DNA of 64,000 nt from Eledone cirrhosa (Eukaryota). The notes below the pieces were generated by a model that ran no database searches, was not told the origin of the DNA, and saw only the letters and a program-made list of their open reading frames with translations. Shown here one piece after another: positions 1-64,000 of the stretch. Made by a program: the position numbers and the translations under genes. Location of the stretch: contig OZ024742.1 of NCBI GenBank assembly GCA_964016885.1, positions 268,770,001 through 268,834,000 of the forward strand. Reading direction: 5' to 3'. The first letter of the stretch is position 1. Every line of letters starts with the position of its first letter.

Positions 1-147
1 GCTAGTTGATTTTCGTCGACGCCTAGAGTTTCCCCAAGTACGTCGTCGCTCTTCCCCTCCACTAATCCTCTATAGAACGCCAAGGTGGAGTTTCCACCGA
101 TCACATTGCCCGACTGGTCGAGGGCTGTGATCGCCTGAACATATTCC
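1..147 (-). mobile_element. 5'-truncated Tx1/L1-clade LINE fragment (ORF2 C-terminal region) running off the window edge
   Basis: Aligns by eye with about 22085-22230 of the second Tx1 element; abuts the 3' end of the next element. Confidence 0.8.
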
Positions 148-339
148 TAATGGTTTCTTTATTGGCCAGAATGCCTAACATGAAGAAAAACATTAGAGAC
201 GGCACAGCATAGTACAGGACGATACAATGTAGGTTTTGGTCGTGTAAATATGTTATAACAACATAAAAATCGGGATAGAAATCAAAAATTCAAGCAACAA
301 AAGTTCCCCAAGATGGGTGAAACCTCCGAGGATCACTCA

Positions 340-3300
340 TGGTGAAAACTACACAAAAGACCACGGCCACTCTGACTACCAGGGCAAGCGCCCTCTCTAA
401 CTTTTTCCACTTCTCAGTCTACAGGCACATACTCAGAGCGGGCCCGTTCACTCGGACCAGACGCGCCAGTTTCACCCACAGCTTCACGCCAGTCTCACCA
501 TATCAACAAACTTACTAGAGGACAGCACTTCCATCTCCACCCTGATTTTCCTCTTCAAGTGAAACTTGAAAAAGTTAATCAGGCATTGGCCGGACAGAAA
601 TGTGTCCGTCTTCAACCCTTTCAACCATATCCTCCACACATTCTCTTTCGCCATGGCCACCAGGCATGTGGAAACTGGCTGCCCTTCCTCCCCATTAAAG
701 GAGGATGCCCGGGTTATCTGCACAATGGACTCAGTCAATAACCAGATCCGTCCTACACGCGACAGCAGCTGTTCGACATGGCTCCACATGTCAGCAATCC
801 TCGGGCACTGAACGAGTGCGTGCAGGACGGTTGTCGCCCTGCGCGCATTCTCAGACAGGTTCGGCTGACTGCACCTCCGTGCCTTTAGAACTTATTCCAA
901 AGCTGCCATGCCAGATATTTCTGGAAGTCGTCCATAGTCCTCGGTCTGAAATTTCTCTTGAAGAGTGCGAACAGCTGATCGTCTTCGACGCTCAGGGTCT
1001 CCCGGAGAACGTCGTCGCTCTTTTCGTCCACTAGCCCCCTATAGGATGTTCCACCGATACTAGTGCCTAGCTGCTAAAGCTAGTGAGTGCTTGGAGACAT
1101 TCCAGCTTCCAAGTGCTATCCCTCGGCCTTTTCCTGATCCAGGACAGCAGCTCCGTCAAGGAGACGAGCTGGGGAAAAGCGCGTCTGGCAAACGGCGACC
1201 ACACTTGTTCACCGTCAAGGAAGCACCAGAGATGTCGCAGCCTCAGCTCATGTTTGCGCTGAGGCTGCGGTATGCCTAGTCTTCCATGCAACGGCTGCGG
1301 TATGCCTAGTCTTCCATGCAACTGGTGTTGACAGCAAATGGATCGTCTGAACATGGGTGCACGGCCATTCCACAAAAAGTGGAAGAGAAGGCGCGACATT
1401 TTGGTCAGATTTGGGCGGGGGCAAGGTACGACAGTCAGGCGGTAGCAGATGACGGACGTGAGTACGCATTCGCCACCTCCGCCCGACCTTTCAGAGGCAG
1501 CCTCATCTCGGCCTCATTTCTGGGTGAGAGAGGCCACCTTGCTCGTCACCTCGCTCCAGCTTTTCTCCATCTGGAGGTCCGGACCGAACTAGACCCCGAG
1601 CAATATATCCGGTCCTTCCGTCCATTGCCCACAACGCTGTCGGACGGCATGGACTTGCCTCTCTAGGTGCCGAGTTGCAAGCCCAACGGCTTTTTCTGGT
1701 TTATCTTTCCTTCTGACACCGCTTTGTATCCCTTGATATTGGTGTCGTGCATCTGGACGTGTTTAGTGCTCGACACCACCACGGTGACGTCGTCAACGTA
1801 AGCTGACACAGATCACCCACATCCCACTTCGCGTGGGATCCCCTTCATCGTCTCCATTTTTTGCTGTAACGGATCGAGGGCCACTACGTACAAGAGGGAT
1901 TAGAGGGGGCAACCCTGGCGGACCGAGCGCATGATGCTGAAATGCTTGCGACAGGTGACCATTCACCCTCACAATCGAGCAGATGTCGCTGTGCATCGCA
2001 GCGATCCAGCCCCTAAAAGCGGGCCAGAAGCAGACCGCCTCGAAGACCGAGGCCAGGTACCGATGGTAGACCCTATCAAATGCTTTAGATTGATCCAAGT
2101 TGATTAGGGCCCAACCCGTGCCAGGTTTCTTAACCACCCTCTATATGATGTATCGCATGAGTTGGAGGTTGTCGTGGATGGATCTGTCGGGAACGGCGCA
2201 TGTCTGCGCCACTCACACCAGATCACCGATGTCAAGCACCAATCTCTTTGCTAACACCTTGGCCAAAATCTTAAACTCCGTTTAGCACTGTTATGGATTT
2301 GAAGTTGTCTATAACGTCCCCCGTTTTCGGGTCATTTCTCAGAAGCCCCACCGCTCCTCGGCGTTCAAAACTGGGAATGGTCCCGTTCTGCTGCCAGTTG
2401 CAGTATATATCTCGCAAAGTGGTCGCCGAACAAGTCTGGCATATACGCATAAACCTTGTAGTTCAGACCATCCAAACCTGGCGATTTACCCCTCGTGCAG
2501 TAGGACATCGCTTCCCATATTTCACCTGCTGTTATCGGCTATTCGCAGCACTACGTTGCGGCCGTCGAGAGCCGACGCTGTCCGTGGAGGTATGCAGCGA
2601 AGTCCATACCCACTCCTGGCTTACCGCCGCTCCCGAACAATTGAGCAAATTGGTTTTGAAGAGCCACTCACAACTGCTCGGTGTTCGAGTAACATGCGCC
2701 CGTTTTGATCTAGCAAAGACCGAATTGTGGACTTGTTGCCACGTCGCGTCTCCACCACCCGGGCCCATTGAACGGCTTTCATCCCTCGTGTATTAGAGCA
2801 CGCGCTCTAGCTCTCACAACGCAGCCTTCATGACTTTCGTTGAATAATTCGTCGAGTGCCAATCTCGACGCAAGCACGTCGGTTGCGATGCCTGTTCTAA
2901 ACGCCTTTTCTAACTTTCTAACTAACTATCCCCCTACTCTATTTTCCTCTATCATTAACTTTGCTAAACCCTATCGATTCTACTCTAATAGTCCTTTTTA
3001 GGGTAAACCACCACCTGTTGTTTACGATCGCACCCGTCAACGCACGCTTATCTAATTCGCAAATCCGGTCTCTGTAAGCTTTGCGAGCCGGGAACGACAC
3101 GTTCAGCTTCCAGTAGCAGGGTCCTTGCCTATGGATTCTATCAAAGTCAACTTCACAGATTACAAAGTTTTTGTCCGTGTAGTCGACTACTTTAAATTGT
3201 GGACACCCTACACTAGTGTTATCTGTTTGCCTACAGCATAACCTATCTAAATACCATCTAGATGACCCGCTGCGGCTTGCCCATTTCCATATTGGCAGAT

Positions 3301-3850
3301 TTGGATAATCCAGTCTCTAACTGTCAGACAGTTCAAAACGTCTGAGCTGGTTGTTGAGGCTTTTACACCCTCCTGTCCTGTCTACTAGCCCCACATAATC
3401 CCAGCGTGCATCTAAGATAGCGTTCCAGTCGCCCACTAACACTAAAATGCGGGACGTTCCAAGAAAGGTCTCTAGACGTCTGAAGAGATCTGGCCGTCCT
3501 GCCCCTGTTGGGGCGTATATGGCTACCAGCCTGAAAGCATTGCCTTCGCTGCCCGTCACGTCCAGCACCACCGACTTACCTTCTGGGTCCAGGGAGATCG
3601 CCCTTATGGCGAGATCCAAGCCTCTCCGAAAAAGCACGGCAACCCCTCTTCCCGATCCTGGACGGCTGGGAGATGCGTGTAAATCGTAGCCGCCGATGAT
3701 CGGTACGAAAGCTCGGACTTCGGAGATTCTGGCCTCGCTGATGGCCACCACATCTATGTTTAGTGACCTGAGGTCGTTAAGCAGGTGACCCTGCTTCCAA
3801 GATGACCCCAGTCCACGTACATTTATACGGCCTATTCTAAGTACGGCCAT
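340..3850 (-). pseudogene. Disrupted ORF2 (AP endonuclease + reverse transcriptase) of Tx1 element 1
   Basis: APE 3317-3850, RT motifs 1793-2137, FLWNG motif 1067-1399, C-terminus LINFFKFHLKRKIRVE 484-789. The end coordinate is approximate. Confidence 0.85.
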
Positions 3851-3935
3851 GTTGGATGAGAAACGGTGTAAGTGAGAAAGGATCCCTTACCTTAATCGTG
3901 TGGTGAAGGGACAGTAGAACCGATCCTTTGGCTTA

Positions 3936-5487
3936 TCACGGGTGTTTCCAAGAGGATGTCGGTATATATCTTCTTTGTAACCGACGCTCTGAAGTCTCCA
4001 ACTGCGTTGGGGAATTTTGTGTTAAAAGTGTGTACTGTTCTATTTTGATTTCAATGATGTTTATGTTTGTCGGGAGAGTTCTTGGTGTTGGTGGGCTGTA
4101 GCAGTAGTTTTTTTCTGTGATGTCTGTGTGCTGTTTAATATGTTGTAAGAGTTCTTTATTTGCCATGTTTATGGTTGTGTACTTTTTTGGGGGAGGGGTG
4201 ATTTTGTTGCTGTTGGGTATGTGTGTTTTGCTGTGTTGCCATGTTGGTATTTTTGTTATGCTGTGGGTGGTGTGGTTGTTGTTGGTGGTGATGCTTGTGG
4301 TGTTGCTGCAAGTCTCCTTGCCGCCTTTACCCCTCTTTATTTGCCTTCGCTGTTGGTGGGTGAATCTAAGGTTTTTTTTGTTTTTGTTTTTTTTGTGGCA
4401 AACCTTTTGCCACTTCCCTCCCGCCTCATACTCCATGTCGGATTCCGTGGCGTTGGGAGGGGTATGAGATCCACTGCTATTGGTGGGGGTAGTGGAGTCC
4501 GCTCCGGCGATTTTGCCGCCGGTGTGGCTACTGCGACTGTTAGTGTTGCCGCCTCTGCTGCCGCGGCTGTAGTTGTCCGTGGCCTTAGTATGGGTGCCAC
4601 GGACTTTGCCTTCCTACTCATCAGGGAAGGATCTTCTGCTCTGTTGCCTGTCCGCATCAGGCGTCGGAAGGAGAGGGCCCTCTTCTTAGCTGTCTTCTGC
4701 GGGCAGAAGACCCTGAGGTGACTCTTCTGCCCACAGAGATAGCACTTTGAGCGCCTTCGGTCCACGCTTATACGGAGTTGGAGCCCTTCCTCGAGGTCTA
4801 TGAGGTCTAGGATGACCTCGATGCATCCTGGTCAGTTTGTATTAGCATGTGCATGCCTATTCCTGACCAGTTCTCTCCTGACATTCTCTGTATGGTAGTC
4901 TTCTCCTCGAATCCAGCCAGTACAGACGCGGCCAGCCAAGGTATGGGCGGGACCTGGGTCTCTCTAACGCTCACAATTTTCTGCCCACAGTAGGAGGGCA
5001 CCAAGCCTATCTCCTCACTCTTTAGGGTTTCCAAAGAGTGAGATTTCGCCTCTTGGGGGATGGCGAAATGTACGTCTACTGTGGCGTACTATTTACCTCG
5101 GGTGATGTGGGTTTTGCCCGCCCAGACGCACCCCAAGGCCTTTTGGATTTGAGCCTCCGTGGTTCTTTCCTCCCGATGTGACATTTTTCTTACGGTGCGG
5201 TAAGTCACCGTACACAGCTGCTGGTCGTTGAAGAAATCGGGTAGAGGTTTCAGGGAAACTCTATTGTCATTTCTTGACAACATGGCTCTTGCGACTAGTA
5301 CTGTCTCTATATTTCGGGCCACACCCGCGAAAGAAGTGGCCCCTTTTTTTAGCGACTCCATTATTGCTGCCACTACTGCTGCTACTAGTCTTGTTGTTGG
5401 TGCTGTTGCTTTTGCTACTGCTACAAATGGTATTGTTGGTGTTGTTGCTGTTATCAATGTTGTAATTGGTTGTGTTTTTGGTGCCAC
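3936..5487 (-). pseudogene. Disrupted ORF1 (gag-like, CCHC knuckle) of Tx1 element 1
   Basis: Fragments 5089-5487, 4807-5034, 4337-4765, 3936-4436; homologous to 24099-25600. Confidence 0.75.
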
Positions 5488-6009
5488 CGTTGTTGTTGTT
5501 TTCGGTGCAATTTGTATTGTTGCTGTTGGTGTCGTCGTTGTTTATTTTCTTGTTAGTGGTGTTAATATCGTTGTTGCATTTGTTGTCATTTTCTTTCTGT
5601 TGTCTGTATATTGGTTGTCACTGTTATTGTTGTAGTTGGTGTGGTAATTTCTTTAAAATTATTGTTCTGTGTTGTTGTCTGTGTTCACGTTGTTTGTGGT
5701 GTTTGTTGAATGAATTTCTGTAACCCTCTTCTCAACTTTTACGCCGTTGTCACACGACAGCAGACATATTGTTGGGGGGCGTGGCTCAGCCATGTTTTTT
5801 TTTTATTTTTAAAAGTAAAATGTCCAAATATTAATCAAATATTTGGGCCAAAAGGCCCAAATATTATACTTTCCCCATCCCAGGGCAAAGTCCAATGGCT
5901 TATATCCCTTACACAAAAAGAAAAATTTAACAACAAACAATTATAACAGGTAAATAAAGCGATTTACTGGGCGCAAGCTAAAAAGACGTCCGAACAGATC
6001 AATAATAAT

Positions 6010-6190
6010 TGTTTCTACTTTTGGCACAAGTCCATTAATTACACAGTACATTACTGGTACTTTATTTTATCAACCCCGTAAGGATGAAAGGCAAAGTTAA
6101 CCTCGGCGGGATTTGAACTCAGACCGCAAAGGGACGTAACTAGACTGGAAAGCATGGCGTGTCACCCTCTACCGATACTGCCAATCCACC
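6010..6190 (-). mobile_element. tRNA-derived SINE (octopus-type), near full length
   Basis: A-box TGGCAGTATCGG and B-box GTTCAAATCC on - strand, (ATT)n tail; flanked by GATCAATAATAAT at 5997-6009 and 6191-6203 (putative TSD). Confidence 0.85.
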
Positions 6191-6209
6191 GATCAATAAT
6201 AATAATAAT

Positions 6210-6350
6210 TGTTTCTACGTTTGGCACAAGGCCAGCAGTTATCCCAGTACATTACTGGTACTTTATTTTATTGACCCCGTAAGGATGAACTAAAATGAAC
6301 CTCGTCAGGATTTGAACTCGGATCATAAAGGGTCTTAATTCTATCCTGCA
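6210..6350 (-). mobile_element. Same SINE family, partial and more diverged
   Basis: TGTTTCTAC...GGCACAAGGCCAGCA...GACCCCGTAAGGATGAA...GGATTTGAACTC. Confidence 0.8.
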
Positions 6351-8526
6351 ATGCAATAATAATAAAAAATGAAAGATTATTACTATATATCATCTCCATT
6401 ATATGTTATATATGTTTCGAAGATGCAAGATTTTATGTATAACAGAAAGCAAAACATGTACACTTCAGACAAAATATATACGAGATGTATAATGTTATTA
6501 TGATATGCTCGTAGACAAATGAGCTGCACAGATCGGTGACCACCAATCTTTGAAATATATATAATATAATAAATAAAGATGATTTAAATTATTTTACTCG
6601 TTTATTACTATTATTATTATAATATGGCTCCGGATAATTCATACTATTGAGTGCTTGGCATCTGTTATATATAAGAATCAGTTGATTACAAATCAACTAA
6701 CTATTTTTTCATTGATTATATGTATATATACATAGCATTCGAAGTTGTAAAGCCACGACAATGCGGGTTTGGAGAGAGAAAACATCAAAACGCAAAAAGC
6801 ACAAAATGTAGCATTTTTTTAATTTTTAGCTTAATTTATTCATATTTCGAGATTAGTATATTTTTCGTCGAAGGAAAATAAAGGAACTATTCCAATGCCC
6901 GATAGGGCTTGCTATACCACGCTGACCGGAAGTGGTTTTATTATTTATTTATTTGGTATATTTATTTATTGTAAACACTGCTGTGTTAAAATTATGATCA
7001 AGACAGGTCAAAGGGGCAAAGAGTGGTTTCCCTTTAAGTTCAGTTAGACGCATATATATTAGTAAATTATGATATACATGTGCGTGCCTGCCTAAGTGTG
7101 TGTAAGCACGCTCGTAAATATGCAAGCACGCATGGACGGAATATACGGTTTCTCATAGATGGATAATGCGGTGTGTAAGCGGACCTGTGTGCGCTCTAAG
7201 TAGAGTCCAGTATCATGTGAGGTATTGTGCGCTTAATTCTATTCTATGATAATTTGCAGGTGTGTTCTGGCTATGATTGCCGACGTTTCTTTCTTTTGTT
7301 TCAACCTTAACTGTTATATTTAGGAGGCGTTTTTGCATTTCTCTTAGTGCTTCTTGAAAGAAGAAGCGTTAGTGTTAATGTGGTCTTTAATCCTGATGTG
7401 CAAGTGTCAGGAGGTACTACCTATATAGCTGTTGCATTTATCACACTCGACTCTCTACACGCCGTATGCTTGATGGCATAAGTCTGTATTATCGATATAT
7501 ATGAATCTTATGCTTTCAATGACAGTGACAGGCAAACTGCCTTCGAAGACTGAGACTAGCGGTAGGCAGCGAGGCAATCCACTTACATTTTAAAATGCCT
7601 GATGGTGCCACAGAGAAATAAAACTTTTTTGTGGTATGATATTTGTGTGCGAAAAATCAAACACCATTGATACATAGGAGAACGGTAGAAATCAAAGAGA
7701 AAAAATGACGGGACATTGGCCCTCAATCTGTAATGTCTGTTCTAAATAGAAATCTAATCATAGCCATGATAAAGTGAAATGTATAAAAATTGTTGTCTCA
7801 GATCGAGACGCACGTGTGTGTATTTGATTTCATAGAAAATGGAGAAAACGCATCACTTGAACAGCTTTTAAAACAAGTAAATGCTGCCAATGACATCGTT
7901 CGGCAAACATGCCTGGGGGGAGATAGATCAGTGGCCAGCAGTAGGCAGAAAGATGACACACTACCATTTCAAAATGCCTATTCGTGCAGCAGAAAAATGA
8001 ATATTTCTGTTTGTATGATGTGGTGGGTGTAATAAAGGAAGCAGCGCAGATAGAAGAACGAGAGCGAACAAAGAAAAGAAAATGATGGGATAGTGGACCT
8101 GAAGGTGAATCTCATAATAGATTTACTTTAGGATAGTCACCACAGCTTCGTGTACACTGTCCATTTTTTTGAATTTTGTGTTCTTTCATATTTGTGCTCT
8201 TTGTTTTATCAAACACATCATACCAGCAGGACGTTGCACTATCCAGCATTTTAAAATGGTAGTGGATTGCTTCTCTTCCGATCGCTGGTCGCTGGACTCT
8301 GTCATTTGAGCCATATCGCAGTGATTGAGAGCATTTGGCTGCTTCAACAACTGTTCTAGCGATGAGTTTTCTCAATTTTTCATGAATACACATACACACA
8401 CACACACACATATATATACACACATACACCCCCCCCCACACACACACAGACACAAAGATACACACATACACACACACCCAAATACACACGCACACACACA
8501 CATATATATATATACGTGGGTGTGTA

Positions 8527-8608
8527 GATGATTCCGTACGCGGAAGAATAAAACTATATTAACACTACACATAAATAGGTATATATACAAAGATACATAT
8601 ACATTCGT

Positions 8609-8641
<33 letters not shown>

Positions 8642-8660
8642 TACACACACATACACACAT

Positions 8661-8755
<95 letters not shown>

Positions 8756-8862
8756 TGTGTGTGTCTCTGTGTGTGTGTGTACTAGTGTATATGTATCTTT
8801 GTATATATACCTATTTATGTGTAGTATTAATATCATTTTATACTTCCGTGTACGGAATCATC
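8527..8862. repeat. Inverted duplication centred on (CA)n-(TA)n-(TG)n
   Basis: GATGATTCCGTAC...CATATACA on the left is the reverse complement of ...GTACGGAATCATC on the right; about 90-bp arms with several mismatches. Confidence 0.85.
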
Positions 8863-9634
8863 CATATAGTTATGCCTAGCAGAGTATGTAGTAACATCCG
8901 AAATGCACGACAATAATAGCTTGTCCATCTTAGTATATAGATCAGTAGTTGAGTGGGCATGTATATCACCCGTCTTAGTTTTCTCAGCATAGCCCATAAA
9001 TGTAAAAGAGAATAACTATATCTATGTTTTGTTTATTTCTAAAATCATGAAATGCACGTTTTAGTATGATTATTTTTCCTCTATTCAAATAGAAATTCCA
9101 CTTTACCATTCCCTTACAAATAAGTATATTTCTGATTGAGAGGGCAGCCAAACAATTCATATCAACTAAATTGTATTACATATAGTATTACAACCTGATA
9201 CCACTTTGAATTAAAGTGGAACATGGTTTAAACAGGAACTGCATTATTATGAAATGAACGCCTTTACTATCTTGGATTTATTCTGTCTAATGATATTCAT
9301 ATTTGTGTTAAAATAGCTAAAGCAAAATTTTAGTCATATTCAATTAATAAACAAATTCGTAAGACTTGAAATATTGCTAAATCCTCTCTGTAATTTGTTA
9401 TGAAATAAAGTGATGTTTAAAATATATTCTAAATATTGCTTTCAGAATTTCAATCCAAGACAGATATGCAATTATTCATTATTCTCGTATATTATCAAAT
9501 AATATAAATACAGTTTGTCCATGTTAAATATATATTATATAAGAGAGCGAATAGCTGGTTCCAGGCACTCATATGAACACACAGATTCACACACGTTTAT
9601 ATATGTATAAATACCCAGGAACACACACAGACAC

Positions 9635-9710
<76 letters not shown>

Positions 9711-9920
9711 TGATGCATCTGTTAGTTTTCACTTCAATTTATTATGAATTTATATATTATCCAGGAACTTTCCTCACACATTCTTTGACTTCCACAGTGA
9801 CAGATTACTTATTTTGTGTCTTCCCATTATTCTGTTCTACACCATTTGTTTTGTTCGTTGTGCCACAGCACGCAAAATAATGTACATACGCACACGTACA
9901 TGCACACACACACATAAACA

Positions 9921-10110
<190 letters not shown>

Positions 10111-10418
10111 ATGGACGTAGAAAAATTCTTCAGAAAAAAATAATTGTTTACAAACTTGGCAGGTGCGATTTGCCTGTGACCATTCTCAACACAAAGGAAC
10201 CCCTGAATAAAGGAATTTTTCGAGAATGACCGGGGCAGGCCGCACTTCCTACATTTCTCCCCATTCAACCATACTCACCGTCTCAACTCATTACTGCTAT
10301 TAACACTTTTTCAACACTCCTACACCCATACACTTATTAAAAGGGGGAGGAAAAAAAACTCACCACACCACAGACATGTCAAATCCCTATATATAGAACA
10401 ACACACCACATACACATC

Positions 10419-10455
10419 AGTTTGACAAGCGCACCTCGGCGTGAAAGGTCGTTCT
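10419..10455 (+). ncRNA. Degenerate type I hammerhead motif (U3-A8 core) in a short (TA)n-flanked PLE-like cassette (about 10110-10640)
   Basis: TTGACAA-GCGC-ACCTCG-GCGT-GAAA; stems I and III decayed. Confidence 0.45.
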
Positions 10456-10637
10456 AAAAACGAAACAATACCCCCTACGTTAACCAAGAACTCCTAAGAC
10501 GTAACTTAATTTATAAAATAAATTTTCTTTAAGAAAAATTTTTTTTTTCTAATCCGGAAAAAAATTCTTTTTGTATTTTGTGAAGAAAATAAATTTGTTG
10601 AAAGCACAAGTGAAGCCATTTTTTCTTCCCTCCTGTC

Positions 10638-10708
<71 letters not shown>

Positions 10709-10763
10709 ATATATATATATGTATATATATATGTATATATATATATGTATATATTTATACATG

Positions 10764-10806
<43 letters not shown>

Positions 10807-11358
10807 TGCGTTGGGAACTCGAAATAGTATCTTACCAGCTCAAAGAAAGGAATTTTTCTGAGCCGTGTAATACAATTGAATATAAAAGAGAGATAAACAC
10901 AGATATAAACATATATGTGTTCAAATTGTAAGGGACCAAGTTTGCTAGGGTTAAAAAATACAAACTATAACAATATGTTTTACCAGATCAATTTAAAGTA
11001 ATAAATCAAGAAAAAGAAAACAAACCTATATTGGAGAACTGCCTGAAAAGCCACATAGCTTTGGTGGCTGTTTCGCAAATTTTAGCGAAGGAAATTACCA
11101 ATTATTTGGTCATCAGTGGGTGTAAAATCCGCATGTGCATTGAAGTTGGATTCAGCCTGGAGATTCTAAGAGACACATTCCCAACTATGGAGTTGATGAT
11201 ATATTTATGGATTAATATGCCATTATCTGTTTAACTGGATTATTACCGTACGTCTTGCAAAGAACACATCTAGAAAAATAATTTCGTAAGCAATCTTCCA
11301 TATTTGTTTTGTTTGCGTACCTGATTTACACAAACGAAATTTAATTTGAATTATATTC

Positions 11359-11425
<67 letters not shown>

Positions 11426-11849
11426 TACACTAACAAAATTCAAACTGTCATGACTGAGAACATGCGTCGTTACCTCCGTAACTATGTGTCCTTACAATCT
11501 TTACAAATTACCCCTGTCAATGTTTGATATCCTTATTTTATATGTATATATGCCAATCGAAATTTCATTTAATCTATTCATACATATATATAAATGTTTT
11601 GACATGGCATGCATTGAACATCTTTAAAAGTAGTAATTTGTGCGACCCAATCAGATGCCCATACTAATAGCAAATCACTGTAAATATCATTTGAAAAAAA
11701 AATATTAAGTTCTTCTGGAAACAGACAGATGATGACAGAAACGCCTGCTTTGATTTCATATGGATCGAATATTATCATGGTAATTCTCTCTCTATATATA
11801 TTTATAAGTAATTATTTTCAGAATTTATTTCATTTAATAATAACACAAC

Positions 11850-13400
11850 TAATTAATTAAACATGCAATCTGATGACAACAAACCCACACCAATCAATTT
11901 AAAGCTAAGACCCATCAAAGAATTTGTGAGACACATCGCCTTGACATTTTATCAAACACATCTGGAGTTCCTAACGAGATGACTTAGGTTTTATCAACTA
12001 ATGATAGTAAACCCAAATATTTGCATGGTTTCATTTGATGTTGTGAACGTATGGAGTAACATTCCATACGAATACAGAATCGAAGCTATCCAATACTAGC
12101 ATAATGCATTCCGTTATGCTCTAGCAGACCGTATCAACAGAAACTTTGTCATAGAAAGACTTGAATTCATCCCCCAAAAAATATTATTTCATATCCGACA
12201 AAACATCAAACCGACAGAAACAGGAGCAGCCAAGGCAGTGCCAACATATGCCGACTTAGTCACGGGACACCATGAACTAAAAGTCTATGAAAAAGCTTCA
12301 CAAATGTATGGGAGTACCATCAGTTGCTATATAAAGAAAACTGGAGAAGACTTTTATTTTGCGCAGGGAAAATCTCGATGCACTAAGGAATGTTCAAACT
12401 CTCATTAATGAAATGAATTGAAACGTCCAATCACTATGGAATTTAACAACGAAATACTTCCTTACTTAGATATACTAATAACAAAAATAAACACAAAACA
12501 AAAAAAAACTGACATATTTTTCAAACTCACCGACTCTCGGTAGTACATCATCCAACAGTCCACTTATCCTAGCTAAGCGTATCTACAGAACAGTTTCAAA
12601 TACAACACAGGACCACAGGTTAGATGAGATGAAAAATATACTCGTCAATAGAAAATATAATCAACGATAGTATTCAAAAAGAAAAAGAAAATGGTAATAA
12701 TAATATTCATGTCCTTTGAGAAACAAAACTAAAAAAGGAAAACATGTCATACCATACATCTCAACGCTCATCCCCCAAACACTGAAATATATACACACAT
12801 GAAACTAATCCTGCTTATACTGCAAGATAAAACAAAAAAGAGAAAAAAAGTCTTACAAAAGTATCCTATTATTACAGCCGGAATCAAAAAGAAAAAAAAT
12901 ACTGACAAGGGTAGCACTACAAACCACAGTTGTAGAATCTCATGTGAAAAGATGTAACCGTCTTCATTGTGGAATGTGCAACTACTTATTGGAAGGCCAT
13001 GAATTTCATTTCAATGATGGACAAATTTCAAAATGAAGAACATCTCGTGCAACTTGGAAAATTTAATTTATGTCATAACCTGCCGAGTTTGCCAGGAAGA
13101 GTATGAAGTTAATGTGTGGCTGAAACTCCGACAAAAAATGAGAGTCCATAGGCAGCAAACCAGAAACCCGTATACTAGAAAGACCCAACTAAGTAAACTA
13201 AATACACGCTACCAAATGTTTTACGTTTTCCCATTGTAGCATTGTAGTTATGAAATCACAGAACAAAATGGAATAAATAAATAGAATACGTTTTTTAGAA
13301 AATTCAAACTAAGTTTGATCTGACTTACGAAATAATTTGTTTTGAACACTAAAAGAATTTAGAATTATGCACCTTGTCGCAGATTTACAAAAGAAATTAC
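11850..13400 (+). mobile_element. Highly decayed Penelope-like element (RT + GIY-YIG, Neptune-like)
   Basis: RT relics (SFDVV, PTYADLV, LPYLDIL); CNRLHCGMC zinc finger; ISCNLENLIYVITCRVCQEEY...LRQKMRVHRQQ at 13033-13239. Confidence 0.75.
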
Positions 13401-13416
13401 CCACATGTATCAACAC

Positions 13417-13417
<1 letters not shown>

Positions 13418-13468
<51 letters not shown>

Positions 13469-13541
13469 TATACAATAATAACTATACAATAATAACTATA
13501 CAATAATAACTATACAATAATAATAATAATAATAACTATAC
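13418..13541 (+). repeat. (TAA)n target tract plus reiterated AATAATAACTATAC units at the Dong 5' junction
   Basis: CTATAC occurs at 13468, 13482, 13496, 13510 and 13536. Confidence 0.9.
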
Positions 13542-16500
13542 ATTCGCCAATCCTCGATAAGAGTGTTTAAATATCGAACATAAACAGTTCGAATAACGGT
13601 GAAATGGAGACTAGAACGTCATGTGACAGACTCTCACCCAACAGGTGCCCCCTGGCTCAGCAGCAGGAACCTGACTGTCAACCAAATACTGCTGATGTTG
13701 GAGGAAGAAGAAGAAGGAAAGGGGCCAGAACCAACTGGACGAAAGAATTGAATAGAACTGTTATGCAATGCTACCTGAAAAGTAACCCCAAGGAGAGGGG
13801 CTACAGGAGACGGATGCATAACATCTGGAACGAGATTGGTTTATTTAAATTAGATGAACAAAAATTGGCCGGGCAGGCTCGGGTAATAAGAACTAATGGG
13901 TGGATAAGCGAGCTGGAACTGGAGGAACTGAGCAGAGAGAATGGCTTGGAGATGGCGGGTGTAGTATGCCAGACAAGCGAGCCAGTGGGAAATGAAGGTG
14001 GAGAGGTCATGAGAACGGAGGAACCACCCGAAGCAGACAATGATCTGAATACTGAGATAAATAATACCTGGAACAGAGATACGGCCACTGAGGAGATGAA
14101 TGCTGACGGACTAGGACAAGATTCGGTTGACATCCTAAATTTAGTGGTAGATGAATTGAACAATGATAGTAGGAGACCTATGAACCTAAGATTTGTAGAC
14201 AGGAAAAAGTTAAAAGAAACAACAGCTAAGGTAAACAAAGTCATCCCATACCTTGAGGCGAGGAACCTTCACCAGTGCAACAATATCCTCAAAGCAACAG
14301 CAAATACGGTGAGGAAACTACTTGGTATAAAAGCGAGAGGAAACAACAGACAAGAAAGAGCAGAGCCGTGGTGGAAGAAGCGACTGAGTGGGCAAATCGG
14401 GGAAATGAGAAATGACATAGGAAAGCTTGAGTCACTAATGAATGGGACACTAAAAAACATAGGCACTAAAAATAGACTGGAAATAAAATACAAAACTAGG
14501 AGTAAAAAGCTAAATATTATCATAGAGGAATTGAAGCAACGCATTGTAGCAAAGAGTGCAAAAATCAGACGATACGAGAACAGAGTCAGTCAGTATAAAC
14601 AGAACCGCATGTTCGACAACAACCAGAAGATGCTGTTTGGACAGCTTGAGGGGAAAGAAAGAGGCAACGACTTGATCCCTGGGGCGGAACAAACTAAAAC
14701 ATTCTGGAGAGGAATATGGGAGCAGGATGTTAGACACAATGCCCAGGCAGGGTGGATTGAGACAGTACAGAGGGAGATCGGTGAGCAGGCACAGCAACAA
14801 ACTGATTTGAGTATCACAGTTGAAACTCTTAAGGGGCAGGCCAAAAAACTAACCAACTGGAAATCACCAGGCCCAGATGGTGTGCAGGGGTATTGGATTA
14901 AACATTTAACATCCCTCCACCCGAAGCTGACGGCCATGTTCAATGACTGCTTGGTGTCGGGTGAGGTGCCAGAGTGGTTGACAAAAGGTACCACAGTTCT
15001 GATAATGAAAGACCGAATCAAGGGTAATGATGTTACCAACTATAGACCTATCACATGTCTGTCCGTAATGTAGAAACTGTTGACGAGCATTGTGTCTGAG
15101 GAAATCTACCATCACCTCCACACAAACAACTTGTTACCGGACGAACAGAAAGGATGCCGAAAGAAGTCACGTGGTACAAAGGACCAGTTACTTATTGATA
15201 AGATGGTAATGGGGAATTGCAGGAGGAGACACACTGATCTTGCCATGGGATGGATAGACTACAGAAAGGCATTTGACATGGTGCCTCATTCCTGGATCAC
15301 CAAAAGCCTGGAGATCTTCAGGATGGCAGATAACATCAGACAGTTGCTAGGCAGGAGTATGGGGTCCTGGGAGACAGAGTTGACATCAACTGGAGTATCC
15401 TTGGGAAGCGTGAAGATCAAGAGAGGTATCTTCCAGGGAGATAGCCTGTCCCCTCTGTTGTTTGTCCTTGCCCTGATGCCCTTGACCATTATGCTGCGAA
15501 AAGTGAGAGCAGGATACAAGTTGGGAAGGGGAGAGCTTACCATCAATCACCTCCTCTTCATGGACGATCTTAAGCTCTTCGGGAAAAGTGAGAAGGAGTT
15601 GGATGTGCTTGTTGACACTGTCCGTATTTTCAGCAGTGATATATGTATGCAGTTTGGTATTGGTAAATGTGGAGTCATTCTGAATAAGAGGGGTAGGTTG
15701 AGCAGAAGTAACGGGATCCATATACCAACAGGTGAGATGATAAAGGAAATTGACTCTGAGGAAGGATACAAGTATTTGGGCGTTCTGGAGGCTGATGGCA
15801 TAAAGAACAAAAAAATGAAGGAATTGTTAAGAACTGAATACATTCGGAGAGTAAGGAGCGTATTGAAGTCACATCTGAACAGCAGAAATGCCATAAGCGC
15901 AGTAAATTCCCGAGCTGTGTCTATTATTAGGTACAGTGCGGGAATTCTGAGATGGAATGTTGCTGAACAAAAAGAAATGGATAGGAAGACTAGGAAGCTA
16001 TTGACTATCTACAACATGTTCCACAAGAGGAGTGATGTCGATAGACTCTACCTAAGGAGATCTGAGGGTGGAAGAGGTCTTATCAGCATAGAGGACTGTG
16101 TTCAGATGGAGAAAAACAACCTATACAAATACGTGACCTATAGTAAGGAGCCAATGCTCAGAACTGTACTGAAGGAGGGGACAGTAGGCCAGGGGATGTC
16201 CAAGGAGGAAATAACATCAAGGAGGAAGAGCAGCCTTAAGGGAAAATCCCTTCATAGTACCTTCTTTGAGAAAACTGAATTTAGAGATCCACAGATATGG
16301 AACTGGTTGAGAAGAGGAGACCTCAAAAAGGCTACAGAAGGAATGCTAATGGCTGCGCAGGAGCAGGCCCTCAAAACGAAGTGGTTGAAGCACCATATCT
16401 ACAAGGAGGAGGCTAGCCCACTGTGCAGGATCTGTGGAGAGAGAGAGGAGACTGTGGCTCACATTGTGTCCGAGTGTAAACACCTAGCCCAGACCCACTA

Positions 16501-17070
16501 TAAGGGCTGGAGACACGATGTGATGGGCAGGGTGATCCACTGGCACCTGTGCAAAGTAAACAATTTACCACATTCTGAGAAATGGTATGAGCATAGGCCA
16601 GAGGCGGTGATGGAGAAAATCAGGTGAAGGTGCTGTGGGATTTTAGGATACAGACGGACAAAAAACTGGAACACAATAGACCTGACCTGGTGGTTGTGGA
16701 CAAAGAAAAAAGATCGTGCCTGATTGTGGATGTGGCCTGCCCGTTCGACACGAGAGTGCAAGAGAAGGAGAGGGAGAAAATTAACCGATACCAGGACCTA
16801 AAGTGGGAGGTGAAAAGGATTTGGAACTGCCATGAAGTCAAAGTGATCCCGATTGTCATAGGCGCACTGGGGACTATCTCCAAAAGTTTCCAGGGATGGT
16901 TAAAGAAAATCGGCCCCTTCACGCTTTTTGGAACGCTTCAAAAGGCATGCTTGCTTGGAACAGCAAGAACCCTCCGATACGTCCTGAATATCTGAGGCTG
17001 CAGGTAGTGGCTTGATATTCAATCCAACGGACTTTCCAGTTAACCAACATCAATGACTGAGATTCAAGGA
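13536..17070 (+). mobile_element. Full-length R4/Dong-clade (RLE-type) non-LTR retrotransposon inserted in (TAA)n
   Basis: Single long ORF, (TAA)n on both flanks, short UTRs; (TAA)n targeting is established for Dong. Confidence 0.92.
13604..16995 (+). pseudogene. RT + CCHC + restriction-like endonuclease polyprotein with two lesions (TAG at 15071-15073, frameshift near 16620)
   Basis: [71 protein letters not shown]...IVDVACP. Confidence 0.93.
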
Positions 17071-17958
17071 ATAACAACAACAATAATAATAATAATAATA
17101 GGGAAGAAGACGCACGAGGTGGTAGAAGGTCATGAAATCGCTCCCGTAAGTTTTTGATTTTAACATATTTAAATCAATTGTGAAATAACAATTCTTATTA
17201 CAAATGTTGCATAAACCACCGAATGAGGTCCCATAAAGTTTCGGATCCATATTATATTGTTGTATCGCTCGAATATTCAATTTTGTATTATATATTTTGT
17301 ATTCATAAAAAGAAAATGGTTATAAATGGAAGAAAACACCCTCTGTCTACACTATATAGAACAGCCAAATAACAGCAATTTCACCAACACCAGAAACTTG
17401 ATACACCACCTATCCCATCACACTAAATATAACAGCCAGATAACGGCAATTTCACCACCACCACCATCAATCCCAGCATCATAATAATAATTACTATTAT
17501 TATTGTCTCAAATTTTAACAAAATGTTTAATTCCAATTTTACGGGAATATGTCAACACAATATATAATAAAAATATATATTAAACATACGAACACAAACT
17601 CATAGATACTACATATCAGTAACCACAACGCCACCGCTGCCACCACCCCACCCCATCCATCACTGCTACCACTATCCCATCGCCGCCGCAACCCCTCCTT
17701 CATTGCTACCACCACTATTCCCCTGTTAACTTGAGAGAGAAAGGGGAAGGTGGCGGTATCACTAGACAAGGGAGAGGCTAGCAAAAGATATAAATAGATT
17801 GACTTAGTGACCTGGCCACCGGCCAAACGTCAACATCAACAACTATTGGACTGCTGGCACACCCCTTCCTCACCAACAATATAAAAAGCCCCGGCACTAC
17901 CACCGACATAGCCAACAACAATAACAGCCAACTACACCAAAAAGTATATTATATTATT

Positions 17959-18010
17959 GTAATGCACTGGGTGATTGCTGGCCTTGTGCCTGGAGTGGAG
18001 ACAGTTATTA
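17959..18010 (+). mobile_element. SINE 3' tail fragment
   Basis: GTAATGCACTGGGTGATTGCTGGCCTTGTGCC matches the SINE 3' end. Confidence 0.65.
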
Positions 18011-18015
18011 ATAAT

Positions 18016-21000
18016 TTCATTCTTAAGCCACGCAATGCTCACATTAAGGAACCACTCATGATAATAACAATTTAAAAAAAAACAACAAAAAGAAAACCCC
18101 GTGACCAAGAAATACCGGGATGGCGGCCGGCGGGGAATAGCCGTGTCTCTAGGGGAGAACGACCCCTCTAGTCTTGGTTGACACTCGTTCTAGAAGTGGT
18201 AACACGAAATGATTACCCCTTGGCGGATATGGATAAGACGCGACAAAATAAAGTAGATGTCTAATGATAAAATCTCATACCGGATCGGCCATCACCCGGG
18301 TAAAAAAGGGCAGCGTCCCTCAGAGAGGAACCAGACTGGGGTCGAGAAATCAGCTAATGGTTCAAACCTTCCCATGACTTCGGAGCTGGAGACCTCCCAT
18401 AAGCGGAATACTCCTACTGTTGGCCCTCCATGCTCACCACCAAGAAATCCAAAGAAAAAGACAGACAAATAGTCAAGGGAAGATAATAAAGAAGTCCTTG
18501 AGGCTTTCTACACTGCCATGTACTACCCATCAAATACATCGAATACAGAACAGACATATATCAACTGGAAAAAGAAACATCCCGAAAACAGAGACTGTAT
18601 TGACAGTAACAAACTAGCCAATATACGAAGAAATATTGTAAGAAAAAAGTTACTAACTGATATAGAAATTGATCAGATCAAGCTATTAGCACAAAGTCAG
18701 CGAAGGGAAAATGAAACATGTGTCAGTGAAAACGTGGTAAATTGTAACACTTCGAATCCCAGGGTTGGGGCGGAATCACTGGCAACAGAACAAATTAAAG
18801 AAAGGATCGAAAAAGTGGAGGGAGTGCATGCTCAAGATGAAACTCCAAATGAAAATAATGAGATCGAAAATGATAAAGAAATGAATGAGAATGAACTTGC
18901 CAACTTGAAGGATGAAATTATGATCGAATGGATGAAAATGAAAGAATCTGACATGGGGCAACGAGACACCCTCCCTAAGATCCAGAACTCCAAACAGAAC
19001 CAAAAGATAATACACAAGACTAACATAATTCTCAAAAACATTATCATCACAAACAAACTAAACATTACTGATTTAAATCATCTCTATTATGCATCGGCTA
19101 AAGTCACCACTCACTTATGTGGAGTGAAGATGAAAATACAAAGGAATTCCCACAAGAAATCTACTTGGCAAGAGAACATCAATCGCCAAATAAACCTTCT
19201 CCGATCTGACATAGAAATTTTAACAAACTATAAAGTAGGTGAACATGTTAAACAAACTAAACTTAGAAAATTGAAAAAAAAGTACAGTATAAAATCAGCA
19301 TGTGACATAGACATGCTGATAGAAATAATCAAGTAAAAAGTGTCGGCCAAAGCTGCTCGTATAAGGCGCTTTGAAAACCGATCTAGATTCTATAAGGACA
19401 ATAATATGTTAAAAAACAACCAAAGAAACTTCTACATAAAAATTGGTAAGTCAACAATAACTGCTAAATCAATACCACCCAAGGAGAGTGCAAGAATTCT
19501 GGAAAAGATCTGGGCCGAGGAAAAAGTTCATAACATACATGCCCCATGGATAGATAGACAAATGAAAGATACAGCTCACCTTGAGATTAACAAAATGATA
19601 CTGGAAGATTGTCATAATAGACACAAAAATCTATCGATTGCTTGCTTAGATTATAAAAAAGCATTCGATAGTTTGCCACACAGTTGGATTGAAAAATGTT
19701 TAGAGATTTTTAAAATATCCCCCGTTGTCAGGAGGTTTTTGTCATTCAGTATGAAGACATGGAAAACGACACTCCTTTTGAATAGTGAAACAAAATCACT
19801 GGAAGCTGGAGAAGTTAATATTAATTGTGGAATGTTTCAGGGTGACTCTTTATCACCGCTTTTATTCTGCATCGCACTTATACCATAAAGTAAAATGCTC
19901 AATGAAACAAAACATGGATATAAAGTCTATGACAAAACCATTAATAACCTGTTCTACATGGATGACCTGAAACTATTTGCAAAAAATGATGAACAATTGC
20001 AAGTGCTATTATCCACTGTGGAGCAGTTCAGTGATGTCATTAAAATGGAGTTTGGACTAGATAAATGCGCCAAAGCAACGTTCACCAGAGGAAAGCTGCT
20101 GAAGAGTTCAGACATTAATCTTGATCGGGAGAACGTGATAAGAGAACTTGATCAAGAAAAAACTTACAAATATCTAGGTGTTTGTGAAGGAGACGGAATC
20201 AAGCACTCGACGATGAGGGAAAGGATAAGGAAGGAATGTTACCGCAGAGTAAGAGCAATCTTAAGAACGGAATTGAATGCAAGGAATAGGATCGATGCCA
20301 TAAACACGCTTGCCATACCAGTAGTAACCTACAGTTACAATGTCATCAACTGGTCAAGCACAGAGATCCGTAGGCTCGATACAAAAATTCGAAAATTCTT
20401 AACCATGCACAGAATGCATCACCCTAAGGCAGATATAGATATAATATATCTCCCTAGGAAAGAAGGAGGACGTGGGTTAATACAGTTAGACATTGCGTTG
20501 AAAACTGCAACAATTGGATTATCTACATATCTAATGGAATCACAAGATTGGATGATCAAACTCGTTTTGAAACACGAAAGTATCAAAAGATCATATTCCA
20601 TTACAAAAGATGCACAAAGATACAGTAATGGACTACAAATTTCAGAAGTCCCATTTACTGCTGAAATGGAAAACACAGAAAAAGCAAAGCAGGTAAAAGT
20701 AACTGCAAAGAAAAAACTGCTACAGAAACTGGCTAAGAAATGGCAAGAAAAGCCTCTGTATGGAAAATACCCAGAGCGAGCTAACAATCCTGATGTTGAC
20801 AAAACTTTAACCCATCAGTGGTTGGCATCCTCTGGACTGAAATTGGAGACGGAAGGACTGGTTATATTAGCACAAGTTCAGTGTCTGCCAACAAAAAATT
20901 GTAGGCGCTCTGGGAATGATAGCTAAGGGGTCTAATGATTACATATCGCAAATCCCAGGAAACCCGCGTATAGGAGAAATACAAAAGATAGTACTAATGG

Positions 21001-21180
21001 GAACTGCCCATATACTGAGGAAGATTCTGTCAATATAAGTACATCACAAGTCTAAACACTAAAGATGCATGTGTGAATATGTATGTTCTTTCTTGAACAT
21101 GGCGGACCTTGTTGTCTCTTGAGGTCACAGGTTGTGACTTGGTGATAACTCGTATGAACATAAAGCATGATAAATGCAAA
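18016..21180 (+). mobile_element. Second R4/Dong-family LINE, internally deleted and non-autonomous
   Basis: ORF pieces 18257-20926 with [26 protein letters not shown]; deletion near 19580 (early RT) and near 20900 (zinc knuckle and most of RLE; resumes VGALGMIAKG...GTAHILRKILSI); ends in (TAA)5. Confidence 0.88.
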
Positions 21181-21196
21181 TAATAATAATAATAAT

Positions 21197-21292
21197 TGTT
21201 TCTACTTTAGGCACAAGGCCAGCAATTACCCAGTGCATTACTGGTAGTTTATTTTATCGACCCCGTAAGGATGAAAGGCAAAGTCAACCTCG
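21197..21292 (-). mobile_element. SINE 3' half
   Basis: Identical to 26551-26646, including the private variant CTGGTAGTTT. Confidence 0.85.
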
Positions 21293-24200
21293 AATGCCTT
21301 CTTTATTAACCACAAGGGTTTACATAAAGTAGACATTAAGGACAGTACAGGACAATACAGGACGGTACAAATGTGCATTTCTGCGTGTAAATAAAACAAA
21401 AACAGAGGATGTAACAAAAAAAAAAGACAATGAACAATTCACCAATAGTGGGGAGACTTCCGACGGACATTTTTAGAGAAAGCCCATTAAAAGGCCACAG
21501 TGACTCTGACAACCAAGGCAAGTGCCCTCTACCAGTTTTCCACCTTTAATTAGCAGACACATACTCAAAGCAGACCCATTCACTCGGGCCATACTTGCAT
21601 CTCTCAGCCATCTTTCAACAAAATGCTGGGAAGAGAGCACTTCTCTCTCTACCCTGATTTTCCATTTCAAATGAAATTTGAAAAAAGTTGATCAGGGCAT
21701 CACCAAAGAGGTAAGTGCTCGATTTCAGCCCTTTCAAACGTGTCCATACTATCTCTTTTGCATTGGCCACCAGAGAGATAAAAACTGCCCGCTCTTCCCG
21801 GCTAAAGGAAGACGGCGGAGCAATCCTCACGATGGACTCAGCTGGTAGCTGGATCCGTCCTACATTGACAGCAGGAGTTCGACATAAAGCCACAAGTCAG
21901 CAATGCTCGGACACTGGACGAGTGCGTGCAGGGCAGTTTCGTCGCCCTGCGCGCATCTCGGACATGCCCGGCTGACGGCACCTTCATGCCTGTAGAGTTT
22001 ATCCCGAAATGGCAAAGCTCCTCGGTAGCACGGCCAGGCCAGCGATTTCTGGCCTCGCGCCGAAAGTTCTTCCGAAGAGATCGACTAGTTGATTTTCGTC
22101 GAGGCCTAGATTTTCTTCAAGTACGTCGTCGCTCTTCCCCTCCACTAATCCTCTATAGAACGCCAAGGTGGAGTTTCCACCGATCACATTGCCCGATTCG
22201 TCGAGTGCTGTGAGCGCCTGAAGACATTCCAGTCTCCAAGCGCTCCCTCTCGGTCTTCGCTTGACCCAGGACTGCAGATCCGTCAAGGAGAAGAGCTGGG
22301 GAAAGACGCGTCTAGCAAACGGCGACCACACCTGATCACCGTCGAGGAAGAGGTGGAGATGTCGTAGCCTGAGCGCGTGTCTGCGCATCATCAGCCACGG
22401 CATGCTCAGCCCTCCACGTAGCGGGTGTTGACAGCAGATGGACCGCCTGACCATCGGAGCGCGTGCCTTCCACAAAAAACGAAAGAGCAAAAGCTCCAGC
22501 TCAGTCAGGCGAGGCTTAGGACAAGGTACGACGGTCAGGCGGTAGTAGATGACGGCCGCGATGTACGCGTTAGCCACCTCCGCTCGAACCTTCAGGGATG
22601 GCTTCCTCCCCGCCCATTTCTGGGTGAGTGTAACCACCCTGCTCGTCACTTCATCCCAGATTTTGTCCGTCTGGAGGTCTGGACCGAACCATTCCCCTAG
22701 CAATTTAACCGGTCCGTCCGTCCAGCGCCTGGAGACGCTGTTGGACGGCATGGACCTGCCTCTCCAGGTACCGAGCTGCAGGCCCACTAAAGTCCATCCG
22801 TCGAGGTAGCCACTAAATCAATCCTTCGATCCGTCCAGCCACTGCCCCCGAACAGCTGTGCGAAGTGTCGCTGAAAAGCTTCACACATTTGCCCGGTATC
22901 GAGTTGCATGCGCCCGTCGTGGTCCACCAAAGACCGGATCGTGGCTTTATTGCCATGACGCGCCTCCGCCACTCAGTCCCATTGAATGGCTTTCCTCCAC
23001 TCGTGTCTGACAGCACGCACCCTAGCTCTGACAACGCAGCCTTCGTGCTTTGCATTGAAGAGTTAGTCAAGGGCCAATTTCGCCGCAAGTACGTCGGTCG
23101 CGATACCTTTGCTAAACGCGTCGTCTAATTTTCTAGCTAGTACTCCCTCTGCTCCATTTTTCTCTATTGCTAAAGCCTTACTAAACCTAATGGATTCTAT
23201 TCTAATCGCTCTTTTCTGAGCTAACCACCACTTGTTGACGATGGTCCCAGTCAACGCCCGCTTAACTAGTTCGCTAATCCGGTCTCTCTAGGACTTGCGC
23301 GCTGGTAAGGACGCGTTTAGCTTTCAGTAGCCGTGTCCTCGTCTATGAAGCCTATCTAAGTCAAGCACACAGATCACCAATGTGTGGTCCGTGTAGCTGA
23401 ATATCTTGAATTGAGGACAGCCTATGCTAGACCTAACTATTTCTCTACAAAATACTCTATCAAGATATGATCTGGATGACCCTATGCGATTTGTCCAAGT
23501 CCACATTCGCACATTCGGGAAATCCAATCGGTACCTGTCAGACAGTTCAAAACGCCTGAGCATGTTGTTGAGGCTCTTGCACCCTCCTCCCCTATCCGCT
23601 AATCCCACACAGTCCCAGCGTGCCTCTAAGACCCCGTTCCAGTCGCCCACTAATCTAAAGAGCAGAACGTTCCAAGAAAGGCCTGCAGACGCCGGAAGAA
23701 ATCAGGCCGCCTTGCTCCTGTCGGTGAATAGACGGCCACTAGCCTGAAAGCTTGCCCGTCTCCGCTGGTCACGTCCAGCACCATCAACTTAACCTCTGGG
23801 TCCAGGAATGAGGCCCGTATGGCGAGATCCAAACCTCTCCGAAAAAGCACAACAACTCCCCCCCCCCGACCCAGGACGGCTGGGAGATGCGAACACATCA
23901 TAGCCGCCGAAGTTCGGTGCGAAGGCCCTTGCTTCGAAGATTCTGGTCTCGCTGATGGCCACTACATCTATGTTTAGTGACCTGAGGTCGTTGAGCAGAT
24001 GGCCCTGTTTCCATGACGACCCCAAGCCACACGCATTTATGCTGGCTATTCTGAGTGAGGTCATGTTGAAATGGAGTGGAAAAGATGGGAATTACCACTT
24101 ACCTTACTTCTCGTAGAGGAAGGATGGTTTCTCCATCGTTTTCATTGCTTGTGGCATCCTCCGAAAGGTTGTCCTTATAAATCCATCTGGAGAGTGCTTG

Positions 24201-26217
24201 TCGGAAGTCTCCGATGTCTTTGGGGAATTTTTGTTTTAGTGTGGTGTTCGTTTTATGTGTGATGCGAGTGATTTGTATGTGTGGAGGTGGTGTGAACTTT
24301 TGGGTTGTTGTATAGTCTTTTTCTTTGATGCTGGTGTTGTGTTGGATGTAGTGTAATAATTGGTTGTTGTACAAATTTAATGCTGTGTAGTGTGTATCGT
24401 TTTGGTTGTTTTGTTTCCTTCGTTTGTTGTGGGTTTGTTTCTGTTTCGCTTATTGGTGACGTTTGTGTTGTTGGTGATGGTGGTGTTCGGGTTAATGATG
24501 GTGATGGTGTTGGTGTTTGTGGTGATGGAGTTGGTGATGCTTGTGTGGATGGTGGCATATCTGTCCTAACTTTTTTGTTTGATAGTCTATTTGTTTTCCT
24601 CTGTATTTTGTTTTTGGACGGGGAGGGAAGCGGATTTTTTCTTTTTCGGTTTCTTTTTCTTTTTTTCTTTTTTCCTGATACAGTTTCCCACTCCTCGTTG
24701 TCACAATCTGTCTCTAGTTGCGATAGGTCGGAGAGAGGAAAATCCTCCACAGGAGTTGGTTTTGGTTGTGGCCTGGTGCATGTTGTAGGCGCTGGTGCTA
24801 GTTCTGGCGCGTTGGGTGGTGGGGTTGTTGCTGTTAAAGTTGCTTAAGTTGTTGCTGCTACAGTTATTGCTGCCATTTCTGCTGCTGCTGGTGTTGATGG
24901 TTTATTTACTGGCGTAGGTAGGAGAGGTGGCCTCAACCTTTTAGCCTGAGGGCAGAAAGCCCTTAGGTGGGTTCCTTCACCACAAACGACGCACCTAGGC
25001 CTTCTGCCCTCGACGATTACGGTGAGGTGGCTGCCGTCAGTGAGGTCTATTACCTCTTGGATTTCCTTAATGCTTTTTTGGTCCGCTTGGATCAGGAGCT
25101 CCATCCAAGATCCGTACCAGTTCTCCTGCTTTTCTTTCGCTATTTCGATTATCTTGGTGTTGACTTCGATGCCGGTGAGGACGGCAGCTATTAGCCAGGG
25201 AATTTCGATGGCCGGTGGAACGTGGGTCAACCTGATCATGACGAGTCACTTGCCACAATAGCTTGGGACGAGTGTGAAGTCATCACTACTTAATGGGGCG
25301 ATGGAGTGTTCTCTGGCCTCCTGTTGTGTTTCAAAGAACACGTCCACGGTTCCATATTTCTGCCCACGTCTGATGTGGGTTTTTTTCTGCCCACACATGT
25401 CCCAAAGCTTTTTGGATTTAGGACTCGGATGCCCGTTCCACTCGGCGCGATTTTACATTTATTGTTCGATACGACACGGTGCATAGGCGCCGATGCTCCA
25501 TTTTATTAGGACGGGGGAGAGCCTGACCCTGTACCCATCTTTCTTTACCATTTCTGTGGGTTCTTCTAATTCCTCCTGATTTACGTGGAATGCTTTGCAC
25601 TTTTTTGCTACTCTGGCAAAAGACAGGGTTGTTTTCTTAATTTCATTGTTGTTATCGTTATTTTTGTTATTGTTAATTTTAGTTTCAGTTGTGGTGGTGG
25701 TGGCGTTAGTGGTGTTCGGTGTGGAAGAGTTAATTTTGGCTTAATTCGTTTCGATAGCACGAGATAATTTATTTTTTCCTTTTGTTTCTGTTGTGACTGT
25801 GGTGGTGGTAGGGGTGGCGGCTTCAACACCTGCAGTCATTGGTAATGGCGGGAAATGAATGTCCGCCTGAGACAAATTTAAAATATCGCTACTGCTTATA
25901 TTTTTAGTTTTGGCAAACGTAGTAATATTTACAATGGTGGTGTCGGTGTGAGGTGTTAGTTTGTGACGAAGACTCTCAGCTACTGGGCTCAGCCGTCAGT
26001 CGGCCATGAATTTTCAAAGAATTTTTTTTTTTTTTAATAATTATAAAAGATTAAGTTTTGGGCTCAAGGCCCCAACTTTTTGAGTGTCCTTTTCAGAAAA
26101 CTATCTATGTGTACATATGTACAGTTAACAATAAAGATTTTCCAATAATGGCAATTTTAACTGAACATAACAAACCTTTGCGGAGCTCACGATAATACGA
26201 TTTACTACGTAGGCGCC
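21293..26217 (-). mobile_element. Second Tx1/L1-clade LINE; both ends present, RT core deleted
   Basis: ORF1 CVVCGEGTHLRAFC; APE MTSLRIASINACGL; near 22790 it jumps from pre-RT sequence to post-YxDD sequence (about 0.9 kb missing relative to element 1); AATAAA on - strand at 21302-21307. Confidence 0.9.
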
Positions 26218-26276
<59 letters not shown>

Positions 26277-26279
<3 letters not shown>

Positions 26280-26534
26280 GGGGTCTAATGATTACTTATC
26301 GCAAATCCGAGGAAACCCGCGTATAGGAGAAATATAAAAGATAGTACTAATGGGAACTGCCCATATACTAAGGAAGATTCTGTCAATATAATTACATCAC
26401 AAGTCTAAGCACCTAAAGATGAATGTGTGTGTATGTATGTTGTTTCTTGAATATAGCGGACCTTGTTGTCTCTTGAGGTCACTGGTTGTGACTTGGTGAT
26501 AACTCGTATGAACATAAAGCATGATAAATGCAAA
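26277..26534 (+). mobile_element. 5'-truncated copy (3' end only) of the second Dong family, in (AAT)n
   Basis: Homologous to 20924-21180; preceded by about 20 AAT units and followed by (TAA)5. Confidence 0.85.
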
Positions 26535-26550
26535 TAATAATAATAATAAT

Positions 26551-26734
26551 TGTTTCTACTTTAGGCACAAGGCCAGCAATTACCCAGTGCATTACTGGTA
26601 GTTTATTTTATCGACCCCGTAAGGATGAAAGGCAAAGTCAACCTCGGCGGGATTTGAAATCAGATCTTAAAGGGACGTCACTATGCTGGAAAGCATGGCG
26701 TCCGGCTCTCTACCGATACTGCCAATCCACCGCC
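26551..26734 (-). mobile_element. Full-length tRNA-derived SINE
   Basis: - strand reads GGCGGTGGATTGGCAGTATCGGTAGAG...TTCAAATCCCGCCGAGG...GAAACA(ATT)n. Confidence 0.88.
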
Positions 26735-26746
26735 AATACACCGCCC

Positions 26747-26795
<49 letters not shown>

Positions 26796-26876
26796 TAATA
26801 ATATTTATATCCCTTACTTTAACAAGGAGAAAAACCACCCAAACCATGCAATTGAAAAATTGCATGCAGGCATATA

Positions 26877-27021
<145 letters not shown>

Positions 27022-27054
27022 ATATATGTATATATTTATACATGTATGTATGTA

Positions 27055-27131
<77 letters not shown>

Positions 27132-27909
27132 GCTTTCCATATTATGTCGATGTTTACCGACCTTGATACAATTAAATTAAGATAAATATAGCGATAGCAT
27201 CGATTTCTTCCAAGTATTTCTGTGAGACGTGTTGGAATTAAATTAATGTTTAAACATAACTTTAATACGATTTCAAATATATATGACATGAAGAAAAGAA
27301 GAGGAAATTAACCCAAATTATTGAAATCCGTCTCTTCTTTCTCGATTAATTTAAATATCTGTCTGTTTCATTTTAAAATATATCTTTTCATAGTGCACTC
27401 TATCTTGTTAAGTATCATTTAGCAATTGATGTTGGCTTCATTGATCGTTGTCAAATTAGATTTTCTCTGTTTTTATTGTATTATTTCAAGTGACTTCTCA
27501 TAACTTGTCATTTGTTATCCTTCTGTGGGTGCTTGATGACACATAATATCTAGTTGTTTGATTAAATTAACAAACACACACGCACACACTTACACATACA
27601 CACCAACACACACACACACGCACACACACACATACACACATATATATAGATATCGATAAATACTGCTATATGATTATTTTCTCATTTTTATATTTGGCTA
27701 TGAATACAACACATTGTATGAATATAATAATATATGTTTGGGATTATTTTGCAAGATATTATTAAATACAGTGGATCAACCTTTTCACCCTGTTCATTTT
27801 AGACATATGTATGACTATAACATAAAGCGATGTAGCATTTCGTAGCATTTCATTGAAATGTTGGTTTGCATATAGCAAAATGCTATTAATAATCACACGC
27901 ATGTATATA

Positions 27910-27953
<44 letters not shown>

Positions 27954-28025
27954 AAGAAAAAGGGATGAAATCGAAAATGCAACTGAAGTCTTATTTTTTT
28001 TTTAAATATATATATTTATTTGGTT

Positions 28026-28063
28026 CCTTTACGGGTTTCGCAGTTCTTCTGCTTTTCAAAAGG
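28026..28063 (-). ncRNA. Minimal type I hammerhead (U3-A8), inverted-arm copy
   Basis: Reverse complement reads CCTT-TTGAAAA-GCAG-AAGAA-CTGC-GAAA-CCC-GTA-AAGG. Confidence 0.65.
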
Positions 28064-28100
28064 TGAGTTGAGATGGAGGGTCTGTGGTTATCTCAACTCA

Positions 28101-28138
28101 CCTTTTGAAAAGCAGAAGAACTGCGAAACCGGTAAAGG
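28101..28138 (+). ncRNA. Minimal type I hammerhead (U3-A8 core, palindromic stem III ACCGGT)
   Basis: CCTT-TTGAAAA-GCAG-AAGAA-CTGC-GAAA-CCG-GTA-AAGG; predicted cleavage after 28134. Confidence 0.75.
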
Positions 28139-28270
28139 AACCAAATAAATATATATATTTAAAAAAAAAATAAGACTTCAGTTGCATTTTCGATTTCATC
28201 CCTTTTTCTTTATACTTCCACTCGTGTAGGACACCTCGGTTATTTTTCATTTTGTAAAAAAAACCTCACT

Positions 28271-29028
<758 letters not shown>

Positions 29029-29044
29029 TATATATATATATATA

Positions 29045-30933
29045 GGAATAATTGTCGGATTCTTTGTCAACTTTGAATGTTGATCAACAGGAGTATCTCG
29101 TTTTAAACACTGGCAATAGTCTGCCATCATGACAGATTCCTAACGTCCTTGGTACCAGGTTTCCATCTCCTTGATGTCCTGATTAAATCGTTCACTTTGT
29201 TCATCGTTAACATCTCCGAGATTTTCAGGAAAACGATCACGATGACTAAAAAGATAATGCATTTTGATGCTCATATTCGCAGCAACATCACAAAAAGTTG
29301 ATACAAAGTTGGTAACAAGGTCTTTATAGTTTTCACTTTTGTGTTTCCCAAGGAAATTTTGCACACTATCTGCAAAGGCTAGCCAAGCTGATGCTTCATT
29401 TTCGCTCATCGTTTTCACGAAATTCGAGTCCTACAAGAGTGTACGGACCTGTGGTCCATCACATATCCCTGTTTTAGGTTTTTCGATCTTCAAGTCTGAA
29501 ATTACACTACATATATACTTGAAGCACTGCCCATTTTTTCAAGAGCTTTTACGAATTGCTTGATCAATCCGAGTTTGATGTGCAAAGAGGGGTTGATGAT
29601 CTTATCACGCTCAACTAAAGGTTCTTCCAATACATTGACAGCTCTACATGGAGCCATATTTTTTAGAGGCGGCCATTATTTCTTTACATAGTGGTTTACA
29701 CGGTCTCTACCGTCCCACATGCAAAGAAAGCATGGGTATTTGGTATAATAAGATTGCTGTTTCATGAGAAATTTCACCATCTTTAAGTCAACGCAGATGA
29801 CCCAATTATGATCAAGATACTGTATGTTCTCTAAAACCAACTTAATTTCTTCAAACTTTTCCCTCAGAGTTGTTTAGTGGCCGAGTGTGACAGAGCCATA
29901 CACATTTCCCTTGTGCAACAATGCGCATTTTAAACTACGCTAAGAGCTGTCTAGGAAAATAAATGTATTCCGCTGTTTTGTATTCGTCAATGTCAAGTTT
30001 ATTAAGAACCCCATTGATATCTCTGCAGTAAACCAGCTCTTCATATTTTGTGAAGAAAGAAAAGAACTATTCATGTCGACTCCGGTAAAAGTTTATACGG
30101 ACACCATTCTCTAGAATATTCTTCTCTTTCAATCGGGGAATTTTTGGGGAGGTTCAAGTCACGAACTAAATCATTCAGCTATACTTAGGTGAATAGCTGA
30201 GGTAAAGTCTCAACTGAAAAGTATTGATCTCTAGTGTCATCTTCAGGTGATGAGTCGTCTTTGGTTGAGGGTAAAGTTATCTGAAGACTGGAACAGGAAG
30301 TTCTTCACGGTGTGGAACCGGTCTAATAGCAGAGGCAAGATTAGGAAAGACAAGCGTTTGTCAATTTTTCTGGTTAATACCCTTTGAATTTAAGTTACAA
30401 AAATAGCAGTCGTCCACGTGATTATGGAGCTCCGCCATACTATTTGTAAAGCAAACCTCATATTTAGTCCATTTTCGCAAATGTTCTCTGCATTATTTGA
30501 AGACACTATGCGGTGCCCAATATTTATCTTCGTGTCCCAGTTTGACATCAAAATATGCCATATACGCTCTTTCAAGAAAATCAGTGATGTTTTTTTCGAT
30601 TTTCAGGTAATGTGTATTCTCCACAAATATAATAAAACACATTTGGAGAATTAACGCAACACTTTCTTGACGAGGATATCTTGGTCAATTTCTATTGCTT
30701 AGTTCACCACAACATCTAAAAAGTATGGAAAAAGAAAAAATACTTAGAATTAGAAAAGGTCACTAACACTGCGTACTGGACGTACACACATACATAGTGA
30801 CTATAGGGATGTTCAATAACTTAAAAACTAAATACGATAGGTCAGAAAGAAGATTATACTTGGATTATGCAGACGGATTTTTGTATAGGAATGATGTCTA
30901 TTTCTTAAACACCAAAAACCTTGTAGACCAGTG
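29045..30933 (-). mobile_element. Decayed Chapaev3 (CMC) DNA transposon; 5' terminus present, 3' end lost at (TA)n
   Basis: QNFLGKHKSENY...NMSIKMHYLFSHRDRFPENLGDVNDEQSERFNQDIKEME..YQGR at 29140-29418; N-terminal C.NSPNVF.YICG near 30620-30660; terminus CACTG at 30929-30933. Confidence 0.85.
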
Positions 30934-31232
30934 CAATATATAGATTCCAGAGCTAGAATGGTATTCAATACATTGGTAAAGTGAAGACATGTTTTTAAAT
31001 TTCAAATATAAATTACTTCTATAGGACTATCATGGTTGAATTTGAATGAAAAAGTTTTAGTCCTGTATTTATAACCATAAACCTTAAGCCATAAACTTAA
31101 AAGACAAATAGAGTATTATGGCTATTCAGTCTGATTGAATACTGCCGTATGGTTAATTCCACAAACATTTGCAAACCATACTTGAGGACGCGCATTTCAC
31201 TCGAGAGATTTTTTCGATATAACCTCCCTACT

Positions 31233-31279
<47 letters not shown>

Positions 31280-31282
<3 letters not shown>

Positions 31283-32502
31283 TATAAAGAAATAGTAAAA
31301 CGGAAAAAATACAGATGAAGATGCTGGAGGGATTTTTTCAGTATAATATCAAAACCTTATTTATAAAGTAGGATTTCCGCATTGAATTGTGTAGCAGTTT
31401 CAGCTTTATATGCTTTTTCAACGAAAGAAGTGTATAGTGCAGTTAAATTGCATGATTATAGGATTAATAATAAAATGGAGAAAACAATGTTTATATCAAC
31501 TTTTCCTTCGTTCTCTGTTGGTGTTGACCATCAGAGGCGGTAGCAGTTTCAATTGTTGCCTTCGACTGGTATTAGTGGGGGGAGAAGGGGAAATAAAGGA
31601 ATAAGGATGAGAAGAAGAAGACGAAGGAGAGAGAGGCGATGAAGAGGAAGGAGAGGGAGGGAAAGGGGTTAGGTGTGGTAGTAATAGCAGAGCTATGGTA
31701 AAGAAGGGGGAGACGGAATGGGTGTATGTATGTAAAAACTAAAAACTTTTTTTTTCCATTTTATTATTATTCGTATAAATATGCAATTTATCTGCACTAT
31801 ACACTTTGTTGTTGAAGAAGCATATACATCTAAATGTGGAAATCTCTACTTCATAAATAAATGTTTTGATATTTTACTGAAAAATCCCTCTAGCATTTCT
31901 TACCGTATTTTATTTTATTTTTCCTAATTGTTTATATACATCAACTTCTGTGTCAATTTTCTATATTCCATATATTATACATCACACGAGATACGGAAAA
32001 TGCCGACAAAAAACAGACACAACGATCATTAAGATAAATGAAGCGATATACAATGAACTGCAGGAAATAAACACTAACCTGTCAGTACTCGTTAACAAGC
32101 TGGATTCGACAAATGAGAAAACTGATCCCAAATATAATCCTCCGAATTCGGCGTAAAACTTCAAAACCTATGTGAAATGATCAAAACATACTTTACGAAT
32201 AACACAAACAAACGAGGAATCAATGAAAAAAAAAAACATATAGTACCACAATGGGACACACCATTCAGAGACAGACAATTCTCCTTTTGGAAGATGATCC
32301 AAAACAACAACAAAGCGGATATTTATGAAAAATGGCTCAATTCATCCCTATTAAATCTTCCCCGCAAAGTACAGATTAAACCCATTCCAGATGAACCCGA
32401 ATCACAAAGACGCTTAGGAAAAAATGGCACTGGAACAAATGAAGACAGAAATTGAACTTCTAAAATTGAAAGATCAGACAAATGAGTATAAAATAAAATA
32501 AA

Positions 32503-32590
<88 letters not shown>

Positions 32591-34500
32591 TATAGTGTAG
32601 GTGATTCAGTGAATTGCTGGTGGTGGTACCACAACAAGCACTCTATGCACTGAGAGAGTGTATATATTAAAAAAAAAACAAGCTTCGTTTTCATGTATTA
32701 GATTTCTATGAAACACTATATTTTTTATCGCATCACCAGTCTGAAGAGCAGACCGATAATGGTGTCGGGTCCATAACTCCTATGGGTGACCCAGAGCTAA
32801 AATTAACAAAAATCTGAAGGCCCCCAAGCTAGAAAAGATCTCTAAACTATGGATAGAGGATTGCAACAAGGGGGAACTAAATTCCCTTCAACGCTGGGAA
32901 AAAAGTGAATCTTGGTTTTTAAACTATGGAACTATCTTTCAAACAGCATACGCTTCCAACAACCTCTTCATAAAAACAAAAATCCTAAACACCACTCAGA
33001 CACAGTTCAACAACCAACAAAAAAACATAACTTTCTCCCCTACCCAAAAAAAGAAGGCAACACCTAACCCTTACCTCTTAACTTAACCACAAAGCAACTA
33101 CGTGGACACCACTGCAACTTACAAAGAAATAAGAAAATATCACCTCCAAGATAGACATTACAACCGCCCTCCCACAAGGAGATACCAAGGAAACTTCCAT
33201 TCTTATAGCCCCGCAAATACCATACATAACAAACCCAAGCCACTCGATATATTCATCAACGAAGGGTCCATAAAATACAGCAACCACATTGTTACAACAT
33301 CCACCCCAACCTCAACACACAGCAAACCCAAACCAATCGATATATTCAACAACGAAGGGCTTCTAAAACACAACTACCACACATGATATATAGGGACACA
33401 CAACCTACACTACAGATAGGGACGCCCTATTCAACCCACAACCACGAACCCTAATCGTCAATAACAACAGCAGAGAACAACATAACCACAGGAGTCAACT
33501 CCACATCAAGAACCGACACAACTACCTTAATCATCTTTTAGACCCAGTACACAGACACGGGGAAACGAGATGACAGAAGACATACAGGAGAGACCAAATG
33601 TAATAAGTCATACATTTAGCCACTAAAGAACTAACAACAGACCAAATCAACATACTCTCCAAAGGGCTGAAACTTACACCGAACCTCCAACGTGAAAACT
33701 ACTCCGAAATGAAGGAAGACATTGCAGAATTCTGTAGAAAATTAAGACGTAGCGTGGAACTACACGACCAGTACAATGAGGACGATTCACTAGCTAGAAA
33801 TAGAAGCAACTACACCCCATCAAAAGGTAAGAATCTATTCCTCGACCAATTCTGCGAACACATTACAAATTACCCATATCAATTACACAGACAAAAACAC
33901 AGGCCAAACTTCAAGAAGAAAGAATGGGATGAGCTGAACAGATTAAAGAATGATAAAACTATAACAATCAAAGAAGTGGATAAAGGGAGTGCAGTAGTTC
34001 TTATGGCGACATAAAATTATACAACCCTAGTGCTCTCAACTTTAGAAGACGAAGCATACTACGAATATGCTCAACACTACAGTCAACAGAAAATAATGAG
34101 AAACCTAAAAACTCTCATAACGCTTTACAGGCAACGACTTACCGACAAGGAATACAACTCTATCACTGACTTCAAAAGCAAACCCAACCTTTTCTACGGT
34201 ATCCCTAAGATACACAAAAGCGAAAAAATAAATAAGGCATAAAAGGAAACCACACACATATTCTTCAATGTCCCTCCTCTTAGTGACTTCAAATTAAGGC
34301 TCCGCTTGTGAAACCCATCGCCTCAGCAACCTCTTTGATATCCTGTTAAAACCATTCCCGAAACACATTAAAAGCTACATAAGGGAGGACCTTGATATGC
34401 TCAACCACCTCCCCCAAATACTTAATAATTAATGAACATAACCTACTAGTATCTTTTGATGTAGTCAAACTATATTGCAATATCCCACACAACCTTAAAC
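31280..34500 (+). mobile_element. Decayed, 3'-truncated PLE with inverted pseudo-LTR at its 5' end, interrupted at about 32500-32800
   Basis: Inverted similarity of about 31290-31405 vs 31810-31915; RT relics EFCRKLR, ITIKEVDKGSAVVLM, FYGIPKIHKS, LVSFDVVKLY. Confidence 0.8.
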
Positions 34501-34544
34501 CTGAAACACAACCTGAAACTAAAAAAATCAATCAGATTTATTTT

Positions 34545-35220
34545 AATTAATATATGATAAACACTAATATAAGTGTTTGTATTGCAAATGACCAAGTTAG
34601 CTAGATTGAAAAATACTAATTAAATTAATACAGTTTGCCTGTCTCGATTTAAAATAATAAATCAATAAAAACAAACCCATATTGGCAACAGCCGTGATAC
34701 CTGGACAAATTTAAATTTCAAAACCCAAACCTGTTCCTCAGACAAATTTAAATTTCAAAACCCAAATAAGTTTCGCAACGATAAGCTAAATTTTGGTCCC
34801 ATAAAAACGGCTGTTATTTCTAGCAGCACGAGTATAGGACTAGCTAGGCGCTGAAAAGCCATGTGCGTTAAACACTTGCTTATCAGTCCTTGTAAGTATT
34901 TTGATGTGAAACATACAATTTTTTCTGGATACCTGCCGAAGAGCACAGAAATTGAATTTTTCACTTTTTCACTTATCGTTGCGAAACTTATTTGGATTTT
35001 GAAATTTAAATTTGTCTGCGGAACAGGTTTGGGTTTTGAAATTTAAATTTGTCCTGGTATCACGGCTGTTGCCAATATGGGTTTGTTTTTATTGATTTAT
35101 TATTTTAAATCGAGACAGGCAAACTCTATTAATTGAGTTAGTATTTTTCAATCTAGCTAACTTGGTCATTTGCAATACAAACACTTATATAATTGTATTA
35201 GTGTTTATCATATATTAATT
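34545..35220. mobile_element. Foldback/MITE-like element with about 240-bp inverted arms (34545-34785 / 34972-35220)
   Basis: Arms are reverse complements with few differences; each has two copies of GACAAATTTAAATTTCAAAA; 186-bp non-coding spacer. Confidence 0.8.
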
Positions 35221-35368
35221 TGTATTAACTTGTATTTCACGGCTCAGAAATACATTTTTCTTTGAGCTATTTAATTGTAAAAGACTGTTTGGGTTTATAA
35301 CTCTATATATATATATATATATAAAGTAAAATAAAAAGTCAAATGTTTAACAATTAGCTTCGTTTATT

Positions 35369-35423
35369 ACTGCTATATATATTTCGGTGACAGCCATCTT
35401 TGGCAGTGACCTCTTCAGGCAGT
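35369..35423 (-). ncRNA. Type I hammerhead with canonical core
   Basis: Reverse complement reads ACTGC-CTGAAGA-GGTCACTGCCA-AAGA-TGGCTGTCACC-GAAA-TATAT-ATA-GCAGT, followed by AATAAA and (TA)n. Confidence 0.75.
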
Positions 35424-35960
35424 CCAAATTAGTGTGGTATAGACAAGTACATATGTTGTTGAGGTGTATAATTTTGTCAATACTCTGACATGCCCAGTCC
35501 CTGGTTGGGTTGTTATTTCACTGAGGAACTGGAATCATATGAATTCAAACAATCGAATTTCAGTTTCAAATGGCCTCTTTTCCTCTCATTCGTCAGTTGT
35601 GAGAATATTCCTCATTCAAAAGTCTATAGAAATTCTTTCTGAGGCAAGCCAATCTGTAGTTGTTGTTCTTGTTATTGTTAGGTACATCTGACCTCAATTC
35701 TTGTGTTGGTAGTGTTGTTATTGTTGGAGTTAGCTTAAAAAATTGATAAAGTGGTAGAAGGTACAAGGTGGTAAAGGAACAAAATAACAAAAAAATTTCA
35801 AACTTCCCATTGGTCAGTTTTGAGAGCATTGTTCAGTCAGAAGTCCATAAAAATTCTACAGAGGGGTGGTAAGGTTGACTGAAAGCGTTTATAGTGTTTG
35901 CTTAAAAGCAGTTACTATATTTCCGTGGTTACTCTACCGTGAGGGAGTTTGAAAAATAAT

Positions 35961-36044
35961 TGTTTCTACTTTTGGCACAAGGCCAGCAATTTTACCAGTG
36001 TATTACTGGTACTTTATTTTATCGACCCCTTAAGGATGAAAGGT
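35961..36044 (-). mobile_element. SINE 3' fragment
   Basis: TGTTTCTACTTTTGGCACAAGGCCAGCAAT...AAGGATGAAAGG. Confidence 0.8.
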
Positions 36045-36638
36045 ACGGAGAGGTACGCATATATATGTGCATACATACATACACATGTAAATATACACAT
36101 ATTTTTTTTCACAAGTATGTTTGTGTGTGTGCTGTCGACCTTAACCAGTGTTGCTCCATGATTACCAGAGAAAACATAATCGAAATAATTAAATTGACTT
36201 GATATCAGAGCTATGTAACACATTTTAAATTAAGAAGAAATAGTGGACACAGATATATACCTATTTTTTTTATTCAATGTCCCGACTGTACAGTTTCGCT
36301 GGTCAGTATGCAACAATCCTACATCATAGAGATGCAGCATTGTTGTGAGGTAAGCCAGCTTTTCAAGGGAACTCGTCAGGGAAAGAGCGCTTCCAGACAC
36401 GTCCGTAGCAAGCGAGAAAATCTCAAAAAGGCGGAGGGAGATATTATCACGTGATATACCGGTCAAGAAAAGGGGTTAAATACCTTGTAGCAGAGAAAAA
36501 TATCTTAGAAGGCGGAAGGAGATATTGATATTATTCCGAGGCTACAGAGGGGTGGTAAGGTTGACTGAAAGTGTTTATAGTGTTTGCTTAAAAGCAGTTA
36601 CTATGTATGTATGTATGTACACATATGTGCGTACCTCT

Positions 36639-36698
<60 letters not shown>

Positions 36699-37383
36699 TT
36701 AGTTATACTATTTATGGTTATGTAAATACAAAACCTTATGCAGTTATAAGTATTTTACACACACCCTAAATAGTGGTAGGCAGTAATGTATTACTACCTT
36801 ATTACCAGTAAGTTAAGTAGCTCAATGTAAAAACATCAGATGATTTACTGGATTGTCGTGGATTATGTGAAGGGCATATAACCGAAAAATACACTCCCCT
36901 GACCATGAAAATGCCGAAGTACATGAAATACTTGACTTCCCTGCGCTGTGCATCTCCAATAATTTTAACACTTTTAATGCTTGCACTATTTTTAATGCTT
37001 ATAACATTTCTCCACACACAGACTATATCAATCATATAAAGAATTTGCCACCAGATCTACCAACCTAACACTCTTGTTTACCTACCTAAGTGCCTCTACC
37101 ACACATATCTCTCTGCCACACTATATAAACAAGATGCACATGCGTGCCACACATATAACATTTGCACTATATAACCGCTTACCTTCATGTTGTATTTTAA
37201 CCTGTATTTTGATTTTTGATTGTACCTCTTAATATAAATGTAATCTCGAAGTGTGTACTGCCACTCTAAATTCTGTAATGAACGTTAACCCACAATGTTT
37301 GAATATGTATCAATGTTTGAATATGTATCGGTATGTCTCTCGGCTGAAAAGGAGGTCATATAACTGTCCATGCATTAATAAAT

Positions 37384-37430
37384 TGCTCCGAAGAATCCAA
37401 ACCTCGGTTTGGAGGAAACAGCTGTAAGCA
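37384..37430 (+). ncRNA. Degenerate type I hammerhead (U4>C)
   Basis: TGCT-CCGAAGA-A-TCCAAACC-TC-GGTTTGGA-G-GAAA-CAGCT-GTA-AGCA; palindromic stem III ACAGCTGT; AATAAA and (TA)n downstream. Confidence 0.65.
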
Positions 37431-37468
37431 CAATAAAGTTTTGAACAGTTCTTTGATTCTTATATTTC

Positions 37469-37582
<114 letters not shown>

Positions 37583-39541
37583 TATTGTCTATAACTTATT
37601 CTGATAGCCGGATAGCCGGTGACTTGTGAGTATTCCTGCTCCCGCTTGGGCAGTTATTTCTAACGCCGCAGGTGAATAGTGATGTGTCCATCGCCTATCC
37701 AAATCTATGATTCCAGACTCAATTAAGGTTAATGCGGAAAAACGGACTATATCTATTTACTGCTCCTTCCCTGTAAGAGTTGTGATACGTTGTTCCAATT
37801 GTTATGGTTTTTGTCCTTCCGAAACCTCTGTGGGTTCTCGTGATACACAATCTGTGTGAATCGCTACCTCCCAGGTATTTATTGTATTAGATCCCCAGTT
37901 TTTACAGTATTAAATAGTGACTGCAACATATTTTTTTCGGATGAACCTATCCTTTCTTAACCCTTTCGAAGGAAGTTATGGTATGATTCTTTTTGTTACC
38001 TCTTATCATATTCCTGTTTTGGTGGTCTTTATCAGTCCAGTCTTCAATATTGTTCTTTTCCTAGATCCGCCAATAAATTAGGCTTTTTTAGAGGCGTGTA
38101 CACCCCTCGTTACAGCTACATCATTGCGTTGTGAGAGTTTCTTCGGGAGCTAAATGTGTCACCCATTGCCCCATCTCCCATAGTATTTTTCCACTGTTGA
38201 TCTTGGGTTACGTATTCGCCCTGCAGCTGTCAGCTTTGATCGCAAATAATCATCATATATAGCGGTTTCATCGCTATCCGCCACGAGCGACCTATTTTCC
38301 AGTGTTTACATAAATATCTATCTATCTATATATATAGACATCTCTCACTCGCAACCCTAGATTCCTATCGCTTTCTTTTGATCATTAACATTTTCTTTTA
38401 CAACAAATACATGCCGACTATATATTATCACTCCACTTTTCCCTTCACTACTCTGTATACACACATACACACCCTTATATTAACATACGTTTGCTAATAG
38501 CAGCTTCGTTCGGACGTATCACAACCCCAAACACACACACACATTCTTACGCACGTACACAATTATAGGTCTTTTTATAAAACGGTTTTTTTTTTCCATT
38601 TCAGGTAGACATGCTCTATCATCCAATTTTCTAAAATAAAAATCATACACAAAACGCCAGCACCAACATTTTTGCAAGAGATGTCAACATGAATGGACCT
38701 GTTATTTGTATCTAAAGACATTTTTTTCCAATTCCAACCCGCCCGTCCCCTCAATCTTATTTCTCATTCTTTCTTCTGAAGAAGGACTAGCGTTTGAAAC
38801 TTTAAGACCCTCTTCCTGCTATATTAAGCGTTAACCTAATATATCCATTCCACATACTGTACCGATTGTGTTGTTATTTCTGTTTACCTTTTACATATAT
38901 ATATATACATATGTGTGTGTGTAGGTGTGTGTGCGTGCATGTGTGTGTGGATGTGTGTGTATGTATGTGTGCGTATGTGTGTGTGTGTATGTGTGCATCA
39001 TTGTCTCTAGATGTATATCTACTTTTGTGTTTATAGCAGGTAATACATATTCTTTTGTTTGGAAAAATACATTTCTTTACGTGCTCCAATTACGGGCCAT
39101 CCGCTTTACCGTGTTAAATGCATATGTGATATCCGCGAAAATAATATTCCCTGAATTCTTCTGTTATATACATTTCCATTTCATATGAGGTATATAAAAC
39201 AATATACCCATAATTATTCTTCAAATTCTAAACCCACATCGAAATATATTTACACCGCCACTCTGATTCTCTATCTGGAGCAACCTTTTTGCGTGATACA
39301 TTTCCACATTTATTTCTAGAATACTTTCTAATATGGAGGCGATACAAGCATCGTTTAAATCATATCACTTAAAGAGACAATCAGCATTCAGATATTGGAA
39401 ACATGAAATGAGTTTGTTTAATTTTTTGTCCCAACATTTCGTCCCAACATATGCATTCTTCTATCAATATAGAATAATGTTTTAGCTGTCCATGTAATGA
39501 TGTTTTAGCTGTTCATGTAATTTGCTTAATTCTATAATAAT

Positions 39542-39647
39542 TGTTTCTACTTTTGGCACAAGGCCAGCAATTAACCAGTGTATAACTGGTACTTTATTTT
39601 ATCGACCCCGTAAGGATGAAAGGCAAAGTTCCCCTTAGCGGGATTTG
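39542..39647 (-). mobile_element. SINE 3' two-thirds
   Basis: Matches the SINE from the tail to the B-box remnant. Confidence 0.82.
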
Positions 39648-40850
39648 AGAGAAGTCGAATCCTATCATGAACAGCAAAGTAAATTGATGTTTCATGCCCA
39701 GGAACGCCACCGTGTCTCCTGCTCAAAAATCGAATTTTGCATTCAAATCTTTTCTTAGAGTGAAATCAGTGCCATAAACACCTTTTCTAAATATTCATTT
39801 ATTCAATAATATATCACTATGTAGATAAACCAAAAAATGTAGAAACTCTTCCAATTAATTCATGTTGGTTAGCTGAATACAACACACTAATGCGAATACA
39901 ACACACTAATGCGATAGGCAAAGGCTAAGTAAAAACAATTAGCAACAGAAATATTTTTGAGCTCCTCCATGAAGCTCCATTAAAAAGAAAATTATTTATT
40001 TACTAAAATTGTTTGCGCTCCAAGTGAATTGCCACTAATATATTCGTCTCAAACGTTTAGCTGACAAGTATCTTCATTTATGGTGGAAATACTTTTACTT
40101 TCAAAGGAATAATTAAGCTCGTTTTATAATGCTTCAAAACGAAAAAGATGTTACAATGCATACACCACACTTTTATTATCTTCTATAGTGGCTCTTGTCT
40201 TATGTAAACAAAATGTTTCACTTCAAATTTTAACTTAATAGTTTCAATTCTTCATCATAATAAGTATGATATGTATAAAATAATGCGCATTAATAGAAAT
40301 TGCACGGATACCATGCAAATGGAATTTTATAATTTTATAGTTTCCTGGGATTGCTGATACTTCTCAATCAAACATTGTCACTAAATAACTGCTTGATGCT
40401 GTCCCTTCATGGTAGAGACTAATACTTTCACATTAGTTTATGGGAGACATGAAAACATTATCAACCATCATTATCATATTTGCGATTCCAGTGATAGTTT
40501 CACAGCATATTCAATTCTTTTAGATAATCTGCTCTTTCCCTGTGTTCTATTACCATTAGTTAACATTAGTTACCAGCGTACGTCGCCCACTTGTCAATAA
40601 TTCAGCAAAATTAGATAATCCATATGTAATTACTAATTAAGTTCTCATATTTCACTAGAGATCTGATAAGGATATTAAATATCATTCATTATATATTTAA
40701 ATTTACTGACATCGACGCAGATCTATGGTTTGAAACATAAACATACCGTTAATATAATTTAATTCTGAACATTTTAAACCGTTTCGTCGCAATATCTCTC
40801 ATTCTCAATCTTTCAATATCAATATGTATGAGTCTCTTTCTCTTTCTCTC

Positions 40851-40957
<107 letters not shown>

Positions 40958-41120
40958 CATTAAGAGTAGTTAAGACTGGGGTTAATTTATAGTTGATGTA
41001 TTGTATGATATATAATTCGCGATTATGCATGTGACTTCCTCAGGTGGTCATACAATCAGAGTTATACATAGGCAATCATGGGGATATATCGCTGCCATGT
41101 GTTACCATACATTTCTGATT

Positions 41121-41204
<84 letters not shown>

Positions 41205-41209
41205 TAGTA

Positions 41210-41835
41210 CATTTAACATGACCAATTTCAAATCTTTTCTTCGCCAGTTCCATTCCACTCTCAAACGCTTCCTACAATCTCTTCCCGCTATTTGCATCCA
41301 GTCTTCCGTGCATCTCTCCAACCTCATCTTCTCCAAAATAAAATACAATAGTCAGGTCCCATTTTTAAGTCGCTGTCTCCATGTATACCCCAATGTTTCT
41401 CCCTCAAGTTCCAGCGACCACTTACTCTGCTCTCACCACCGAGCCCATCTTTACCCGCTCATATGGCTTCCCGCTTCATTCCACGTGGACATCCCCACAC
41501 GCTGATCCAATCTGCTCTCACCCACGCCCATGAAACCGACTGTACCAAAGCTCTCTCCACTCACCAACTCTCACCCAACACCTGCCATCTGTTTCCTCTT
41601 ACGTAACACACCATCATCTTACCACTCCGACGACATATACTCTGTTTCTTCCGTACCCTCTCTTCTGACTCCGTTCCTCCTTGTTCTTTTCCTAACACAC
41701 ATATTACCGCATTTAAGCGCGACCGTAACCTACGCAACTTCCTGTTACGTAGTTCCTTCTCGTCCTCTCCTACGATTCCACTCGGCTATCATCTTTGTAC
41801 TCGTCCCCGCTGCAACACTTGTCGTTTCATTTCTA
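41210..41835 (+). mobile_element. Decayed PLE fragment (RT thumb to zinc finger)
   Basis: [17 protein letters not shown], and CTRPRCNTCRF near 41795-41830. Confidence 0.55.
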
Positions 41836-42356
41836 TTTTCCATCTCAGATAGATGCGCTCCATCATCCACTTTTCTAAAAAAATATATCATGCACAAAAC
41901 GCCAGCATCAACAGTTTTCCAAGAGATGTCAACATTAATAGACCTGTCATTTTTATCTAAAGACATTGTTTTCCAATTCCACCTCACCAATCGCTTCAAT
42001 CCATCTCTGCAGTAGGTGGGTCCGGGATTGGAGCAGTATTGATCGGTGGTGTGTTCTTACGTAGGTTCCGGCGTGCTTATGGGGGCAGTTACGAAATAGT
42101 TCCAGTCTCATATTGACCATTAATGGGTACCTTGGAAACATCTCTATGATCTTAGATGCACACTAGTGACATGCTTAAGATCATCCCCTGTAGAGGAGTG
42201 CAGATCAAACCTTGGACCAAAAGAGAGAAAATTCGGTGTTGTTCCTTTTCAGTCTCCCGATAAGTTCAGAGAGGGGTGTATTCTTTTTTAATCTCGTTTT
42301 TAGAATGAATGCCAATGATTTTCTCAACGCTTTACACACACAGACACACACACACA

Positions 42357-42446
<90 letters not shown>

Positions 42447-42853
42447 TACATATAGTTGTTGGCCGAGGTGGTGGAGGGGGCAGGTAGATATTGAAATCAA
42501 ACAAGTTGGTGGTATTCTCGGTTGTCATTGAGTGGTGAGCCGCCCACAACCCTTTGACTAAGCAGGGCTGTCGGGATGTCTTGAAAGTTAGAAGGGAACG
42601 GATACTCAAAGCAAAAACACACATTTTTTTAGTCCGCTCCCTTCCACCCAAAATTGCCTCGGAAATGTTACGTATTAATTAATTGTTGCTATCTGAAGAA
42701 ATCACGATATCTGTCGTCATTTAAATATGTATAACGGCTCAATTAATAAAGTACCCTAACATCTTCAACTTCATTTTTTCCGCTTTATTCATCCTTGCGT
42801 TTAGGAAGTAATATGGCGTTGAGTGCTAGAGGTCAATTGCATCCTTATATAGC

Positions 42854-42906
<53 letters not shown>

Positions 42907-43207
42907 TGTCTGTGTGTGTGTGTATGCATGGGAAATCATATGAAACCCAGTCCATCATTTGCCTCCATCATTGATCAACTAAGCACTCTTGCTATATTAA
43001 CACATTTTTATCTGCTTATCTTCAAGAACTATGCATGTAAATAACATTATTCTTTCTTTCACATTGCCTTATTATACTCCACATTACGCGCTTTTTTTTC
43101 TTTTTTCTTTTCACTTCATAAACCTTGTTTGTAAATAACATTATTCCTTCTGCACCATTTCTTTAACATGTCCAACTCCACCATTCTACACGAATACATA
43201 TTATTAT

Positions 43208-43244
43208 CATTTGATAATGCATAACAATGCTGAAACCGGTAATA
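43208..43244 (+). ncRNA. Degenerate minimal hammerhead (U3-A8, ACCGGT stem III)
   Basis: TTGATAA-TGCAT-AACA-ATGCT-GAAA-CCG-GTA; weak stem I. Confidence 0.55.
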
Positions 43245-43438
43245 TACAATTATTAAATATATAAATAAATAAATAAATGCCGTTGTTAATTAATAAATAT
43301 ATCAACTAATACCTTTACACTTCACACAATGTAAAATATTTCGTTTTAATCATGTTCTAACCCAGAAAAAAGAGAGAAAGAAATAAAAAGGTAAAAAAAT
43401 ATATTTTATCTTCCTAATAATCGTCTTTTTCTCCCTCT

Positions 43439-43482
<44 letters not shown>

Positions 43483-43509
43483 AATATATATATGTATATA
43501 TATATCAAT

Positions 43510-44870
43510 GAGTGAATGAAGGAGTTCAAGCCGTTAAAACATTTCGCTATTCATATCATACCCGTGTTTCTCCCAGAAAGACACTTCAGAGGCAGAAATT
43601 CCTATAGTTACGTCTGTAAGTTTAATTACCGTTGAGAAATTATCACCTCAACTTTACGTGTCCCTGCATTTTGTTCGAAAAGTGTAAAGCCAATGGCGTC
43701 CGTGAAAGGGTCCTGACTCGCTAAGTGAGGTAATTACTTTTTATTAGATTCCATTTTAAATGTTATTGCTTCGTGATGATAGTTTATGATGGAATTGAAT
43801 ATTTGCATGTCTTCTTGGCTTCTATCCCAGAAGATGAAGCAGTAGTCTAGGTAACGTTTCCAGTTGTTATTAATATAGGTGGCGAAGTCATGACTGAATG
43901 TTTACTGCAGTTGGGAATATAATTTGGCGTCTAGATGACCCATAACGTTTGTTGCATATGTTGGGGCCACTTTGGTGGTCATGGTCATTCCTTTTATTTG
44001 TAAACACAGTTCGTTACCAAAGAGGAGTGGTCTTCTCCAATAATAATTTGAGTCCTTCTAAAATAAACATTTAGCGGAATCTGTTTGAAATGTAGTCTCG
44101 ATGCTTTGTAATCCAGAAGTCAACAGCTTCAAGTCCTAAGTCGTGGGGGTGTTAGAATAAAAGATGGTTACGTCAAAGCTGACTATGATTGTTCTTTGGT
44201 GTACTTTTTCGGGAATATGGTTCAGGAATTCCATATCATCTCTGATGAAGTTTGACACTTTTTATATAAGGGTTTCAGTATGATGTATAATAAGTTGCTT
44301 AGACGTTGTGTGCTTGAGGCTGGACCAGCAACAATTGGGCGTAATTTTAAATCTGTTGGTTTTGTTACTTCACCATTTGATGCATTTTCACCTTTTATGT
44401 TGTTTTGGATTTCTCTGGATTTGTGAACTTTCGGTAATCCAGAAAATTGCTGGGTTTCATTTTGACGTTGGCTAAGTAATTGATTTCCTTTAGCGTGAGG
44501 TTATTTTGGTACTTTCTCGTCAGTTTGCCTTCTTGAATCATTAATTATATTTCTTCGCTTTTGCTGATTTTCCTGTAAAAACCCTCGTCATTCAAGTGTT
44601 CTAGGACTATATCCTTGAAGTGGTTTTTGTCCATGATGACGATTGTTCCACCTTTGTCCGCTCCTTTATTATTATTGAGGAGTCATTTTGTAGCTTGTTT
44701 AGTGCTAGCAGTTGGTCTTTAGGAATGTTGCGTTTGTGTTTCTTCTCTGCAATATTTGATTGTGCCGATTGTCGCAGGCAGGGTATGTATTTATGCAGGG
44801 AACACTTGGAAACATGCGGAAAGGGAACATTCACAATTTTCTCCTTCTTTAAGATATGGTCATACAACGA
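43510..44870 (-). mobile_element. Decayed PLE reverse transcriptase region
   Basis: LQNDSSIIIKE, LPKVHKS, LRPIVAGP, VSFDVT, KVAPTYA, KRYLD relics on - strand. Confidence 0.8.
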
Positions 44871-45586
44871 ACATTTCCGAAAATATGAAGGAAAATTCTA
44901 CATTAGAAAGTACAAACCCCAAAAATGATATTCCATCTTCAAATAACGGGATACTCCCCACATTCTCATTTCTTTAAAAAGTTGCATATTGAAAAAAGAA
45001 AAATATCAAAATAGAAGTTGATGACACCCGCACTATCAAACATTCGATCGGTGAAGAGAAGAACAACCCCCGGAGGTACACTAACATTTCATTAATTCCT
45101 CCTTCCACACCCAAATGTTTATGTGAACTTAAATATTTGTGTAGATGTGTGTGTAGATATGTTTGTATGCATGTCTATAAGTGTACAGGTATGTGCATAC
45201 ATGTGTGTGTATGTATGTTTGAATGTGTGTGTATATATGAATATATGTGTATGACTGTAAGTATGTTTACATGTAGGGAAGTGAATATGGGAGCTACCAT
45301 CCCCCCCCCACTCCGACACCTCCCTTCCCAAACCAATATCATAAACATACATTTCTAACATATTAAAAAAAATATTCTTATTCTTCTCTTTGCTGTCAAG
45401 CCATTCTTATCAAAATACATGTATCTTACACCCCATTAACCCCAGCACCATCACCACCAGACGCCCAACTAAATTCATCTTTAATAAGGAAATATAGGAA
45501 ATTGTTGAAGGTATTGTTTATACATTTAAGATAGTTGATTCAGCTATCAGAAACGAATTTGAAAAACATCCTGCCATTATATTCAT

Positions 45587-45695
45587 CAAATCCCGCCGAG
45601 GTTGAGTTTGCCTTTCATCGTTACGGGGTCGATAAAAAAAGTAACAGTAATGCACTGGGTAATTGCTGGCCTTGTGCCTAAAGTAGAAACAATTA
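45587..45695 (+). mobile_element. SINE 3' two-thirds
   Basis: CAAATCCCGCCGAGGTTGAGTTTGCCTTTCATC...GTAGAAACAATTA. Confidence 0.82.
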
Positions 45696-46233
45696 TATTC
45701 ATCAAGTTCATTTATTGAAATGGAACCAGCAGGATGGCACCAATCGGTTACATATGTCCCGAATAAACAACCTAACACCACTCCCTAACAATTATCTTCA
45801 TGTTACCATTCACTATATTCAGTGTATATATGTATATATATGTAGATGTATGTATATATATACATATGCATGTGTGTATATTTATATGCTTTAATTCCTT
45901 TAAATCTTTATCAACACTCCTTCACTCCCACACTCAAGAACACACCCCATCCCCTCGGACTCATCCAAATCTATCTTATATACATAATCACACATCACAA
46001 CGCAACCTGATCTCAGCTTGACACCGACAAATGCGACAAAGGTCCAGGGAAAGTTAACCAGGATTCTTAAAATCTTCCCACCATTGTTAACAAAGAAGTT
46101 ACTCTACCAAATCATAATATTATAAAATTAAATCAAATTGTTTAGAACTACAAGTGAAGTCATTCTTTTCCTTTATTCAAATATACCTAACTGTAATAAA
46201 GATTTCACACATTTCCAATAGATATATATATAT

Positions 46234-47510
46234 GTATGTTTTGTCCTACAAGTAAGAGTACGGTTGTTATAGTTACATGTATATTAGATGGGTATGAATT
46301 TACAAGTTATCTCCCTCACAGTAAGACGCTTGGAAAATTACATTGAGGTTACAACTTTTTTTCCATTGATCGTACCAGTAGTCGAAGTCATAATCTTTCA
46401 GTGTCCTTAGCTTGTCGGTTACACTTTTGTGTATGATTTACACAGTCCCAAAATAACGACCCTTTAAATTCGATATTTACTTACAGAAGATGTAAAAGAC
46501 AAACGAAATTAGAACTAGTCTGTAGAGAAGATGTGGAAGAGTGGCAATTGATTTCTACGTAACAAAGTCTCTAATTAAATATCCAATCTCCTGCAATGTC
46601 CTTTAGGACACATCAGACCTGTTTCCGAAGTTGTTCAAATACATTTTTGTAGAAGTTGCGATTAACTGTCTCTTATAGACGTTCACAGAATTTATTTAAG
46701 TATAGTTCAAAGCAGTAAAAAAAAAGATGATAATCATCGTTTTAACCATGCATCTGTTCATGCGTTCTTTCTTCGGACGAGCAGAATATGTCTTGCGCCA
46801 GTACTCACTTTCTAGCTTTCTAGTTTTGTATCTGGACCGTACTGGAACACCGCTGATTCTTCTCCTGTTATTATTTCATCGAGGACGTTTGGCATAATTA
46901 AGAGTCTTTCTAGGAAATCCTGACAAATTTCCAACGGGGTCTCATTTTGCTCCACACACAAGTACTTGGGCTCTAGTTTTGCACAAATTATTTGCATATG
47001 GAAATGGTCTGTTAACATTCTGTGAACGTCATGTTTATCCTTTTTATTCTTTCGTAATGATTCTAATACTTGTTTGGAGAAGTTTCACCATCACGCTTTG
47101 CACCTCATCCACATTATATTTTTGATGGGGTTGGCCATCCAGAACGAGGTTCATCTTGAAAATTTCTAAGAAGGCTTTGTGCCATTTAAAATACTTAGAT
47201 CTCTATAGTTTACTATCTCTGTAAGCTTGTGTTAAAAAATTAAATGTTTCGTGGCAGATTTGTTGAGATTTACAAAATAAATTATCGCGTACATTTGTTC
47301 GATGTTCTCCTGTATCGCAAACGTAACAGAGGTTAGATACACATCTTTACATAAACAGCAATATCTCACGACTATCACATTTGATCATGTTGAAAAAATG
47401 TGTATGTGGAGCCAAGGGCATAAGCAACACGCCCTATACTTAAATCGCATGTTGCATTATCATGTCGTACGTAATATTAACAGTACTCATAGTTATGGGA
47501 CAAGCCTTGT
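46234..47510 (-). mobile_element. Decayed Tc1/mariner (mariner-type) transposon, about 1.28 kb
   Basis: IITGEESAVFQYGPDTKLES resembles mariner ITGDETW.YQYDPETKRQS; degenerate TIRs TGTCCTACAAGTAAGAGTACGGTT and AACAGTACTCATAGTTATGGGACA. Confidence 0.78.
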
Positions 47511-47513
47511 ACG

Positions 47514-47613
<100 letters not shown>

Positions 47614-48058
47614 ATCCTCTCTACCAGTCTTCTCTCTTCTTCTACATAACTATTTCGTTAATATCTACTCTTACCCCAATTTCGTCCCCTCCTTTTCTCC
47701 CTCTCACTTTCCCTCATCTTCTCTCTGTCTGCCACCTCATTGTTTCCCTCGCCTGACCCTCTAGTAGTCCTTTTCTCACTTGAACTTAAGTATTCTCATC
47801 GTGTGGTCTAGGATTTTCTTACCTTAAGTTGCTCGCACATTGCTCGGTTTGTTGTTATTTTTTCGCTGTTTGCTCTTTTCTCCATTTTGTTTTCCTACCC
47901 TCCCTCCTCCGTTTTCCCAATAACTTATCCAGTTATTGATGGTCTGGGCGGTAGATATATTGTCTTTAAAGCGTAGAAATAACCGAGATCCCAGTAGGAA
48001 ACTGATGAGGAAATCTGCCCCTGTTTTTGCTTTCTTCTTATTCCCACTCCATTTTAAG

Positions 48059-48134
<76 letters not shown>

Positions 48135-48339
48135 ATGCTTTGGGAGGGTCATGTTGGCAATAAAAAACTCACGCACCAGTTGCTTTCACTTTAATTTTTT
48201 ATAAATTAAATTTATAAATTTAAGAATTTATAAATTTCCGGTTGTTTGGTTGGTTGGTTCCACAACCAGACGATTGTTCATATATTGTCAAAGTTATTTC
48301 GTCACACATTCTGTGACCTCTTCAGTGACTGGGGATTCT

Positions 48340-51300
48340 TTTAGTTGTTTTTATACCTCTCCTTTGTTCTGTCCTACGCCATCAGAAGAAGGCTTTTTGG
48401 CATCGCACGTGCTACTCAAACGCCACCAGTAAAGTGAAAATACAACGTGCAAGAGACCGTAACGAACGGTCTTTGTCAACTGGATCACATATCCGCAGAA
48501 AGCGAGGACGCACTTCAAGCTTTGACAGGAGTGAGCCATCAACCTCTGCCACAATCTTAGGGCCGTTTACACAGTCAGCAACAAACCCACTGGAATATGA
48601 TTTGTGTTTTTCTTTTCAAACGTTTGGTGATCAACAGTTGTTTGCAGTAAGAACAGCCAATGCGGGCTAAGCTGTAAAAAAACTGTGAAAATCTCTCCTA
48701 ATCCAGAACTAAAAACAAGAATGGAATCTTGCATCTCCGAAGGGGATGCCCACGTTGTTGATATCAAATATCATAAACAGTGTTGGACAAGAAATGTGTT
48801 CCATGTTCTGAGAGATAACGCTATCGCAAACAAAGAGAGGGTGTCAACAGCAAACAGCTAGTTTCATTGAATTAGTGCACATTATCGACGTGCAAACAAC
48901 AGATGGCGCATATCTTTCCATGGCAGACATCGAGAATACCTATTTGAACATGTTAGGTGGAGCAGAGGCTTTGCCAAATCACAGACCTGTCTATACCAGT
49001 CAATGGCTGAAAGACAAAATATTAACAGAATTACCATGTGTAAGGTCTGTTTGCAAAGCAATGGGCGAAGGTCAGCTGTATTGTATTACCCTGAAGCCTG
49101 GGAGGTTAACGTGGTTCACTCTTCCATCACTTCTGATGACACGGACGACATGAAAAATATCTATAGGTCAGCACAGCTTGTTCGCCACACCATTGAACAT
49201 TTTACCAAAAGACATCCGCCACAAAGTTCAATTCCAATTTCCAGCAAATAGAAGATGTGCCAGTGGAACTCTATACACTTATTCGCTGGATCATGGCACG
49301 GCCTGCAAATGAACTGGAGACTGAAGTTCGAACACATGTTGTGGACAGAGCTGCCCTTACAATGAGTCAAAATCTGATGTTTGGATTCAAATCTAAGAGA
49401 TAAGTCACATACAAGCCCAAAACTGAGCATTCTGGCTTTCCATCGCAGCATGTAAGAGAAAATCCATCAAAAGACAAGAAATAAGATGCTCGTTAATTTC
49501 CTCAACGCCCAAGATTACTGTTTCATACAGCTAATGATAGAAACAGCCGTTGCCAATGTGCTGTAGTTGAGAACACCAAACAGTTCCAAGGGTGGTATAT
49601 GCCACCATTCCTCAAGAGAGGCACATTTGTCTTCTTCGCAGTAGACAATGCGGATTTCACTGAGCACACTCCAGATGGTAAAGGTATCACCCATAGAACT
49701 ATCACTGCTGTATACCAGAAATCTGATGCCCCTGGAGAACCAATTGCATCACCCCTAAATATCACTAAAGCACAGAGTCTCTCTGTGACCCCATATCATA
49801 CAGCTATAGTTCCTTGTGAGAAGACAAAGCGGAAGACACCATCTGAAAAGAGGATGATTCAGTGTGCCATTGACAAAGTAGGTGTGGATAGAACCTACCA
49901 GCTCATACATCTGGGATGGGTCGTTGCCTACGCTGTTTCCTGAATGAACGATGGAGACTCGAGTCGAATTCCAGGCTGGGCAGGCTATAACTCACTTTTG
50001 TCGACAAGCCTACCCTTAACTGAGGTTGGAGCTCTACCTTCGCTCCCAGAAGTCGCGCATGAATGGCCAACATTGCTAACCGTTATGATGCAAGAAAATA
50101 CATTAAAAGAGCTGGCAGTTGATAACAAGTACCTCACTGTCATTTCATTCGACATGGCACTCTAAGAGAAAGCAGTACAGTTGGTTGATGCTTGGCCGGA
50201 TTTGATGGGCAAAGTTCTGCTAAGACTTGGTGAGTTTCATGTTGTCATGGCTGCGTTCAGAGCTCTCGGCTCTTCAATTGAAAACTCTGGAATAGACGAC
50301 GCCTGGAAGCCGATCTGTAAAGTTCTGCCACAACCAGACAAATTCTCAAGTGCATACACTACAAGCGTTCGCTACGTGCACACATTTACTCCCACATGGC
50401 ACTTTATGAACTGGCATTGGAGCAGTTCCTAGACGACAATGCTTATCTGAAAAATCTGTGTCTAGAAGCAATGATTCAAGTAGAAGAGGCGGTTCAGAAC
50501 AAAGGCACCAAGGCTGAGTCTGTGACGCATGCAAATGCTCATCTGCAGCAAGTCTTAGCAGAGTATGATGTGATCAAGAAACTGCAAGACTGGGAATCAG
50601 AGAAGGCTAAGAATGCCATGTTCAGATCATTGATGAACTATATGCGTCGGGTAGAGATAGTTCTGTACTTTGTAGCGGCATCGCGGAATGCTGATCTGAA
50701 TCTTCATCTTCAAGCTGGAGAAGCACTGAGCAAGCTGTTCTTCTCAAATTGACAGGTTAAAGTATAAAAGACTCTGGCCACGCTACATAGCAGATATGCA
50801 CGCATTGAAGACCAACCACCCCGACACATGGAGGGAACTTAAAGAGGGCAATATATCCATCACAAAGAATGTCATCCCGTTCGTATCCATTGGAGGTGAC
50901 CATGCCTGTGAACATCTTAACAAATTCATGAAAGTTCAAGCTGGTCTCATTGGAATTTGCAATAATCCAAATGCAAGGCAACGGTTCTTCATGGCAGCTC
51001 CTGAAATGTCCTGCCATGCAAAGGAGTTTAAGGGCCAATTCGGTGTTGGTGAAAGCCATGCCCTCTTGAGCATCATGACCTATTTCCAGCTGCAATCAAG
51101 CGAGATCATGGAGAAGTAAGCAAAATCAAGAGTGCTATATTGACTCACGGCAATCCATTTACTGTTGATGGGAAAACACTCTACAACTTGATAACTCATG
51201 CATATATCCCATATAAGTATGTAACGCAGATCTTGGAGATGGATGACACTGGACAAAAGCTGTACAAGGAATATGTTGCTGAACGGATCAATGGAGGCGT

Positions 51301-53537
51301 CCGCCTTTGGGCACCAGTGAAGAGACAACACAACGAGATGTTCACATCTGGCAACAAGAGACATGCTATAAAGGTTCGTGACAAAATCATTGACATGAAG
51401 GAAACCAAATATTTGTATGGCAGACTTATGGTTCTTGCCAGGGCCGACCGAGACGTGAACCAGAAAGAAGCAATTAGCAATTACGTGTTCACCTTGACGC
51501 CAAGAGCACTCTGTGCCCCAAATGGGTCAGTGTTGCCATGCACTGACAAGTCCAAACTCATTCATCTCCTTGATCAAATAGCATCAGAGAAAACAGCACA
51601 AGGTGATTCACTGCAAGATGAAGCCACTGAAAAGGACAATCTCAATCACAACAGGAGGGTTGCGGTGGTAGATGGAATGGTGCTTATTCAGAAGCTGACT
51701 AAGAAACCAGCTACCATGTTACAGTGAGAGATCTAAGCCAAAGTTTATATGAAAGACTGATGAACCTCACGCAGAACATTGACGAAATAATTCTCGTGTT
51801 TGAAACATATAAGACCGATTCCGTGAAGAATGCAACCAGGCAGAAGAGATGCCAATGGAAGGAGCCAGGCCAGTATCAAGTCAGAGACGAAACGAGCATT
51901 AAGCACATAACCATGAGCAGATTCCTGTCACACAAAAAGACGAAGGCTGATTTGACCAAGTACTTGGTAGAAAAGACTCTGTTCTACAGCAAATATTCCC
52001 CCAAGCTTGTAATCACTTCAGCATCTGGCCAAGCCAGGGACAACACGGATTTGGAACCTTTCAGTGAAACCAACCACGAGGAAGCTGACACACTGATGAT
52101 ATTCCTTGCAGTATCTTCAACGAGGCGAAACCCAAGAGATATGGAACTAACTGTTTTCTCACCTGACACAGATGTCCTGGTTCTGGTAATTGCCAACTAT
52201 GATGTGTTACCTAGGCACACCCCCATCTCCATGGCATCAAGTGTTCTAAAGATCCAGCCATTCTGGGACGTTCTAGGTCCAGCAAAGGCGAAGGATTTAC
52301 CTCCATTCCATACCTTCTCTGACGCCGATAATACGGGAAGGTTTGCTAGAGTAGGAAAGGCCTTCCTTGAAGCTGACGAACACCATTAACGCTCTGAAAA
52401 ATCTGTCTGATCATACGAAAGTGACTGAAGAACTTCTGACCAGCTTGGAAAGTTTTGTCTGTCCTGCCTACAGTCCAAAAGGAATCCAAATCAAAAGCAT
52501 TCCAGAGTTGCGATGGTACCTGTTCTGTAAATACATGTCAGAGAGTGACAAATTACCACCTAGAGTTGGTGCCCTCAAGCAGCACGTCTTAAGGGTACAT
52601 CGGCAAGCACGAGTTTGGGGCCAGGCAAGCACTCTCCAGCAAGTTCTGTTGGATCCAATGCAGAATGGCTACTACAAGGGAGATGATGGCCAACTAAAGC
52701 CAACCACTACTGATGATCCTCCAGCACCTAAAGCCATCAGTGAGATGATGAGATGCCAGTGCAAGGGAGATTGTTCCTCACAAAGATGTTCTTGCAGGTC
52801 AAAGAATCTGCAGTGCACCGACCTTTGCCTGTGCACCACACAGTGTGAAAATGACGCGGAAAGAGTTTATGAAAACCTTGACTCAGGTAATACTGATAGT
52901 GAGAGTGATGACTGATATGATGGTTATGACTGATTCCGTTCTAAAAGTGGCAATAACAAAGTGTGCAGAAATTTGTATTCCTGCCTGTCAAAAGTCATGA
53001 CTGATTTTATCGTGAAATGGACAAAAGCAAAGTATCCACGAAATAATTGTTTTATGTATTAAAATAAAGTGTACATGAAGACACATTTATTTTTATTATG
53101 TTTGACTCGTGCTTCGATATCCTGATTATGAGTGAATCTAGAGAAGAAATATCATATTTGCATGTGGTGTTTGCAGTTTTGTCATTAAAATTGGTATTTT
53201 TATTTAAAAATTATTTCTTCATGTTAAACGTAAGTGATTGTAGTTAATTTCTCTACACTTCTGGCCCCTTAAAATGTAAGTTTAGCCACTGAAAGTAAAA
53301 GGCTACATGGCTTGGAAGTGAATATATTGGTAAATTTAGATTTCAAACGGTCGCCATTTTGAAGCCCTAAGACGGCCATGTTCAGAACCCTAAAAAAATA
53401 GCAACATTGATTTTTGGATTCAATACATCCTAACGTTTCCAAAAATGTATAATTTAGTAGATCTCAAAAATGTTTGAACGAAAATGTACGAGGAACTGGA
53501 CTATTATGCAAATATGGTGTGAATGCATGTTGGTACC

Positions 53538-53539
<2 letters not shown>
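48340..53539 (+). mobile_element. Academ (AcademX-type) DNA transposon; left end not found
   Basis: Large transposase with XPG-like and Cys-rich domains; right end reads ...GGTACCTA, i.e. a TAG terminus as described for Academ. The left boundary is approximate. Confidence 0.8.
48434..52915 (+). pseudogene. Fragmented Academ transposase (DDE + XPG/PIN-like nuclease + Cys8), about 1500 codons
   Basis: FFAVDNAD, IPGWAGYN, ISFDMAL, RLGEFH, DHACEHLN, VVDGM, NHEEADT, SPDTDVLVL, CQCKGDCSSQRCSCRSKNLQCTDLCLC; many frameshifts. Confidence 0.88.
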
Positions 53540-53571
<32 letters not shown>

Positions 53572-53798
53572 GGTACCAACATGCATTCACACTATATTTG
53601 CATAATAGTCCAGTTCCTTGTGCATTTTCGTTCAAACATTTTTGAGATCTACTAAATTATACACTTTTGGAAACGTTAGGATGTATTGAATCCAAAAATC
53701 AATGTTGCCATTTTTTTAGGGTTCTGAACATGGCCGTCTTAGGGCTTCAAAATGGCGACCGTTTGAAATCTAAATTTACCAATATATTCACTTCCAAG
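53311..53798. repeat. 488-bp palindrome centred on (TA)n, mirroring the Academ right end
   Basis: Arms 53311-53539 and 53570-53798, 229 bp each, 5 mismatches by eye. Confidence 0.95.
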
Positions 53799-54477
53799 TA
53801 TTGCGGGTATAAAGAATTTATTAGGTAACAATTGTTTCTATAGTGTATGGGTTACCTATACCTCGCTATTTGTATAATATAAAAATATTATCATAAATCG
53901 TAGGTACACTGTAAGAACACACACCATGTCGTCAGACCTTTGTAGTAGAATGATATGAAACTATTTTATACACTAGATATAAGAGAAAGAAGGAGGTAGG
54001 AAGGGAAGAGGAAAGCGAGTAAGGGGGAGGGAGTCTTAGGATTTAAGACTGTCAGAGTAGTAGAGATTGTAAGGAGAAAATGTTTTGGCAGCAGTTAGCT
54101 TAATGAGGCGTGATAGGGTTGGCGGGGGAAGTAAATTCTTCTAGTGGTGTTGTTTGGACAAAATTTAGTTAAAGGTGTCAAAGTAGTACATAATTACAGA
54201 CAAGTTATTGCGGCTATTATAGTAGCAGGTTATTTCTAAAGGGGTCCAAAAAACAGTGTTTAGTACTATTATTATAGAAAGCCATATCGTGTGTATAAAC
54301 ATATGAAACAGAAATTTGCAAACGGTGGTGTAAAAAGGTGACATTACATGCATTTAAAAAAAGAAAAAGTCGTTTTCAAACGGATTTTAAAACACACTTT
54401 ATTATACGTTGAGCAATCTCCGACGTCGGTTGACTCCATCCAATGCGACTACTTAGTAACATTGGAATACAGATTTA

Positions 54478-54539
<62 letters not shown>

Positions 54540-54590
54540 TGTATGTAAAAGAAACCAAAGAACGCTTATATATTCAAACAGTTTTTATTT

Positions 54591-54635
54591 GCTTACAATG
54601 TTTCATCCGTACAGTTTGGTAGGAATCCTCAGACC
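54591..54635 (-). ncRNA. Type I hammerhead, core intact, stem I mismatched; marks the 3' end of a decayed - strand PLE (about 54545-56300)
   Basis: Reverse complement reads GGT-CTGAGGA-TTCCTACCAAACTGTACGGAT-GAAA-CATT-GTA-AGC, followed by AATAAA and (TA)n. Confidence 0.6.
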
Positions 54636-57292
54636 TTAATAAACACCTTGATCAGTATTTATTTGTACAATTCGTATAGTATCACTATGATTTTAGATAG
54701 TTAGCGTAACGTCCTTAATATTGATGACGAATGATTCTAGATCATATATAACAACTTATTACTAATACGAGGAAGGTAATTCCAACACTCGCCCCAATAG
54801 ACTTAGTCCCACAGACCCATTCGGGCGTATATAGTTGAATAGTTGGACCCTCCCCAATGCGAGACTTGCGTACACTGCCCACTCCTCACCCTTAGTAATA
54901 CATACAGATCATACCTGGATTGAGAAAACTGTGCTTGCACATTAGGAATTTGTGAGTTCCCTTTACCGTGGGATTGTAGGTCTTCACTCCTGTTTGGAAA
55001 CTCCTCCATTTTAGTTTTGGTAATGCTACCGTCGACCTTTTCGACTTTTCATATAGTTACCGAGTTTTAATGGTCTTTAGTGTGATACACTTGACAATGT
55101 TGCAGCTCCATTAATACTTAATAACAGTATAGATTTTAGCACGAATCTGTCGAATTAGTATGAGGTCTGTTGTTGATTAAATATTATTTTTTCTATTTAT
55201 TTTGTTTACAGTCCGAATTAAAAAACCTTATAGATTACAAATTAGAGTAGTCCCCATTTATTTACCACTTTTACGTCACGTAATTATTTGACGACTAAAA
55301 ACGTCATCAACTGATATGCGTTGTTATACACTTAGCGGCGATAAACGAAGTAACATGTTATCTTGAGCCTGATTTATAAATTTAAGTGGTATGTAGGCAC
55401 TCTTTTATAATCTTTATAATCTCTGTATATATGTTTGGGTTTGATCCCACCTAGCAGGCGTACTAGGGTACCTGGTGGATTTTATGATTTGGGCACTTTG
55501 TGTTATTTTCTTTTCTGTTTTGTATAGATTGTTTACCCACGTGGTCTGATCGCTGCTACTGTTACCAGGTAATCCTTTTGACGAGCTCGTGACTGGATTG
55601 TGTGTTGAGACTTTGTTTGGATTCAATCTGGAACTGAAACTTGAACATATTATGATATACGGCCTGGGATCTTATACATAGGTTTTTTTTATGTATATAT
55701 CCAGCATGTAATTCCGGTTACTGGATGTGATGTTATGTTTGAGTGATAATTTATATCCAACTATTTTGTACTTTTGAACGATCTACATATGTTGTATTAT
55801 TTAGACTTATTAGTTAGCTACTGAATTTCAATCCTATTTCTATTTAACCCCTAGATATTCGGGACATATGTAACCGATTGGTCTAGCCTATACGGTTAAT
55901 ATACATGTGTAGTAACTCTTTGCTAGTTGGTTTTACACTAACTAAAATAAGATTGCGGGGCTTTTGCTTAAGCTCTATCTTACAATAACCCCGATTTGTT
56001 TGTTTTATATGTGGGGCCTGTCTATATACTTGTTATACTCAGCTCGATCCTGTAATAAAACTATTTTGCTTTTGTATGGCTTGAATTTATGTGAAACATA
56101 TCTATATGCTTTTGAAGCACCCATGGGCTACGTAATTCAGGTACCTACCAGTATACGATGTATATGTATACCATGGCGGCGATTTTGATTACTGAGTATC
56201 CGATTAGTGAGATATTAAGAAACATAAATCCATAAATACTGAAACATATATGTTAAACTGTCATAAAGATAGAGTAAAAGAGTGGAATAGTGAATGAGCG
56301 AAAATGAAGAAGTATGACCATTTGTTATATATCTAAGTCAGTTTTCAGTTAATAATAATAACACTCTGTGATTTATTTATTTTGCGAAGAATTCTCTCAG
56401 AACCAAATATAATTTTCTCGTTTTTGGCAGTTAATTTATGCTATGTTATGTTACCATAATTACTCTGTATCTTTGCTGGTTCGGCATTTGAATAGAAATC
56501 TCACATGGAATTACTTTAAGTAAAACACATCTGTGCTCAGCTTTTGAACATTTGAACAATATTTTCAACGCTTTCCTGGCCATTAGCCTATTTAGAAACT
56601 GGCAACCAACCTAGCCCCTTGTTATTGTAAATGTCTAACATTTGGATCACCTTGGACTCCGGGTTGTTGTAGTTTTGATCTGCTCTTGTACGCCTCGAAT
56701 CTTATGTGATGGTGTGTTAGCCCACCTTCAGATTGAAACATTTTGGTAAATATGGCACGTGCAAAATCAAAATGTATGGGGTACTCATTTGTATGAAGTC
56801 TGCTATGTCTTAGTAGCACACACCTTGACATACTTACACGTCACCATTGTACACACGAAAACCGTTCTGGGAACGGACTAGCATCCACAGACGATATAAG
56901 CCCCCCCCCCCTTCATTTCAGCATAGGCCTTCTGCTTCGCTTGAAATTCCTTAACATCGGGGCAATCAGATTATATATCTGTGCTCTGACTGTTGCAAGA
57001 TTTTCCCCTGTGTTGGTATTTACATTCTTTGCAGTATATTTCAGGCAGTCTTCAAAGCTGGTGTGTGATTTGCGCTTCAGGTATTTGCCAATATTTGGAG
57101 ATTCTATGCGTATTTTATACATATTTTCTGACATGACCACCAGGTGACAATGTTTCATGATCCTGGTCTCGATATTTACAGACAGGCCCACTGCAACTCA
57201 TTAGTATCTGGTGTGTGAAATACCCCTCCCCGCCACAGAAAAACACTATTTCACACTCTCTCTGACTCTCTCTATCTATCTATATATATATA

Positions 57293-57554
57293 TAGCGAGG
57301 GAAAAGTGGTAAGGAACCAGGTGGACCATAACGCACCAAAGTACTCAATACTTAGGGTAGTAGAGTGGGTAATAGGAGTAAGTAAGACCCCGACGGCTGA
57401 GCTCAAGCCGTTGACGGCTAATTCTGTACTGAATGAAAAATCAGTTCTGGTATTTAAATAGCCGAACTTGTCAAGGGGCAATTCCATATATGGTCAAAGA
57501 GATAATCACCAGGATTGATCATCCCACAAGGTAGTAGTAATTCAGCGATGACAA
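57293..57554 (-). repeat. 3' pseudo-LTR
   Basis: Nearly identical to 61105-61367. Confidence 0.95.
57388..57478 (-). ncRNA. Broken copy of the pLTR hammerhead (2-nt deletion in GAAA)
   Basis: + strand GCCGTTGACGG here vs GCCGTTTCGACGG in the 5' copy. Confidence 0.75.
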
Positions 57555-57805
57555 GTTGGTGGGGGAGGTAGCCAAACCTGCCAGTAGGAGAAAAGGGGAG
57601 AGGGGGAGGAGTAGACCCATTCATACGTTGGTGGTGCCAGCTACAGCTGGGTGTGAGGTCAAATAGGAAGCAGGGGAGGGGGAGGGTGAGGAGGTCAATA
57701 CGGTAAGTAGAACGATGAAGATGTAAAACTGAAAAGGTACTGAGAGAGAAAAGAAATATAAGCGGACTCTGGTTACTAAGAAATAGGCTGAAGAAATAAA
57801 TAAAT

Positions 57806-58224
57806 AAGTAAATAAGAAATACATAAATAATATTCCACATAAGTAAATAAGAAATACAAAAATAATATTCCACATAAGTAAATAAGAAATACATAAAGAA
57901 TATTCCACATAAGTAAATAAGAAATACAAAAATAATATTCCACATAAGTAAATAAGAAATACAAAAATAATATTCCACATAAGTAAATAAGAAATACATA
58001 AATAATATTCCACATAAGTAAATAAGAAATACAAAAATAATATTCCACATAAGTAAATAAGAAATACATAAAGAATATTCCACATAAGTAAATAAGAAAT
58101 ACATGAATAATATTCCACATAAGTAAATAAGAAATACGTAAATAATATTCCACATAAGTAAGTAAGAAATACATAAGTAATATTCCACATAAGTAAATAA
58201 GAAATACGTAAATAATATTCCACA
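57806..58224. repeat. 35-bp minisatellite, 12 units (AAGTAAATAAGAAATACATAAATAATATTCCACAT)
   Basis: Head-to-tail units starting every 35 bp from 57806; no spacers. Confidence 0.95.
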
Positions 58225-58288
58225 AGAAATACATAAGTGAGTAAATAAACAAATAAGTGAGTAAAAGGATAGATAGATAGATTTAAAA

Positions 58289-58339
<51 letters not shown>

Positions 58340-58796
58340 ATAAAAATAATAAGAAAACAAATGATAATGATAGAAAAAAAACTAGGTGTGACGGAGATAA
58401 AGGGACCCTTAGGTGGGGTATAAGTGCGTGTATCGTACGGTGACGGGTCAACAGAGGGGGGGGGGGTCGGAATACTACAGAGACCACCACGAAAAAAAAA
58501 AATAATAATAATAATAATAATAAATGACGGTTTCTACCCCAAACACCGGGCCAGCAACCACCCAGTGCAAGAAAGTAGACTAGTACGAGAATGTAATTCA
58601 GGGTCCCGCAAAAAAATACTGGTGCTGACTCTAAGGGTACCGCCACGAAACAAAGTGTCTTATACAAGCTACAAGAAAAGTCGTACGAATTAAAAATAAA
58701 GAACGGAAAATTAATACAGGAAAAAGGGAGAAAAGGGAAAAAGGGAAAAAGAAGAAAGAGAAACTGGATTGATAAAAAAAAGTGTAAAGGAAGATC

Positions 58797-61013
58797 TTAC
58801 GTCTCCATAGGCAAGCAGAGGTTACCCATTACAAAATAGGCAAGTGGGGTGTTATAGGCTACCCCCCCCCCCGGGTCATTATGGGGTTTGAGGGCGAGGT
58901 AAGTCCTACGTAATCGGTGTTTACATGCAGTAACCAGTTCATCTTTCTTGTTAAGGAGTTGGTCCGTCGAAAACAGCATTTGTAATGTTTCCTCCGAGCA
59001 TAAATTGCACGGACGGCGTCCTCCCGTGTAGGAGTTGGCTCTGGACAGTAATTTCCAAGTGAGATCATAGTTGATGTTGTCCTTGAGGTCCCATATGTGG
59101 CCCGAAAGTGTGGTGGCGTGACGCCGGGCCGGGTTTCGGAAGGTATGTCTGTGTTGGTATAGCCGGGTCTTGAAGTCGCATGCGGTCAATCCTATATAAG
59201 CTTTGTTGGAGGTGTCCGTGCTCACGTTGCACTGGTAGATCACATTACGGTCTCTGCATCTGTTGTCGAGGGGGCAACTTGATCTATCAGGACAGTTGCA
59301 CCTCCTGGTCGGCTCTCCACTGCTATTTGGGTTGTTTCTTCCATCGGGGTTGAGTTTTTTGTTGTTGGAGGAGACGATGTTTTGTGCGAAGTTAGGTGTG
59401 GTGCTGTAAGAGAGTTTGATGGTATTTTTGTTAATTATGTTGTGGTAGCGGTGTTGTGGTGGGAAGTGTTTTTCCATGAGCCTAAAGAAAATTTTCCCGA
59501 TGGGAGTTGTCACCTCGGCGTTGTGGGGAGGATTGAACCATGTTACATTTCGTGAGCGGCGGTGTCGCCTGCTGGTTCCGCTAATGGGAGCTGGACAGTA
59601 GGATATTTCCTCCCGGAAACCGCTCCGCTTGAGGGCCTGGTTGAAGTAAGGCGCGTGTTCATCGAATATCCTCTCATTAGCTGACAAGCGGGATATACGG
59701 AGGGAGATGTTTTTGACCAGGTTGTTGGTGATGTTCCTGGGATGGTTAGATCTGCGGTGGATGTAGTGCAGGTTGTCATTGGGTTTCCTGTATGGGTAGT
59801 ACAGGTCATTGTTGAGATCGAGGGTAACGCCCAGGAAATTAACTCGGGTCAGGGACGTCTGTAGGGTTATTTTAAATCCCCAGTCGCGGAAGAAGCTGAT
59901 TAATTGTTTACGGACCCGGTCTGTACTACTGGGGTTGTACCCTTTAAGGGTAAGGAGCCCATCATCACGGTACAATCCACCACCAAAAGCCGGAAACATA
60001 TCGGTGAGTTTGGCTATCAGGAATAATCCTATAAGATCTGTGACCTCCGCCGAGTCGGTAGCGCCCATGCTGACGTCGAAGGGTGAGTCAGGAGCTCCTT
60101 TTATCCATTTGGAGTTGTCAAAGAGTAAGACTGTCTTCCTGGCGTGGAGGATGATTTTTCTTTCCTGGTCGGTGATGGGCACAAGTACTTCGGCGAAGTC
60201 CAAGGCGGCAGTGAGTAGCGGTAAGGTGATTGAAGCGTAGTAGCTCTCTATGTCGAACTGGATAAATTTAGTATCTCGTTTATCCTCCAAATTGCTGAAC
60301 CATGAGACAACTTCCTGGGTGTTAATCCATAGGCTAAGTCGGGCGTGTTGCTTGACTTTAGGTATCACGCGGTCTAGGATTTTTTTGCTGATTCTCCCTA
60401 TGTCGGACTTTGTTGGGTTTATAAGCCTGATAGATGGTTTACGGTCGAAATCAGATTTGTGGTCCTTCAGTGTAAAGTAGGGTGTCCGTGGGTCTAGGGG
60501 TTCGGTGCGGTCGGCGACCCCAAGGCTAGAGGTAATTTGTTGTCCATCTCGATTAATGTCCTCGAGGCATGAGTGGTTGGCCTTTTTATAGGTGGAGTTT
60601 AGGCTGCTCCTGATCAGTGTGTGGTATCTGTCTGGGTTGACAAAGTATAGGTTCCTAGTTTTATCCGAATGCGCCATGATGTCATTGGTGTTATCATACT
60701 CTGTTAAGTTGCTACGGAGTTTTTGTAGGAATCGGTTGTCTGGGTTTGAATTTAAGGTTCTTGACCAGTTGGAAGAGGTCATTCTCGAAGGGTGAGAGCA
60801 AAGGGTTCGGGGGGGGGGAGATTTGTAGGTAATAAATCCGAATCTCTCCTTGGTATCGAAGTCCTGATTGTCGCAGAATCTGTCGTAGAAAAAAGTTCTC
60901 CATCTAAGTCTTTTCGCAAATAGGTCGATTTTTTGCGTGAGCATCCGAAGGTAAAGTTTTTTCGGTGGGATTGGGATGTTCTTGGTAGAGAAGTCGATAA
61001 TGTGTTTTCGCAT
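58797..61013 (-). CDS. PLE reverse transcriptase / GIY-YIG endonuclease (Naiad-type); open frame, probably damaged
   Basis: First in-frame ATG at 61013 (MRKHIIDFSTKNIPIP); SDKTRNLY, TLKDHK, RLINPTKSDIG, FDIESYY, MGATDSAEV, LYRDDGL, CNCPDRSSCPLDNRC, VIYQC...YIG...FKTR..QH, CNLCSEE, LLN, CKH. Confidence 0.9.
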   Translation of the reverse strand: MRKHIIDFSTKNIPIPPKKLYLRMLTQKIDLFAKRLRWRTFFYDRFCDNQDFDTKERFGFITYKSPPPRTLCSHPSRMTSSNWSRTLNSNPDNRFLQKLRSNLTEYDNTNDIMAHSDKTRNLYFVNPDRYHTLIRSSLNSTYKKANHSCLEDINRDGQQITSSLGVADRTEPLDPRTPYFTLKDHKSDFDRKPSIRLINPTKSDIGRISKKILDRVIPKVKQHARLSLWINTQEVVSWFSNLEDKRDTKFIQFDIESYYASITLPLLTAALDFAEVLVPITDQERKIILHARKTVLLFDNSKWIKGAPDSPFDVSMGATDSAEVTDLIGLFLIAKLTDMFPAFGGGLYRDDGLLTLKGYNPSSTDRVRKQLISFFRDWGFKITLQTSLTRVNFLGVTLDLNNDLYYPYRKPNDNLHYIHRRSNHPRNITNNLVKNISLRISRLSANERIFDEHAPYFNQALKRSGFREEISYCPAPISGTSRRHRRSRNVTWFNPPHNAEVTTPIGKIFFRLMEKHFPPQHRYHNIINKNTIKLSYSTTPNFAQNIVSSNNKKLNPDGRNNPNSSGEPTRRCNCPDRSSCPLDNRCRDRNVIYQCNVSTDTSNKAYIGLTACDFKTRLYQHRHTFRNPARRHATTLSGHIWDLKDNINYDLTWKLLSRANSYTGGRRPCNLCSEETLQMLFSTDQLLNKKDELVTACKHRLRRTYLALKPHNDPGGGVAYNTPLAYFVMGNLCLPMET

Positions 61014-61104
61014 GGTGCGAGTGAAACAAAATGAGCCTGGCGGAAACGTCTGGATACGGCGTGGTAAGGTCGGAAAGTGCTCTACTACGGGGATAGGAGC
61101 TAGA

Positions 61105-61367
61105 TAGCGAGGAAAAGTGGTAAGGAACCAGGTGGACCATAACGCACCAAAGTACTCAATACTTAGGGTAGTAGAGTGGGTAATAGGAGTAAGTAAGACC
61201 CCGACGGCTGAGCTCAAGCCGTTTCGACGGCTAATTCTGTACTGAATGAAAAATCAGTTCTGGTATTTAAATAGCCGAACTTGTCAAGGGGCAATTCCAT
61301 ATATAGTCAAAGAGATAATCACCAGGATTGGTCATCCCACAAGGTAGTAGTAATTCAGTGATGACAA
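61105..61367 (-). repeat. 5' pseudo-LTR
   Basis: Direct repeat of 57293-57554. Confidence 0.95.
61199..61291 (-). ncRNA. Type I hammerhead with U3-A8 core and extended stem II
   Basis: Reverse complement reads CCCC-TTGACAA-GTTCGGCTA...TAGCCGTC-GAA-ACGGCT-TGAGCTC-AGCCGT-C-GGGG; GUC cleavage predicted between 61203 and 61202. Confidence 0.85.
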
Positions 61368-61380
61368 TATATATATATAT

Positions 61381-62069
61381 ATGAAAGACGTAAAATAAGA
61401 ACATTTTAAAAATTAAAAATTAACTTACTAAAATTTTCACTCCAACTAATTAGTTTCTGTAATGGGATAAAGATAGTTACGCAATGTAACCATCGATAAT
61501 TCATTACGTCATCAGGGAGTCTATTCTCAGCTAAGTCTCCAGGCAATGCGCGGACACTAGGGACTCATATAAAAATAATAATAATAATTCGGTGGATGGA
61601 ACAGCTAGCGGGGACTGACAAAGTTCACTGTCTCTGGTCAAATGGCAGATTCTAAAGAATCAATCACGTGACACTGAGGCTAGTCGGAAGGAGTGGGGTG
61701 GTAAAATGACAAAAGCCTACTACCACTACAATGAGTTAGTAGTGGTTTTGGCAGGTTTGCTCAACAAATAAATAATTTGGAGATAAATATAGAGAATTAG
61801 TATATTTACCAACATATGCGTACAGACGTACCCTAATGGTAGCAAATACATAAGTTATTTCATAGTACTTAGGTGGTTCAATGCAGGAGGATGCAGAACA
61901 ATTATATGAAAGACGTAAAATAAGAAAATTTAAAAAATTAAAATTTAACTTACTTACTAATAATTGTTCTGCATCCTCCTGCATTGAACCACCTAGGTAC
62001 TATGACATAACTTATGTATTTGCTAGCATTAGGGTACATCTGTACGCATATGTTGGTAAATATACTAAT

Positions 62070-62073
<4 letters not shown>
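61381..62073 (-). mobile_element. ORF-less PLE-derived cassette with direct and inverted terminal duplications
   Basis: 61381-61429 repeated at about 61906-61955; inverted arms at about 61791-61904 / 61960-62073; hammerhead at 61439-61520; microsatellite flanks. Confidence 0.7.
61439..61520 (-). ncRNA. Type I hammerhead, canonical core, long stem II, palindromic stem III
   Basis: Reverse complement reads ACTCC-CTGATGA-CGTAATG...CATTACA-GAA-ACTAATTAGT-T-GGAGT (GUU site). Confidence 0.78.
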
Positions 62074-62118
<45 letters not shown>

Positions 62119-62160
62119 GATAAAGTAGAAATTAAAAGATTGTTAAAAGAGTTCCATATA

Positions 62161-62226
62161 TATTTTATGCGCATTTCGAAAACAAAATTATCCTCGGACA
62201 GAATTGTGTTCTCATCAGATAAAATA
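62161..62226 (-). ncRNA. Hammerhead, inverted-arm copy with a 3-nt deletion in stem I
   Basis: Reverse complement reads TATTTTAT-CTGATGA-GAACACAA...TTTTC-GAAA-TGCGC-ATA-AAATA. Confidence 0.6.
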
Positions 62227-62298
62227 AGGTAACATGATATGAGGCATAATAGCACTTGGTTACAGGAAAATGCTATTATGCCTTATATCATGTTACCT

Positions 62299-62369
62299 TA
62301 TTTTATCTGATGAGAACACAATTTTTTCTCCCAGGATGATTTTGTATTCGAAATGCGCATAATAAAATA
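62299..62369 (+). ncRNA. Type I hammerhead, canonical core, palindromic stem III ATGCGCAT
   Basis: TATTTTAT-CTGATGA-GAACACAA...TTGTATTC-GAAA-TGCGC-ATA-ATAAAATA; predicted cleavage after 62361. Confidence 0.82.
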
Positions 62370-62409
62370 TATGGAACTCTTTTAACCATCTTTTAATTTC
62401 TTCTTTATT

Positions 62410-62594
62410 GGTGGATTGGCAGTATCAGTAGATAGTCGGACGCCATGTTTGATGCATAAAGTTACGGCCCTTGCCATTTTGAGTTCAAATCCCGACGAGG
62501 TTAACTTTGCCTTTCATCCTTACGGGGTGGATAAAATAAAGTACCAGTAATGCACTGGTTAATTGCTGGCCTTGTGCCAAAGTATAAACAATTA
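62410..62594 (+). mobile_element. Near full-length tRNA-derived SINE
   Basis: GGTGGATTGGCAGTATCAGTAG...GAGTTCAAATCCCGACGAGG...GGCCTTGTGCC...ACAATTATT. Confidence 0.85.
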
Positions 62595-62675
62595 TATATA
62601 CTCCAGTTCTACCAACTTTTGAGTGCTACTTGTCTAATATATGCATAGTTTTATTGTTCTACAATATTACTCACC

Positions 62676-62774
<99 letters not shown>

Positions 62775-62799
62775 CATATATATAGTAATAATAATAAAT

Positions 62800-63350
62800 T
62801 TGAAGATTAAAATCCTGAGAGGGCTCGATAAGGATAAATATATATCAAATATATAAGAACCGTAGAGCAAATATTTTTTTAAATAACAGGTGTGCTTTCA
62901 TCAGATAAAATGTAATATAGAGCAGTTTTATAGATAAATATTGACATACACTTAAAGAATGCAACATATTACTGTTGGAAGCTCCCGGGGAGCTTCCAAC
63001 AGTAATGGTTGCAAAATCAATGTTAAGGCCCTGTGAAAGACCCACTTACAGATTAAAGATTTAGAAAATCCAGGAGCTATCATAAAATCATTCATTAGCA
63101 ATACCTACCCTTTTAAGAAAGCCCACTCTACTAATAGGAAATGTGTTATATGCAAAGTGAACCCCTAGGTAAACTGTAAACTAGAAATGTAGTATATAGC
63201 ATAGGTGTACAGAGGGTACCTGCAGAAACATTACAACAACATACATTAGCGAGACAGCTCGAAGCATAGGAGAATGGATAAACCAACACGGGGGGGGGGT
63301 ATTAAAAGGACGAGAAATCGGTTCAGTACTATAGGAACACGCCATATCTG
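62800..63350 (+). mobile_element. Decayed PLE 3' fragment (GIY-YIG region)
   Basis: CVICK...NCKTRNVVYSI...YISETARSIGEWINQH across frameshifts at about 63140-63290. Confidence 0.6.
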
Positions 63351-63374
63351 TTTCTCTCTCTCTCTCTCCCTCTA

Positions 63375-63449
<75 letters not shown>

Positions 63450-64000
63450 ATTTGTACATAGATTTTATGAGTTTTTAGTATGTGTGTGTGTGTGTGTATG
63501 TGAGTAAGGGAGCTTGTGATTGTATGACTTTGAGTTTGAGGCCACTGTCTATGTGAAAACCATCTTTTAGTTGTATTTATGGGTGTAAGTGGATGAATAT
63601 GTACGCGCGAACAATAGAAGTTAGGCCATTCACCACCATGTAAATACTCGACGTGACTCGGTCTGTACAGTTATTTTTAATTACAGGTTATTCTTTGGTT
63701 GTGAATCCAGTTTTAGTTTAACAATTTCGTACTCCACTTCAAGGAATCTTTTCAACTTGTACACCTCTACACTTTTCCATATTTTGAGTGTGATGCGGTA
63801 AAGGAAGTAGTGTGAATTAAAAGGAAAATATTTTTCTAGCCTCAGACAACTCTTGCTATAGTAGTTCCCAGATATAAATATAATACTTATATCCATATTT
63901 GCTGACATATCGTGGTCAGATTAAAACTATTCAAAGAGGAATGTTTAGCAGAATGGTGTGTAAATGACATTCTAGACAATTTGAATTTTCCGCATCTTCC

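Follow-up and report, generated by a model that had tools for sequence, protein, structure and literature searches.

Our preferred reading, to which we give a probability of about two in three, is that the pseudo-LTR of a Penelope-like element carries a type I hammerhead whose stem II likely doubles as the promoter, that the main RNA would start within that stem, and that a minority of RNAs would be cut. The element lies in the window, that is, the whole 64,000-nucleotide stretch of Eledone cirrhosa DNA that was analysed. Sites are numbered from the predicted cut: +1 is the first base past it (window 61202, minus strand), and -1 is C17 (61203). The element and the parts of its motif are as follows.

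61101 to 61367, minus strand: 5' pseudo-LTR, with (TA)n before it, recognised as a direct repeat with 57300-57554 and by its +102 end
57292 to 57554, minus strand: 3' pseudo-LTR, then (TA)n, recognised as a direct repeat; its hammerhead (57478-57388) lacks G12 and A13
58797 to 61013, minus strand: 738-aa ORF, reverse transcriptase followed by a C-terminal GIY-YIG-type endonuclease, with Hydra-clade motifs (motif reading)
57804 to 58224, minus strand: 3' UTR tandem repeat, a 35-bp unit present 12 times
61199 to 61291, minus strand: type I hammerhead motif with U3-A8 core, 55-nt stem II and palindromic stem III (from sequence, folding and conservation)
61291-61288 (CCCC) with 61202-61199 (GGGG), minus strand: stem I (from sequence)
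61281 to 61287, minus strand: core U3 U4 G5 A6 C7 A8 A9 (UUGACAA; from sequence)
61226 to 61280, minus strand: stem II domain, 55 nt, from G10.1 (61280) to C11.1 (61226), with CGGCUA/UAGCCG inside
61225-61222, minus strand: GAAA
61204 to 61222, minus strand: stem III, a near-perfect palindrome ACGGCU(U)GAGCUCAGCCGU with an invariant loop
61202 to 61203, minus strand: predicted cut site, GUC followed by G, between 61203 and 61202; a minority of genomic copies begin at exactly 61202

Judged from its protein motifs, with reference proteins compared by eye, this is a Penelope-like element of Hydra-clade type. The ORF has YRDD at about residue 348 and AYIG at about residue 606, both read from motifs, along with RWR (a variant of RWK), DKT, a CxCX5C linker (CNCPDRSSC), a CxxC (CNLC) and a CxH (CKH), and it has no CCHH. 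Reverse transcriptase followed by a C-terminal GIY-YIG domain, with DKT, the CxCX5C linker, CxxC and CxH but no CCHH, is the arrangement given for the Hydra clade (PMC8557442; here and below, cited papers are represented by excerpts). The sequence-only reading had labelled the element a Naiad. That label is rejected, because the endonuclease is C-terminal to the reverse transcriptase rather than N-terminal and the motif is DKT rather than DKA; Naiads are defined by an N-terminal endonuclease and by DKA in place of DKG (PMC8557442). A Pfam search of the ORF gave no domain match, and a PDB sequence search likewise gave nothing useful. Insertion into (TA)n, a Hydra-clade trait, is present as well.

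The element unit is 3.5-3.8 kb in a host genome of 3.0 Gb. In the window copy, two offsetting 2-nt indels (a frameshift pair) scramble about residues 69-91 of the ORF. The 5' pseudo-LTR extends 165 nt above the cut, so the window copy retains the putative promoter described below. Also in this genome is a younger sister subfamily, rich in open frames and arranged in head-to-tail arrays of about 3.53 kb. The unit length of the 3' UTR tandem repeat varies among element copies. An upstream ATG occurs in the 5' leader (window 61138-61140, minus strand) and is present in aligned copies; it opens a short frame in other copies, and by eye a 1-nt loss in the window's 5' repeat runs that frame past the main start. 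Long inverted repeats lie at 61780-62085 (133-nt arms, beside the element's 5' end) and at 53311-53798 (a palindrome with 244-nt arms and no spacer). Broken ORFs at 13604-16627, 18518-20926 and 51239-52915 we take, from their resemblance, to be two other non-LTR retrotransposon copies and a DNA-transposon-like remnant.

The hammerhead parts proposed from the letters alone are all present on the minus strand. Stem III has 6 bp if A15.1-U16.1 is counted (5-6 bp), and in the window copy's subfamily stem II opens with one G-C pair followed by a 2x1 U loop. By eye we recognised no tertiary contact between loops I and II. In some folds a distal extension of stem I is possible, 61305-61296 with 61189-61183 (GGA with UCC), closing at the +20 short end described below. 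Family-wide, U and C occur at position 3, all four bases at position 7, and A and G at position 8.

We measured conservation over 14 copy groups, obtained by pattern and protein searches, of which 13 majorities were used and one group of 2 omitted. Core and stem columns are invariant in 37 of 45 cases, versus 39 of 151 upstream columns (Fisher p 1.7e-11); in distal stem II the figure is 17 of 39. U4, G5, A6, A9, G10.1, C11.1, G12-A15.1 and U16.1 never vary across the 13 majorities, N7 shows all four bases, and H17 is fixed, as a type I hammerhead requires. Position 8 of two groups was taken from genome-wide counts, the G8 in the O3 and M1a majority rows being a sampling artefact. Among 26 copies, stems I, II and III are paired in 93.8, 97.3 and 88.5% of cases, and two-sided change in the proximal stems is almost nil; the stems are thus conserved, without proof by covariation. 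An alignment of copies, which had been proposed as a check, gives stems that are 88-97% paired with almost no two-sided change. Rfam scans returned no hammerhead match for the motif. We conclude that this is a real hammerhead motif, under selection and more than chance.

It had also been claimed that only the 5' copy is intact, the 3' copy (57388-57478) having lost 2 nt of GAAA. The loss is there, namely of G12 and A13, and the claim holds at the window locus; it fails in the window copy's subfamily. In that subfamily 38 alignments to 30 loci yielded 33 readable motifs, mostly from 3'-type ends; UUGACAA is found in all 33 and an intact GAAA in 31, the window's own 3' copy being one of the two exceptions. 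We therefore read the broken 3' copy, from this comparison of copies, as private decay with no design meaning.

Fold predictions for the window copy are less favourable to the ribozyme. The folding z-score reaches only -2.2, and the structure of lowest energy is a competitor in which the core is hidden. Stems II and III form jointly with a probability of 0.15, versus 0.38 for a hairpin with GAAA in its loop, and the stem III palindrome gives -30.7 kcal/mol as a duplex versus -7.1 as a hairpin. Because of these fold probabilities and the palindromic duplex, cleavage as a monomer, which the sequence-only reading had suggested, is doubtful. The RNAalifold consensus likewise pairs the core with the cut site and loop III, so the core is hidden, and this competing fold is conserved no less well than the hammerhead (96.8% paired). 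Within the competing fold, positions 3 and 10.2 alternate between U.G and C-G. The youngest large subfamily is the exception: it has A at 10.2, and its lowest predicted energy belongs to the hammerhead. Its ribozyme folds best, and it also occurs in head-to-tail arrays of 2-4 near-identical full-length units (G000:C1:437200456-437211648 and similar).

The U3-A8 core had been described as a known compensatory variant, and this is borne out: such a core had already been found in nature (PMC3088659) and published for Penelope-like hammerheads (PMC4209133). The earlier expectation that other copies conserve both the helices and the U3-A8 pair was half right. The helices and GAAA are kept; the 3:8 pair is not strictly kept, and it passes through U.G, U-A, C.A and then U-A again. 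Genome-wide exact counts in a fixed context are 5,282 for U3-A8, 1,729 for C3.A8, 48 for U3.G8 and 11 for C3-G8, with 0 matches for reversed-pattern controls. The oldest copy group has U3.G8 in 20 of 24 matches. A copy tree, built with positions 3 and 8 masked from 87 of 157 copies after removal of short flanks and surplus young copies, is a ladder from U.G to U-A to C.A to U-A, with support of 100/98 and 98/93 bounding the C3 stretch, and a protein tree gives the same order. The time order of the phases comes from within-group divergence, which runs from 0.075 down to 0.010 along the ladder, not strictly monotonically, on an unrooted tree; rooting with the sister family at 40% identity failed, as the outgroup branch had a length of 1.0 and joined a short fragment. 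A separate C3-G8 subfamily was considered and rejected, its 11 copies being scattered within C3.A8 groups.

Mismatches at 3:8 strongly reduce hammerhead cleavage. In the anole element, G8C and C3G each abolish cutting singly (PMC11167929). The C3.A8 subfamilies nonetheless reached 1,729 copies or more; spread therefore did not require Watson-Crick pairing at 3:8. C3 co-occurs with G at position 7 in 95 of the first 100 C3.A8 matches; since the two coincide as one event, a shifted C3-G7 pair is possible.

The ends of genomic copies point to where the RNA may begin. Reverse transcriptase would prime internally at +20 and +102 and run off the 5' end of the RNA, so that short copies would record RNA ends. 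The sites concerned are the following.

61183 to 61186, minus strand: short 3' end of insertions (+20), putative internal priming site 1 (53 of 181 copies)
61101 to 61105, minus strand: long 3' end of insertions (+102, the tail end), putative internal priming site 2 (67 of 181 copies)
61240 to 61249, minus strand: two overlapping Initiator-like motifs, TCATTC (A at 61247, -45) and TCAGTA (A at 61243, -41), at the 5'-end pile-up, junctions and depth step
61264 to 61273, minus strand: TATA-like box TATTTAAATA, overlapping the 5' strand of stem II, its first T 30 nt above the probable start

A further 27 of the 181 copies have no alignment to the window tail and by eye are mostly diverged short ends. 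Genome-wide, the tail motif occurs 30,812 times versus 7,070 for the 5' core motif, a more than four-fold difference. We scored the 5' ends of the first 100 consecutive tail-motif matches, from 21.5 Mb of one contig, by a procedure that misplaces +1/+2 ends: 62 fall at -35 to -46, none at -47 to -99 and 11 beyond -100, while 19 fall at -4 to -28 and 8 at -1 or below the cut. When short partners are added the mode is -41 (19 of 144), with a second peak at -45, duplicates being imperfectly handled and partners non-independent. A pattern search finds 2,290 junctions exactly at -41. In three runs, which we read as DNA contigs and which come from two samples of one study, possibly the assembly's own source, a contig depth of 2.5-4.2 million gives way to about 50,000 over 61240-61256, a drop of about 50-fold, and there is no step at the cut site.

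A TATA box conventionally lies about 30 nt above its start. Here, in every one of the 14 copy groups, the TATA-like decamer begins 29-31 nt above -41, the exact TATTTAAATA being confined to the four youngest. The -41 site is the A of TCAGT/TTAGT, and -45 is the A of TCATT; in Drosophila the Initiator reads TCAGTT (PMC10290830).

An untemplated G at the junction has been taken as a trace of the cap in LINE-1 and SVA (PMC4859970). By hand count, a G immediately precedes the junction in 45 of 100 cases at -41 versus 6 of 63 at +1 (Fisher p 9e-7), where the first 100 matches were used at -41, 37 extra-G artefact rows were removed at +1, and the two patterns allow different bases. Since the usual junction partner is itself 36% G, the excess at -41 is a modest one (binomial p 0.04). 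Three fold-backs carry the extra G on both arms, among 20 loci chosen for that G; a G on each arm is also found in one of six +1/+1 fold-backs.

That a box inside stem II might serve as a DNA-level promoter proves the best-supported part of the sequence-only reading, given the 5'-end pile-up, the -41 junctions, the depth step and the constant spacing of 29-31 nt. We conclude that the long stem II likely houses the element's RNA polymerase II promoter, and we infer from the genomic ends that the main capped RNA starts at 61243, less often at 61247, inside the stem II domain. The main RNA is thus likely without the 5' half of the ribozyme, the half required for cis-cleavage. Promoter and cis-cleavage are mutually exclusive on one transcript, a point that the sequence-only reading overlooked.

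A minority of copies begin at the cut itself. An exact +1 junction pattern gives 1,709 matches versus 578 for a control at G12 with upstream bases alike. Inspection of 30 of the +1 loci yielded 17 clear junctions, 2 unclear cases and 11 artefacts, and 12 control loci yielded 5 junctions, the other 7 being one fragment carried inside another repeat. With artefacts removed we estimate about 1,000 junctions at +1 versus about 250-300 for the control, or about four times as many. Examples include (TA)n joined straight to GGGG and exact fold-backs with four G per arm; the junctions are exact and mostly without an extra G. Among the 100 tail copies, an unbiased sample, only 5 lie at +2 to -1 by eye, a weak excess, identical copies having been merged by duplicate removal. 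The class that starts exactly at the cut is likely a trace of in vivo cleavage, to judge by these junctions, and pausing of reverse transcriptase at the cut site, at the foot of stem III, is a possible source of the +1 ends. As a separate observation, a pseudo-LTR fragment (GAAA to +20) has been picked up by another simple-sequence repeat and amplified with it (L257, L261, L263, L264, L266, L267, L268).

The host genome also contains a second, very abundant family with Hydra-type motifs at about 40% identity (e.g. G000:C3:268030400-268032720 and many others). It ends in a degenerate hammerhead-like motif with a C3.A8-type core, GAAG for GAAA and a long palindromic hairpin; a hammerhead descriptor search found no proper hammerhead in it, and a start-site pile-up was not seen among 29 biased copies.

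Other accounts of these patterns need to be weighed against ours. The promoter may be real and the ribozyme catalytically dead, its sequence being maintained because it serves as downstream promoter DNA and gives the RNA a structure used in packaging or priming, with the +1 ends arising as reverse transcriptase pauses at stem III. This account sits well with the amplification of C3.A8 and U3.G8 subfamilies, with the degenerate-looking motif of the second family, and with a 3' half that occupies +1 to +45 of the probable start, where promoter elements would also be conserved; moreover, ribozyme mutants of the anole element still insert in vitro (PMC11167929). We nevertheless consider it unlikely, for U4, G5, A6, A9 and G10.1 are invariant 30-40 nt above the start while N7 is free, which is exactly the hammerhead pattern, and the +1 joints are exact and mostly lack an extra G. 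The opposite account, put forward in the sequence-only reading, is that the ribozyme cleaves efficiently as a monomer and so fixes the 5' end of the RNA at 61202, about 190 nt upstream of the ATG. The distance is right, the ATG at 61013 being 189 nt below the cut; most copies, however, have their 5' end 35-46 nt above the cut. The two 3' ends are both downstream of it, so that long copies would require RNA that was uncut or re-joined, and 28 of 30 ORF-bearing copies extend upstream through a motif. We regard this account as very improbable, even granting that +1 ends exist, that stem III at 5-6 bp exceeds the 3-4 bp listed for Hydra-clade hammerheads, and that in the youngest large subfamily no fold has a lower energy than the hammerhead.

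One could also dispense with the promoter and attribute the pile-up at -35 to -46 to stalling or template switching by reverse transcriptase in the distal stem II hairpin, or to a splice acceptor. The ends are indeed scattered over 12 nt, and the region has a hairpin and two AG dinucleotides following a pyrimidine run. Yet the stronger stems II and III are crossed first with no comparable pile-up, the edge is sharp, with none of the 100 copies ending between -47 and -99, the ends include the AG and are joined to no shared upstream exon, and the extra G and the constant TATA spacing also speak against this account, to which we give very little credence.

Under the preferred reading, which is drawn from DNA copies and fold prediction, transcription would begin inside stem II at 61243 and secondarily at 61247, the RNA likely being capped, and a whole ribozyme would be found only in the 3' repeat or in read-through RNA. 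That whole ribozyme is likely slow, because a core-hiding fold competes with it and the 3:8 pair is often a wobble or mismatch. It would probably cut a minority of RNAs, giving uncapped ends at 61202, and the cutting would probably be assisted, by dimerisation through the stem III palindrome or by the element's protein. Since both 3' ends lie below the cut, long copies would need RNA that was uncut or re-joined at the 3' motif.

A more speculative extension, which we think improbable, is a ribozyme split between the two RNA ends. The capped 5' leader would supply the substrate half (the stem III palindrome and the cut site) and the 3' repeat the enzyme half, so that pairing of the RNA ends would remove the cap, leave the 3' priming sites intact and turn message into template. 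Cutting would be kept slow as 3:8 cycles through U.G, U-A and C.A (or a shifted C3-G7), with C-G never fixed. In fold models with an artificial linker, the split arrangement is 0.2-2.9 kcal/mol from the minimum and 10-13 below the self-folded 3' ribozyme.

Penelope-like hammerheads cut poorly in vitro, and in the one element examined biochemically mutants still insert and its RNA data showed no cut ends (PMC11167929). In the present family, tens of thousands of short copies offer a genome-only map of start and cut sites. On the preferred reading, promoter cargo is a suggested reason for the growth of stem II to 55 nt, most transcripts would hold half a ribozyme, and self-cutting likely affects only a minority. 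The genomic copies further supply candidate evidence that cleavage occurs in vivo, together with a natural, dated series of states at 3:8 that lends itself to direct assay. Hammerheads of this type escape searches that rely on CUGANGA or on short-stem descriptors.

Much of this has precedents. Pseudo-LTR hammerheads, U3-A8 cores, hammerhead dimers (PMC6765202) and pseudo-LTR promoters are already known, and a plant retrozyme has its start site above its ribozyme (PMC12029980). In the literature searched, mostly titles and abstract openings, we found no hammerhead stem described as holding a start site, no genomic copies said to end at the cut, and no wobble or mismatch phases recorded for 3:8.

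The closest relatives are in the Hydra clade (Craig et al. 2021, PMC8557442; Hydra-1_Obim, Penelope-2_NV), whose protein motifs match apart from RWR for RWK here, and which share (TA)n targets and a type I hammerhead near the 3' end. The Hydra-clade hammerheads in File S2 of that paper are all CUGAnGA, with stem II loops of 3-10 nt and a stem III of 3-4 bp; the present element differs in its U3-A8 core, 55-nt stem II and 5-6 bp stem III, and in its size of 3.5-3.8 kb rather than below 3 kb; canonical core and length are descriptive rather than diagnostic traits in that paper. Naiads (PMC8557442) share the (TA)n preference, pseudo-LTRs, inverted 5' copies and the tail; they have the N-terminal endonuclease and DKA, neither of which the window element has, and are without canonical hammerheads. 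Schistosoma Cercyon (Cervera and De la Pena 2014, PMC4209133) has U3-A8 pseudo-LTR hammerheads too, about 1,300 being reported, with a palindromic stem III region and low expected activity, as here. Unlike the present motif, those of Cercyon have no real stem III and have short stem II loops, and the excerpts of that paper describe neither an embedded promoter nor C.A/U.G phases.

In PAc, a Poseidon element of the green anole (Frangieh et al. 2024, PMC11167929), two internal priming sites define the tail, as they appear to do here, uncut RNA is the main template and the hammerhead is protein-assisted. PAc differs in its canonical C3-G8 pair and in an ORF that begins in stem II. According to the excerpts of that study, no PAc RNA reads end at the cut, whereas here genomic copies do, with a probable start in stem II. 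Finally, Penelope of Drosophila virilis (Schostak et al. 2008, PMC2377424) likewise has a pseudo-LTR promoter with an Initiator. That promoter is TATA-less, internal and accompanied by an intron, whereas here a TATA-like box and an Initiator would lie within the ribozyme itself.
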